Assembly (NCBI GenBank): GCA_907165135.1
Contig: OU015567.1
Coordinates: 13,206,001 to 13,270,000, forward strand
Direction: 5' to 3'
Origin: Oikopleura dioica
Lineage: Eukaryota > Animalia > Chordata
Length of the DNA stretch: 64,000 nucleotides
The notes below the pieces were generated by a model that ran no database searches, was not told the DNA's origin, and was given only the letters and a program-made list of their open reading frames with translations. The first letter of the stretch is position 1, and the number at the start of each line of letters is the position of its first letter. Position numbers and translations under genes: made by a program. Positions 1 through 64,000 of the stretch are shown here, piece after piece.

Positions 1-189
1 GTGAGTTTGTTGCAAAAACACGCAACTGATTTCAATCGACACGGACTGCGCAACAATGACACTCAACAATTTTATTTCAAAGCGTAATTTTTCTTTTTAC
101 CTGAAACAAGACTCAAATAAAGAGGCTGAATTTTATTATAATTTTGTCCAAAAATGCTCCCTTTATAATATAAAATCTTCAAAAAGATG

Positions 190-1455
190 AAGTTATCTTA
201 AGCCAAAAATTTCGGATGCTTTAGAGACGAATTTCGATTAGAAGTTTTGACAAAATTCTAGAGGGAAATTTACGAAAAGGAGGAGACGCCGTGGAAAGGA
301 TGAAGGGCGCTTGTTTTTCATGACAACTCCTTATTACAAATCCACTTGTCCAAAAAGTGCAATCTTGCAATCTTGCAAAGGCGTAAAGAAATATCCTCAA
401 AAAGCATTAAAAAAGGCTTGAATATTAATCAAAGGGCTTATTTTCTTTTGGCACCACTTTCCTTACAGACACATCTGGACGTCTTTATCCTTGGTTTGTG
501 TTTATTTATACATTGTAGTCGGCAGGTTCCTGGGTTTTCTACATTGTCGCACATCAAAAGTACTTTTTTACTGTTTTTAAAGATGTTGCTAAATGCTTGA
601 GAAGCAAAAAATGTCGAGAGTTACGAACGGGTTGACGTTAACTTTCAGATGTCCTTCCGCTTTTGCCAATCAGTCAGTTTAAAATGTGATTGATTCATCC
701 ACGTTTGAGTACTCGGGCAATGGGGATATTGATGATTTGCGTCTGAGACTCTGAGACCTCGAAAATATGCGAAACTTTTATTTAATAAACCTAGTTTCGC
801 ATGTTTTTCGATGATAAAACTACAAAGAAAGGCTAATTGAGGTCGATTTTACAGATTAATCTCACAACAAATGTTGCTAGAACAAATTGAAGCAACAAAT
901 AGTTGTTGAATTCTGTATATGGTTTGTTTGAATAGAACACGATAAAAACAGAAAACATCGATCCCAAGCATTCTATTGAGAAGTAGCTCTATTTATAGCT
1001 TCAACGCGCAATCGTTTTAAACCAAAATAAATATGAAATAATTCGAACTAGACGCCTGGCACAAATTTTCTAAAATTTAATCTCAGACTTAGAATTCTCG
1101 ATCTCTCGAACTCCGACTTGCCCAATCTGCAAATTTTAGCAGTAGAGTAATCAAAGAATGACACCATATCTTTTCTTCGAGAAATGGTTGATCAGAAATA
1201 TGAAAAAGACCTTATTCTTGTTCGATATTGAAAAAAATACATAAAGTTTATCCACGACTCAATCAATTATCTCGTTCCCTTGCATATGTGTTCTAAACAT
1301 TCCCCCTCAAATATTTGAAAAACGGTTCCTTGATCATGTAAACCAGCTTTAACGAGTTCGCTTCCGAAATCGTCACAAGCTCCTGCTTGCGTCTTCCAGT
1401 GCTGATCTCTTTTTCTGGCCACGCAAGTAGCCACCAGCGCGGAAAAGATCCGCAT
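190..1455 (-). CDS. Possible multi-exon secreted Cys-containing protein of unknown family (boundaries poorly resolved)
   Basis: ORF 1267-1455 starts with a signal-peptide-like MRIFSALVATCVA. Further open minus-strand segments lie at ~610-770 (GLRVSDANHQYPHCPSTQTW...) and ~480-570 (MCDNVENPGTCRLQC), separated by intron-like GT..AG stretches. No family recognised. Confidence 0.3.
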
Positions 1456-4260
1456 TATGTTGTGTTATTTCTCTTTTTTGTTGTTGTTGAAAAGCTTCTT
1501 CTTTTCGTTAATCTCTTTCTCTTCGTTGATTTCAAAAAATCAAATAAAAAAAATCGACTGTTGTGTTATTTACAAGTGGCTCTGTCTATTACAAGAGTAC
1601 CATGTATCAGAAGATAGGACTTCAATCGACCAAAAACTCCAGCGCCCACTCCTCGATCGTGAAAACGCAAGCGCGCGCCGCCTCACCGTCGCCACCTATC
1701 GCAAACTTACGAACCCAGCGCCATGGAGCAGCGAAATCCGCTACTCCTTCGCCGCGAATCGTCAATCGGGCAGGAGTTAACGGTCAAAATTCAATGTCAA
1801 TAATAAGCTAATAGTCAGTAACTTCGAACTTTACCCGAATATTTTCCTGAAGCTAGCGTTTTTTTTAATTACTGATGAAATGCTATCATACTGTATGTTT
1901 TCTGATACCAAGTTCATTGTAGACTACAATTTGTAGTCCCTTAGTCTGATTTTTTTCTATCGATTTATCAAAGAAAGGGTCTAATTTTGTGCTTGGTTCC
2001 GGAAGTTCCTTATCTAATCAAAAAGTACCAAAGTTGTTGTCTCTTGTTTCTCGTGTCATATTCACAATTTAACTTATCGTAATCGAAAAAGATAAAGATA
2101 AAGCATCGGGAGTATTTTTCAAATCCGAGAATTTCAAAAACGAAGTTCCATATTTTTTAGTTCTTCGTTTAAACTTAGAATAGGATAATTGTCGACTCGC
2201 TATTCTAGCTTGTCTTAGCTTGAATATGTCGATGGAATGGTAAATGCAGTGAAGAAATTCTCAAATACGCGTTTGGTCCTTAGAAACTCGCAACCAACAC
2301 CTTTTGCGTTTCTCAGCTCCCCGACTCTCCGGAGAAATACCCGATCAAGGGAGAAAAAGTGCCATGTAGAGCGCGCACCTTCAAATTTTTGACATGACTT
2401 TTTGGTGGTCAATCAAAAACCTCAATAAAATTTACAAATTTAATCCTTCACTTGCCCACGTGTTTGAAAATTCTCATGCAACAACAGTAGCTTAGCTAAC
2501 TGAAGCTAGAATTTTTCTCTAGAAAATTGAGAAAAATTTTGCAATTTTGAAAATTTTGCATGCAAAGGAGCTTTTTCTCTAGAAAATCTGTTGTTGTCAG
2601 GGGCAAGATCGTATAATCATCAGTCCTCCGACTTCAAGAGTCCGTCAAAGAGGTTTTTCAAGGTAAGATTTTAATTTCAACGCAAAAAAGCGACTGAGAA
2701 TTCAGAAAAATTGAGATACCGGCGAGGTGACTCCGAGCGACGCTTCAACCTCAACGAAGAAGAGCCAATAATTGGAGTAACGGGCTACTTCAAGCGAAAG
2801 GGATTGTCCCTTCTAGGTGACAACAATGGCCATCGGAAAGCCGATGTAGAACCGATAAAGAACCGATAATCGGACATGGAGATCAAACTTCCTGAATAAA
2901 ATCAATTTTTGAAAACAACTTTATCTCTTTTTGTTTCTTTCTTCGCAGGTTCGGTTAGCTTAGATCAAGTACAGAGAGTGAGTTGTAGTAGAATTTCTAC
3001 ATTAAGTGGGAAGTGAAGTTGAAGGGGCGGTATTCAGAATACCGTATTCAGATGGGCGTGAAAGAAAAATGACAGACCCTACTGTAGGTGCAAACCGTTT
3101 AGATCGTAATTAAAAGGCGCTTTCTAAGGGCGTCTTCAGTTTACTTGTGTTTTTTGGCCAAACAACTATTTGTCATCGTAAGTTTATATCGCTTCTCATT
3201 TTTTGTATACTTCCAAAACAGCTCGTTTCCAAAAGAATCCAAATTGGATTTAAAGTTTATCCTGGCCTGAGAATTTCCTGATTCCATTTCACGAGAAAAA
3301 AAAATTGATTTCAAAAATATTTTTGTCAGAGCATTTTTTCCACAACGACTTGGCTCTTTTGTGGCCACGCGTTACGCTACTTTTTGGCACCTCACGGGTA
3401 GATAATGGTTATTAGGGGACAGGTAAATTGGATCCGCGGCGTATATCGCGCCAGCTGATCGAAAGCCTCTAACGGACGCAAATTAATTTTGAACTTATTG
3501 AAGGTTTTTTTCGACAAAGTTTTCTTTGAAGATTCTTGCAATAGTAATCTAATAGTTTGTTTTTGTCCAAATAACCCTTCTTCTTGGCTTTGAAAGCCAC
3601 CTCTCCCCGGATTTTCGAATCGAAGAAACAGTTAGTGCTTCCACTGGAAAATAAACTTGGCCAAAAAACGTGGCATTGAAACAAGTACTGGAAATTTTCG
3701 CTTTGAAACACGTGAGCCGTCTTTTTCGCAAGAAAAACTTCCCCCGCGCGATCAATTCAAAATAGAACTCATTATCAAAACCGCCACAACGGATGGTCGA
3801 TCCACAAAGAAGGGATGAAATAGATGTCAGCCCTTTTTTTGAGAAATCAACAGTAGTAGCTTGTTGGGATAAATTCTAAAATACCAACAAAACAAAGAAT
3901 TTTTCGGATAAAATACCAGCGGCTTATTTGAAAAGAAGACAATTCAAAAATTGAAGATCTCTATGAACCGACCGCCCTGGTCAATGGTTAGGCATTCCAA
4001 ACGTGGCCGGCCATTTCCGATAAATAGCGGTTAAGGGATTCCCCACACGTTTCACTTTTTGAACGAAAAAAAATCGTTTCCGTTTTGCTTCAATCCTTTC
4101 GAATCTTTCAATCTGTCTGGGAATTGAGGGAAATTCTCTCAAGGGCCGAAGCCGGAAGAAGACAAACTTCGTTCTGTTGACAACTTGACAACGCAACGTC
4201 TCGAAATTTAATTTCCAGCGATAATATGCGCATACGATAAAACTTACAAAATATCTATAA

Positions 4261-4477
4261 CTGGGCTCGGTAACCTCAGTAAAAACCTTAGTCAGGCTCT
4301 GAAAAAGCCGAAATGAAAAGCCGCGTAGCAGCTTTTTTTAAACGATAATCAATATTGGTAAAAAAGGTATACTTGCAAAGCCGCCTTGCGGCTTCGTTTT
4401 TCAAAAAGCCGCTACGGCTTTTCATTTGAGATTTCTAAAAGCCTGACTCAGGTTTTTACTCAGGTTGCCGAGCCCAG
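4261..4477. mobile_element. MITE (217 bp) with ~80-bp imperfect TIRs and perfect 8-bp TSD
   Basis: Left end ctgggctcggtaacctcagtaaaaacc matches the reverse complement of right end ggtttttactcaggttgccgagcccag. The sequence atctataa flanks both sides (4253-4260 and 4478-4485). Confidence 0.85.
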
Positions 4478-6349
4478 ATCTATAATAGGAGGCTAGAAAA
4501 TGACTGTATTTTCACTTCTCCTGAAGCGAAGTGTTCGTTCTTGCCCGGGAAGGAAAAATGAGCAGTTATATCATTTCCGAATGTTCCATAAATTGATATT
4601 TTCATTCTCTCGCTTATCTCGTCTACGACTGAATACCGTTACTCCTGGAGAGGTCTGCTCTGAGCAGTAACTTCTGGACGATCAAAAATGCAAACGTGAA
4701 AAACTTATGTAACTCTTACAAACCACGAGCGGCATTATAAGTAGCCGCAAAGCGCGGCTAATTACGCTTTTGTTCGCTCGACTCGAAAAAATGAACTTTG
4801 CGGGTGAATTCTTTTTCGCGAGAAAGAAACAAATTAACGGGTTATTCTACGTGAATCAGGAATTCTTGAGATAGAAGATTGGCGAATCAGTTACAGTTAG
4901 CCGCGTGAATTTACGAATTCAGTTCGAAAAGACCGGCCGCCCGGAAAAATTGAGAAAAATTTAATTTTCACTAGAAAATTCTCAAGAATTTTTTTTTGAA
5001 AAATTCGAAGGAAAGATTGATTTTAGCGTGAAATAATTTATCTCTGGTGTCAACACGACTTTCCACAAACGTGAATTTTGGGATAAACGGTGCAAATTGA
5101 TGTTATAGGCGGGGTTAATCATTTAAAATAAAAAGAATTTCACCAGTTACGCAGTGTTTTTGCCTTGGCCAGACTTTTTCGTATCTGCTAAATAAACAGG
5201 AAAGAGCTTCTAAACGTGACGGTCCGTAATTAAGATTAAATCATAATATTGCCCAAAAAAGCGGAAAGAAAAAGCTACAGGTAGGTCAAACTAACCCTTC
5301 AGAGAACAAGCAAGCCCACAGAGAACTTTCTCCTGGAAGTTTCTCCTTGAAAGAGTCGCGAAAATCGAGTTAACAGATTGCGCAACTAAAATTGCTTCCT
5401 TACCAAGCATTTTTTTTTTCGTTTGTCTAATCGTAACAATCGTTTTTTGAATTAATTATCCAAAATAATTTTCCCGTAATCCGCTTTGTTTTGAGGCTTC
5501 GACTCGAGCCACGATGGCTTGTAGAATAGAATGTACCCCGTCAGCTTTCAATTTCAGAACTTCCTCATTCAAGAGAAAACTTCCCATTTTTACTTGATAG
5601 GAAGGTAACGTGCGTTGGTTGGAGCTGCTTGTGTATAAAATAGTTAGAAAGTGTGATCTAGCGGCGTTTTTCTGGGCTATCTTCGGGTTGATATTCACAC
5701 CGCAGTGTCATCTTATTTAGCGCCCGAAACGGATCAATCAGGGGAGCGTGATGAGCTCTAAAATGAACCTCTTTTCTTGCTCAAGAAAAATTGCCGCAAC
5801 GGTCATGTGGACTCAAATTGACATGTTCAACTCGTCATTCGACACTTCTTTAACTAATATTTAACATCTTTTTTCATAAAGAAAATTTTCAAAAAATTTT
5901 TTTTTATCAGAAAGAGATTTTTTAACGAATAAAAAACCTTATTCTGTTTCTCGTGGCGAGAATCAGAATTTCTGACAAAATGTGCACGCGAGTGTTGCAC
6001 CGCCTGTTGCATTTATTGCATCACGTGGTTTCCAAAAAATCGAATTTTCGAAAATTTAGAAGTCAAAAAAAGTCTTTACCAATTTTAGGAAAAGTCCCTT
6101 CAAAAAAGACTCGTGCCTCACGGTGCATCTCCTCGGCGAATTGGTAGTGCTTATCGCCTTCTTATAAGTTTATCGCTTATTTTGTGACGAAATCGCAAAG
6201 TGGATTTTCATGTCCGCAAAGAGTTCTACCCGTTTAGCCGAAAATTATCGCCGAAATTATTTTTCCCTAAACAACGACTGCACAAAACAACAAAACAAAG
6301 CAATACACTGTACGTTTTAGTAACTTTAATTACTTATTATTAGCATTGA

Positions 6350-9300
6350 AGAAATCGCTTGAGTTTATGATGGAAGGTTCCTTTCAGCGCTTTCTTGCCC
6401 AAGTCCAGCTTCTGAAGAAAAAAATATCAAAACCAAGTTTTTCAAAAAAAAAATACCTGTTTGGGCCACAAAAATCCGGCTTTGCGACATTTGAAAGAAG
6501 TAATATGGATGAAATCAATCAAAATCTCATGAATCCGTCCAACATAAGAGCACAAGTTCTCCTCAAGCCAACTTTGAGAATCGAATTTTGATGGAGAAGC
6601 TTTTTTTCGGATTTTTGAAAAAGATCGAGTTTGAAAAAAATGATGTTGAAAAATGTTAAGGAAAAAAAGTTTCGTAAACTGTAAATCCGCTGTCGGATTT
6701 GCTAATGAGCTGTCAACGCCGAAAAAAGTTCACGAATCGGAGCTTTTCTAAAAAACTTGCTCTAAAAATCCATTTCCTTTTAGATCATCCTCGATTTCGA
6801 TCGTCAAAAGATCGACTTCGGCCACGGCTTTGTTTTGCGTTTGAATATTTTGAACTATGATCGCCTCCTGTTCTGAAGAGGGCAATAAGACCCTCTCTAT
6901 CCAGACACAGTGATAAGCAATATAGGGACACTTGTGATAAATTTCTTTACGAAGAGACTTTCCAAAAACAAGCTTGATCAAACACGTTCCTAAACGCAAT
7001 TCGCTTTCGTAACGGCTAGTAGCCAAGGTCACCGATTGTTGACTGCAGCGTTTCCTGAAAAAAAATTTTCACCGACATTTATGAACAAACAATTATAAGC
7101 AGCAGAGATTGATAGCATCAGTGACCTGTCTGCTTGTAACTGACGCATTAGTCGTTTGATAAAAACAGTTAGTACAGCATAATTACGCTCACTTACATAG
7201 ATGAACTCTTTGGCCCGTGAACTTCCGCCATTTTAGTCAGCTTCCACTGATAACGCGCTATCATGTGGGCCCGGGAGAATCTAAGCATGCAAAAAATGAA
7301 AAGCGATCCCGTAATGCACAAATAATTATTACCTCTTGATGAGTGAGCTTTTGAAGCTCTCTGAAAGAACATGAGAGTGGTAAATGCGGAAGAAAACGTT
7401 GTCTAGCGCTCTTATTCCAGGATTTCTTATTTCAACTTCGATCCAATCAGAGAGCGAGATTAATCCTTAAAGCGCCACCTATGCGTACTTGACTTGAAAA
7501 TTGAAAATAAGTTTTTCTCAAGAAATCCTTAAAAGCGTCAGTGGCTGAGTTCGTCGACAACCAACGCCATAATCTTTGAATCCATATCTGCACAAGCACT
7601 GAGCCCCAACTGGTTCAGCGTTGACATCTGCGCATGAAATTCCATCTGATGGGTCGAAAGAATTGTCCGTCTTCAAACTTTCTTCCACGGCTACTTCTGG
7701 GTCGGACTCAGATTCGACCTGGTAGCCATTTTCGTCGAGCAAGAGGTTGAATCGTTCCAAGAAATCCTCAAATCAGTAAGAACTTGGTGATATAAGAGGA
7801 AAGGTTACCGAGACATTGAGTAATCTCAAGCTCTGAATTTTATCCTTTTCGAGCTTTTCCTCGAGGTAGATTTCCGATTCGATATGATAGTCTTCAATAT
7901 TCGACAGGTCAGCTGTTCTTCGTCGTCTTGCAGTTGTTGGTTGGACGTTGATCATGATGTTATAACTATTAATTGTGTTAGAATCTGATAATTTACGAGG
8001 AGTTAATAATGTTCAGGCGCTAGAGTATAATCCTTACGAGGAAGGGGGGGAAGTTTGGTGGGTATCGTAAATTCAAACATTTTTTAATATAAATTAATAA
8101 GGAATTTTCCTTTTTTATGGTCTTCAATTTGTTACTTTACCTGCCCAGATAAGAACCAATACTTTCCAGAGCATCGCGTATTCCCGACGTAATCATGTCT
8201 AAACACCTTTTTAGAACCTTTTTGTGTCAATACAATTCCTGAAGTGAGCAATATACATCGGCGTTAATTGTCTGATAAGTTTTTAGAACTCCAAAGTCGT
8301 GGGAACGCTCAAACGCACCGGCAGAAGAAAGTAACTCGAAGAAAAACTCATTACTGAGTTCCTCTTATCGCGTGCGCAATGAGAGCGGGTGGTTAAAACG
8401 TGGCTCGAGAAAGAAGGTACTGTATCGTACTATTTACTGTCTTGCAGTCATTTTTAGAGGGGGCAGTAATTACTTGAATTCATGTCCTTGATGATAACTA
8501 ATTTTCCTCTTGAGGTCTTATTCATGATTGTTACGTAGACTCGAGATACGGACAACGCTGGTCCAAGATTGTCAATTAGGAACCCGAAAAATCCGCCATT
8601 TGCTCAGATTGGAATTGGATCTCTAATAGAAGCTTGAACTTGTCGTTTTACTCACCAAATAGAATACATGTGAAAAAACTGATAAGAGAAGATAACATAC
8701 ATACCTATATTATCATCAGTTGAAGAATTGTACGTCGCGTTGGTGGAGAAACTGACCGTCAGGTCAAAGGACATGGTCACGTTATTAGTAACGATGGCGA
8801 AACAGCTCGACGCCGCGTTGCAAGACTAAAAAGAGTTTATCACGATAAAAAATGTCAAACCGCCGTCCAATTCTGTAAGAAAGAAAAACACCCACCGCAA
8901 GCTGTATTGGACAGAATTAAATTAAATAAACTTCTCTCCCGCTCTTATCGCGCAAAAGTTCAAACGCTCGGAATTTTATACCTCCGCGCTCCTACCTCAG
9001 TTACAGTTCGTGTCGAGCCGACTCCGCAGTTGTCCGTGTTGCAGACTTGGGTGCGAGTTCGAACTCCGCCATATCTTTTCAGGGGCTAGAAAGAAGCCCC
9101 TTTTGAGGGTGGTTTTCTACATTGAATAGAAATATCTAGCCCTTTCCCCACAAGAAACAGAACACGTGGACCAGCTTTCATTATCGACAAAAGTCTAAAT
9201 AGAAAAATAAATGAAGAAGACATTGATAATATTATTTTGCGTTACCCAATCCACGACAGACTCATTTGAGAATCCAGCTGTTGTGAAATTATCAGAAAGT

Positions 9301-12300
9301 GCGGTCGTCATCGAAATTTCTGTTGTTTCTAAAATAAATGAAAAACACGTTCCAAAATGGAAATCGTACGAGCATGAGTAGTAAAAGCAGCTGTAAGAGG
9401 CTCTGTTTGCGTTAGAAGAGATTCGGCAGAGGTTGTTGGCTCAAGCTCTTCTGGTTGAGTACCGTTGCTTATGAAAACTTCGGTCGTGAAAGTCGTGGCT
9501 TCATTTTCCTCGGTTGTTGCAATTTCGCTAAATTTCAATTGAAATTTGCGACAAGCAAAAATGAGTTGTAATGAACTTAAAAATTTTGCATGGTGATCTA
9601 TCGGCAATCGCGTTCGCAAATCACGGGTCTTAGCGTAAAACAATTATGAAATGCGGGCGTCATTACAAAACCAAAATGCTATTGTGTCTGATTCAGAGGT
9701 GGTGGGATTTTGTGGAGCGGTAATCCTACCTGGCGGTTGTTGCTTTTTCTGAACTTGCCGTTGATCCTGACCATGTGCTCGTAACGAGGTTTTCGGTGAC
9801 CGTCCAATCTAATCAAATTTCACATTTCAGCGCAATTGAATATTGTTTTTATCAAGTTATCAGCATTTGTTATTTTATCAGTACCTATTGGAAGTGCTGT
9901 AGTAATCAACTCAGAAGTCGTCGCAATAATCTCCTCACTAGTAACAAAGGAGTGCGTTGTGACTAGAGTGTCGGCGACTGTAGCGCTGGACGGTAAAGGT
10001 GTTGTAACTAACAATTCGTCGCCATCTGTGCTTGTTTGTTCTAACAATTTATTTTAGAAATTAATCTTAAAAAAGAAAATGTCTTCTCACCATATTGGGA
10101 TGTCGTTTCTAAACCAGCGATGACTGTTACAGTAGTGTGATCAATAAGACTAGTTGATTCTTGGGTTGAATGTTTTGTTGTTGAAGGAAGAGAAGTTTGG
10201 TCGCTTGTGATTTCTGCTGACGCAACTGCCGCCTCAGTGAAAACATCCGACGTTATTGTTCCGGGCGACGTAAAATCAAAAAGAGGATCATCCACAGAGC
10301 TCGTTCCCGAAACAGAGCCTGCCTTGGAGTCTCAAAAAATCGACCGACTCAAAGAGATAGTTTTCTCAGACAAGATCAACCCTGACGTACTCAGACGTGG
10401 ACGAAAGATACTTAAGGGGGAGGTCGACGAGAATCGGGATTTCTGTAACCAAAAATCCGGAAAAACCTGCTTAGATAGGCAAATTCTGACTTTTCAGGTG
10501 GATAGAAAAGTGTTTCAAAAATACAGCGGCGAAAACTAGAAAAAAAATTTTTTCGAAAAAATTTTCAAAAAATTGGGTCAAAGTGGGGGTTACTCGTAAC
10601 CAAAAAATCTCAAAAACGGGATTTTTTTTTCTTCGTCAAATTAAATAAATAGTAAGTTGAAACCCTTAAAAATACAGCGGCGACAATATAAAACGGGCTG
10701 CTTTTATTTAAAAATTTTTTTCTTTTCACTAAAAATATGCGATTTTCCTTAAAATCGTCATTTTTGCTCATTTTTCACGGAGAATTTTACCAAAAGCGCC
10801 GAGACTCGGAATTTTTTACTGGTAATGATAAGAATACCATTTAAAAACAATACCTAGTAAATAAAAATCGGATTAAGATTGTTTTTGGGTGAAATAACCA
10901 ACTTTAAAATATCGTAAAATCTCGAATTCCAGACACAAAATCGAAAATTTTGGTAAAAAAAGTTAATCAATGCCCAAAAAGCTGGAGACCAAAAATTTTC
11001 CTTTTTTATTAAGGAATCCAAAAATATAACTAAAATTTTGAAAAAGCGAAAAAATTTTTCTCGTCGACCCCCTCCTTAATGAACCTGTTTCAAACTTCGA
11101 TCGGCTAAAAAGTTGAGGAGACTTTTCCTTTTAAATGGTTCGCTAATAGTTTCCGTGAATTTAAGTCACTTCAGCTATAATTATGCATATTTATGAACCA
11201 ATTGCCTAAATTTAAATCGTCCCAAACAGTTGGCAAGTCGGTAAACCCTTGCGTTGTTGAAACTGGACCGGCTGCGGCCGGAGAAGTTGACGCTTCCGAA
11301 AATTGAAGGGTCGATCCAGTGGTCGCCGTTTGCGTGAAACTCTCACCCGCAGTTGTCTCATCAATTGGAACGTGGCTGTCACTTGTGAACACGTCGTTCG
11401 ACATCGCGATTGTTGAGTCCTCCAAAGCCAACGCCGCGGATGTTGCATATTCAGCGACAGTTACTTACAAGGGCGTTCAAATAACTTTCTCGGAACTTAA
11501 GTGTGTCTCAAGTAAATTGGAGTTTTCAAAGTTATGAGAAGAAAGGAATGATATCGCGTTCCTGTTTCTTCTTTGTACACCTCTCCATCTGTCGAACTTT
11601 CAGTGAAAGCTTCATTATCACCAACGCTTTCTGTTACAAAATCTTCATTGACAGCGCTCTCTGTTATCATATCCATAGAAGCATCTGTTACTGTAAGTAC
11701 TTCTGTCACAGAAATAAACTCTTCCTCAAAATCGGTAAAGCTTTCGGTAAAATCATCAATTTCATCGATTGAAATCGGTTCTGTTGCATCACCATCAAAA
11801 TATGCGTCAGTAACCGTTTCCGTATAATCTATTGGCTCTTCCGGTGCGGTAAAGTTTTCGGAACTCAGGTCATTCTCGCCCACCGTGGTCACCAGCAATC
11901 CTTCCGTTTCCGCATTTGTTGGGGCTGATTCGCGGGATTCACATTTTATATAATTCTGAGTGATATAAATTGAAAATGAATCGTCCCGTTTCTAACGTGC
12001 TGGATGGGTAGGTGTTATCTGCAGTTGTGTGCGGTATTGTATCAGTTTGCTCAGGCGTCGCACTTGGCACGTCGGTGAATATAGAGTTCGGCCCAGTTGT
12101 TGCTTCGTCACTTTCCATTTTTATTGAAGTCACTTCAGCAGTTTGAGTTTCAGCGCTCGTAATTTCTTCGGTGAAATAGTCCGTTACACTTTCTGTTTCT
12201 GATTCCAGCGTTGAAGCGGCAAGAGTCGACGTTATTCCTGAAGTGAATGCATATTCTTCTGTTGTCTGACTGGAGTAAGAATCACTTAACGAAGCCATTT

Positions 12301-13750
12301 CTTGCGTAGTTCCGAAGTCGCCAATAAAGCTTGTTTGGTCGTCAACAGATATTGCTGTTGTGCTAGCTAATGTTTCCACTGAAGTGGTATCTTCCATCAA
12401 ATCTGTTGTGCTGTCTAATTCGGTGGTAGAGTTACCCCACTCGGTTTGAGCGGCAGTAGTCTCTCCCGTGTTAGTAGTTGATAACGTTGGTGAAGATGTT
12501 GTCGCGGATAAACCGTTCTCATCCGGCATGCATACGCCAAATTCGTTGATAGAGGAGCCACTAGAGCAAGAGCAGCTTTCCGGATTGCTAAAAGTCATTG
12601 TAAAAACTAGTTGAAAATAAGCTCGATCACCTGAAAAGCCCTTGGACTTGATCACACGATATGCAAATGTCCACTAATCCGTCGTTGAATCTTTTAAAGC
12701 CTTAACAAAAAAGAGCTGAGGAAAGTTCGAGAGCTCAAAATTATGCAAAATAAAACTGTGAACCACTTATTTAAACCTGGTAAACATTGACAGACTCCGT
12801 TGTCGTCGGCTTTGGCGTACGGATGGCACGTGCAGGCTTGTCCATCGGCACCAGGACCTGTCAGTGAGAGGGAGGAACATGAGACACAGTAGGTTCCTTC
12901 ACAAGAGAGAGAATGAAAAATTAGATTGGAGAGGGGACACTTGCCTGATAGGTGCTCGGTAAAATTCTAAACACTCGTCATTCAGAAACGCACGAAAAAA
13001 CAACTTTTACCTCGTCGCAGGAACACACTCCATATTCGTCAGGCACCGCGTTTAGACCACATCCCAAGTCCGACGAGTCGTTTCTGACACCTATTAGCAA
13101 AGTGGAGACACAAGTTCAAAATTAGTCTACTGAATGAAACCACCGGGCGCTCTACGTTCCTGATAGTTTTGATGAATCTACACATGTTCCAGCGGATGTT
13201 TCAGTGTAATTAGACGCGCACGAGCAGGAACCAGAAGAGGAAAGCGACGAGTATGGAACACACGAGCACTTCGGACCGTCCCTTATTTCTCATGCTTTGC
13301 TGTTTTACATTTTAGCTTACCAAAGTGGCCCGGAAATATCAGTACAGTTGAGGCAAGTGCTATTGACGGTCTCGAATGGCCAATCAGTCAGCACTTGCGC
13401 CTCTAATGGAGCTTGAACAATTCCATCGAAATAGAAAAAATGACTTCATGAAAATCTGCTGTTTTCACTAAAATTCCGTGGATTCTAAGCCCCTGGCTGA
13501 ACATTCGCAAATCCCCCAAGCATTTCTAGCGCATTCTTCGCCCTGAATCTCTCTTGCAAAAATTATTATCGAAATTGCTTGAAATCCGTTAGGAAGAAGC
13601 ATTGTTGACTTTTCTGAGGGATTCGGCTAGACAGGGAGAATATTCGGCGCATTTTGTTTGATAAAGTATTGAAAGGATGCTATTTCGGAGCAGTGGGAAA
13701 TTTTACCGCGCTCACATGCATGATTGATTTCTTCATACTTTTTGACAGGG
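6350..13750 (-). CDS. Large multi-exon mucin-like extracellular protein: Cys-rich (EGF/furin-like) repeats, Ser/Thr-rich stalk, TSP1 motif, SEA-like and EGF-like segments; termini uncertain
   Basis: Spliced minus-strand exons give CSCVPY..CSCASNY..CVD, CTCHPYAKADDNGVCQCLPG, long T/S/E-rich ORFs (9329-12655), WSTCSVSCG...GGVRTRTQVCNTDNC (~8990-9180) and CLCRYGFKDYGVGC (~7560). Junctions include GT-AG, GC-AG and GA-AG introns; some junctions near 8.5-8.7 kb are unresolved. Confidence 0.6.
10416..11075. mobile_element. Non-autonomous TTAA-flanked element with GG...CC termini (Kolobok-like), inside a mucin-gene intron
   Basis: ttaa|gggggaggtcgacgagaa ... ttctcgtcgaccccctcc|ttaa, with TTAA at 10412-10415 and 11076-11079. 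AT-rich interior with no coding capacity. Confidence 0.75.
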
Positions 13751-14145
13751 TCAACTAAAAGTCAATAATAGGAGGGTTTCTGCAAGCTTAGTAAAGTAGA
13801 TTGAGATAAAGCAGTATTGTATGTTTGTACCGATAGTTTAATCGGGTAAATAAAACATCCGAAAAACGGTGTTATCTCCCCTCACCACGAAACCGTAAAA
13901 TAAAAACGAAAGAATCGCGATTGGACTCTTAATTTCGGCGGAAATAACAAGATTGTGGAACCATTTTTATGGCAACGCTTACAAAATAAAGTGCTTGATT
14001 CTGTTAACAAAATATAAATTTTGGTATGATTTTTGATATTTTTATTTATTCAAAAATAGGAAGAATCTGACAATAAGTTGGAAGAAAATGAGTCGCAAAA
14101 TAAAAGTAAGTTGGGTGTATTTGAGTTCTTCTTTGTTCGCACAGG

Positions 14146-15984
14146 CTAAAATTTTCGTCCAGCCAGGACGTAGTCGTTTTCGATTATGCAGTCGGGTTCA
14201 GCTAAAATGATTTGTGAAATATTTGACGGATGCAGGAAAACTTACAGACGAAGCCAGTTTCACAGCTTTTCGGTGAGCGTAGTGTCGGGTACTTGATTTT
14301 CCTTTCTCTAGGAGTGCTTGCCACCATGCTTGGGGCCGATGGCGTCGCTCGCTGCCTTGAGATGCCGATCGCCGTCGTTCCGATCTGCGTGCGGGGATAT
14401 GACTTTTTCTAAATTTATCGAAAACTAATTATCGAAACTTAAAATGTAATCATATCCCAATCTTTTCATTTTCTTGCCATCGCGGCGCTGACTATCCGAT
14501 GAGGTTGAAGACGTGAGGAGTGAGTCGTCTCGGCTTCCGTAGAGCTTTCGGTCTCGTCGCTGACGCTTGGGAGCTTTCGGGGCTAGATATAATTTTATCA
14601 GAGAAAGCGCTAATTATATCGACGACATACTTATATCACTAGCGAATTCGAATCGGTCCGTCTCGTAGCCATTTGAGCCCTGAAACTGTTCCGGCGTTGG
14701 TTGATCGTCAGGGTAGGAATGGACAGGGTGAAATCTGGATTCGGCGTAGTGAGGCATTCGTTCTCGCGAAAGTGGCTCTTGATAGCGAGGTTGGAGGGTG
14801 ACATGGTTGCTTGGCCGGTAGAAACGCCGATGTTGGTGATGGTAATCGGGCTCGTAGCTTATTAAAAATTTTCATTATTACTGATATCTAGGGTAGAAGA
14901 CTTACTCGTCGCAGCATAAAGCTGAGTTTAGCCGCTGTATGAAATTCTTCGTACAATACTTGAGCGCAAAGTAGACTACCAATATAGTTACGATGACGAT
15001 GACAGCCTTCAGAAGAAAACTGGAGAAGCCACCAAAGAAATTTGACATATCCTCGAAGAAATCTTGACTTCGCGCGTAGCCTAAATGTCATCATGAATAT
15101 TTTTTCAAGAAAGACTTTCAATAACTTTCCTTGGTCAACAGTAGTCTTTGCCGCAGCACCAACGTCCATAACAGTTTCGCTCATCGGTTCGATGAATTTT
15201 CGTCTTACAAAGAGTTTTTTGAAGCTAGTAGAAATTTGTAATCATAAGTCTATTTGCTCTTTTCCTGACAAATTTCTCAATCTCCGCCGGAGAGTAGTCC
15301 TTGTTGTCTGCCAGGATTCTCGCTTTCTACCTGAATCTCGATAATATCCTTTTCGTTTCCTATCAGTCTTCTATTTCGTAAGCGAAGTGAGTACGTGATG
15401 ATTCTCTTTCTATTTCCAAGTGGGTCTTCGTTGTCTTCAATTCTATCTGCTAAAATCCTTTCACAGAAAATACACCTTCTACAGCAGTGAAGTTCTCGAT
15501 TTGAAAATTGCAGAAGTATTTTTGCTCTTCTTCGCCCTCCTGTCGGTTCTCCCGGCTACAGCGGTGGCCTTGAGCGCACATCAAAACGAGCTTTATCCAG
15601 TGATAAGCTGGGGAGCGCCTTGGTAGCATGAGAAAATGCTTCCGACACCGTATCGATGAATTGAACCTGCCAAGTTTGCAGTCGGGAACTGTGAGAAGAA
15701 TTTCTGTCGGAATGATTCCATTGAGGTTTCTAAAGGTCGAAGGTTAAGATTATCGTACAAAAATATAGATACATGTTATCGAGCATTCGTCAATGCTTCA
15801 TCTTGTGGATTCTCATACAAGTTCTTCTCTATGAGTCATGGTCAAAAAATTCTAGTTTCTTCCATTCCGATAACGGGTAGTTGATATTCTCCAGATTGTT
15901 GTTTTTTCTAGATTCAGTACCTATTTGTAGTTTCTTAGAAAATTCAATCACTCAACGATGGCAGAGAATCAGGAGAGGTACCAT
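14146..15984 (-). CDS. Single-pass (type I-like) membrane protein of unknown function
   Basis: Spliced model: MVPLLILC... ectodomain; TM segment FLLKAVIVIVTILVVYFALKY (~14960-15020, reached via GA-AG intron 15081-15129); cytoplasmic exons YEPDYHHQHRR..., RKAPKRQRR..., ending ...VLAGRKF*. The 5' exons are uncertain. Confidence 0.6.
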
Positions 15985-16293
15985 TTTTGTCGTTTTATAA
16001 TATTATATTATTATTAAAATAAACCTAGCCCCGTACGACCCAACTTCCACGATCCGGACTCTCTCGTGAACTTACCAGGACCGCAGTTCGAAGATGAATT
16101 CCGTGAAAAAGTAAAGAATGAGGACGGGTACGTGTACATGTGGGACGGGATGAGAAAAATGATGATCATAGGAACAGGTTTTATGCATTGAACTAAATTG
16201 GCTATGATTATATGGGATGTTTCAGAATTAAAATAATAAACAATAACTGTTGAACGAAACCTGACCAAAGTTCTCCCTGCTCTTCCTGAAAAG

Positions 16294-16629
16294 ATGGACG
16301 GCATCTGTCAAGAATTTATTCGCGCCCAAGAGCGAGGCGATACCTACGTTTACGCCGATATTGAATACGTAGATGAGGTGGTAAACGCGGAGGCCGCGGA
16401 AGAGACTGACGGAGAAGGCAGTGAAGAAATAATCGTTGAAACTGCCGAAGAATGTACCGACGAGTCTGACGACGACTCTGACGATGAAAGTAGCGAAGAC
16501 GATGGCAATGAGACAGAGGACGAGTCTGATGAACAAAGGAGCGAAGACGATGGCGATAAAACAGAAGACGAGTCTGAGGATGTCGATATTCGTATTCCTG
16601 AAGCCTCGGAATACGACTTTCTGTGTTAG
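16294..16629 (+). CDS. Small acidic low-complexity protein (Asp/Glu-rich); possible upstream exon at ~16020-16177
   Basis: 111-aa ATG-initiated ORF with coding-like D/E codon usage. The link to the upstream open segment is blocked by in-frame stops unless spliced differently. Confidence 0.35.
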   Translation: MDGICQEFIRAQERGDTYVYADIEYVDEVVNAEAAEETDGEGSEEIIVETAEECTDESDDDSDDESSEDDGNETEDESDEQRSEDDGDKTEDESEDVDIRIPEASEYDFLC

Positions 16630-16841
16630 TCTTGCTGACCCGAATAAAATAGTACAAAATATACAGTTGAGAAATTTTTGCATATTCAATCGACAATTTA
16701 ATTGTCAATTAGCTTTCGGCCAGGTGGCACATCAAAAGTACTAATCTAGACGGTATCTTTGAGTCCATCAAGCGCGTGTAAAATGAGGAACTACACACCA
16801 GCTGTTCCGTAATGAGTCGTCGCGAAAGCCCTTTAACTTTC

Positions 16842-16928
16842 GATTGGCTTCTCCTGTCCTCAAAAGCGCGATTTCAAGATGGGATTCCGTTTGATATCAG
16901 ACTGCGCCATCCTTGAGAAAATATAAAA
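16842..16928 (+). promoter_or_regulatory. Putative core promoter (reverse CCAAT + TATA) of the bHLH-WRPW gene
   Basis: attgg at 16842-16846 and tataaaa at 16922-16928, ~90 nt upstream of ATG 17017. AATAAA follows the ORF at 17702-17707. Confidence 0.45.
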
Positions 16929-17016
16929 CCGAGGCGACATAACCAGGCAACTCATATCATTCCAGATACAAACAACAAAAAAGAAACAATCAATCTCATT
17001 TTATAAAGTCGAGAAC

Positions 17017-17679
17017 ATGAACACCCCACGAACCAGCGGCAACGATTTCTCCAAGAAATCACGAGTCAAGTTGAACGAGCGCTTCTCGAGACTTCGAGTC
17101 ATTGTCGAAAAGCGTTTTCCAGAGATTCACGACTGGAACAGATTCCGCATTCTCGACGCTGCCATTGCCTTGCTCGGCGGTAAGCCACTCTCTGCCAACC
17201 CCACAGAGCGTCGGACTGCCATGAACAACCAAGAAGCCTGCGCGTATTACAGAAACAAGCTCAAGAACTGCTTCGAAATCCTCAAGCAAACGCTCGACAC
17301 CGAAGGCTTTATCAGCGCTGGAACAACTCGTCAACTTAACACTCGAGCAGGATTGCTGGAGTTTACGATCGACTGCCTCGTCACAAAGTTCGGCGAGCCC
17401 GACGAATTGAGAATCGATTTTTTGCCAACTCCTATCGTCCGAAGATCACCCAAGAAACGACGCTCCACTGACTCTTGCGAATTTACTCCTCCAGCTAAAC
17501 GACCCTCATCAATCAACTTCACTCCCTCGCCAGCTTCTTCATCTTCTGGCTCCCTTCAGCTCTCTCCCGAACACGAGCAGCTCCTGCAGAAACTGCGAAT
17601 CGCATATTTCTTATCTAACCTTTCTGGCAAAACTGCATTCAACCCTGCTCTTGACTTGAACATCTGGCGCCCATGGTGA
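17017..17679 (+). CDS. Intronless protein with two tandem bHLH-like domains and C-terminal WRPW (Hairy/E(spl)-type Groucho-binding repressor)
   Basis: Domain 1: KKSRVKLNERFSRLRVIV...NRFRILDAAIALL. Domain 2: YYRNKLKNCFEILKQTL...TRAGLLEFTIDCL. The protein ends ...NIWRPW*. TATA and polyA signals flank the ORF. Confidence 0.85.
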   Translation: MNTPRTSGNDFSKKSRVKLNERFSRLRVIVEKRFPEIHDWNRFRILDAAIALLGGKPLSANPTERRTAMNNQEACAYYRNKLKNCFEILKQTLDTEGFISAGTTRQLNTRAGLLEFTIDCLVTKFGEPDELRIDFLPTPIVRRSPKKRRSTDSCEFTPPAKRPSSINFTPSPASSSSGSLQLSPEHEQLLQKLRIAYFLSNLSGKTAFNPALDLNIWRPW

Positions 17680-17803
17680 ACAATTATTCTTTGTAAATAG
17701 AAATAAAATGTATTGGAATAACCAAATTTTGTTTTGTTTGCGTGATGTTTCCATGGTTTATTATCCGTTATGAAATGGTGAGAGTTAGCAGTGAGGTGAA
17801 TTT

Positions 17804-20800
17804 TCAGAGATTTAGCTGAAAAAGCAGGCGGTGAAAGACAGCGAAAATTGCGGAATTCTCCGTTAGTCCGATTCCGATATCGCGCTTTGTGACGTTTTTC
17901 TGGCTTGAAAGATATATCTCCACGTACTTATAGACGATTAGCAAGTTATTACCAAAACTATTGACTTACACAGAAGTAATATCCAGTGAATCTAAGGCAG
18001 TCTTCAGTATGCTCTTCCATTCTATGCGACTTCAAAAACTCGCGGATTTTGTCCCGTGAATTGAGTTTCTCTGTTTTTCCGGTGCCGGCTGTTTCGGAGT
18101 AAAGTCGCTTTGCGATCTCTCTTCTTGGATTGAGCTTGTTTATGAACTCAGGACTAGAATTTAAATAAGTTGGAAATAAGTAAAGAAGCGTAGTTTACTT
18201 GTATGGCTTGTTCCCTTCAATGCCCATGATGGGGATGATCTTGGACTTGTAGATATCCCATATTTGAGGGAGGCATTGATTGCAATCCAGCCAGACGGCG
18301 CCGAACATAGATTCGAATACGTCACCAAACCATTTGGGAATGTCGAGAAGATAAGCTAAAACAGAGTTATTTCATGACTAGTTGAAAATTTCGCCACTGA
18401 GAGTACGACTTACGGCAAGAATACTCCTTCGCTCGGTTTACGGTCTTATCAGTCCATTCCATAACGTTGAGAACACGCTGCAAGTCAGGATTCAAGGGAA
18501 CGCCTCGTTCCTGCTTGTTGAGCAGATTCTTGAACTCTTCGAGTTTGTGCATCGCAGAGATGTGATCCTTCGCGGCGCTCGCTTTCATCAACGTCGATTG
18601 TGGTAATCCCATGCAAAACGCCAACGATCCAAAAAGGTTATTCGAAGTGATTGCTTGCTTCAAATCGGTAAGCTCTCCAGAATCGAGTGAAGCCGACCTT
18701 CGATTGAAGAGCTCATCAACGACCAAATAATCCAAAATCGCATCACCAAGGAATTCAAGCCGCTCATAATTGTCTTTGGGATCTTTTGTGAACTTCTTTT
18801 TCGCAAGCGCGAGTCTGCAAAGATGAGGTGAAATGAATTCATACTGAAGCTCATTCTGAAGGTCCTTGATGATTTTATCTGTCTTTGAATCGGGCTCCAC
18901 TAGTTCAGATTTGTAAGTCATGTGATCTTCCCCAAATGCGGCTCTAGCTTCGTAGGCATTTTCTGGCCAGAATTCTGGAGGGTGGGTGATGAGGCAATCG
19001 CCCTGTACAGTTCGCTTCCTGCGAATTCCTTCCAAGTATTCAGGGTTACTAATGAGTGTATCCATGTAGAGCTGATTCAGCATCCAGACAAATCGAGCAG
19101 CCATTTTCTCCCCGCCAGTCACCAGGTATGCTCCGATAAGCGATTCGATTACGTCGGCGGTTTTCTTGTCGACGAGTTTGTTAATGCTATCGATCGTCAT
19201 ATAGTTGAAGTGGGAAGGACGGACGGTCTCGCTGGTAAATTCATCGGAAATCCGAGGGAAGATTTCTGTTTCATCCTGGTTATCGTCTGTCAGAGCGTGA
19301 TTCAAGGTGTAAACCCATCCTGGCGCTCGTAGAATCCCACGTCCCTTCTGACTGAGATCGTGACAGTTCATATAGCGGGGGATCTGGAGGCAACTTCCAT
19401 CAGAAAGCTTGAGTTTGAACAGCTTTAGAAAATTTGCGTTGGAAATATATGCTCCACGGGCGCTCGTCAGTTCTCCATCTGTAAAATAACTGTACTTCTC
19501 GTAAAGAACACGAGTACAGGCGATTTTAATGAATGAATCGCCGAAAAACTCGAGTCGCTCAAGATTGAAAAAGTCATTTGCGGTTCGTTGAGTAAGTGCG
19601 CGTAGAAGAAGGGATGGAGGAGGAGCGAAACACTCGCGAGTGATAAAGTCAATCGGTGGGTCGGTAGCTTTTCGCTCGATTCTCTCAAAACATTTGTGGA
19701 TCTTCAGCTGGTCTTCGCTCTCATTCTTCAAGGACAGAACAGTATTTGTCTCTTCAGAATCTGTATCTGTTTCGCACTCTGCCGTGAATATTGCCGCATC
19801 TTTTTGAATGAGTGAAAACCAGTCTTTGCAGTGACTTTGAATTACTAATCGATTGATCGCCTGCTGCACAAGACTTTCATATGCTTCTTCCCTCGCCTCG
19901 CCTTCTTTTTTGTTTTCATTGAATTTTCCAAATGATTTGAAGAGCTTCAATGATTCATCGACGATTCCAGGTGTCTTTCCATCTTTATACCAAGGAATGA
20001 AAGTGCCAGGGTGCTCCACTTGCTGTTTTCCGAACAGTTCTAGCTCCTTTTCGCCGTACCACTCGATTTCCCGGTCGAAATGATCCTTGTCCGAAAACTC
20101 TTCTGATGAGGGTTTTGACCAGCAAGATATTTCCGTGTACCGAGGAGGAGTTTTCTTCGGATTGACGCGTTTTAAATACCATGCTTGTTTTTCTTGGCAG
20201 TTGATCGTGTTGCTGAGTAAACCAAAATCAAGATTTTCCTGCTTCTGTGGAATTGATAGGACCTTGTGATCAACGATTTTATCTACATGTGGCGGGAGAT
20301 AAAAAGCTTTCTCACCGAAGACTGGCGGAGGATAAACTGGACCAAGTGAGTCGAAAAGTTTCAGGAACTTTTCTTGATCTGTTGGAGCAGGAAGTTTTTT
20401 CTCGGATATCTTGATCTTCTTGTAGGAATAGTCAGTCCCTTCTTTCGAGTCACCAGTAAATTCATCATCTCTTGCGACATATCCAGAAGGAGCGGCTGTG
20501 GGAGGCAGATTTGTGAAGAGGAAGGTATCATGTCTGGCTTCAGTTCCTTCGACCAGGCCTTTGAATCTCTTGATAGAAGTCGTTTTGTACGTAGTAAGAG
20601 GTGATTTGGTTAGCATCTTGTAAACTTGTAGTGGTGATAGTCCAGGCTTGCTATGATTGTTTCCTTCATCGAGAGTCGGAAAAACCCTACCGTTGTACTC
20701 TTTCGCGAATTTGACACGAAGTTCCTCGGCATTTAGCAATTGAATGAGACGAACCGTGATTCCAGGCAATTTCGCTGCTTGAATAAACAGGTTCTTTGGA

Positions 20801-23800
20801 AGGAAGTGATACTCAATATGCTCCATGAAAAGGAATTTTGTTTGCTTTTTGCCACCTTCTGGAGCGTGTCTTGTGATCATCGTTTGCCTTGAATTATTGA
20901 AGGGGTCGCTGATCTTCACAAGTTTTCCCTTTGCGTTGAACTCAGGCTTTATCCTCTTATGATAATCGCCGTATGGAATGGGCTCTTTCAAACTTGTATC
21001 CTTCATTGTACCATCTTTATTCGAGAATTCTACAGTCAGATAGAACTTGTCGCACGTGGGTTGCCAGATCAACGAGTCAGGAGTATTGTCGGAAACGGAT
21101 TTTCGATTAAGAATCCGGACATTGTGATCTTGTCTATCGAATGTCTTGTAAAGCTCGCCGTAGAAGCGTCTTTTCTTAGTTGGCTCTGGAACTCGTGGAA
21201 TTCTTGGGTCCATATGTTTGCTGTAGTCTTTGAATAGTTCTTTGACTGGACGTCGCCAAGCGTATTCTGATTCTTGTATCAATTGAGGTGCTTTTATTAT
21301 TTTATTGCCGTAGTAAAAGGTAGCCTCTTCCACCTCCTGTCGCCAGTGTAACTCCCGCCCAACAATGAACTGCTCTTGTTTCGTTGATTGAATGATACCG
21401 AAGCCAAATCCTGCATCTGCCTTCATATACGGTTCATACCAGACACGCTGCTTGTCCCAGTGCTTCTCTTGGATCTTTTCTTCGTGTCTCTTCCTGATCG
21501 CCTTCCCGCTTCTTTTGGGTATTAAAGGATGTGGAGCAGGACCAGTCTTACTGGATTCAAGATTTGCATCGTTCAATAAATTGAGATTTTCTCTCAACCT
21601 TATAATTTTTGTCGTATACGCTTCCCATTCTGCAGTTGGCTCTCCATTCTCATCTTTCTGCGGTGTGAGTTGTCTTCTCTGATTGATTAATCTGTTCATT
21701 TCTGCATCTTTTTTGGCGTGATTTTCGCGTCTCGCTCTGATTATATGCATGCACCTACTTTCAAAGACCTCCATCTCGGTAATTGTAAACCAGTCAATGT
21801 CAAAACCATGCCATGGGAGCTGGCGCTTCGCAAGTGGAACATACAGCAACTGCACTTCACCTTGTCTTACCCACTGTTTCAACTCCCAGTATTCCGGAAC
21901 ACGCTTCTCGGCATTGCCCCAACCAGAAGTGAACTTTTTCGATTCCTTGCTCATCTCTTTTTGAAGATCTCGCTTCTTTTCAAGTGTCATCAGAACGTCG
22001 CTAGCTTGTAAACAATCTTCTCCTAATCCATTGTGTAGTTCTGTAATATTTCTGTAGAAATGTTTCAATTGACTCAATTCCACTTCGTCGAAAACAAGCA
22101 TCGATCTGAGTAGGGTCACTTCAACATCAAGGGCGTATGTGGTTTTTTGCTTCTTCGGATGATATACTGAAAATGGCGCAACCGAAACTATCGGCTTGGC
22201 AACAAGAATGCCAAAGGCCTGATCGCTAAAATCGTGAGGAAAAGACGCTTCCGACGAATTTTTGATGTTGAAGTTATCGCAGTAGCGTCTTGTCTTGCTG
22301 ATACTGACTAAATAAAGGTAACAAGGCTTGCCAGGTTCAATTTGGCCTCCTTGAAGACATTCTGGGAAAATTCGTCGGTATTGCTTGTCGTTTTTAATTG
22401 AGTACTTGCTCTTGAAATTTTCGCTCTCATGGAAAGGATGCTCGGGTAGATCAGGCTCGAATTCTCTTGGACCTCTTGTATGATACTTTTCGCGTTTTTC
22501 CTCAACCTCGGTTCTCGGATTTTTCAAGAGGAAGAAATCATTAGGATTCTCTTTCTTGAACCTTGTGAGGGCAATTTTGCACACATTCTCAACCGCATCT
22601 TCTTCGTTTTGAAAGGTGTCACTTATCATAACCTTCTTGGACACTGGGAAGTCAAATGGAAATCCAGCGGTAGCCATCCACCCTCCATTTCCATCCTTCG
22701 CTGTGTTGACTTGTAATTTCGCGAAAATATCCGGAATGCAAACTTTACTGACAACATCTCTTAGAATTTCTTTCGCCGTTTTATCGTCGGGAAATCCATC
22801 CATTATTCCTTCGTCCGCTTTTTCGATTCTTGTTTCCGACGACTCAAGCGGATCAGTAAAGATGTCACTCTTACTTTTAATTTCAGGTTCTTTGCAGCCA
22901 CCAGAACTAAATCGCTCGACTTCTTTTCTAACCTCATTGAACTTGTCATGAGTACTTAGGTCGACAACAAGTTGTATCATGCCATCTCTAACCGGGAGGT
23001 CAAAGAAATCTGCACTCGGCTCTTCGAAACGATAGCCAAGGCTGATCGGACACTTTCCCTGTGTGACAATCCCTTCAATTACGTAGTTCGGAACGCTAGA
23101 AGTCGTGATCAACAACCCTGAGCGATTTTTGCTATCCATGAAGAACTCCAAACTTTCTTTCATCGTCTTCGCATAATCTTTGTCTCTCTTCGCAAACACC
23201 TTTTCGTTGATCTCGTCTACAAGTCGTGGATTTCTCATTGAAGATTTGAAAGGCGTGCCGAGTTGGAACATCTTAGAATCATGGAAGAAGGGAATGATGC
23301 ATGCGAAAAGGGGGAACTCCCGCTCCGTCATGAGCTTCAAGGCCATCTGAAACGAATAGCACAGGACTTCGCTGTTGAAGCTGACGATGTACTTGCCAAA
23401 TCCTTCCCCAACGAGTTCTTCTACTGGCTTTTCGTATGGATTGTACGCACTTTTACTTTCAACAGGCTTCTTGATCTTTTTTACATCAAATTGACTTAAC
23501 CAAGCTGGTAGATCATCGTCAGCATTATCGTGGAACTCATCCAGTTCGCATTCCCTCTTTCTTCTTTCATAATCAGAATCAGGCTCTTTTTCCGAATCAT
23601 CATGATCGGACGCTCGATCCATCTCAAGATTCTCTTTAGGAGGGTTGAAGCGTTCCCGAAGGTTCCATAGAAACATCCAGAGCCTGTCGCTTAGCAAACA
23701 CTCTTTCTCTTCGATTTCATCAAGCTCGGAAATGATCGCTTTGCAAGAAAAGAAAGTCGTCAACACCATTTCGTAAATAGTATTGACCATCATGTTCGTT

Positions 23801-24734
23801 TCTATCTTATTCACCAGTTGAGAATTATTGTAGCTCGTTGCAAGAAGAGTAAGTCGCAGTTGCAAGTCTGGAAACCATCTGATCAAACCGTATGTACCGA
23901 AGTTGTCCAAGATTTTTAAGCAATCGCCCAGTATCTCATCCGCCTTATGGACCATGTAATCATCATGCGGTTCAACAGTCACTTCACCAGGAGAGTCGTC
24001 GATCAGTTTGACGAACTCATGGTCTTCATCTTTACAGTTGCGATAATAGGAATAAGATGTTTCTGTCTCGTGATGACTAAATTCGTGATGCTGGAAGAGC
24101 GCGGCGATGTCTTGCCTAGTTGTTCCGAAAAGATCCCGCAGTCGCTCTTTCGCACCGGTGAACTCAGGGACGCTTCGATGTCTTTTGCATTTTTCGATCA
24201 CAGGCAAGACGATTTCGGCTTTCTTCTCAGTTGAATAGCCTACATCATTTTTCGACAGGAAAATAACGATGTCCGGACGAACCCCTTGCTTCTCCATTTG
24301 CCTTTTTACGTCAAACTCTTTCGTCACAACGAAAATCGTTTTACCAATCTCTTCTCCATACGATCTCAGTTCGGACGCTATTTTCTGGAAGTACTTCTGC
24401 TTATGAGACTCAAAAATGGGATATTTTTCTTCTTTCTTGCTCTCCTCCGTCCCTCTTATTTCATCCCTCAGTTTTTCCTTCAAGTTTTGTTCCATAGATC
24501 TATCGAACATCACTTTGATCCGCTTGGAGATGTGAGTGTAGGCCTTGACATAGGTAATGATTCTAAAGGATCATATTCTCGTCCGGGCATTTATAGTTCG
24601 CAAACTCACCTTTTTGAAATTTGCGTATTAGTTTCATTGAATAATAAGGTCGGATGCTGGTGAATAATAAGATTGTTGTAGAAAACAACATTATTGCTCA
24701 AAAAATCCTTATTTCGCGTTAGAATTTCCGCCAT
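17804..24734 (-). CDS. DICER1: Dicer (degenerate helicase, DUF283, PAZ/connector, RNase IIIa and IIIb, divergent dsRBD); 5 exons
   Basis: RNase IIIa ERLEFFGDSF...ADVIESLIGAY; RNase IIIb ERLEFLGDAIL plus spliced PKWFGDVFESMFGAVWLD; connector LPGITVRLIQLLNAEELR; DUF283-like fold. GT-AG introns at 24563-24609, 18356-18413, 18154-18198 and 17927-17969 give a continuous frame from ATG 24734 to TGA 17804. Confidence 0.95.
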
Positions 24735-24748
24735 TTTTTACATCATTG

Positions 24749-24755
24749 CTGAAAA
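24749..24755 (-). promoter_or_regulatory. Putative SL trans-splice acceptor (TTTTCAG) upstream of the Dicer ATG
   Basis: ttttcag 15 nt upstream of ATG 24734 with no obvious upstream donor. The same motif precedes EEPD1 (26135-26141), UBE2L3 (39104-39110), OTUD3 (51329-51335) and IDH1 (59331-59337). Confidence 0.55.
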
Positions 24756-24957
24756 CCCCGCAGTAAAGATATCATGATTCATGAAAGATTAGTTTATTTC
24801 AATCTATCTAACTCACAATAAGATAGGAAAAGGCAAAATAGAAATGAATCGGGAACTTTGAATGTGCAGTAAAAGGAACTAAAGTGGACGGTACAGAAAT
24901 TTGCAAAACTAAAAGTATACAGTTTTATTTAATTATACAATTATAAAAAGTTTTTGA

Positions 24958-26125
24958 TTAAATTAAATTGAGTTCTAAGTATTCAGGCTTTAGAGTAGTG
25001 ATTCTCCCAACGGGTGAGCTGGGACTAGCCGGAATATAGCTTGACTTGAGATTTTCCAAGTTGCTCTCGTACTTGGGCCCGTTGGGAGAAACTTTAGAAG
25101 ATAAAAGACTTGAAGAAATTTTGATTACCCCAGTGTCTGAGTAAGCTGTTTGGCCAGATTTACTGGTCGTTGGGGAGATGTGGTTCTTAGAAATAAGCAA
25201 TGAGGGGGAGGAGGAGGTAGAGTGGGATAGGGTTAACTCGTGTTGATGAGTAAAGAACGCAGAAAGCCGAATTTTTATGACCTCTTCGCTTTTTTCGCAA
25301 ATAACGACTTTTTCCAGGTTCAAAGCAATGAGAGATACCAAGTCATTTTCTCCTAAAAGACAAATTTTATGCCACCGATAAAAAAGAGCGAAACCTTTGA
25401 AATAAAGAGGAACAACTTTCCATTTCCCTCGATCGGATGTCAGCTTGATCTTTGGTATATTTGGATCTTCTAACTCAGACAAGACCTCATTAAAGTCGTC
25501 TTTGCATTCATGAAGACTTTTCCCGCTGAAAACAACGAGGTCGAGTGAGTTTCTGAGAATATAGCTGCAAATAACTTCTTTCACGCCCAAAGACGAACAG
25601 TAACTTTCGTTAAACTCGTTGCCAAGAGGAAAGTAGGCGACTCGGAAGATACTTTTTAATCTCTTTTGTATGGGATAATAAGTAAATTTTGAATAAAAGA
25701 AAAATTGACTAAGAGCAGTTCTATCCCTTGCCGGATTACATGAAATCGCGATAGCAGCATCTGGTTTCTTGGCGCATTTGATTTCAGGCCTTATGAGATC
25801 TAGCGTTTTTGTTCCGCCAAAATCTGGTACACAGACCAGATCATTGATGCTTTTGAATTCGCCAATCTTCGTCCGATGTTTTGTTATTCCAAGAGCGAGG
25901 TCCTAAATCTACTAGCAAACATTTTCGCTTGCTGCTACTTACTGCAGTTATTCCAGGAAGTGTGAGAAATTGTTCCTCAGCGGCTGAATTTATATCAAGC
26001 CTCGGATCAGCGGGCAGAAGTTCCTTGAATGATTGAAGTGATCGCATCGACTCATGGTGTCGTTTCTTGTTTTTCTTGCGCCTTCGAAATCTAAGCGAGT
26101 CGCACAAGCCACATGAGTACCCCAT
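24958..26125 (-). CDS. EEPD1: EEPD1-like protein (myristoylation-type N-terminus, HhH motif, degenerate EEP nuclease domain)
   Basis: MGYSCGLC N-terminus; HhH RLDINSAAEEQFLTLPGIT|DLALGITKHRTKIGEFKSINDL; EEP-domain segment GVKEVICSYILRNSLDLVV...PNIPKIK...RGKWKVV, which parallels EEPD1 GVREVVCMTLLENSIKLL. Confidence 0.85.
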
Positions 26126-26195
26126 GTACGATTTCTGAAAAATATTAATAATTTCTTGAAGGCTTCTCAAATTGAGTGATGATAACTGGCAGTGA

Positions 26196-27506
26196 TCAAA
26201 AATTGTCACATGTAAAAATTGTAAAATTTTCTCTAAATTTGTTCCTCAGTCGCATCAACGCGTCGTTTGAGTCCAATCGCACTGAGCAGCGCATTCCCGT
26301 CTTCTGCCTCTCCTTCAACAAATTCGGCTTTCCAGCACTCCTTGAGAACGCTGGCGATTCCTTGCTCTGAGAAAACGCTCGTAAAACAAATATTGAATCG
26401 AGTATCTCACCTGTATCGAGTTTGTCTGTTCCACCAAAGAGGTACAACACCCCATCGTAGAACTCCATCTTTGCTTGTCGCCGCGGATTGAGCGATTTTC
26501 CATTCGATTCGATTTTCGACCATTTGCCGTTAGTAAAAAGATGAAGGCCACCAAGAAGCTCGTCATTTTTACCTGAAAGATTTTTATATTCGTCAAAATC
26601 AAATGTTTACCTTGTCCTCCGAAGACATAAAACTTATTGTCAACCGAAGCAGACGCGAAAAATGATCTTGGCGCGGGTAAAAATCCTCCAGGCTTTTCAC
26701 ATTCCCACATTTTGTTTTCAACATCGTAGATGAACATTTCATTTGTTCTGCCTGTTGTCCCTTTTCCTCCGAAAAGGATGATTTCCCCTTTCTTGTTCAT
26801 GAAGCCTCCTGATGCGGCTTTGGCAGCGGCGCCTTCGATGCCTTTGAAAGCAAGGATCTCTACTTTATCAGTTGTGAAATCAAGTCGGACGACATCGTCG
26901 AACCAGCTAAATAAATGTTCTGATAAGTCTGGTAAATGAAACTTTACCCGAGTTGGAGCGCCTCCTGAGCTTCTTTCTCGCGTTTAATCTCATCATCCGC
27001 GTCCTGTTCATCTTCGGATTCTGCGCAATCAACAGGTCCGAAGCCGCCAATAATAAAGCATTCGTTTTCGCCTCTGACTGTGGCAACTTTGTCTCTGGGA
27101 GTGAAATCAACAGGATCAACCTCTATCTGAGTCCATGTAACTTTTCCTTGATCCAGTTGACCTTTCCAGATGTCACCGAGCCATCCGACGCCGGAATTTA
27201 AACCGCCGAAAATATAGATGCACGTTTTTCCGTCTTTTTCATGAAATGACATTCCGCAACAGCTTCGGCCCATTGGGGCTTCACTTATTCAAGTTTTATT
27301 AAACCAAAAGTTGCGCGCTAAAACCTGGTGGTGAGTTTCGTCCACGCATTATTTGTCGGTGAGTACTGAAAGAGATCATTTTGCTCTTCCATATTTTCAT
27401 TTGCACCGCCAAAGATGAAGATGCCCATCTTTGGGATTGAGACAGAAGCAAACCCTTCCAAGCCTGTTGGAAGCTCTGCGATGCTTTCCCATTCAGCAAG
27501 CAACAT
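26196..27506 (-). CDS. Kelch-repeat protein, KLHDC1/KLHDC2-like
   Basis: Repeated FGG kelch motifs (IFIFGG, IYIFGG, IILFGG, FYVFGG, LYLFGG). FTPRDKVATV...IIGGFG followed by GWFDDV resembles KLHDC1/2 PRDKL...FGGYG/GWxNDV. Confidence 0.75.
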
Positions 27507-27928
27507 TTTTCAAGATCTGAACCAAAATGTTCGAAGAGCTCCTTTTTAAATATCTGTATTTAAGTTATTTAAAGATAAGCAAGGTAAACACACGGTATCG
27601 CACCAAAATGCAATGACAATATCTGTAGCAGAATAATTTCAACTTTGAGGGGATTATAAGGCGCGATTCTTATGTACTTTGAGTAAAACTTAGAGTTGGA
27701 AATCAAGGTTGCACGAGGTACGTATCTGCAAGAGACTGTTAAAACTTATAATTGATCATTTTGCAGGTAGTCAAATTATAAGTAGAAAGTGTAAGAATAA
27801 ATGAAGAAATCATCGGTCTTTTTTACTGAATAAATAGACGTTGAAAATATCAACTTGCAACGAGAACGACACTACATTAAGAAAACTATATTTTTCTGTA
27901 TATAAAGTGAACTTTTTGCTGTTTTGAT

Positions 27929-30464
27929 TCAAGCGAGCGCTGTACTAGAATGTTGCTGCTGGTTGTGATGAATGGATAGTTCGTCTGCGTCCAGAATTAC
28001 CTAAAACACATGTTAGTTAGAAAATAAGATTATAGTGGTCAAAAATGGCATCCAAATCGAATAATTTCGATGCAAAGTTAAATGTTTATTTCAAAACCCA
28101 TCACGTCAATCTTCAATCCTGGGTTAATCAAATCTTTAATCATGGGTAAATGAAAACTCGTAAATGCTTATTTCGGAACCTTTCAAAAAGGATCATCTCC
28201 TTCAAAGAGAGCGGGAGTATTCAACAACTGAATATGTTATAAAAGGCTGGCTCTCGATTTTTATTTTACCTCTTGATCATCAGCATCATTAATATGAGCT
28301 TCTGGACTGGTGAGGCAATATGCAAGCTTATGGCAAAAAGAAGGGCAGGTGGCAGTTAACGGTGGCCCAGAGTTGGTCAGCGTTGGTTTTAGAATCTGAG
28401 AGTCGAATTTGTACCAGCTTCGCCAGGCCTTGTTCTGATTGTCGGAAGCAAAGGACTCGTAGTCGTCCTCTACTCCAACTAAAGACCGCTAGATTGAAAT
28501 CCTGGAAGAGAACAAACCTGGAATTTGTAAATAACTCAAGACAGAAGTCGTAGCCCCTCCAAGAAGAAGAACCGTGACGAAGACGATCAAAAGTGTCGTC
28601 GAGAACATCATTTGCTGCGCTTCACTTACATCGCCTCCCGCTTTTGTTTCTCGTAGTGCCAGGGCAAAAGCAACGGCTCCTCTTAGTCCAGAAAACATGA
28701 TCATATGCTGGAACTTGACACTGATAGGCGGTCTGTCAGAAGTCTTCCTCGTCAGATTAACAAGCCCAGAAAGTGGGTAAACGTTGAGAAATCGTCCGAG
28801 GAAGATCCCGAGAAACGAAAAGATGATGAAGAAAGGATCCCATTTATGGCGAGTGTACGAGAACACACTGATGCCCATGTAGATGAAGAGAAAATTCTCG
28901 GCGAGGAAATTCAGGAGTTCCATAAGCTTTTTCGTTCCTTTTTGAGAGTCCTCGGATAAGTTGTTGTATGTGTAGTGCGCCTGTGATCAATTAGAGGAGT
29001 ATAGGGACATGTTTGTACCTGAAGAATTCCACAGAAAAGAATGGCAACGATTCCAGTCAAGCCTAATGCTTCGGCGAATAAGAAACTGCTCCAAGAAAGA
29101 AGAAAGAATAGGCCTGTTTCGAGAGTGTCCATACCATCGAATCGACAGAATTTAAAAATCATCGCTAAAAATTATTGTAAACTATTTCAAAATAATTGAA
29201 ATTACCGGAGCTCATGGCGACAGCAGTGCCGATTCCAAGTGATCCCAGAAAGACTGTCATGAAGTTTAGAATCGCTTCAACGAGGATTTGACCATTTTGT
29301 TTTTCCGATCCTGAGAGCATCACTGTCGAGAATGTCTAAAAATATCGTCAGAAAGAAAGTTCACTTTTCGCTAGCCAAGTAATAAAGAAATTTCTATGGC
29401 AACTTCACACCGAAAATACCTGAAACTCAACTCTCCCTTTTGAAAATATGCTTAGATGCGTCGAAAAAGCACTCTTACCTCAGACAGAACAATCGCGACA
29501 GCATCATTCATCACTGACTCTCCGAAGAGCAGCGCGTCAAGATTCGGTTCAACTTTGAGATCTTTAAAGATCGCTAGTGTAGTGACCGGATCCGTCGCTG
29601 AAATCATCGCGCCAAACTGCAGACAATGCCCAAAAACCATGTCCTTTGGCGCCGTTGACGCTAGTTTCGAAAGTTCCATCGCCAAATAGGCGACGCCGGC
29701 AACTGCAAAAGTAGAAATGGTTGTGCCGATAAAGGCAAAAAGCGTGATAGCACCGATGTTTCGGAAGAAATGCCGCTTTTTCATCGAGTATCCGGCGTTG
29801 AAGATGATCGGTGGAAGGAGAATATTGAAGAAGATTTCCGGATCGAAGGTGATCTTGCTGAGTTCTTCATTGAAACGATAACCTTTCTCTTCGTCGGTCA
29901 CTTCTTCCATTAGTTTATATGAATACTGAACAACTAGCTACATGATAATCATACTTAACAAACCTCAGAGCCATTGAGAGTAATCAAAAGAACCTCCTCC
30001 GGTTTCGAAATATTATCACAGCTGACATGCAAGCCTTGACTTTCCTCACCATCGTCGTCGGTTTCACCGGGCAGGGGGTTTCCATATTTTATGATAGCAC
30101 CAACTAAACAACAAACGTACTGATCAAAGAATCAAACCATGGAACTTACCGATAAGTCCATAAATCAAAGCAAGACCAGTTTCATGCAGAAATCGTAAAG
30201 ACTTTTTCCTTAGCGCCCAGACTGTTAAAACGACAAAAGTCAAAAGAACCACAAATATGAGCAAGATCCCCGCATCCTCTTGAAAATATGTTTCCAATTT
30301 GCTTTTACGAGCAAATAATCGAAATTGCTTGAAACATTTCCTTCATGGAGAACAAGAGCGGAAGTCATTTCTCATCGGACGACTTGACGATTTCAGCCAA
30401 TCTGAAATAAATTAATTCAAATAACCATTTATTAAAAATTCTTGAGAATCGATTGGCTCCCCAT
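27929..30464 (-). CDS. SLC9A6: Endosomal Na+/H+ exchanger (NHE6/7/9 subfamily)
   Basis: [72 protein letters not shown] and [20 protein letters not shown]. The first and last exons are tentative; exact paralogue (A6/7/9) is not resolvable. Confidence 0.92.
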
Positions 30465-30549
30465 TCATTCACTGGCCAATAAGAAAACGACGACCGGAAA
30501 AAAGAGGGAATTATTTTTCGTGAAAAGGCGTCAAAAACGGCGAAAATAG

Positions 30550-31788
30550 ATGAACGGAGAGCAAATACTAAACTTGGGGCTGGCGGGTGTCTCCTGCTCC
30601 GCGGCGCAGACATGTGTTCACGTAAGAATGACTTCGATTAATTTTTAATCAATGCTTTTTAGTAACAAAATTAAACGAATTAATTAATAAGCGAATGACG
30701 TTTTAGATATGTTTATCGTACCCCTCATGCTTTGATCAGTACGCTCTCAATAAATTAACTCTAGCCTTTCGAAACTGCCATGGTTTTCCAGCAACGAGCC
30801 AAATCCTCCTCTGTTCGCCCCTTTCCCGTCGTCATGGCGGAGCTCTACAAAACAGAAGGTTTTTCCGGTTGGTACCGAGGAATCACCGCTTCTCTCGCCC
30901 GAGAATCAATCTACTCTTCCCTCCGATTCGGTCTCTACGAGCCGTTTAGGGATGGTTTCGGCGCGATCATCGACAAAGACTCAAACCTCCAGCGAATTCT
31001 CTCGCGAATGGCAGCCGGTTGCTCGGCTGGAGGATTAGCCGCTGTCGTCGCATGTCCTACGGAGTTGTTAAAAGTTAGAGCTCAAGGATACGTAGGAAAA
31101 CCGCCGCAGTTTCACAGGCTAATCGTCGAAGTAGGCGGCACGCCTTTCAAGTTGCGCAACTTTTACGAAGGTGTTTCAACAACAGTCGTCAGGTTTTGAC
31201 TTTTACAGTCCTTTACTAGTTCTTATAAATTATTCATTATCCAGAGCGATGAGCATAGGAATAACAAAAATGGCGGTCTACAACGAAGTCAAAGATTTCC
31301 TCAAAAGAACGCCTTCTTCAGACGAATCATCAAGAAAAAGTTCTACATGGCAAAGTTTCGTTCCCTTCCTCCACTCATGGAAAGACAGCGACTTTACAAA
31401 ATATGGTCATAAGGAGGCACCGACAAATCCTGAACGACTGGGGCTGATATTTTGTACTTCCATTATTACTGGTTTTGCTATAACTTGCTCGAGGTAAAAC
31501 TTAAAAACTACAAAAAGATTAGTTCAAATTTCAAGTTCTCCCTTTACAAATGCTCGAACCATGATCATGACGAATCCTGGAAAGTTCTCTGGTATGCCTG
31601 CAGCTCTCGTTTACATCGTCAGGTTTGTGAGTTAAAAAAAAGCCCGCTTATAATCAATAAGGAATAATGGATATTTGGGACTCTTCCGCGGGTTCTCAGC
31701 TCAGTGGGCTCGATTTGGACCATATGCTCTCATTCAATTTTTCTGTTGGGAGCAACTTCGATACTTCTTTGGAATGAAACCTATTTAA
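30550..31788 (+). CDS. Mitochondrial carrier (SLC25), dicarboxylate/UCP-like clade
   Basis: Three carrier repeats across 5 exons: AQTCVH|PFETA, ACPTELLKVR, SSPFTNART; also EGFSGWYRGITASLARESIYSSLRFGLYE and GLFRGFSAQWARFGPY. Confidence 0.9.
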
Positions 31789-32180
31789 AATCACCAAATA
31801 CCTCTGTAGACCTGATTTAGCCTTTTGAAATTTTAGGAGAATAAATTGACGAGCTCGATAAGAGATTATTTATTTGGAACCAGAACCAAAAAAAGCTGAA
31901 GATAATTGCACAAGAGTTTTGTTTTTCTATTGATCATTTAAAACACGGATTCGGGAAGAAAATGGGCCAGAAAGATCGATGAGAAAAAAGGTCCTAAATT
32001 GGCAGATGGGGCTAAAATGAGTTACAGTAATAAAAATAAAGAGTTAGTATGTATATTTGTAAAATTATGTTATTCTACCGCCACAATGATTGTATGAGAA
32101 CAAAATAGAGTGGCCCAGTTCAATATTTTGAAAGAAATGTGGGTGTTGCTGAAGTTGGAGCCAGATTGATTTAAATTTGT

Positions 32181-32893
32181 TCAGACAACTCTTCGGACCT
32201 CGAAGAATCGTTTCAAGTAGTAAATTTGTCCTAGTGTCATTGAGACGAGCACGACGGATTCGAAAAAGGCCCACATGACGACTCGCGAGTTCGTGTTGTC
32301 GTTGACCGCGCGATGGATGCGCTCTCGGACTTCCATGTAGTCTTGCTCGTGCTTCACTGTTTGCATGGCTTGCGAGAGCTCGGCCATCATTGATTCTAGA
32401 GCTGGTTAGTTTTTCATTCAAGGCATTAGACATACCGAGTTTCGAGTGTTCTTCAGTAATGTCTCCCTCGCTAATATCTGCAGGTGCGTTTCCAACATTA
32501 ATATCAAACATAACAATCTATCAGAATTTTAGCTCGCTTCGTTTTCAATATTTTTACCTTTGGAGTCATTGTGCTCATTTTGTTACTCAAGCAGAAATTG
32601 TATTGCCCCTCGATGTGAGCGGCGAATTCGTACCGCCCATTTGATTCTCGCTCTCCTTGATGAATGACCTTAGAGTCTGGTCCGGTAATGGAGACGTCGA
32701 TGTCCAAAAAGCCTCCTTCTGCGACTTCGAAAGTGAAACCAAGCTATCGAAATTATTCAAAGCCACGTTTTCTGGGAATTTCTACCTTTGTGCCGGCAGA
32801 GACTTTTTCGTGGAAGCACTCTTCTTTGTGCGCATCGACTTCCACAAAATACGCGTTAGCGGCGCTCAACAAAAGGCCAAGCAAAAGCTTCAT
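32181..32893 (-). CDS. TMED2: p24 cargo receptor beta subfamily
   Basis: Signal peptide followed by [13 protein letters not shown]; GOLD domain; [25 protein letters not shown]; C-terminus [13 protein letters not shown]. Confidence 0.95.
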
Positions 32894-33146
32894 TTTCTTC
32901 TGAATTCGAAAATGGAAATCGCAAATTGAAAGCAAACGCATTTGAAATGAGTTGAATAACAGAATCCTTTGAATGGCGAAGCAACGAGAGAAAGGAGTGC
33001 TTCTTTGCAGAAAAATATAATAAAGAACGGTGAAGATAGGTTTTTATTTGAAGCTCTTCGGTGAAGGGTCTCCTCAGCTGGCTTCGCTTTCAAAGAGATG
33101 TCGTGGCTGCCTACATAATATTTCAAAAGACAATCAAATGTGAGAT

Positions 33147-35463
33147 TCATACGAAATCTGGCCTTCCAAATTCATCTTCATTCTCTGCTGGCTTCCAAAT
33201 TTTCAAAAGCTGGTCGTCAGAAACAGAAGCCAAGAGATTCGTGTAAATGGGGTGAAAATGCACGCAGTTCACGCATTTGTCTAATTTAGTTAACATCAGA
33301 TTTACTCCTCTTCCTACCCATTGAATGGCCAGTAAGCTCTTTTATCGGTGTTTCTCTGTCCTTGTGAAAGATGAAAATTGTGCCACACTCGGATCCAGTC
33401 GCGAGTAACTCTTCGTTGTCTCCACCAAAGGCAGAGTGAATTTGATACATGCTCTGTCGGTTACCCCGAAATTTTCTGACAAACGTATTGCAAGTCAGAT
33501 CATAAAGATGAAGCCCGTCTTCGAGTACATTCAGTAGCGCGTACTTTTCATCAGCAGATACACAGAAAGTCATGATCGGATTTGGAAGTCTGTTGATGAC
33601 TTCTTTGTCCAAGATTGCTTCGAAATCATAGCTAATTGCAAATTAATATCGAAGAAATCATTTGGTTGTGATACCTTCTGATTCGATTATGAGAGTCTGA
33701 GGCTAAAATGTTTCTCCCGTCTCCCATAACATGAAGGCCATAAACTCTCACGCCATCAAACGTCTCAAGAATATGTCCTTCCAAGCCCACTTGGTAGAAC
33801 TGTCCACGTTTGCCCCCGCAAACATAGCTTTGGCCATCGGGAAACCACGCTACAGAGGTAAGACTATCATCTGGGCTTTGTCGACTCTCATGCTTTTTCG
33901 TTCCGGCTTTGACGTCCCAGAGATTCACACAAGGCGTGTTCTCGGCTCCGACAACCGCCAAAAGCTGATCGTTTGGAGACCAGGCGAAAAATGTCACTTC
34001 GAAGTCACAAGATAGGGTTTTCTCGTAGGTAACAGTTCCGTTGGATGCTACTGACCAGATGACGACTGTTTCATCTTTCGAGCCAGTAGCTAGGTGCGTG
34101 CCCGAATGATTGAAGCGGCAGTAGGTTATATCTCCAGCGTGGCGATTGAGGGTTTGAATACACTTGGATGGTATCTATTTCGATTAAGAAACAGTATAAA
34201 CAGGTTTTTTTTGAGGTGAACATAAATTGGTGGAGCGTTTTTGAAGGTGTTACAGACGAGATATTTCTATTCTCTCTTTTGCATCTTGTTGGGGAGGGTC
34301 TCCAGTGTGTTAAATAAGCTTTTGGTGGTATTTGCACCACTGGTGGAGGAGTAATGACATCACAAAGTTCAAGGTTCTATTTCATAATGCATTTTGATGA
34401 CGTCATAACTCCACCACCAGAATAATTACTGACACCAAATTGATGAAAAATAAGTAACCTAATACCCGGCTATATTCTGCAAGTTACAGATCATAATTAT
34501 CTTAACCCAATCAAAAGTTACAGAAAGTCTATGTCCGCCTCAAAAAAAACCTGTTATATTCAGAACTATTATTGAACCTTTTTGATGGGCGATTTAGCGT
34601 CAAATAGGAGAGATGTCTGTGGCAAGTTTCCATTTGTGAAGAGGCACTGCTGTTGTTGAAATTTCTGGGCTTGTTGCAGAAGAACTGATAGCCGATGTGG
34701 CTACAAAAGGGTACTCAAAGGAAGAGAGTTTTGTCACTCACCGGAAGCATAATATGATGAGGCAGATAGGACTGAAGTTTATCCATTAGCGCCGCGCGTG
34801 ATGCCCGTCCTTTGCCGGGCCAGTTCATCATTGAATAGATCTGTTTTTTGTCCTGAATCGTTTTAAAATTGATTCACTAGCTCGATCGTACCTGGACAAG
34901 AAGTATCTGGGCAAGCTTTTGTAAATGCTCTGTTTGAATATTAAGCGGAGCGAGGTCTTGTCTGAGGCATTTGACTCCTTCGAGAGTTTCTCCATCTTCA
35001 AGCAGCTCAAGATATTTCTGCTCGTAGATTTGAAAGATCATGTTCTTAGAAAATATAGTTCTGTAGCTGTCAATTTGAGTACCTGGACTCTCTCATCGTG
35101 ATTTATCTCCGGCCGTAGTTTTTCTAGCGCTGCAATAGCTTTGCTCCAGTCACCGGTGAGAATCGAGCTGCGAAATTCAGTAGCGTACTCGTTTTCAAGT
35201 TCTGTTCCTGTTTCCTCGATCAAATGCTTCGCAACCTAGAGAGAATGGAGGAACCATCAGAAGAATTGAAGTACCTTTTGAAGGCCAAGATCTTCGAGAT
35301 GTTGGCCAATGAGCCGAACGACTTCAGAATCTCGCTGGCTCAGGTGCCCGTTCAATCCGTTTGTGTCTGGCTCATTTTCAACTCCATTTTTGGCCATTTT
35401 AGTCCTTCTTTTTCGTTTACGCGGTGGTTCCTCCTTGCTATCAGTCTGCGTAATAATGGTCAA
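33147..35463 (-). CDS. WDR26: WD-repeat protein 26 (CTLH/GID complex subunit); true 5' end may extend to ~35720
   Basis: LisH/CTLH: VVRLIGQHLEDLGL, EFRSSILTGDWSKA, EQKYLELLEDG. WD40 repeats: HLATGSKDETVVIW, FAWSPND, FGGDNEELLATGSECG, LLASVSDDQLLKIW. Confidence 0.9.
34199..34555. mobile_element. MITE with ~30-bp TIRs and a second internal inverted repeat, in WDR26 intron 34175-34577
   Basis: aacaggttttttttgaggtgaacata vs the reverse complement of tatgtccgcctcaaaaaaaacctgtt. Internal hairpin tggtggaggagtaatgacatca / tgacgtcataactccaccacca at 34341-34419. TSD unresolved. Confidence 0.7.
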
Positions 35464-35922
35464 TTTGATCGAAATCCATTCTCCTTTACCTCTGTTGGTG
35501 GAGGCAGGCCAACGCCACTGCAGGATCTGAGTCGCCCACCTCTCTTGTTATTTGGAACACCCGAAATCTAATAATGATTAGGGCCTGAAAAGAATTCTTT
35601 CAAATAGAAACCTTTAGTGCAAATCAGGATCTTTAGTAAGGTGATTTGGTAATTTTTGTACAAAACGCGGTTACCTAAGGTGATCAATTTCTCGGGGCCG
35701 ATTCGCTTGTCATCTAAAATGCGAGAGAAATTGATTTTGCTACGGAATTATAAAAATAAAATTGAAAGGAATTAAAAAACATAAATCAAGAAATGTCAAA
35801 AATTGAACAGAATTGGAAGGAGAAGTAGAATTATGAGGTCAGTGCAAATATAACGGGGAAAGGAAGGAGAATCATGGCACATTTGTGGACAGAAAGGAAT
35901 CAATGAATAAGGAGATGAACTG

Positions 35923-38134
35923 TTATGCTGGCTTCTTTGGCATGACTCCAGATTCGGCATCGGAGATAATGTTCCAAACATCGAGTATGAACTGATCGGT
36001 GAAGGCGAACATTGGATATGAACTAAATGATGGAAAAATGTTTTTACCAAACTCAAGCACAATAGACGAACCTAGTAACTGTATCGAGGAAAGTCCCAGA
36101 ATCAGAGGACTTCGTTCCACTTTCATAAATGGACAAGGAAAGCTCTCGATCTCTGATCCCAACGTACTCTTCCAGCATTTGATCGATGATTTCAATTGCT
36201 CTAATAATTAGGGTAAATCACTAATAATTGAGCTTTTTTTTGGGCTTAGTAGGGTAGGCATATAATACCGTTTTAGAAAGCCCAGGAGCTGAGGATCATT
36301 TTGACTATTGATACTTGGGGGTGATCTCGTACCCTGAGGGCATTTTGATACCTCCAAAGTCCCAAAATCTGGCCAATTTCGGAAAAGGGAATTTTGAAGC
36401 CTTAACTCGACCTTTCAGAGGTTGTTTACTATCCCAGATTGTAGCCCAGGCTCTGACGGTCATTTTGAGCTAAAGAAAAGTAGTGAGGAGGGGGTTCCTG
36501 AGGAGCTAGAAGCTCTTGAAGTTGAGGAACTCGACAAAATTGAGTACTTTTTCACAAAAGTACAGGATTTGTATCACAAATGCCTATAAAAGACTTTTTA
36601 TCAATATTTATTTATTTAAAAATAATTGAGATGTCATTTGAGGTCATCTGAGGTCACTCTAGGTCAAATCCATGAAAACGAAAATTGCGAAAAGTGACCC
36701 GATATGACCTCAGATGACCCCAGATGATTTCTCGAACATTTTTTTGTGGAGAAAGATGGATAAAAAGTCTTTTATAGGCATTTGTGATACAAATCCTGTA
36801 CTTTTTGTGAAAAAGTACTCAATTTTTGTCGAGTTCCCCAATTTCAAGAGCTTCTAGCTCCTCAGGAACCCCCCCTCCTCACTACTTTTTTTTAGCTCAA
36901 AATGACCGTCAGAGCCTGGGCTACAATCTGGGATAGTAAATAACCTCTGAAAGGTCGAGTTAAGGCTTCAAAAATTCCCTTTTCCGAAATTGGCCAGATT
37001 TTGGGACTTTGGAGGTATCAAAATGCCCTCAGGGTACGAGATCACCCCCAAGTATCAATAGTCAAAATGATCCCCAGCTCCTGGGCTTTCTAAAACGGTA
37101 TTATATGCCTACCCTACTAAGCCCAAAAAAAAAGCTCAATTATTAGTGATTTCCCCTACTAATAATAGAAATAATGATGATAACACATGTCTCTCTTACG
37201 AGGTTTTGCAGGGTTTGTCTCCTTCTACAACTTCGGCGTCTCCGTTGGCCTTGATTCTAACCGTCATACCGCCCTTGTTGATGTCGCCAGAAACTTTCGC
37301 TTTGGAGCGTCCACCGACCATGTTGAAACCGCGGACTGGAGGCTGGAGCACAAATTCGACCATGCTACCTATTTCAACATCTCGTAGCTTTCTTGCAACA
37401 TCGATATGTCGTTTTCCGATCATAACTGAATACCGTGAATATAACAAATGGGCACGATATATTTATTACCTTCGCCATTGATGGAAAGAATCGCATCACC
37501 GGGTAGAATATCATCGTTGTGTTCTACCACACTTCCAGCTCGTTTTCCCTTGACAAAAGCTTGGCCGTTCCCGTTGTCAGTAATGGTAAGGCCAAACATT
37601 TGAGAGACCTTCTGGACATTGATGACGGTGGTCGTAGGAGCCGACACGTGGCAGTAGAGGAAGTCGCCAAACATGATCTGGCCGCCGAGCAACTTTGTCA
37701 TGTCGCATTTTTCGGTGTTAACTAATTCATGGATATATGTTTTTATCATAAAATAAATTACCAGTAACAAACAGAATCTTATTAACATCAACTCCAATAG
37801 CCTCAGCCATTCGAAGATAGAGTTCTTTGATATTTCTGAAATTTCTGACTTCGCAAACAGGACCCCCATGCGCTAGCTGACAATCAAATCGAATCTCAAC
37901 AGGTTGAGCTGCTGCGGATTGCTGAGAAGGCATGGGATTGGCGCTGGGCATTGGATTGTTTGATGGCTTGCGCGGGATTTTTAAGAGTAATTTTAGACGA
38001 TTTTCTAGATTTATGAAATCAAGGAAGAGAAAGAGTTATTATCAGATGATTCAGAATCTGAATTTCAGATCCCTTATCATTGGTATAGGCGGTGCTGGAG
38101 CCTTCTTCTTTTTCTTTCCTAGACCGAACACCAT
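35923..38134 (-). CDS. GIPC1: GIPC PDZ adaptor (GH1-PDZ-GH2); the GH2 exons lie beyond a foldback insertion
   Basis: N-terminus MVFGLGKKKKKAP (cf. MPLGLGRRKKAP); FDCQLAHGGP; PDZ FGLTITDNGNGQAFVK; GH2 AIEIIDQMLEEYVGIRDREL...FAFTDQFILDVW in 35923-36200. Paralogue number is nominal. Confidence 0.92.
36209..37158. mobile_element. Foldback-type non-autonomous element, ~395-bp near-identical arms, TAGGG termini, 8-bp TSD (hAT-like signature)
   Basis: Arms 36209-36602 and 36759-37158 are reverse complements with few mismatches. TSD ctaataat at 36201-36208 and 37159-37166. Confidence 0.95.
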
Positions 38135-38490
38135 CTTATCTGAATTCTAACCTATGAACACAGCTTTCTTTATCAAGGTAAATTGATAGGATTCAACTCA
38201 AAACTTAAAAAAGCGCAGATAGAGATTGATTATATTTTCAATAAAACGATACATACAAGAATTTAAAAATCTAAACATGAAACGGGGAATAATTAATGAA
38301 TCAAATTCAAACTTGTTTCTAATGCATAATTTTTGCATTTGCGATATGAAAACGAGTTACATGTAAGATTTTCTATAATTTGGAAAGGTTCTTTTTGTTT
38401 TGTTCCAGTTCAAATAATACAGTTTTCATATCAACATTCTCCAAAGGTAATTAATTGAGCAGCAGAAAAACAATGGGGATGGTCTTGAAT

Positions 38491-39096
38491 TTATGATCTT
38501 GGAGCGTGCTTCTTAGCGTGGTCTTCTGCTGACTTCACGAAGCTCTTGTAGTCTTTCTGGAATTCGGTGGCGATGTCGGTTCTCAGAGGATGATCGCACT
38601 CGGGCGTCTCGATCAGACCTAGAATTTTGAATAACCAATTACCCTTGGTGGACTGGTTTGACTTACGAACGAGTTCTGTAAGAATATGCTCAACTTTCGT
38701 TGCGGGCTTCCAGTGTTCTTTGTCTACAACGGAGAGACTAAAAAAGTTGGAGTTAACCTCCTGATTTTAATTGTTTTGCATACCAAATGCTGCCTTTTTC
38801 GTCCACATTTGGATGATAAATTGGAGTTTTGAAGGTAACTTTTGGCGGCTTGAAAGGGTACTCGACGGGAAATTCTATGATGATAGTGTACGCTCCTTTG
38901 TTGTAAGGCTCCTAAAAAGTCTGCATGTTAGAAAAGTACAAGCAACAAAGACATCTACTTTCTCCGGGAAGATGGTCCCGTTCCACTTCAAAATCTGGTC
39001 ATTTGCAGGGCCGAGATCTTTGACTTGAAGAATTTCGGGTTTGTCGGACTTTTGAAGATCAGCCAGTTCTTTTTGCAATCGCCGAGTGGCAGCCAT
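38491..39096 (-). CDS. UBE2L3: Ubiquitin-conjugating enzyme E2 L3 (UbcH7)-like
   Basis: [14 protein letters not shown]; [27 protein letters not shown] (catalytic Cys completed across an intron); WKPATK; [11 protein letters not shown]. Confidence 0.92.
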
Positions 39097-39355
39097 TCTG
39101 ACACTGAAAAGGTTATAGACTATAACTTATAGTTGTATTAACAAATATTATTGTGAATGCGTTTTCGAGCGACAGGAATACGGGAATTGTGAGAAAGATA
39201 AGGAATAAATGAAGTATCCGTAAGCGAAAATGGGGGGAAAATCTCGATATTGAAAAAGGGTAAATATAAAAGGGTAAAAAAGGGAAAATGAAGAACTGGT
39301 ATCTTCCTGAGATAAATCGAGTGAAAAAAGAAGGTCCTTCTATGTCATTTCTTCG

Positions 39356-40366
39356 TCAGATTCCGGAATGTATCTCGGGCCGGGCAGGTTCTCCCTTCCA
39401 GCGACGCGGGATTTTCGTTCCATTTCTGGAGTGTCGGGAGCGAGCACCTTGGAAATGACGAGCTTTGGCTTGGATCGGGGTGGGCTGGCACGCTTTGTGG
39501 ACCTTGTAGCGTAACTTTTTGGCGCTGCTGCTGGCGCCTCCTAGAATATTCTTTAAGAAAGTTAGTTCGTAACAGATTCTTACATCATCGGAGTCAAAGA
39601 GAGCTTTCACCGCCTTTCGTGCTCTCTTTCGTTTGTTCATCTCTTCTGGCTGCGTTTCTTGAATGACGGATATGTCAGCAAGCGAGTAACGGTTGTTCTC
39701 ATCCGTAGAAGGCTCTTCTGCTTTCTTTGATTCTTTGTCGATTCTTGTCGATTCCAGGCTCTTTGTGACATTGTTGATCGTATCTTCTAGTTTTGCATAT
39801 CGCGATCGGTTCGCGCCAGCTCTGCTTCTAGTACTTTTGATTAGTTTTTACTAATTAGTGATTGATAATTACCGTGCTTGGCCAGGACGCTGATGAGTCA
39901 ACTTTCCATTGTTCGGATCTTTTTTGCTCAAACGAGCAGAAATTCGTTGAACCATTCTAAAAAAAAGAATTGATTAAAATTTTAATTAGAAAAATGCTTG
40001 TTACTACGAAAATAGAAGGTAAGGCAAAAGTTGGTGTTCAGAACGAGTTAGGAAAGTTGTTTCGATTTTGCGATTTTTTCTTGCGTTTTTTCGGCGATTA
40101 TTTTGTTCAAAGTTTCGTCAAAGTCCCAATGCTCTGTGAAATCTTCGTCGAAAAGGGATTTATTGGGGATCGACGTCGTCAGGCAATCGAGATCGAATTC
40201 ACCGTCAAACATGATCTTTTAATTAATCAAAAAGAGACGCACTGAAGAATCCAACCTCATCAACAAGCAGCGTCTTCAGTTTTACTGTTTTCTTTTGCAG
40301 CTTGCGTACGGTCGCGTATTTCTCACGTCCTCCGCCAATAGTTGGAATTTTAGCCGCCTTTGACAT
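39356..40366 (-). CDS. Unknown basic/low-complexity protein (exon structure unresolved)
   Basis: ATG 40366 follows a tttcag-containing spacer 125 nt after the LAP3 stop. There are spliceable open segments (MVQRISARL..|TRSRAGANRSRYAKLEDT...RKRARKAV). No family recognised. Confidence 0.35.
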
Positions 40367-40490
40367 TTTACTTCTAATATTTCAATATTTGCATAGTTTC
40401 ACTTCGATTTCAGTTTATTTTTAATTATTGCATGGATCAACAGAAAATGAACTTTCAAAAGAATCAAATGAATTGTGGACAATTGGTAAA

Positions 40491-42158
40491 TTATGAAGAT
40501 GAGCTGTAAGCTCGGCAGAATTCAGCTAGAGTTCTTGTGGGGCGGCCGGTCATGCCCTTGGAAATGTACGACGGATCATCAGCGCCAGGGCAGGTGTCCA
40601 TCACCCCGGCGATATCGAGATGCGCGTATTCGGGGCCATCAGCGGGGACGAAGGATCGGAGGTACGCAGCGGCGTTGCATGCGCCTCCCCATCGAGGACC
40701 TAGATAATTTTTTTTTAATTGCAAACATTTATACTTTACTGAAAGCATTTTAGAAAGCGATATCTTTTGAACTTCAAAGTTTGAAGCATTTCAGCGACAC
40801 AAAAACAAAAATATATTTACCAGTGTTGTTAAGATCAGCAAGCTGCGCTGGACTGATCTTCTTCTTGTGAGAATTGAAGACGGGCATTCGCCAGATTCGG
40901 TCTCCAGTCTCGACACCAGCCGCGGTCAGCTTCGTTGCCAAATCGGTCGACCATGTGAAGCAACCGGCACAGGCCCAGCCAGTTGCGACGCACATGGCTC
41001 CAGTAAGAGTGGCCGAATCGACGATGACATCAGGTTTGATCGTGTCGCAAGCGTAGCAGAGTGTATCGCAAAGAAGAAGTCGACCCTCGGCATCTGGAAT
41101 TATGTAAATCTCTGTCCATCTCTACCGATCAACGTTACCTGTATTGTCAACCTGGATGGTCATTCCATTTCGAGCAGTTACGACATCTCCGGGCTTGTTT
41201 GCAGTGCCAGAAGGCAAGTTCTCTGCAAGGGGCGTCAGCGCAACATACTTGCCGGGAGCTTTGGCCATGGCTAGGGCGTAGATGGTAGAGACGGTGACAG
41301 CGGCGCCACCCATATCAGCTCGCATGGCGTCCATGTTTGCTGATGGTTTGATTGAGATTCCACCGGCGTCGAAGGTGACTCCCTTTCCAACGAGGCAGAT
41401 TGTCTTACCGGAGGGGTTGCTGAAATCGTTGTCGATGAGAAAGTATGAGATAAATACCTTGGACCGTTGTACTCAAGCTTCAACAATTTCGGCTCCTCGG
41501 CGGATCCTTTCGCTACAGACCAGAAAGCTCCCATTCTCTCGGAAAGAATAAAATCCTTTCCATGAGTAGTACATTTGATTCCCAGAGGATTGAGTCGTTC
41601 AGTGACTTTTTCGCAGAATATCGTTGGAGTCATAAGATTCGCCGGAGACTCCATCAAGTAACGGGCAAAGTTCTGCGCCTTGGCAGCTCGAACACCGGTC
41701 ATCCAGTCATCATGGGCGCCATTGATGGGCTCGATGAGCTTCGGCATCTTTGCCAGCTCGGTTTCTTTGTATCGCCACTGAGCGAGGTGGGCTCCTTCAG
41801 CCTGGGCAGTTTCACACCCTGGAAGAAGCTCCATTAGAACTTTATCGACTTTGAGTCCCTTGAGAGCGTTGACAGCGGCTCCAGCGGCAACACGAGCATT
41901 TTCACGTCGCTCGTTGAGCATTTCGATCTCGCAGTAGTCTTTGGCGTTCTTGGCACCAGCTCCAGCAATGAGAATGTTTCGACCCTCGCCGCTGAATGTA
42001 TCGTTCCAGAGAATTCGGGTTTCACCTTTGCCTGGCCAGCCAGCAGAGTTCAGACCTGCGAAGACAGATCCATTGCGAGACTTTGAAAGCTCCTCCAAAA
42101 CGGGAGTGGGTGTTTCGTCGTCGTAGGAGAAGTGAACGTAGACGATTTTTTCGGTCAT
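40491..42158 (-). CDS. LAP3: Cytosol leucine aminopeptidase (M17)
   Basis: [34 protein letters not shown]|DAEGRL and ATLTGA metal-binding motifs; HLDIAG. Confidence 0.95.
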
Positions 42159-42265
42159 TCTTAATTATAAGAACGATTTATTTCTTAATTTTCGATAGAT
42201 TAGTTGACTTTGAATCAGAAAATAGTTTCGTTGGTAAAGGAATGTATATAGTACGCAAAATGAAC

Positions 42266-42890
42266 CTAGTGACGCTTGAGTTTCTCCGGTGCAGCGGGCT
42301 TTGCTGTGTCGAGAACGAAAAAGGCGACGTTGATGAAGTGGCAAATAATGCAGGCGAGGCACATTGCTTCGAGTTTTATCATCGCGTACGTGAAATAGAC
42401 AGAGGCACCGATTCCACCGACAGAAAGAGTTCGGGAAAGAGATGCTTGAAGAAAAACTCATATCATATATTTTTTAAAAGGAATTTACCGTCTCCAAGGA
42501 TAGCTACAAAGAGCTGGAGGATGTAGTGCCAGAGACCGTAGACATAATTTGGCTGGATGAAGGGACTGTCGACGGGCAAGACCTGAAAAATCTCTGTTTG
42601 TATCTCGCGATGGTTGATTTTGAAAATGAAGCAATAGATTTTCGGGTTACGTTTGCAGAAAACTCGTAAATATTTACATTCTGAAGGAATCCAAAGCCTA
42701 CGGCGTAATCAGATTTGAGAATCGTCGAGCAGCTGAACTCTTGTTCTGTGAAGAGCAGGTCAACTTTCATGTCGCAACTCGCTTTGTATTCCTTTCTTGC
42801 CGACTCAGCAGCAGTCATGTTTTCATCCACGACTTTCTCATAATACATGAGGCCGATTCCAGCCAAGGAAAGAATAATCTTAGTGAGCAT
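42266..42890 (-). CDS. VKORC1: Vitamin K epoxide reductase
   Basis: YKASCD...SCSTILKSDYAVGFG; QPNYVYG; CLAC redox motif; C-terminal KLKRH ER-retrieval signal; 3 exons. Confidence 0.88.
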
Positions 42891-42953
42891 CTTTTTTCTG
42901 AACAAAAAGTCGATAAACAAAAGGTTTTTTGAATAGAGTGAGGCAGTGGGGGG

Positions 42954-45900
42954 TTAATTGAACAATTCAACAGGTTTTGGAACTTCTTTGATTTTCAGAT
43001 ACTGTTGGTAGATTCGACCGTTCTCCGTTGTATCCGAGATTATTTTCTCAATTTCGCTGCAAATGCTTTTCGCTTCTCCTTCACACTTTTCTTGTGATGA
43101 GATGGCCCACTTGCGTGACCTTATTAAAGGATTCAAGATCCACTTTATCAAGACTGGATATCCCTAAAAAAAGTAAAATTGGGAAACGAAGAGAAACATT
43201 ACCGCGTAGTATGACTCTGAATCAGATTCAAGCTCAATTAGCAAAAAGAAGGATCCCGTTTTGTGAATAAACTGGAATAGGTTTTGATGCGCAGTCTTCT
43301 GCTTGAAATACGAATCGTAGAAAAACCCGAGCTCTAGAAAATGTTTCAATCACTGTTAATATTCTGATGACGCACCGAAGAAAAGTGAGGAAACAACATC
43401 AACGAGCTCAAGCTTGTTCAGCTTCTCGTGCCAGGATTTCTCTTGATTGCTAACTACCCATCTAATATCAAATTGCTTCACTTGTTTGAACGGCTCTCCA
43501 GACATATCGAAAGGGTCTTCGGGACACGGTATCATATTGAAACCAGCTTTTCTTGCGTTGAACATCATCGTGTGAGCACTTTCGCATATCTTGGCTGGTG
43601 TGGCGGCGAGCCACTGATGCATGAGTGTGAAAGCATCGAAGATTGGATTGTGTCTAGGGCAGTAATAGACTTGATACCACTCGAATCGTTGCTGATTGCT
43701 TGCACAACAGGCGCCTTCGCAGCATTTTTGCACTGTCTTGATATTGCGTCTTGGAATGATCTTTTTGATTGTTTGAGTTTGAGTCTTGCACTCATTCCGT
43801 AATCGACCGAGGATTCGATAGTCGGACATTTCCGGGAACTTGACTTCGATTAATGGGATGCAATTCTCTTCGTCTTCTTCGTCGTCCAGTCCATAATCAT
43901 CAGCTTGGTCGAGCAAGTCGTCATCTTCGTTCAAATTATCATTTATGTGGTAGAAGTAAAATCCAACTCGTATGCAAGATTCATTGTCATCTTTAGCCAA
44001 AATGCGTCTTGTATTCAACAGATGACTGAGCCACTCCTTCGCTTGCGCCTTATCAGCGCATCCCCAGTGGGAGATCAGCCATTGCACAGCATGCATTGAG
44101 AAAAACCCGACTTTCTCTTTCTCTGCTCCTGCTGGCATATTCGGCTTCCAGATTTTGTAAAAAGTTATTGGCGATTCCTCGAGTTTGGCGATTAAGTCGT
44201 CCAAATCTTTTGCATGGCCTGTGTAAGGTCGACCGGCAGGAGTTTCTGGCTTATCTGAATTTCCTTTGAAGCTTTGCACGATCGACTTTGGCGACGATGG
44301 ACGAGCTGAGTTGTCTTGGGATATTTTTCGTCCGGAGGGATGGTGAATAGGAATGGGGTTGTTTCTCTTCGCGTCGACTTCTACGTTGTCGTTGATGACT
44401 TGGGTAAGAAGCTTCATGAAATCATCGTGCGCTGCTCGGATTCTATGAGGTTCAGCCGGCACTTGCCTGTCCATTACAAAAACGAAGCGACACTTCCACG
44501 AGTATCTATCCCATTGAAGCTGATAGTCCTCGAGGTTTTCTTGAATGGGCTTTTCAATAACTTTATCCAAATTCTCAACTTTGAGCAATCCTCTTCCAAA
44601 ACGCGGAAGAAAGTCCATCTCTCTTGGTTCAAAGCGGCTTCTAGCAATGGCAAAAGAAAACTTGTAAATGGAAGATTCGGCAAGAGCCATCGTTTCCCAC
44701 TGGTTGCCGTAACATGTCAGTTTCAATGGACTATCGGCGCCTTAAAAATGATAGATTTGAGAAATTCTAGAGATGTACCTTTTGCAGCTCCATTTCGACT
44801 ATTGAATTCAAAATGATGCACAAATGGGCCCAGAAGAACCACCATCGTTTCCGTTGTTGAATTATCCTTGTCTCGTTTCTTCTGCCCGTCATCATAGCTT
44901 CTTACGATTTGAAACCCTTGCGCGATTCGTTGATTCACGAGCTCATAAAACTTCTCTTTTATCGAGCGGAAGGCGAACTCGGAGCGATTTTCGTTATCCA
45001 ACTGGATCCATTTATACGGATTTGCGTGTTTATAAGCCCCTTTTTGTCGTGTCAAGTCATTCGCATTGAGCTTTTTCGCCGTTGTTAGGGGCAGACAAGC
45101 GGGATAAGTCATGGATTTCCAATCGACGCCGATTCTAGTGTCGAGGCACTCTACATTTGTGGATGGCGGAATGAGTTTGTTCTGGCCGCGAAAATTATCA
45201 TTTTGATCATTCCCTCTTGAGAATCTGCTGGACTCCCCTGCTTGAAAGTCTGTAGCGGAAATAGGAGGGGACTCGACCGTATTCAGAGTTGAAATTGTGG
45301 AATTTTCAATTTGTAAGGATTCTATGATTTGACTTCGGAAGCTCTCGGCCATAACATCGTTCATAATAACGTTCTTGTTTACATAATCTCGATGATGAGG
45401 CTGAATCGCTTGCCCATCGGAGTTGGTCGGAAACAAATCGACCCATTGGTGGTTTGTGTAGGTGACAGGACGGTTTATGGAGGTTCCACTGACGTTGAAA
45501 GGGTTGATGCTGCATGGATTGTTGAAACTAAAACTAGCATTATTCTCTAGAATCACTTCGTTATCATTTAAATAATTTTTATGAGTTCTACAGCTGATGA
45601 CGCAAAACTGGGCAAGCTCGACAAAATTTACTCAGGCAGGCTATTGAAGTTTCTGTTAAATTTCTCCGTATTCTAGGCGATTCACAATGGCACGGGTTTT
45701 GAAATATTTTGCCATGAAAAATGTGCGATTTCTTCTGGTAAACCACTTTTATTGACTCTTTTGCAGTAAAAAACTTAGCTGCTGCTTATATTGCTCACTA
45801 CTGCGAAGAATATCACTCTAATGCTGAATGGCAAACTTGTCAAAAAGAAGTTGTACTAAACTGCCTCTGCAAACCAGAGGACCTGACCATGGTTGTGAAC

Positions 45901-48900
45901 GCGAATATTGTCTGTAAGTTAGCCATGACTGTATCGAAAATAGTTCAACTAAGCAATTTATTGTAGTGGCTTTGCTGTCGCTCCTTTTGATTGTGCTGAA
46001 GTTCGGACACTACGGCGTATTCAAATATGGAAAGTACCGCGAAAGCAAAAGAAATCAACGCGAGCTAATGGAACTTTCACAACTTGGTCTACAAGAATCT
46101 TTTGCAAGCACAATCGACTTGTCTAACCTTGCAAGATAATAAACACAAACCTGTAAGAATCATGTCTGTCGTAGTCTTTGTTTGACGAGTCGCACTGGCT
46201 GATTCGCCGCCGTCGACGCTCTAGAGTTGTTAAAATTTTTAAGTTATCGAAGTTGGGATTTACCCATGGTGCCTTGATAGCCGGTGTTAATTGTGACTGA
46301 CATGGCAGAGCGTGAATTTGTTAGTTGGACGGCGCCTTTTAAACATTGAATGAGTAATCAAGAGAGTTGGGCTACAGTGATTCCCTGTAGCGAAGAGGAT
46401 CGATTATAAATCAAGATCTCAATAATTCAAGTTACCGTAGCTGGAAGAAGTCCAGGAGCGACTGTTACTCCTGCTCACGTCCTGCTCTGGAATAACAAGA
46501 GTGGCAGACATGGCCGAAGAAGCAGTCTTGATATCTCTTGGTCGGGACTTTTCTGGTGATAAAAGGGAGCCAAGGTTGGATCTCGGTTTGAGACGATGAG
46601 GTTGAAAAATGAAATCGTTGGAAACTGACTCATGGCGAATTCGTCTGGTCGAGCGTTTTTGGGAAGTGTATCGCTTTTGAAGGAGTTATGAAAAGATTCT
46701 GTTGAGATATTCTATTCTGATAACTTATGCTGACAAAACCTTCCTTTGGATCCCAAGAGCTCGAATTCTGATCGGCTATCAAAAGAAGATTTTTGTTGAA
46801 GGTACTCTTTGGCGAAGTTTCCTCGCTAATTTGAGAGACTTTTCTATTGATAGAATTGCTTTGTGAGATGCTCTTGTGATACGATTTCGATTCTGGCATG
46901 AAAATAGCGTTATCGTACGCTTCCATTTCTTCTCTCGAAAGACAGAGCATGGGGCTTTTGGGCGAAATATGCGATCTGCTGGAGGAAGAAAGACGAGCTT
47001 CGCGATTTCTTCCCGCTGGCATTGTATGAGCACGAATGATTGAATGCGACGAGGAGCTGTCTTTTTCCTAAAAATAGACTTCAGAAGAAGAAAACTTCAA
47101 AGAGGGGGTAATTATAAATGCATAATTATCAACTTGTATATTTGCGACCTAATTCCTCGTGTACCTGTAGCTTTGAACTACGATTTCACACATATGTACC
47201 CGTTTGATCGCCGCTTGTTCCAATCAGGTGGATCCGAGCAGCTGCGGCGGATCACTTCTGAGAAGTTGCAAGTTACGATGGACAATCAGATAAAAACGGA
47301 TGTGCGCTGTATTGCTCCATCTGCTCTTCAAAGAAAAAATAATGCAACATCTGCTTGCATTAGACTCTAGCGCCAGAGCACTGGGTCATATAAAACCTCA
47401 GACGAATCTCAAGTCATCATTCAAACACAATCACCAACAAACAAACAACTAAAAAAAAAATGAAAATCTCCGGCATCATCCTCGCCTTCACCGAAGCTTC
47501 TTCCCTCTCTTGGATTGGCATCCGATCCTGGACTGGCGATATCTGCGCCTATTCCGGTCTTACTTCTCAGCAAGCAAACCTGTGTCGACGCAACAAATTC
47601 ATCGCCCCTGCAATCAAAAATGCCGCTCAAATTGCCACTTCTGCCTGCTTCGATTCTATGTCTGACACTCTCTGGGGCTGCAATGGTATCAAAACTCTTC
47701 CCAAAGAGCAACCCGAGCTTGAACATCCAACCCAAGAAAGTGCCTATCTCCACGCTCTCGCTACTGGTCATCTCAAGAATTCGTTAGAAAAGTTCTGCAA
47801 AATGGGCTCAGCCGACTGCGAGAAATTCAATGCCGAACAGTTTGCTCTTGAATTCACCGATGTTGCCGCTTTCAAAAAGAAGCACTTCCTCTTCGGACTT
47901 CACAACAACAAAATCGGTCGACACGCCGCTGAGAGCGCCAAAAATGTCGTCTGCAAGTGCCACGGTCCTTCTGGAAGCTGCGCTCAGAAAACCTGCTGGA
48001 AAGCGACTACTAACGAAGCTAAGATGAACAAAATCATCAAAGACAAATACGAATCTGCTGCTCGAATTCACCAACGACAGCTCGAAATTCTCCCCCAAGC
48101 AGTTTTCTCCTCTCTTATCAACGATCGACTCATCTTCGGAAAGAAATCCCCAAATTTTTGTGAAGTCACCCGAGGCCGAGTTTGCGATGCAACAAAATCT
48201 TACGGACCAGGAAGCTGCGACGAGCTCTGCTGCGGACGAGGATCGATTGAGAAGATCTCTATCGAAACTGAAGAAGTCTGCACTATGGAATTCGTCAAAG
48301 TAGATGGTTTCTCGTGGCCAGTCGGAGTTTCCTGCAAAGATATGTTCTACCAGAAAACTACCAACACCTGCCGTTAAAATCTTCCGATGTTGCATCGAAC
48401 TCAAAATTCATTCTCGTTTCTTCACAGTTCATTATCATTTTCTCAAATAAAAACTCAAAATCAAAAACTCACCTGAAAATGAATTCTCGGCACATATTTG
48501 ATATTGGCTAGATCTTCCTCAACAGTAATCGGGCTCTCACGGTAATAATTGAGATTGATAAAATCAGGTCGCTCATATCTGACGATTTGTCCATCAGCAT
48601 CATAAAGTCGAAATAAGGGAACAACATGCAACGGTTGCTCGCCAAGGCAGAGCAAATCCAGTCCTATTCCCAAATCGCGAATCCTGTGCTGCGTCTTTTT
48701 GTAGAGATCCTTTCTGTATTGCATTCGCTGATCTGATTTTTGGTTGAGCCCGAGTACTGGGGAAATTTGCATGTGATGGGTGCAGTCGTAGACTCCTACT
48801 CCAGCGCTTATGACGAGGATCATTTGACCAGTTCGATCGAGAACGCGATCTTTTGATGCCTCTCGAAAATATGGAGAGACATGTTGATTACTTCCACGAA

Positions 48901-50062
48901 ATTCGCTTGTGGGGCAGAGGATAGACGAAATTTAGGACCGTCGTGAATCATTCTTGGCGCTTCGGTCCCGTCTTGGAAGTAGATTTGACTGTCAGCGATC
49001 CAGTTGATCACAACTCCGCGACATTTGGCGACGATTTCAGACACTAAACTTTATTTAGGATGGTGACGATGAATGGAATTACCTTTGGCTTGATTGTCAG
49101 GCCTCAAACTTTCCCCCGCATCAGTCAAAGTCCTGTAGTGATCAATATACACAAATTTATTGTTGAGCTTATGAACATACTTCTTCCATTTGTCAGGAAA
49201 ATTGTCGAGGATATGATTGGCATGGGAATTTTCTAACATATCGATCGGGTAAAGATGCCGAGCATAAAAAACAATATGAACTTCGTGCGCGCATTTTTCT
49301 GCTAGCCATTTCAGAAGAAGCGATTCAAGGAAGCCATCGATTGCGCGTTGGTATTGCTTGTAACCGTATGAGTCGTAGTGCCACATTTCTATTTTCAAAG
49401 CGTTTGGAAAGCACGAGTGGGGAATATTTACCTTCGCTGATTTGGATGAAAAGGTAAAACAGGGCTGAAGCTGATCTGAAAGCGAAACGCGTATCTTTCG
49501 TCACGATTCCTCCCTTTTTAATAGTCTTGCCGGAGCTGTCCACGAGATGCTTGACTGTAAGTGAGAATGAGTTGATTTTCAGTGACTGGTTTTCAACTAG
49601 ACATCTTCCAGTGAGCTCTGTCGTCACAACACGCATGTCGATTCGGGAAATGTAGTAGTCTTTGATGTACATTTCAACGAGACCAATCTTCTTTTCGGCG
49701 ATATCTTTGACGAGATTCACATTGACACACTCATCATCTTTCAAATGTTCCTTGAAAATGTGCTTGTCAACATGTACTTCTCCAAAAGGAACGCTTTTCG
49801 AAGGACAAGGGCAAAGAAGAACAGGAAGTTCTGGTCTAGGATTCTGGGCATGGTCAACGGGAGCGATTTCGACGAGATCCGTCGTGTTGACTTTCTGCAG
49901 CCCATCGTAATCATCTGGGTGGAAGAGAGCGTCCGAGGAGTTAGCCAAAAGATCAAGAAATTAAAGAACACATAATTTTGGCGAACCCTTAACATGACCA
50001 GGCTGACAAGCGACCTTGTCAGTGGCGGTTCGAACCTTGTAGGATCGCGTTTCTCCTGGCAT
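42954..50062 (-). CDS. DEPDC5: GATOR1 subunit DEPDC5/IML1 (many exons; a 1.4-kb intron hosts the Wnt gene)
   Basis: TRFAFRSASALFYLFIQIS; GVDWKSMTYPACLPLTT; ELVNQRIAQGFQIV; DEP-like FSMHAVQWL; EWYQVYY...WLAAT...GFNMIPCPEDPF; QFIHKTG. Confidence 0.93.
47389..47395 (+). promoter_or_regulatory. TATA box of the nested Wnt gene
   Basis: tataaaa 65 nt upstream of the ATG, followed by a CA-rich leader. AATAAA at 48446-48451 after the stop. Confidence 0.5.
47460..48377 (+). CDS. Wnt11: Intronless, divergent Wnt ligand, most similar to Wnt11
   Basis: Signature CKCHGPSGSCAQKTCW; GLTSQQANLCRRN (cf. Wnt11 GLVSAQVQLCRSN); TQESAY; LHNNKIGR; SPNFC; CCGRG. Subfamily call is from remembered alignment only. 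Confidence 0.9.
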   Translation: MKISGIILAFTEASSLSWIGIRSWTGDICAYSGLTSQQANLCRRNKFIAPAIKNAAQIATSACFDSMSDTLWGCNGIKTLPKEQPELEHPTQESAYLHALATGHLKNSLEKFCKMGSADCEKFNAEQFALEFTDVAAFKKKHFLFGLHNNKIGRHAAESAKNVVCKCHGPSGSCAQKTCWKATTNEAKMNKIIKDKYESAARIHQRQLEILPQAVFSSLINDRLIFGKKSPNFCEVTRGRVCDATKSYGPGSCDELCCGRGSIEKISIETEEVCTMEFVKVDGFSWPVGVSCKDMFYQKTTNTCR

Positions 50063-50173
50063 TTCACATTCTTTTACATTAAATTTAATGCCATACGAAA
50101 ATAAATTGAAGCAAATAGCTCGGATTATGGTTTATTTTTTGTTGTTTGGGCATTATCAGCAGAAAATAAAAAT

Positions 50174-51327
50174 TTAGATTTGAAGCCGTTGAATTGATTT
50201 TGAAGCGATTTCGTCGATATCATCCTCGATGGCTAAAACAATGATAAATATCTTTCTATGAATGGTTCTCTTACTGATAACTCTGGGTCCTTCTTTCTTT
50301 AACCGAGCGCGTTCTGCCTTTTCACGGAGCTTTTGCATTTTCTTTTCGCGCTTTCTATCTTTGTGGCTCATCTTTGGACGTGGCGTACTTCGTTCTTCAA
50401 TTATTGTGACTTCTCGCTCGTTATCGTCGAATTCAAGGAAGACTTCTCTTTTTCATGGGCTAGTATTTGTAGAAAGGTTATCATTTAAACGATGAATTAC
50501 TGACAGAAGTGAATATTATTGAGGTCATTTTAAAATAATATTCTAAGCTCTATATTTTCCCTGAAGAAGAAAAAGTAGTTTTTCATTTCATAAAAACTGT
50601 CAAATTTTAGACCGATCGCGTCATTTAAATTGAATAAAAACAGGAAATCCTTTCTTATTTTTCCGCCCTTTCCTGACATCCGCAGCCTTGTCATAATTCA
50701 AAAACAATAGGGCTGGTCGATCACTTACATCCCCGATCTTCCTGATTGAGGAGTAGTGTTCCCAGTCGTGATACGCAAGATGAATCTGTCTCTCTGGATT
50801 GCTAATAGCATCAGACACCGTCCAAACGGCTTGACCTGCTTGATGAATTTGAATTTCTACTTGGAATTTTCTAGCAATCGCTACAAGGGCCTAAAATTGG
50901 TTTAAATCGGTAAAAAACGTTCTTTTCTACCTCATTCCCGGCAAATTCTCCAAGTGTACTCGTCTCTCGAAGGAAAGCATCAAAATCGCCATCGATAAAT
51001 GGCTTGAAATCGTCCTCATAATCTTTCATGAACTGCACACAGTCTCTTCGAATTCTATGATGATGAACTTCTGATCCCCAAATTTGATCGGATATTGCAC
51101 GGAATAGACAATTTCCATCTGCAGTAGTGTCTCTGAACATCGATCGAGAACAACTAAAACTAACTCTTTGCCTGCCTCAAAGCTAATCCAAGTTCTCTCA
51201 GCTGCTTCTCCAACTCTTTATCTTGCTCTGTACTCTCCTCATTCGCTCTTTGCTGGTTTTGCCTAATTTTCTGCTCATGTTTCTCCCGCGCGTTCAATTT
51301 TCTCTCCTTCCGATCTTTTTTACCCAT
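50174..51327 (-). CDS. OTUD3: OTU-domain deubiquitinase
   Basis: LR|DTTADGNCLFRAISDQ (GC-AG intron), FAGNE, HLAYHDWEHYSSIR catalytic Cys/His motifs; basic C-terminal coil. Confidence 0.85.
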
Positions 51328-51350
51328 TCTGAAAATACCAGAAAATGTCA

Positions 51351-53670
51351 TTATTCATAATATACTATTCTTCGCCAATTTAAGAACATTTTTCCTCGTG
51401 ATTCCTTCACTCTCGAGATACTCTTCATGACCTGACACTCTGTCTGGATTTTTAAGAAACGGTCTTTTTCGGTGTCATAAAAATATTTCTAAGACCAGCT
51501 ACGATCATCTGAAAGTGAAAATCTTTCATGGCAGCTGTTTTTGTATCAATTTAAGACACCTAGTTATGATCCATAACATTGAATGAAAAATACGGATTGA
51601 GAAAAGCCGATAGCCCAGTCCAACTTTCTACTGTCTTCTTTACCAACTCGGGCGTCTTTTTTAGCTGCGGGAAACTGTGTTGATTAAACAAATCGAACAG
51701 AATTTTGTTCTTGTCAGCAGCTGCTCCGATTTTGAATCTGAGGTACTGATCGTATTTGACAGTACTGAAAGGGACTCTTCAGAATGTTTTTGTGTGGAGA
51801 AACCGTACCTTGCTATATTTCTATCAGACGCGAATGGATGAGTGATCTCTAATGAAGCAGTCGCCCGTTGTTTAGGCAGCATCTTTCCGCTAGAAAAATT
51901 CGCTGTTCAGTTTCGAATTTATGCATTTCAAATGTCACCTGAGCGAGCAAATATAGTAATGCTTCTGATCAAACTCTTCTATCCAAGTCAAGAAACCGTA
52001 CAATATAATATGCAGTGAGTCTTCTTGTCTAAGATCTTCAGTCAAAGGCGAAAGCTCTTGATATTCTTCGAGAGTTTTTCCTACAAGCTCTGCCGCGTCT
52101 CTTTCCAATCTACTATCTTCCAACACGCATTTCCAATCGACGATTGCTTCAAAACTGACATCTTCTCCGAGGTGAAGTTCTGGCTGATCAGATTTTAAAT
52201 CCTTGATTTTGGGAATGAAATTGATGCTTTGGAGATAATTTAATGCCAGTTGCGTCATGATATAAGGCGAAACTTGTCCAGAAAGACCGTGACTGGAGTT
52301 GCCACTCAATCGAGCCCAAAGACGAATGGTCCCGATGAAAGGGATGATTCGGGGGTCCAGGGAGGAGAAGTAATTATGAAGCTTCGAAATAGATGGAAAT
52401 TTTTATGAGTACTCTTCCTTGATTTCAATTAGGATTTCAAGCTTTTGAATAAACAGACTATTTCTATCAATTTCCTTTGCCATGGACAAAAGTGACGGGT
52501 CCATGTAACTAAAGTCGAATTCCAAATTCAATGGAGCAAATTCGGACTTTATGATCGGATGCTTTGCGTGGCTCAAGAGCTGTTGAGAAATGATTCCAGG
52601 AATGAGGCAGCTCTTCGATCTCTGGGGATTCATTGCTTCGTACAACTCGATCATGATCATCCTCGCTTCTTTTCGCCACTCTTGGAAGTTTTCTTGATAA
52701 GAAGCTGACGCAGAAAAGTCTTTCTCGGGGTTTTTGTCGATGACGCACAAATCAACGTCCGAATATTTATTGGCAAAGCCAGTCACGGCACTGCCGTAAG
52801 GTCGAAGCTCGAATCCTGTGAAGTTAAACTTTTGTCGCAGCATTGAATTGATGTAATCCGCTAAGAAATATCGCTCGAGAAGCGAAGAATCGTCGCGAAC
52901 AAGTTGGTGTTTTTGAAGGACTGAGAGCTGGATCGAAGCTGGCTTTTGATTCATGTAAGCAAGGGTCTCCCCTAAAATTTTTCCATAAAGAGAGAGCCGA
53001 GAAGAACTCGCGTACCTAAAGTTTGTCCTTGATCGACCCTAGAAATGCTCGATCGATGCCAAAAATCCGGATCAATATCCCGAAACGACTGATTTCGAAC
53101 GTCAAACGCCGCAATTTTCGGAATCCTGGCGATCTCGTCTTGCTTCCCATCGAGAAGAAAGAGCTTGTGAAATTTGCCATTTGAGAGAGAAATTCCAAGT
53201 TCGGCGGAAATTTTTATGTTCTGATTTTGAAAATAAGCTAGGACTCCTTCGAGACTTTCTCGGTGTAGAACGCAGACAAGGCGGATGTTTTCGCAGAGAT
53301 CGTCGAGTTTTTTGTTCTTGAGTTCAAAGTCGATTCGTTGGTCGAAGAGAATAGAAAACAATGATGATCATCAAGAAGGGTTCAAAATAGGAGCTAAACA
53401 GGATAAGGCTTTCAAAAATGCTCTTATGAAATCTCATTGAACCCTGCCCACGAGCGCCATCACTCGACAAAACTGGTTGATCAACACTTTTTGTTCAAAG
53501 TTTTGATTCTGCTGCAATTTTCTTTTCCGTTCCTGGTATCTCGCCAAAGAAGCTTTGACATTTTGATTCTTATTCGTTTGATAATTGCTCCTTCTGATGA
53601 TGCGAATGCACTTTCTGACTTCGTTTGTTAGCTGATAATAACTCGCTGGTCCGATTCGATTCATCATCAT
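51351..53670 (-). CDS. Non-canonical poly(A) polymerase/TUTase, MTPAP-like (3' end tentative)
   Basis: PYGSAVTGFANKYSDVDL (GS..DxD); third Asp in EFDFS; IGTIRLWARL..SPYIMTQLALNYLQ; LEITHPF..RNIA. The Arg-rich, acid-poor N-terminus resembles a mitochondrial presequence. Confidence 0.72.
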
Positions 53671-54337
53671 TTTTTATCCTTTATTTTATATTTAAGTTTT
53701 GATAAAGAAAAAATTTTTTGAGTTGCTTTTTTAGATTTAAATAGATAACCGAATACAGTAGAGGAGGGAAACTTAGATTTAGATATTTTTGAGAAGCATA
53801 AGACTGTTGTAACGTAAAAAGAACATGCATAAATGATCATAATTTTATATTTGAATAACTTAATTTTACATTTATGCCATAGAGAATAGAAAGATTGTAA
53901 ACAGCTTATTTTTCTTAGGATTTTGCAAATTCGAATTTGCGAATTTTTGATTTTAAGATTTTTTTTTCAATGTTTTTCCTCTTTTTCTTGGAAAACGGAA
54001 CATTTCAGGTTTAAGAATAGAAATAAATGATTGCGTGAAATAAAATCATGAAGTTGGTGGAATATAGATAGGATCAAATCTACTAGAAAATGAAAAAAAA
54101 GTGTAAATGAAGAGATGATAAATGGAAACTTTGAAGGAGCAAAGTAAAAATAAAATAAAAAGATCGATGGCGTCAAACTCAAATAGTGACTGGTGAATAA
54201 AAAGAACATCCGGGTTTTTTAGATACAGCGTTTTAAATTAAATACTTTGATAGTCTTAGCAATTGGATAAGTAGAACAGCTCGAATTTCGGTTTATGCGA
54301 GAACAGAAAAAGCCAGGAGATTTTGCAGCGGGTTAAT

Positions 54338-54495
54338 CTGGGCTCCGTAACCTGTGTAGAAGACCTGAGTAAGGGTTTGAAATATCTCTAATGATAAGCC
54401 GCGAAACGGCTTTTTTAAAACAAGGCTGCTAATCTGTTATCATTAGATATCTGTCAAACCGGACTCAGGTGTTCTACACATGTTATTGAGCTCAG
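54338..54495. mobile_element. Older MITE, same TIR family as the 4261-4477 element
   Basis: ctgggctccgtaacctgtgtagaagacctgagt vs the reverse complement of actcaggtgttctacacatgttattgagctcag. It shares ctgggctc.gtaacct...aagccgcg with the 4261 element. Flanks match 5/8. Confidence 0.6.
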
Positions 54496-55024
54496 GTATT
54501 GATATTTTTAAAAATCTCGGGCTTGACTAAAATTGCTCGTATAAGGTTAATTGGGATTCAGTCGGGTTCGTTTGTGGCAATTTTGAGTTATATTTTCTTA
54601 CAAATTCAGAAAATAAATAAGTTCAAAATTACGACAAAAATTCTCATTTCGATTAAAATGACAGCTTATTTTTTCAGAAGTTTAAAGATTGAGAACAGCG
54701 TAACATTTCATTTTTGGAAACTTTTTGGGAGCACATTTTTCGCGATTGAAATTTATGTTGAACAAGGAAAGTTAATAAATAGTTGATTCGAGTAATAAAT
54801 AACATTTCTTTCCAAATAAATAAGATCGTCGAAGTGATGCGCGAGTTGAAGGGGAACGGCTTTGGGAATACAGCTACGTAACGTACAGTGTGTCTGTTTG
54901 TATAAAAATTATCTCGGCAAAAAGAAAGAGGAGAGCGTTGTTTTTTTTTTTTGATAATTTGGCGCCCGGTTACTTTGATTTTCTGGTTGGTTTCATCGTA
55001 GAATTCGAAGAAGAAAGAGCAGTT

Positions 55025-57245
55025 TCACCACTCTCCATCTCCAGTGGCTTTTTGGAAAACGTAGTCCTTTCCATTCAGGGTCATGATACCATTCACGAGC
55101 TGGAAGCGCCACTTGTTTCGGACCCGAGCGATTTTGTCGAATTGGCAAATTACAATATTTTCTGAAGAAAAAAATTTATTCCAGATCATCTTGTTTTAGG
55201 TACCTGTTTCGAAGATTTCATTATCGTTAGAATCTGAGACATCATCGTCGGAATTGAGTGGCTCAGCGTCTTCTTAAAAATAATTATTAATCCAGGGCAA
55301 AAAAGACGGTCGATACTGAATATGTAACGAATGTAACGAATGTAACGAGTTTGCTGACAATGTAACGAAAACAGAGACATGTTGTTTTTTTGTTAGCTGA
55401 TTCTAGAAACTTATTCTAAAGAGCGATATTGGGGAGTTTAACTTTATACAACAATTAAACATATCCAAAAGAGCAAAAAAAGCTCAAAAAATACGAAATA
55501 GCGTTAATATGGTAGATTCGTTTTCCATACCTGCTCTGAATGATTCAAAACAGAGTTCCAAAACACGCGTGCGTCCGTGCGCACGCGTGCGCGTGTATGC
55601 GTGCGTGCGCACGCGCACGCGAAGATTGAGATTTCGCACGCGTGCGTGATCGTGCGCGTGCTCGAAATCCTAGAAAATTTGGCGTTTTTAGGTCATTTAT
55701 GCCGAAAAAATTTCTAGAGTCAATTTAAATGCGTAAAATTCTAGGATTTCCTATGTTTCAAAAATAATTTTGACTTGGTATTAGCAATAATTGTTCTAGA
55801 ATTGTCGATTGAAAAAAATTAGAGAAGCAAAAAATTGCTAAAATTTGGCAATTTTATCCCTTTTTGCGCACGCACACGATCACGCACGCGTGCGAACGCG
55901 TGTGCACGCGTGTTCGAAAGTCGTCTCCGCACGCGCACGCGAAATTCTAAATTTCTCCGCACGCGCACGCACGCGCACGCGAGAATTTTGCGTTTTTTGG
56001 AACTCTGATTCAAAACGCCCGCTCCGCGGGTAAAATTGTAGGAAACACAAGGGGGTGAAATAAGAAAAACAAAAAAATCTCTAGAATTTTACTGACAATG
56101 TAACGAAAAAAAGACATGTTTTTGAGTTTTCGTTACATTCGTTACATTCGTTACATATTCAGTACCGTCGAAAAAGACCCTTTTTTACCTTGAGTATATG
56201 GCGCTGGTGGAGGTTCTTCGTCGGAGCTGGAGTCTAAATCGGAAGAATCTGTGTCTATCGCTCCGTCGACCTATTTTTCGTTACTTTTTCGAAAGAGGAA
56301 TATAGAAACCTGTCCAGGACGATAATGATTTGCTTGAATGACACTTTGGTGTTGCATTTGAGGAGCTGGAGATGAAATGGGGAGACCGTGGCGCTAGAAA
56401 GGGTTTGAAAGAATGAAGATGGCTGGAACAAATACCTGAATAGTATGATTTTGGCGGATAATATGTGGGCTTATGTGGCGAGGCGCATTGCGAGATGCTG
56501 GGTGATGTGGGTGAAGTGGGGGTGTTGGCGTTTGCGAGGGGTTTGGGTGCTCATTCGGATAGGAGTGGGGCGACTGGCTGTGGGGAGGGATAGGTCCGTG
56601 CTGCGGATGCAACGCCATCGGCGAACTGGCGGGAATCGGATGGGGGTGATGGCTCGCTCGGGCGGGCATCCGCGGGTTGTATGCCTGGGTTGGGTGGGGA
56701 CGCATCACAGGCTGCTGAAGAGGAAAAGTTAGAAAGAAAAAGAGTGGAGGAACTCACAGGTATTGGTTGTGGCAGTGGTGTGGGAATTCCAGGCAGCGGC
56801 ATGACTCGCGGGCCGAGCTAGAAAATGATTGATTTTGGAGGCATAGAAATGTTGGTTTTCTTACTCTTGGATGAGGAATCTGCTGCTGCTGGATGTGGCG
56901 ATAAGGTGGCTGACGATGAAGAGGGGCTTGCTGCGGATGAGGATGATAAATGTTGGGAGTGTCGCCGGGTGGGCCGTGGCGACCAACGTAGGAACGATAC
57001 TCGTTGGTAGGTTCGGGCCCGCTCATTGCTTTCGATTCTTCGAGTTTCTTTGTCCAGAGCGCTTTCAAGTCACAAAGAACGCTCTCGTCTAGTCCTTCAT
57101 CCAGCACCGAGTCCCGCACTTTAGAGATTACTTCCTCAACCACAGACTCGTATAACTGATTTTTGCTTGGTTATTTCTATTTTCTTTTATTTTTTAATTT
57201 TATTACCCTTGGTACGGGATTGGGGACCATATTCTTTGAAGTCAT
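55025..57245 (-). CDS. GTF2A1: TFIIA alpha/beta precursor
   Basis: VPR|LYESVVEEVISKVR..LWTKKL; Pro/His/Gln-rich spacer; Taspase site GQ|VDG; EPLNSDDDV; ENIVICQFDKIARVRNKWRF...GKDYVFQKATGDGEW*. Confidence 0.95.
55316..56162. mobile_element. TA-flanked MITE with (ATGTAACGA)n subterminal repeats, in GTF2A1 intron 55273-56188
   Basis: ta|ctgaatatgtaacgaatgtaacgaatgtaacga ... tcgttacattcgttacattcgttacatattcag|ta. Confidence 0.7.
55551..56007. mobile_element. hAT-type MITE nested in the previous element, with GCACGC-type alternating repeats
   Basis: cagagttccaaaa...ttttggaactctg termini; perfect 8-bp TSD attcaaaa at 55543-55550 and 56008-56015. Confidence 0.85.
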
Positions 57246-57859
57246 TCTTTCGATTCTCTAAAACAAGGTTTCTTAGAGAGCGAGACCAGAAAGAAAATCG
57301 GTTATTGATTTCTGCTGACGGGGCCTTTGCAGCAAAGGGATGAAACAAGGCTCGCGCGCGCACATGACTAGTTGCATGGAATATACACAATAGTATTCCT
57401 TGCGCGGCGCTCAAGCAACTCCGAAGGGATGAATTTTTAATCCACAGAAAAGGGAACAATACCAACACGAAAGTGGAAAAGAGATGACAAAAGTTCGTGC
57501 GATTAATTATTCTTGCTCGCGGTCCATTCTCATGATTCCTTAAAAATAAATCCCTTCGAAGTCACCTGTGCCAGATTCACTCTTTTCGAGTTTATTTAAG
57601 TTTTTTTAAATTAACGATACTGCAAATTTGAAAGAAAGATAATTTTCTTTTCACCGGGAAAGTTTATTTTTTAAATAAGAATAAAGAAGGAAAGAATGGA
57701 TTTGTGAATGCGAATAAAATTGGGTTTACGTAAGACGGGTTTTAACAGAATGAGTAAAAAGTTGATTGCAGAAGTCTTTTTTTTAAGTTCTTGTCCTAAA
57801 CATAATTGTTTCTAAAGTTGAATCAGTCAGCACCAGTCTGGTGATTGATTTCATTCTTT

Positions 57860-59308
57860 TTAGATCATGGCAGCTTTGAGATTCTCGGCGAGCTTGTCCA
57901 AGAATTCGAAAGTGTTGAGATAGTCGGCCCTGGTGACTTTGGACGCGTCGCCGTTCTTGGTGCAAATGGCGAGATCCTTGGTCATGAAGCCGCTCTCGAT
58001 GGTCGAGATGCAGACCTTTTCAAGAGTGGCGCAGTAATTGGCAAGGGCTTCGTTCTTGTCGAGTTTTGCGCGGTGTTCGAGTCCTCGAGTCCAGGCGAAG
58101 ATAGAGGCTAGAATCATTGTTACAACGAAAGAAAGAGAGAAACTTACCAATTGGATTCGTGGAAGTTTCTTTTCCAGCCTGGTGAGCTCTGTAATGTCGA
58201 GTAACAGTTCCATGAGCAGCTTCGGATTCGACAGTCTTTCCGTCGGGACAGACGAGCACGGAAGTCATCAAACCCAAGGAGCCATAACCTGAAAAGTTGA
58301 CGGGAAAAAGATTACAAGAGTGTTGTACCTTGGGCGACAGAGTCAGATTGCACATCACCGTCGTAGTTTTTGCAAGCCCAGACGAATTGGCCGCTGGATT
58401 TGAGAGCGTAAGCGACCATATCGTCGATAAGTCGGTGCTCGTACCAAATTCCTTTTTCCTCGAAAGTCGACTTGAACTCGGCCTCGTAGACTTCGGCGAA
58501 AATGTCCTGGAGGATTTTTATAAAAGGAGCGTTGGAAAAGCGACAAAACCTTGAATCTGCCATCATATTTCTTGAGGATAGTGTTCTTGGTCGAAAGATA
58601 GAGGGGCCAGCCACGACCAGACGCGAAAATCATGCAACTTCGTGCGAAATCCCGAATGGATTTGTCAGTGTTGTACATGCCCATGGCAACTCCACCATCT
58701 TCGTACTTGTAAATGGTCTAAAAAGAGGGTATCGTTTTAGTTGGTTTCTGAAATGTTGAATTTACGTGTTGAATAGGGGCAGATCCATCGTCTGGCTGGA
58801 AAGTCATTGTAAGGGTTCCGGCCTTGGGAATGACCAGATCGGTAGCTTTGTACTGATCAGCATGGGCATGGCGACCGACGACGATGGAGTGATTCCAGGT
58901 GGTAACGAGTCGGGGGACGTTTGAGCAGAGAATTGGCTCACGGAAGACGGTGCCGCCGAGGATATTTCGAATCGTTCCGTTTGGAGATCTCCACATTTTC
59001 TGAGCCGTTCACATTTTATATTTATAAGTGAAAATTACCTTGAGACCGAACTCCTCGACTCTCTTCTCATCAGGAGTAATTGTGGCGCATTTGATTCCGA
59101 CTCCGTATTTCTTGATGGCTTCAGCGCAGTCGACAGTGATCTGGTCATCAGTTTCATCTCTCTTCTGGATGGAAAGATCGTAAAAGTGAAGATTCTCTCC
59201 GAAATCAATGTAGGGCAGAATGAGCTTCTCCTTGATCAAGTCCCAAATGATTCTGGTCATTTCATCTCCCTGAATCTCGACAACGGGTCCGCACGTGATC
59301 TTGGACAT
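57860..59308 (-). CDS. IDH1: NADP-dependent isocitrate dehydrogenase (cytosolic type)
   Basis: [74 protein letters not shown]. No mitochondrial presequence. Confidence 0.97.
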
Positions 59309-60086
59309 TTTCACAGTTTTTTTCGATTTTCTGAAAATGAAAAAGTGAAATAAAAAAGAGGGGTCCGAGAGAACACCGTGGCCGAAGGCAGGAATAAATA
59401 TTACACACGATATGTAACGACCGGGGGTGTTGTTGTTCAAAGTAGAGGTTAACTCAGTTTATATTCTAAATAGGTCAAAATAAGGATTTTTTGAAAAAGA
59501 TTCTTCGACAAAAATGTTACTTTCATAATTAAATATATTTTTCAAAGCTATGAATTAATAATGATAAGCAGTAAATTGTTTCAAAATTTCAAAATATTTC
59601 TTTTAAATATTTTTCAATAAAATAATTCGATTGAGTTTCTAAAAATCAAGATCTAATGAAAAAAATAATTTGGATTTTCCAAGAAGCGCTTATCTAAGAT
59701 TACGCAACCAGAGAACAAAATTCTGGCGCCGATTGATACCATAAATAACCAGAAATCGCCCCTCTTCTGATCTTTTTTCCTTTTCTTTTCTTTTGAAATC
59801 TCTGTTGTAAATCTCTTTACTTTATGGTGACTAAGAGTTGAGTCTGCTCAGATCGCGCCGCCCACTCAATCGCGAAATTTTCGCGAAAACGCTCGAGCTC
59901 TCCTTTTTTCGCGCGCAGATTTTTCGTTGTTTCGACTCGAAAAACGGAATTATCTTTTTTTCAACAAGGAGACCATAAAAAGCCTTTTTTACTGACGAAA
60001 AAGAGAGTTCCGTTGGGATTTGAATCTGAGCCAATAAGAAAGAAAGAAAAAAGAGAAAAGTAGCACTAGAAAAACGTTCTTCCACG

Positions 60087-62541
<2,455 letters not shown>

Positions 62542-62964
62542 TTTCCGCTCTAGAAACGCTTAGTAGCTCGAAATATCCTAAATCTCGCAGGTCCACGTCG
62601 TAAAGTGACCACCTTGAAACTAGCAACAGGGACGAGCCAGGCGATCCCCGAGGAAAGCGAGGAATTACCCAACAAAAGTAGCCATTTTTCAATTTTGCAC
62701 TGTCGCTCAAATATCTGATTAATCCCTGTTGATTTATGCCTTAAATTAGATCAGAATATGGTGGAATAATAACTTTATTTTCTTGATATTTCTTGTTCCT
62801 TTTCGCAGGTTGCATTAAATTGGAAGCTTTGCATCGACAAAAACGATCACCATGGCGTTCGCCGTTGTCGGTTTTTCCCGTAACCGCCGGCAAAAGTTGA
62901 AACTCAAGACGAAACGGGATTATCCCCCGCGCATAGGACGCCCTACCGCAAGAAAAATTACATA

Positions 62965-64000
62965 ATGAAGGTGATTGAGGGCTTTCAAGCAAAAAATACA
63001 GCTGCTGTTTTATTCGCAGGGGCAATATTGTGCATTTTTGTGCAGCTGAATGTCTCAGAGATACAGATAGAGTTACTGAATGCATCTGTAAAACCTGCTT
63101 ATCATGAGCAAACAGAGTTGCCGAGGGGTTCTTTACAGAAATACCCCGAGAAGAGGAAAGAAACGGAAAGTATAGAACAAGTGACAGTTGCAATCATGAC
63201 GACAGTGACTGCGTCGACAGAAACGAACAAGCGATTAGCCGTTATGGAGAAGTTAGAGTTTGAGCCTCAGAGAACGGCAGATGACGCTGATGAAGATGAT
63301 ATCTTCCCGGAGCTTCATATTGAAGAGCTCGAGGAAGAAATCGACCCGACAGAAGCACCAACTGAAGCTCCGGCAATTCAGTCAAGGGTGTCGCAAATCT
63401 TGCAAAACTTATCTCTAAATTATCCTTCTTTTTGACATCTTGTTATAAGAACTCTGTTCGTTTAGCCTGCCCGAACTTTACAATCGCCTGGGAAGACTCG
63501 ATAACACCAAAGTTCAACTTGAGGAAGGGTCACTTCCTGACCGCAGCATTCTCTTATGGACCGAACAATCAGCTCCGCGGTTTTCGTGAAACTGTAATGC
63601 TCGCAATTATTACGAATAGAACGTTAATTGTTCCTCCTTTTTACAAACACGGGCGTAATGATAAGTTGGCGGTAGAGGAGCCAATTGCTCAGCCAAGCTT
63701 GCGGGTCGACATCAAATCTCTTCGAGAGCTCATCCCTGTCGTCGACGGACATAAAGTTGCCAACACCTGCGATTATGCTTTCGATGCTCTCTTCATGGCA
63801 GGCAAAAATTACTGCAAAGATGGAAAGTTGAAGAGCATCGCTGACTTCACTGGATTTTTCAAATTTGGACCGATGCAGCTTGCTAAGAATACTGGAAAAC
63901 ATGATTGTTCAGTTAGAGTTCCTACTTATCCCACAGGCGTCGACTCGATGAAGAAGCCTTTGAGATATTCTCAGAACCATACGATGATCGCGGAGCTCTA
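62965..64000 (+). CDS. Type II membrane GDP-fucose protein O-fucosyltransferase family member (partial, runs off the window)
   Basis: N-terminal signal anchor AAVLFAGAILCIFVQL and acidic stem; after a GT-AG intron, YGPNNQLRGFRETVMLAIITNRTLIVPPF (O-FucT motif). Confidence 0.75.

Follow-up and report, generated by a model that had tools for sequence, protein, structure and literature searches.

The window, i.e. the whole 64 kb stretch of Oikopleura dioica DNA that was analysed, contains a complete single-exon coding sequence at 17017..17679 on the forward strand, which encodes a protein of 220 aa followed by a stop codon and is referred to here as the two-HLH gene. Coordinates are window positions, and all features given for this gene and its promoter lie on the same (+) strand. 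The open reading frame begins with MNTPRTSGNDFSKKSR, runs uninterrupted and has NIWRPW as its last residues. The terminal WRPW reported in the initial annotation is thus encoded by an intact reading frame, and the DNA pattern for W-R-P-W plus stop codon occurs once in the 64 kb window versus 0.00 matches expected. The gene is also intronless, as had been proposed: its orthologues are collinear from end to end, and the Norwegian orthologue has likewise been called as one exon. A TATAAAA sequence is located 95 nt 5' of the ATG, and AATAAA, a candidate polyadenylation signal, is found at 17702..17707, 23 nt past the stop codon; both are consensus matches only. The upstream flank is formed by an ORF for an acidic protein and the downstream flank by a Dicer-like gene on the opposite strand, a single ORF of 2048 aa. 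In four raw-read RNA runs filed under the same species name, which probably stem from another O. dioica lineage, zero reads fell on the two-HLH gene and zero on the flanking Dicer gene; the same four runs yielded a few partial reads, matching at 90-95%, at a repeat-like spot at 17801-17834. Short contigs bearing P0006, a near-identical protein, were considered as transcripts, and this was rejected as they represent Tara metagenome DNA.

A word search retrieved an orthologue of the same length with 65-67% identity over the full length (between O. dioica lineages) and a more distant relative with 43% identity, again across the full length. In the Norwegian reference genome of O. dioica the orthologue is CBY21107.1 / E4WVF4_OIKDI, for which the public name is the automatic 'BHLH domain-containing protein' and nothing more. 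Because the identity of the orthologues is only in this range, the window represents a separate O. dioica lineage that is strongly diverged from the Norwegian reference. At the DNA level, the coding sequence is 69% identical to that of CBY21107.1, with a dN of 0.225 and a dS of 1.67, which is saturated, resulting in a dN/dS of ~0.13. Since dS exceeds dN to this extent, the two-HLH gene clearly evolves under purifying selection. Sequence 5' of the gene and the Norwegian scaffold are collinear, and synteny stops just past the gene.

When 1.84 billion representatives were searched exhaustively with HMMER, only 20 matches were obtained at E<1e-3. The 17 full-length matches were aligned and the fragments were read, and all of them bear the family's own motifs. 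A profile word search gave 50 matches, all collinear, with a sharp jump in E from 2e-18 to 0.014, and up to E 10 it retrieved family members only. The family has at least 63 full-length members, which measure 188-267 aa, share one architecture and derive from two O. dioica assemblies as well as marine plankton metagenomes (Tara, EMO BON). From the N-terminus, this architecture consists of 4-17 residues, the motif (D/N)FS(K/R)(K/R)(C/S)R, a first HLH, a variable linker, the motif NKE(A/L)CxxYR, a second HLH, a KR-rich patch, an S-P motif, a predicted helix and WRPW. The family tree has two deep groups with ~9 supported subclades. On record there is one copy per O. dioica assembly. Two proteins from assembly GCA_977009715.1 had been regarded as same-species paralogues, and this assignment was withdrawn; the assembly looks environmental, because P0005 is also present on a contig of an EMO BON water-sample shotgun metagenome, and the two proteins may belong to different species. 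The literature searched contained no account of a HES-like or two-bHLH protein in Oikopleura; an already described orthologue with this architecture, which the initial annotation had named as a refuting outcome, was thus not found.

HLH unit 1 spans residues 11-54 (17047..17178) with helix 1 at residues 13-33 and helix 2 at residues 42-54. Its basic region is a stub, F-S-K-K-S-R, in which position 9 is Ser and position 13 is Arg. The whole window protein reaches 18.4 bits on the Pfam HLH model PF00010, which is under the gathering cut-off of 20.7, and its orthologues P0002, P0004 and P0005 score over the cut-off with 25-26 bits along profile positions 2-47. Isolated unit-1 pieces match PF00010 in 15 of 18 cases (best E 8e-5), and a unit-1 profile retrieves MAX chains from the PDB in register; phmmer with the whole protein against PDB sequences gave no match. 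The two units are joined by a variable linker (residues 55-70; 17179..17226), in which the predicted confidence drops to a pLDDT of 65-67. Between the anchors L53 and N71 this linker spans 17-28 residues over the 63 members, and its sequence varies as well.

HLH unit 2 spans residues 71-125 (17227..17391) with helix 1 at residues 71-95 and helix 2 at residues 104-125, and occupies the slot in which HES proteins have the Orange domain. Its head reads N5-K6-E7-x-C9-x-x-Y12-R13, and the two strings by which the initial annotation had described it, RNKLKNCFEILKQTL and TRAGLLEFTIDCL, were located at residues 79-93 and 109-121, respectively. Isolated unit-2 pieces match the Pfam HLH model in 12 of 18 cases (best E 9e-4, profile positions 12-47 of 53) with 11-17 bits, always under the Pfam cut-off. 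In contrast, none of the same 18 pieces matched the Hairy_orange model PF07527 at E up to 10; in a control, the Orange domain of HES-1 (43 residues, identical to PDB 7c4o_A) reached 75.5 bits on PF07527 and had no HLH match. As lone units remain under the Pfam cut-off, the case for two HLH units draws on profile-profile scores and on the agreement between members. Aligned by hhalign, unit 2 matches unit 1 with a Prob of 93-95% and a P of 4e-7 to 6e-8; the alignment covers 43-44 columns and pairs helix 1 and helix 2 of one unit with their counterparts in the other. The real score of 33.7 compares with 22.9 for the best of 200 column shuffles of unit 1 and with 12.9 for a reversed profile. In register, unit 2 also matches the bHLH of HES-1 (2mh3; P ~9e-5, 44 columns) and that of MAX (P ~9e-5, 37 columns). 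The earlier description of unit 2 as Myc/Mad/Mnt-like is therefore not specific, as it fits HES-1 and MAX equally.

An alternative for this segment is that unit 2 is a much-diverged Orange domain and the protein an ordinary bHLH-Orange-WRPW HES protein in a fast-evolving lineage, the HLH likeness being the generic look of two amphipathic helices. The location at the exact Orange position and the fast evolution of Oikopleura proteins would suit this, and the motif YRxKLxxxFExLKxxL can be superposed by eye on YRAGFSECMNEVTRFL. However, beyond the opposite outcome of the two Pfam models, alignment of unit 2 with HES-1 plus HEY1 Orange by hhalign gave a P of 0.19 and 1 aligned column, compared with the 37-44 columns obtained for the two bHLH domains; this Orange profile consists of two sequences only, and Pfam's full Orange model was likewise negative. 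Control alignments showed no cross-match between Orange and bHLH, and with a whole-family profile no Orange-like stretch was detected anywhere in the protein; against HES-1 plus HEY1 Orange, the unit-2 and whole-family profiles together spanned a P of 0.19-0.25. In a PDB search, the HES-1 bHLH (2mh3) and the bHLH of plant MYC2 were weak matches to the unit-2 profile, both in register, and neither of the Orange chains present there (7c4o, 2db7) was retrieved. In addition, unit 2 bears the signatures LN..F..L(K/R) and R-A-G-I-L-E-A, and its first helix, with 25 residues, exceeds an Orange helix in length. A diverged Orange domain is thus very improbable, and the sequence comparisons largely refute it already.

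Judged by these profiles, unit 2 belongs to the HLH type, and no Orange domain is detectable in it. The initial annotation had placed a second bHLH-like unit at the Orange position and had suggested scoring both units on PF00010 and PF07527; unit 2 scored as HLH, though under the Pfam cut-off, and not as Orange. Because 15 of 18 unit-1 pieces and 12 of 18 unit-2 pieces match HLH, the two units appear HLH-like to about the same degree. An internal duplication behind the two units is plausible. Unit 2 as a specific internal duplicate of unit 1 was rejected as unproven: the unit-2 profile scored against single sequences has a median of 26 on unit 1 versus 23-24 on HES-1 and MAX.

The basic regions of both units deviate strongly from those of DNA-binding bHLH proteins. 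Positions were assigned by standard bHLH numbering with the L/V16-N17 pair as anchor, checked on HMMER alignments to MAX and MYC2, and counted over 43 non-redundant members. At position 5, unit 1 is variable and unit 2 has N (43/43); at position 6, unit 1 varies between V, T, N and I and unit 2 has K (41/43). Positions 7 and 8 are D/N and F (43/43) in unit 1 and E and L/A in unit 2. Position 9 is S in all 43 members in unit 1 and C in all 43 in unit 2, which agrees with the claim that the E-box-contacting Glu is absent from both basic regions (Ser12 in unit 1 and Cys75 in unit 2 of the window protein). Positions 10 and 11 are R/K and K in unit 1 versus A/Q and L/F in unit 2, position 12 is C/S in unit 1 and Y in unit 2 (43/43), and position 13 is R throughout in both units (43/43 each). 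The combination of Glu9 with Arg/Lys-rich flanks that marks DNA-binding bHLH classes was found in neither unit among the 43 sequences. DNA-binding bHLH proteins carry a net charge of roughly +4 to +6 over positions 1-13; here it amounts to +3 in unit 1 and +1 in unit 2. Furthermore, half of the unit-1 basic region is missing in some of the 63 members, as merely 4 residues precede F8.

The most conserved residues of the protein are N5, K6, C9, Y12 and R13 of unit 2 and R13 of unit 1, which occupy exactly those sites through which canonical bHLH proteins touch DNA. Such conservation would fit a changed DNA specificity and a packing surface equally well. In our reading, C9 and Y12 of unit 2 prolong the hydrophobic stripe of helix 1 (9-12-16-20-23-27), and F8 and C12 of unit 1 seem to do likewise. 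Conversion of the basic heads into a packing surface is the favoured reading of the alignment. The initial annotation had left a choice between a non-DNA-binding sink and an intramolecular dimer with new DNA specificity; in their charge and hydrophobicity, both basic regions lean towards the sink.

For the whole protein, AlphaFold predicts four confident helices (residues 13-33, 42-54, 71-95 and 104-125) and a disordered middle. With residues 1-130 and the 43-sequence alignment, a pLDDT of 84.3 and a pTM of 0.76 were obtained, and the two units are predicted to form a confidently packed, compact module. This is compatible with the intramolecular four-helix bundle envisaged in the initial annotation, although the pTM of the monomer may also be an artefact in which an obligate dimer interface is folded back on itself. 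Foldseek searches with both models against the PDB, an ESM Atlas shape search and a wide VIA-align search returned helical-bundle noise only; the best Z of 5.8 belonged to calponin-homology domains, and bHLH chains had a Z of 3.7 at an rmsd of 5-8 Å. An ESM Atlas feature search gave no usable match.

A compact module of this kind could also be a natural chordate single-chain bHLH pseudo-dimer, a monomer that forms a complete four-helix bundle, binds DNA alone at an asymmetric non-E-box site and would have arisen independently of REF-1. Unit 2 would then be the reading head with its re-tooled Asn5, Cys9, Tyr12 and Arg13, unit 1 a phosphate-gripping stub (R/K10, K11, R13, R/K15), and WRPW would bring Groucho to the bound sites, much like in classical HES proteins. 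The invariant residues do sit on the canonical base and phosphate contacts 5, 9, 12 and 13, the pTM of 0.76 is that of a two-unit module, and residues 71-95 are predicted as a single continuous helix, resembling a basic region plus helix 1. The linker, with at least 17 residues between the anchors, should be long enough to lead from helix 2 to the next basic region, and bHLH-PAS partners without E9 still bind asymmetric half-sites. However, the low net charges of both units, the missing half of the unit-1 basic region in some members and the position of C9 and Y12 on the hydrophobic stripe, which resembles a packing face, speak against DNA reading, and the pseudo-dimer with its re-tooled heads is considered less likely than not. 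If it did apply, the layout would have emerged separately from REF-1 in a further animal that develops fast and has a compact genome. The packing surface remains the preferred interpretation of the two heads.

The C-terminal half of the protein contains several short conserved elements. A basic cluster, KKRR, at residues 146-149 (17452..17463), in which K147 and R148 are invariant in 5 close orthologues and for which the family consensus is PKRxRS, is a likely nuclear localisation signal. The Ser/Pro-rich segment TPSPASS at residues 169-175 (17521..17541), with S171 and P172 invariant in an 18-member alignment, is a candidate proline-directed phosphorylation site. An amphipathic helix is predicted by AlphaFold at residues 184-202 (17566..17622) with a pLDDT of ~62; its hydrophobic pattern is kept across the family alignment, and it has no match to Orange with the whole-family profile. 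The C-terminal WRPW (17665..17676) corresponds to the Groucho/TLE-binding motif of HES proteins. This exact terminus is found in 51 of the 63 members, and the others end in near variants (FRPWM/I, WRPWL/V/E/Q, WRAWL, WSPWQ, WQPWL and WRPF).

Upstream of the gene, a conserved promoter block is located at 16730..16985, which shares ~88% identity with the corresponding Norwegian sequence; over ~250 bp it is better conserved between the two O. dioica lineages than the coding sequence. The block contains the motifs TGAGTCCAT (16760-16768), the E-box CAGCTG (16799-16804), TAATGAG (16810-16816), CTCCTGT, GCGCCAT (16904-16910) and TATAAAA (16922-16928). In two metagenome relatives with ~43% protein identity to the window protein, TGAGTCCAT, CCAGCTG, TAATGAG, C(T/C)CCTGT, GCGCCAT and TATA occur in the same order and with like spacing. 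Class-A bHLH activators bind preferentially to CAGCTG. For Su(H), neither YGTGRGAA nor TGGGAA was found in the 1.3 kb upstream of the gene within the window, and both are likewise absent from the 500 bp upstream at four loci (the window, the Norwegian locus and the two metagenome relatives). The earlier statement that there is no paired Su(H) site upstream is thereby extended to this larger region.

Because the promoter has a conserved CAGCTG and Su(H) sites are absent, the gene may be turned on by a class-A bHLH activator of the proneural or myogenic type and not directly by Notch/Su(H). HES and REF-1 genes are typically Notch targets (PMC4683635, PMC5882950), and the two-HLH gene could accordingly be a direct Notch target encoding a classical HES effector, for which the Su(H) sites could be more distant or non-canonical. 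A candidate of the latter kind is ATGGGATTCC at 16879-16888, which is conserved in both O. dioica lineages; its ATGGGAT, however, deviates from the consensus at 2 positions and is missing in loci L002 and L003. As the searched upstream regions of all four related loci are free of consensus sites and the element that is conserved is an E-box module, direct control by Notch seems improbable. With activation by a class-A bHLH factor, the two-HLH protein might act as a negative-feedback antagonist of its own activator, and the conserved E-box promoter would be a direct handle on this regulatory loop.

In the Norwegian genome, a three-exon canonical HES-type gene lies 2.4 kb downstream of the two-HLH gene on the opposite strand. 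Read exon by exon only, its product has the basic region KPLMEKRRRERMN with the HES proline (KPLMEKRRR), the helix 2 SKLEKADILENAVDYL and the tail GPFRPWITQ, and no Pfam Orange is on record for it. This neighbour is absent from the window. Since Oikopleura retains this canonical-type gene and its characteristic proline, the two-HLH gene supplements canonical HES and does not replace it. It possibly arose by local duplication.

The two-HLH WRPW protein is a real and conserved HES-type variant that has apparently not been described so far. It is proposed to be a functional, lineage-restricted relative of Hairy/HES that works by capture of bHLH proteins. Taken as a whole, this statement has about an even chance of being correct; its parts differ in that the architecture and the family assignment can be held with high confidence, and the capture/adaptor mechanism is a tentative proposal with slightly less than an even chance. 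According to this proposal, the WRPW tail would recruit the Groucho/TLE co-repressor as in HES proteins, by analogy with the motif. The two HLH units would form a helical-bundle interaction module, either by folding within one chain, as in the AlphaFold picture, or by pairing between chains, and the second HLH would take over the stabilising and partner-selecting role of Orange, as has been proposed for REF-1. On its own, the protein most likely recognises neither E-boxes nor N-boxes, because Glu9 is lost, the net charges are low (+3/+1) and invariant hydrophobic or small residues occupy positions that normally face the DNA (F8, S9 and C12 in unit 1; C9 and Y12 in unit 2). Instead, other bHLH factors may be captured by HLH-HLH pairing, which would sequester them or deliver Groucho to their DNA sites.

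In animals, the HES repressors rank with the most conserved switches of development. A second, independent lineage with WRPW and two HLH units would make the use of HLH in place of Orange a repeatable solution and not a nematode oddity. The lineage concerned is a chordate one in which the genome is compact, development very fast and the cell lineages fixed. The family offers a natural test case for what Orange does, for whether tandem HLH units fold as intramolecular dimers, and for the drift of basic regions under selection, with Glu9 replaced by Ser or Cys, both invariant. As it is abundant in ocean metagenomes, it could also mark larvacean-like genomes.

Among known systems, the Hairy/E(spl)/HES proteins share with the two-HLH protein the small size, the nuclear location (predicted for the two-HLH protein), an N-terminal bHLH-type domain and a second helical dimerisation module ~15-20 residues further on, followed by a Ser/Pro-rich region and WRPW. 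In contrast to HES proteins, the two-HLH protein is devoid of Orange (PF07527) and of the proline at basic position 6, it has Ser instead of Glu at position 9 within a truncated basic region, and its bHLH is equally near to HES-1 and MAX. Su(H) sites upstream of the gene, which are typical of HES genes though not universal, are likewise missing.

The REF-1 family of C. elegans (REF-1, HLH-25 to HLH-29) also comprises short proteins with two bHLH-type domains and without Orange. REF-1 ends in FRPWE, a Groucho-type motif, and some members of the two-HLH family end in FRPWM/I or WRPWE. The parallel drawn in the initial annotation is apt, as REF-1 proteins combine two bHLH domains with the lack of Orange and count as functional homologues of HES, and a role as substitute for Orange has been proposed for their second bHLH (PMC4683635, PMC3606163). 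The two families differ in that they belong to different phyla; REF-1 was compared by published descriptions. As compared by description, convergence is the simplest reading, because no sequence relationship to REF-1 beyond generic HLH was seen, the exhaustive HMMER search having retrieved own-signature proteins only. Outside the family described here, the layout is known from nematode REF-1 proteins alone, and its origin in Oikopleura is apparently an independent one.

With Id/Extramacrochaete and HES6-type antagonists, the two-HLH protein would share the lack of a working basic region and, by the favoured mechanism, the capture of bHLH proteins. However, Id and Emc have one HLH and no Groucho motif, compared with two HLH units plus WRPW here, and the degenerate basic regions of the two-HLH protein are highly conserved and not absent. 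Finally, engineered tethered bHLH dimers, e.g. forced MyoD~E47 dimers, fold intramolecularly through linker-joined units and resemble the two-HLH protein in having two bHLH units and a flexible linker in one chain. Those dimers are artificial and have intact basic regions, whereas the two-HLH protein is a natural one in which both basic regions are degenerate.

The two-HLH WRPW gene is preceded by a conserved promoter block (window 16730-16985), which is also found at the orthologous locus of Norwegian O. dioica (L004, scaffold FN653017.1; 7728-7990) and at the loci of two metagenome relatives (L002, ~255-430; L003, ~2760-2930). Between the O. dioica lineages, this block is more strongly conserved than the coding sequence of the gene, with a nucleotide identity of ~88% versus 69%, and dS of the gene is saturated. 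The motifs are arranged in the order TGAGTCCAT, CCAGCTG, TAATGAG, CYCCTGT, GCGCCAT, and TATA, and this ordered module is retained in the relatives despite a protein identity of only ~43%. No Su(H) core is present in the promoter block. Further upstream, a 111-aa ORF (window 16294-16629, +) encodes a protein with an extremely high content of Asp, Glu, and Ser (…SDDDSDDESSEDDGNETEDESDEQRSEDDGDKTEDESEDVD…).

Collinearity of the Norwegian locus with the window extends up to the two-HLH gene, and synteny breaks directly after it. In the Norwegian genome, a canonical HES-type gene with three exons (L004 11040-11838, −) is located 2.4 kb from the orthologue of the two-HLH gene; this neighbor is not found in the window. 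It encodes KPLMEKRRRERMN, including the HES proline, and its tail is GPFRPWITQ. As no Pfam Orange domain is on record for this gene, canonical-type Oikopleura HES may also be devoid of a recognizable Orange domain.

In the window, the gene directly downstream, in convergent orientation, encodes a Dicer-like protein of 2048 aa in a single unbroken ORF (18367-24513, −). Within a 3.6 kb stretch, only 11 RNA reads aligned, all of them partial, 90-95% alike, and confined to a 34-nt spot between the two genes (window 17801-17834). The unaligned ends of these reads are identical on both sides, so the reads seem to stem from a short repeat, or from a conserved element whose transcription takes place at a different site in another lineage.

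Within the two-HLH WRPW family, entire subclades have altered C-terminal tails, namely FRPWM/FRPWI, WRPWL/V/E/Q, WRAWL, WSPWQ, and WQPWL (family members P0017, P0018, P0019, P0020, P0022, P0025, P0028, P0035, P0036, and P0051). Some of these shifted tails may bind Groucho more weakly. The nematode REF-1 tail is FRPWE, and the FRPW motif followed by one extra residue in some family members resembles this tail.

Follow-up and report, generated by a model that had tools for sequence, protein, structure and literature searches.

A foldback transposon insertion duplicates the 3' splice acceptor of an intron in the GIPC gene of Oikopleura dioica

In the window, by which we mean the whole 64,000-nucleotide stretch of Oikopleura dioica DNA that was analysed, a short transposon sits at the 3' end of an intron of the GIPC gene, and the duplication of its target site has left a copy of the splice acceptor on each side of the element. 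Comparison of the window with the rest of the genome and with related lineages showed that the transposon insertion, the duplicated acceptor and the empty ancestral site are real. As it stands, what GIPC carries is a young, ordinary insertion of a transposon at a splice site, of a kind that is already known. Our preferred interpretation, in which we place about even confidence, is that it represents a young, possibly heterozygous or polymorphic, hypomorphic GIPC allele captured in an assembly made from one animal, with the proximal of the two acceptors dominant. The insertion would then be passive and would not constitute a regulatory device.

The host is a GIPC gene on the minus strand with the domain order GH1-PDZ-GH2, which was recognized by searching the exons one by one against profiles PF25083, PF00595 and PF25082; several exon scores fell below the Pfam whole-protein cut-off because the exons are short. 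The upstream exons (37468-37900), which encode GH1 and the first part of the PDZ domain, matched PF25083 (E = 8.5e-12), the PDZ profile and residues 56-137 of the GIPC1 structure PDB 5v6b (E = 3.8e-17). The next exon (37200-37425) encodes the end of the PDZ domain and the linker and ends in phase 2 as ...K-T-(TC), as judged from its reading frame and from orthologous Tara open reading frames of 66-92% identity. On the other side of the insertion, the GH2 exon (36072-36200, beginning A-I-E-I-I-D-Q) matched PF25082 positions 26-66 (E = 1.4e-7) and residues 11-41 of the GIPC1 GH2 structure PDB 5v6e; it is followed by a 49-nt GT-AG intron inside GH2 (36023-36071) and by the last exon (35923-36022), whose reading frame carries the end of GH2 (PF25082 positions 73-91) and closes with a stop codon at 35925-35923. 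GH2 profile positions 26-91 are encoded downstream of the insertion, and both downstream exons are intact. We searched a genome of 64,281,565 bases in 19 contigs, with the window on a contig of 16.16 Mb, and the GH2 profile matched at the GIPC locus only; as GH2 was found nowhere else in the genome, GIPC is single-copy.

The intron that received the element (37159-37199, minus strand) is an ancestral GT-AG intron of 41 nt and phase 2, with its donor GT at 37199-37198 and its original, proximal AG at 37160-37159; it remains intact over its full length, and related lineages have an intron of 44-45 nt at the same place and in the same phase. Its last eight bases, ATTATTAG on the coding strand (37159-37166), are the first copy of the target-site duplication and form the proximal acceptor. 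The second copy (36201-36208), past the element, forms the distal acceptor, which is the only productive one, and the empty-site alignment described below resumes there. A third copy (36221-36228), 20 nt upstream of the distal acceptor and inside the 3' terminal repeat, is present in nearly all members of the transposon family and constitutes a decoy acceptor. A preliminary description of this DNA had claimed the duplicated acceptor, further copies in the terminal repeats and the products of the two flanking acceptors, and these claims held up when the frames were read. Joining donor 37199 to the distal AG at 36201 defines a 999-nt intron and restores K-T-S and the GH2 frame (K-T-S|A-I-E-I-I-D-Q-M-L-E-E-Y-V-G), which leads into the exons that match the GH2 profile and structure. 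Joining it to the proximal AG at 37159 gives S-R-G-N-H-stop on translation, and joining it to the decoy AG gives S-D-L-P-stop. The element-bearing intron lies about 10 residues into GH2, and the product of the proximal AG would lose almost all of that domain. Rescue by recursive or second-step splicing after use of the proximal AG was considered and rejected, as such splicing would not recreate a GT, and G...AG ends are lacking in every window of the duplication.

A search with the open reading frame of the upstream exon retrieved seven relatives from marine metagenome assemblies (Tara), at 66-92% identity and none of them from the window's own lineage. In the closest of these (L047; 92% protein and about 80% DNA identity), a 44-nt GT-AG intron of the same phase is directly followed by the A-I-E-I-I-D exon, and the sequence ceases to align with the window precisely at the element and aligns again from the distal ATTATTAG. 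A more distant lineage (L048 and L050) has a 45-nt intron at the same site with no element, and in a third lineage (L052-L055; 73% protein identity) the same intron is about 230 nt long and is followed by an intact GH2 exon. These empty sites in related lineages indicate that the intron is ancestral, that the distal AG marks the ancestral exon boundary and that the element is lineage-specific, and the upper bound that they would set on the age of the insertion is a loose one. Within the longer intron of L052 (about 1665-1895), 127 bp with imperfect inverted ends lie in mid-intron between 8-bp direct repeats, TCCGGATC, and the native 3' intron end is untouched; the extra DNA in L052-L055 is possibly an independent small hAT-like element. 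The 49-nt intron inside GH2 also varies among these lineages: it is lineage-restricted, being found in the window and in L047, whereas an uninterrupted exon takes its place in L048 and in L052, and it represents a lineage-specific gain or loss.

The element itself is 950 bp long (36209-37158), with hAT-like ends of the form TAGGG(G/T)AAATCAC that were recognized from its inverted repeats and its family relatives; on the minus strand it begins with TAGGGGAAATCAC and ends with GTGATTTACCCTA. It is non-autonomous and of the foldback type, in that it consists almost wholly of its inverted arms and has no coding capacity. The first-transcribed arm (36803-37158) pairs with the second-transcribed arm (36209-36559) at 96-100%, and the paired segments, counting those nearer the middle, measure 162 nt (99%), 112 nt (96%), 50 nt (96%), 24 nt (100%) and 101 nt (85%). 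The arms of about 395 bp around a spacer that were initially proposed must be corrected to a near-whole palindrome, with about 350 nt per arm that are 96-100% complementary, about 100 nt more at 85%, and a central loop of about 48 nt.

At least 58 members of the family to which this element belongs are present in the genome, and they range in size from 150 bp to 5.8 kb. The genome search recovered fragments as well as at least 25 relatives that are full-length and 73-86% identical, and the family terminus occurred 116 times, as against 0 for a control pattern. A perfect 8-bp duplication flanked all 38 of the other paired members that were examined, and this, with the empty sites of related lineages, places the duplication at GIPC beyond coincidence. 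The centre of the duplication was AT in 58 of 60 events, giving a symmetrised consensus, (C)TnATnA(G), that is itself palindromic, and among 98 oriented flanks T occupied position 2 in 58 and A occupied position 7 in 53. An AG directly abutted the terminus in 16 of 38 events, where 4.4 were expected (p = 2e-6). The AG-ending duplication at GIPC can thus be attributed to the target preference of the family, with its likeness to a 3' splice site.

Judged by its 8-bp duplication and its TAGGG ends, the element appears to belong to the hAT superfamily, of which it would be a non-autonomous member. Ac-type elements have a terminal motif of the C/TAGGG kind and the target consensus nTnnnnAn. The ends of the present family read TAGGG(G/T), and its strongest target signal, the central AT, departs from the textbook hAT pattern. 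No autonomous partner combining the family ends with a hAT transposase was found in the genome. A hAT dimerisation domain occurs there in seven near-identical copies (C1:636914, 641782, 732634 and 737494; C5:13847453; C4:380299 and 393172), in an element that measures about 4.4 kb and has internal tandem repeats and the left end CAGGGTGTCAAATCG; these transposase copies were rejected as the partner, as they have other ends and the family terminus is absent nearby. The 5.8-kb family member L033 (C5:1564672-1570504) was rejected as well, since its open reading frames have no Pfam or transposase domain; its arms enclose about 4.9 kb of additional sequence. Two further loci, L005/L007 (C4:1142832-1145175) and L063 (C4:4336508-4338423), are twin or nested copies with inverted rather than direct flanks, that is, composite palindromes of family members.

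Within a single copy of the family the two arms are 98-100% alike, as against an identity of often 84-91% to the nearest other copy (26 full copies among L001-L032), and the GIPC copy follows this pattern, with 98.5% identity between its own arms (over the outer 400 nt) and 88% to the nearest other copy. This comparison suggests that the arms of one copy evolve in concert or regenerate from one another, and such concerted evolution rules out the use of arm divergence as a clock. The closest relative of the GIPC copy is a 306-bp solo arm elsewhere in the genome, at 98.7% identity. The perfect duplication, the similarity of the arms and this nearly identical solo arm lean toward a young insertion. 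On the other hand, the arms differ by 1.5%, and the insertion could for that reason be less than extremely young, which would weigh against a strongly harmful allele.

Whether such an allele could enter the reference depends on the assembly, which we infer to be OKI2018_I69, from Okinawan Oikopleura dioica. The source of OKI2018_I69 was a single male, about 3.6% heterozygous; HaploMerger2 reduced an initial version of 99.3 Mb to 64.3 Mb by merging, and the assembly was polished with about 100x short reads (PMC8008620). Its two largest scaffolds are autosomes (PMC8008620), and the 16.16-Mb scaffold that holds the window is among those two. As the source was one heterozygous animal whose haplotypes were merged, an insertion carried by one haplotype could stand in the reference. 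The same history bears on the possibility that the insertion is an assembly artefact, namely a palindromic long-read chimera misplaced in the gene. Palindromes can indeed arise in long-read sequencing, but the ends of the element at GIPC are exact and typical of its family, the preferred motif is duplicated perfectly over 8 bp, 38 other members share its architecture, and the published assembly was polished in the manner just described, so that we regard an artefact as extremely improbable.

The hypomorphic allele that we favor would arise as follows. A non-autonomous, hAT-like foldback element inserted, in this lineage only, into its preferred motif, which here happened to be the last eight bases of a 41-nt intron, and full-length GIPC can be made only when donor 37199 pairs with the distal AG. 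The intact 41-nt intron is transcribed about 1 kb before the distal site, and, in a genome whose introns measure about 49 nt, recognition of the intron as a whole should choose the proximal AG in a large share of transcripts. Under the first-AG rule, a spliceosome assembled on the native branch site would likewise take the proximal AG. The premature stop in the proximal product would lead either to mRNA decay or to a protein consisting of GH1 and PDZ only; since the stop lies upstream of a spliced intron, the transcript is a likely target of decay. Use of the distal AG would need either a new branch site, placed in the final 20-30 nt or so of the element and downstream of the decoy, or a stem that brings the distal AG beside the proximal one. 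The intact downstream exons and the single-copy status of the gene must be set against a hypomorphic allele, as they would fit a tolerated insertion just as well.

A tolerated insertion of this sort is the close rival to our interpretation, and we hold it to be a serious possibility, although one that falls short of an even chance. The donor would pair with the distal AG, the intron would simply have been expanded from 41 to 999 nt, and GIPC would be made normally, either by means of a branch site in the 3' end of the element or because the stem draws the distal AG near the original branch site. The latter route would have a precedent in yeast, where hairpins are reported to reduce the effective distance from the branch point to the 3' splice site (bioRxiv 10.1101/2022.07.22.501175). 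Harmless expansion would also agree with the conservation of this single-copy gene and its intact GH2 exons, and the two acceptors are equivalent in that they are identical over 8 nt and have similar pyrimidine content upstream. The 1.5% divergence of the arms may mean that the insertion has some age. However, the proximal AG is the first AG, still has the tract and the branch site native to it and precedes the distal one by about 1 kb in transcription, and the distal acceptor must further compete with a third, identical decoy 20 nt upstream of it. The lineage in which the same intron has reached about 230 nt and kept an intact GH2 exon appears to favor tolerance, but it is no true parallel, as its extra DNA lies in mid-intron and leaves the native 3' end untouched.

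The long stem that the preliminary description expected was recovered in the predicted RNA fold of 36150-37250, which consists of one stem that takes in the element from its first base to its last (-800 kcal/mol). The proximal AG is predicted to be placed immediately 5' of this stem, with the distal AG 8 nt beyond its 3' side, and the ATTATTAG of the terminal repeat is the only acceptor copy buried in the stem. The description had gone on to propose a hairpin-controlled switch, in which folding of the arms chooses between full-length GH1-PDZ-GH2 and a truncated GH1-PDZ protein ended by an AATAAA in the element, possibly modulated by editing or dicing. Several observations are compatible with this proposal: both acceptors are present and their products are as stated, the predicted stem spans the element end to end and would hide the terminal-repeat decoy, genes with an adenosine-deaminase domain are present in the genome, and structure-dependent choice of 3' sites is reported in yeast (bioRxiv 10.1101/2022.07.22.501175). 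However, masking of the competing AG by structure was not found in the predicted fold; with the proximal AG outside the predicted stem, folding would leave it unmasked, and the hairpin could not switch it off.

The proposed terminator fared no better than the masking. An AATAAA is indeed present, and in fact twice, as two overlapping copies on the minus strand in the central AT-rich part of the element (36607-36616). About 0.6 such motifs are expected by chance per strand in 950 AT-rich bases, and only about half of the other copies have a central AATAAA, so that a role as designed terminator was rejected on grounds of both chance level and lack of conservation in the family. The element is moreover an ordinary member of a family that occupies at least 58 places, its absence from related lineages means that any such regulation would be very recent, and the truncated transcript, with a stop before a spliced intron, would likely be a target of decay. 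We therefore consider a hairpin-controlled switch at GIPC very unlikely.

RNA reads were also inspected. Four raw RNA runs, which carry the same species label but come from another lineage, were mapped on 35500-38400 at an identity of at least 90%. Nearly all of their reads were 90-95% identical to the window; depth was 0 over 36761-37536 and at most 0.4 near 36200, no joint was reported across the GIPC intron, and these runs are uninformative on acceptor use. A few poly(A) reads from the other lineage were placed over 36567-36760, where they matched only the element centre and had foreign sequence on both sides, indicating that they derive from related elements transcribed elsewhere in that lineage.

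The insertion has likenesses to, and differences from, several known systems. Wessler and colleagues reportedly found that maize Ds/Ac (hAT) insertions are spliced out via sites in the element ends, and that the resulting alleles are often leaky and not null. As at GIPC, the maize cases involve a non-autonomous hAT element and an outcome set by the choice among cryptic or duplicated splice sites. The maize insertions, however, are in exons and come with RNA evidence, whereas the GIPC element lies at an intron acceptor and is a near-perfect 950-bp palindrome. The intron stems of yeast (bioRxiv 10.1101/2022.07.22.501175) offer a likeness on paper, in that the predicted GIPC stem would leave no more than about 8 nt between the distal and the proximal AG and would hide an internal AG, but a yeast stem comprises tens of base pairs, between the branch point and the one AG that is used, whereas the GIPC stem would measure about 450 bp and follow a fully competent first AG. 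Galileo and FB of Drosophila (PMC2775673, PMC10990002) resemble the GIPC family in consisting almost entirely of inverted arms, in lacking a transposase and in having arms that are more alike within one copy than between copies; the GIPC family differs in its 8-bp duplications, its hAT-like TAGGG ends and its (C)TnATnA(G) target.

Introners, or introns derived from MITEs, have been described in Micromonas and Aureococcus (Huff et al. 2016) and in the larvacean Fritillaria borealis (Henriet et al. 2019), as reviewed in PMC11282704. Like the GIPC element, introners are DNA transposons, short and non-autonomous, with inverted ends, whose target duplication supplies a copy of the 3' AG, and their hosts are, like Oikopleura, marine organisms with many young introns, Fritillaria being a related larvacean tunicate. 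Unlike an introner, the GIPC element entered a GT-AG intron that was already there and relies on the donor of its host at 37199; the 5' end of its own transcribed strand is without GT. Judged by its sequence, the GIPC element would fail to qualify as an introner, since the insertion did not supply both splice sites.

Other copies of the family do have splice-like signals in both ends. The 5' ends of the T-variant copies (L003, L009, L026 and L031) read TAGG|GTAAAT, with GTAAGT in L031, so that they contain GGTAAAT or GGTAAGT, and nearly every family 3' end has ATTATTAG at 12 nt from its end. On paper, a T-variant copy would form a GT-AG intron whose removal would preserve the frame and leave 24 nt (4 + 12 + 8). 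At GIPC, the transcribed-strand 5' end of the element is of the G variant, TAGGGGAAAT, and hence has no GT. One T-variant copy, L009 (C3:1903444-1904402), is associated with an open frame of 945 codons and was considered as an insertion in a host exon; it was rejected, as the frame is that of a retroelement pol (reverse transcriptase and RNase H). L009 is nested in this retroelement on a 2.9-Mb scaffold. It is conceivable, although we judge it unlikely, that the family acts as a proto-introner, its splice-site-like target motif and a predicted stem that juxtaposes the duplicated AGs allowing it to settle at introns and to lengthen them.

The median intron of Okinawan O. dioica measures 49 bp (PMC8008620). 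The GIPC locus places, in a chordate whose spliceosome is tuned to introns of about this length, one donor before three identical acceptors, of which one is in the native intron, one is buried in a predicted stem of 450 bp and one lies just past that stem, and it thereby provides a clean natural experiment in which first-AG choice, intron definition and RNA structure are set against one another. The duplication of the acceptor is itself explained by the AG-ending target motif of the family. If the distal AG is used because of the stem, then this transposon family of a chordate would offer a practicable way for introns of 41 nt to grow to 1 kb, and would represent a proto-introner in Oikopleura.
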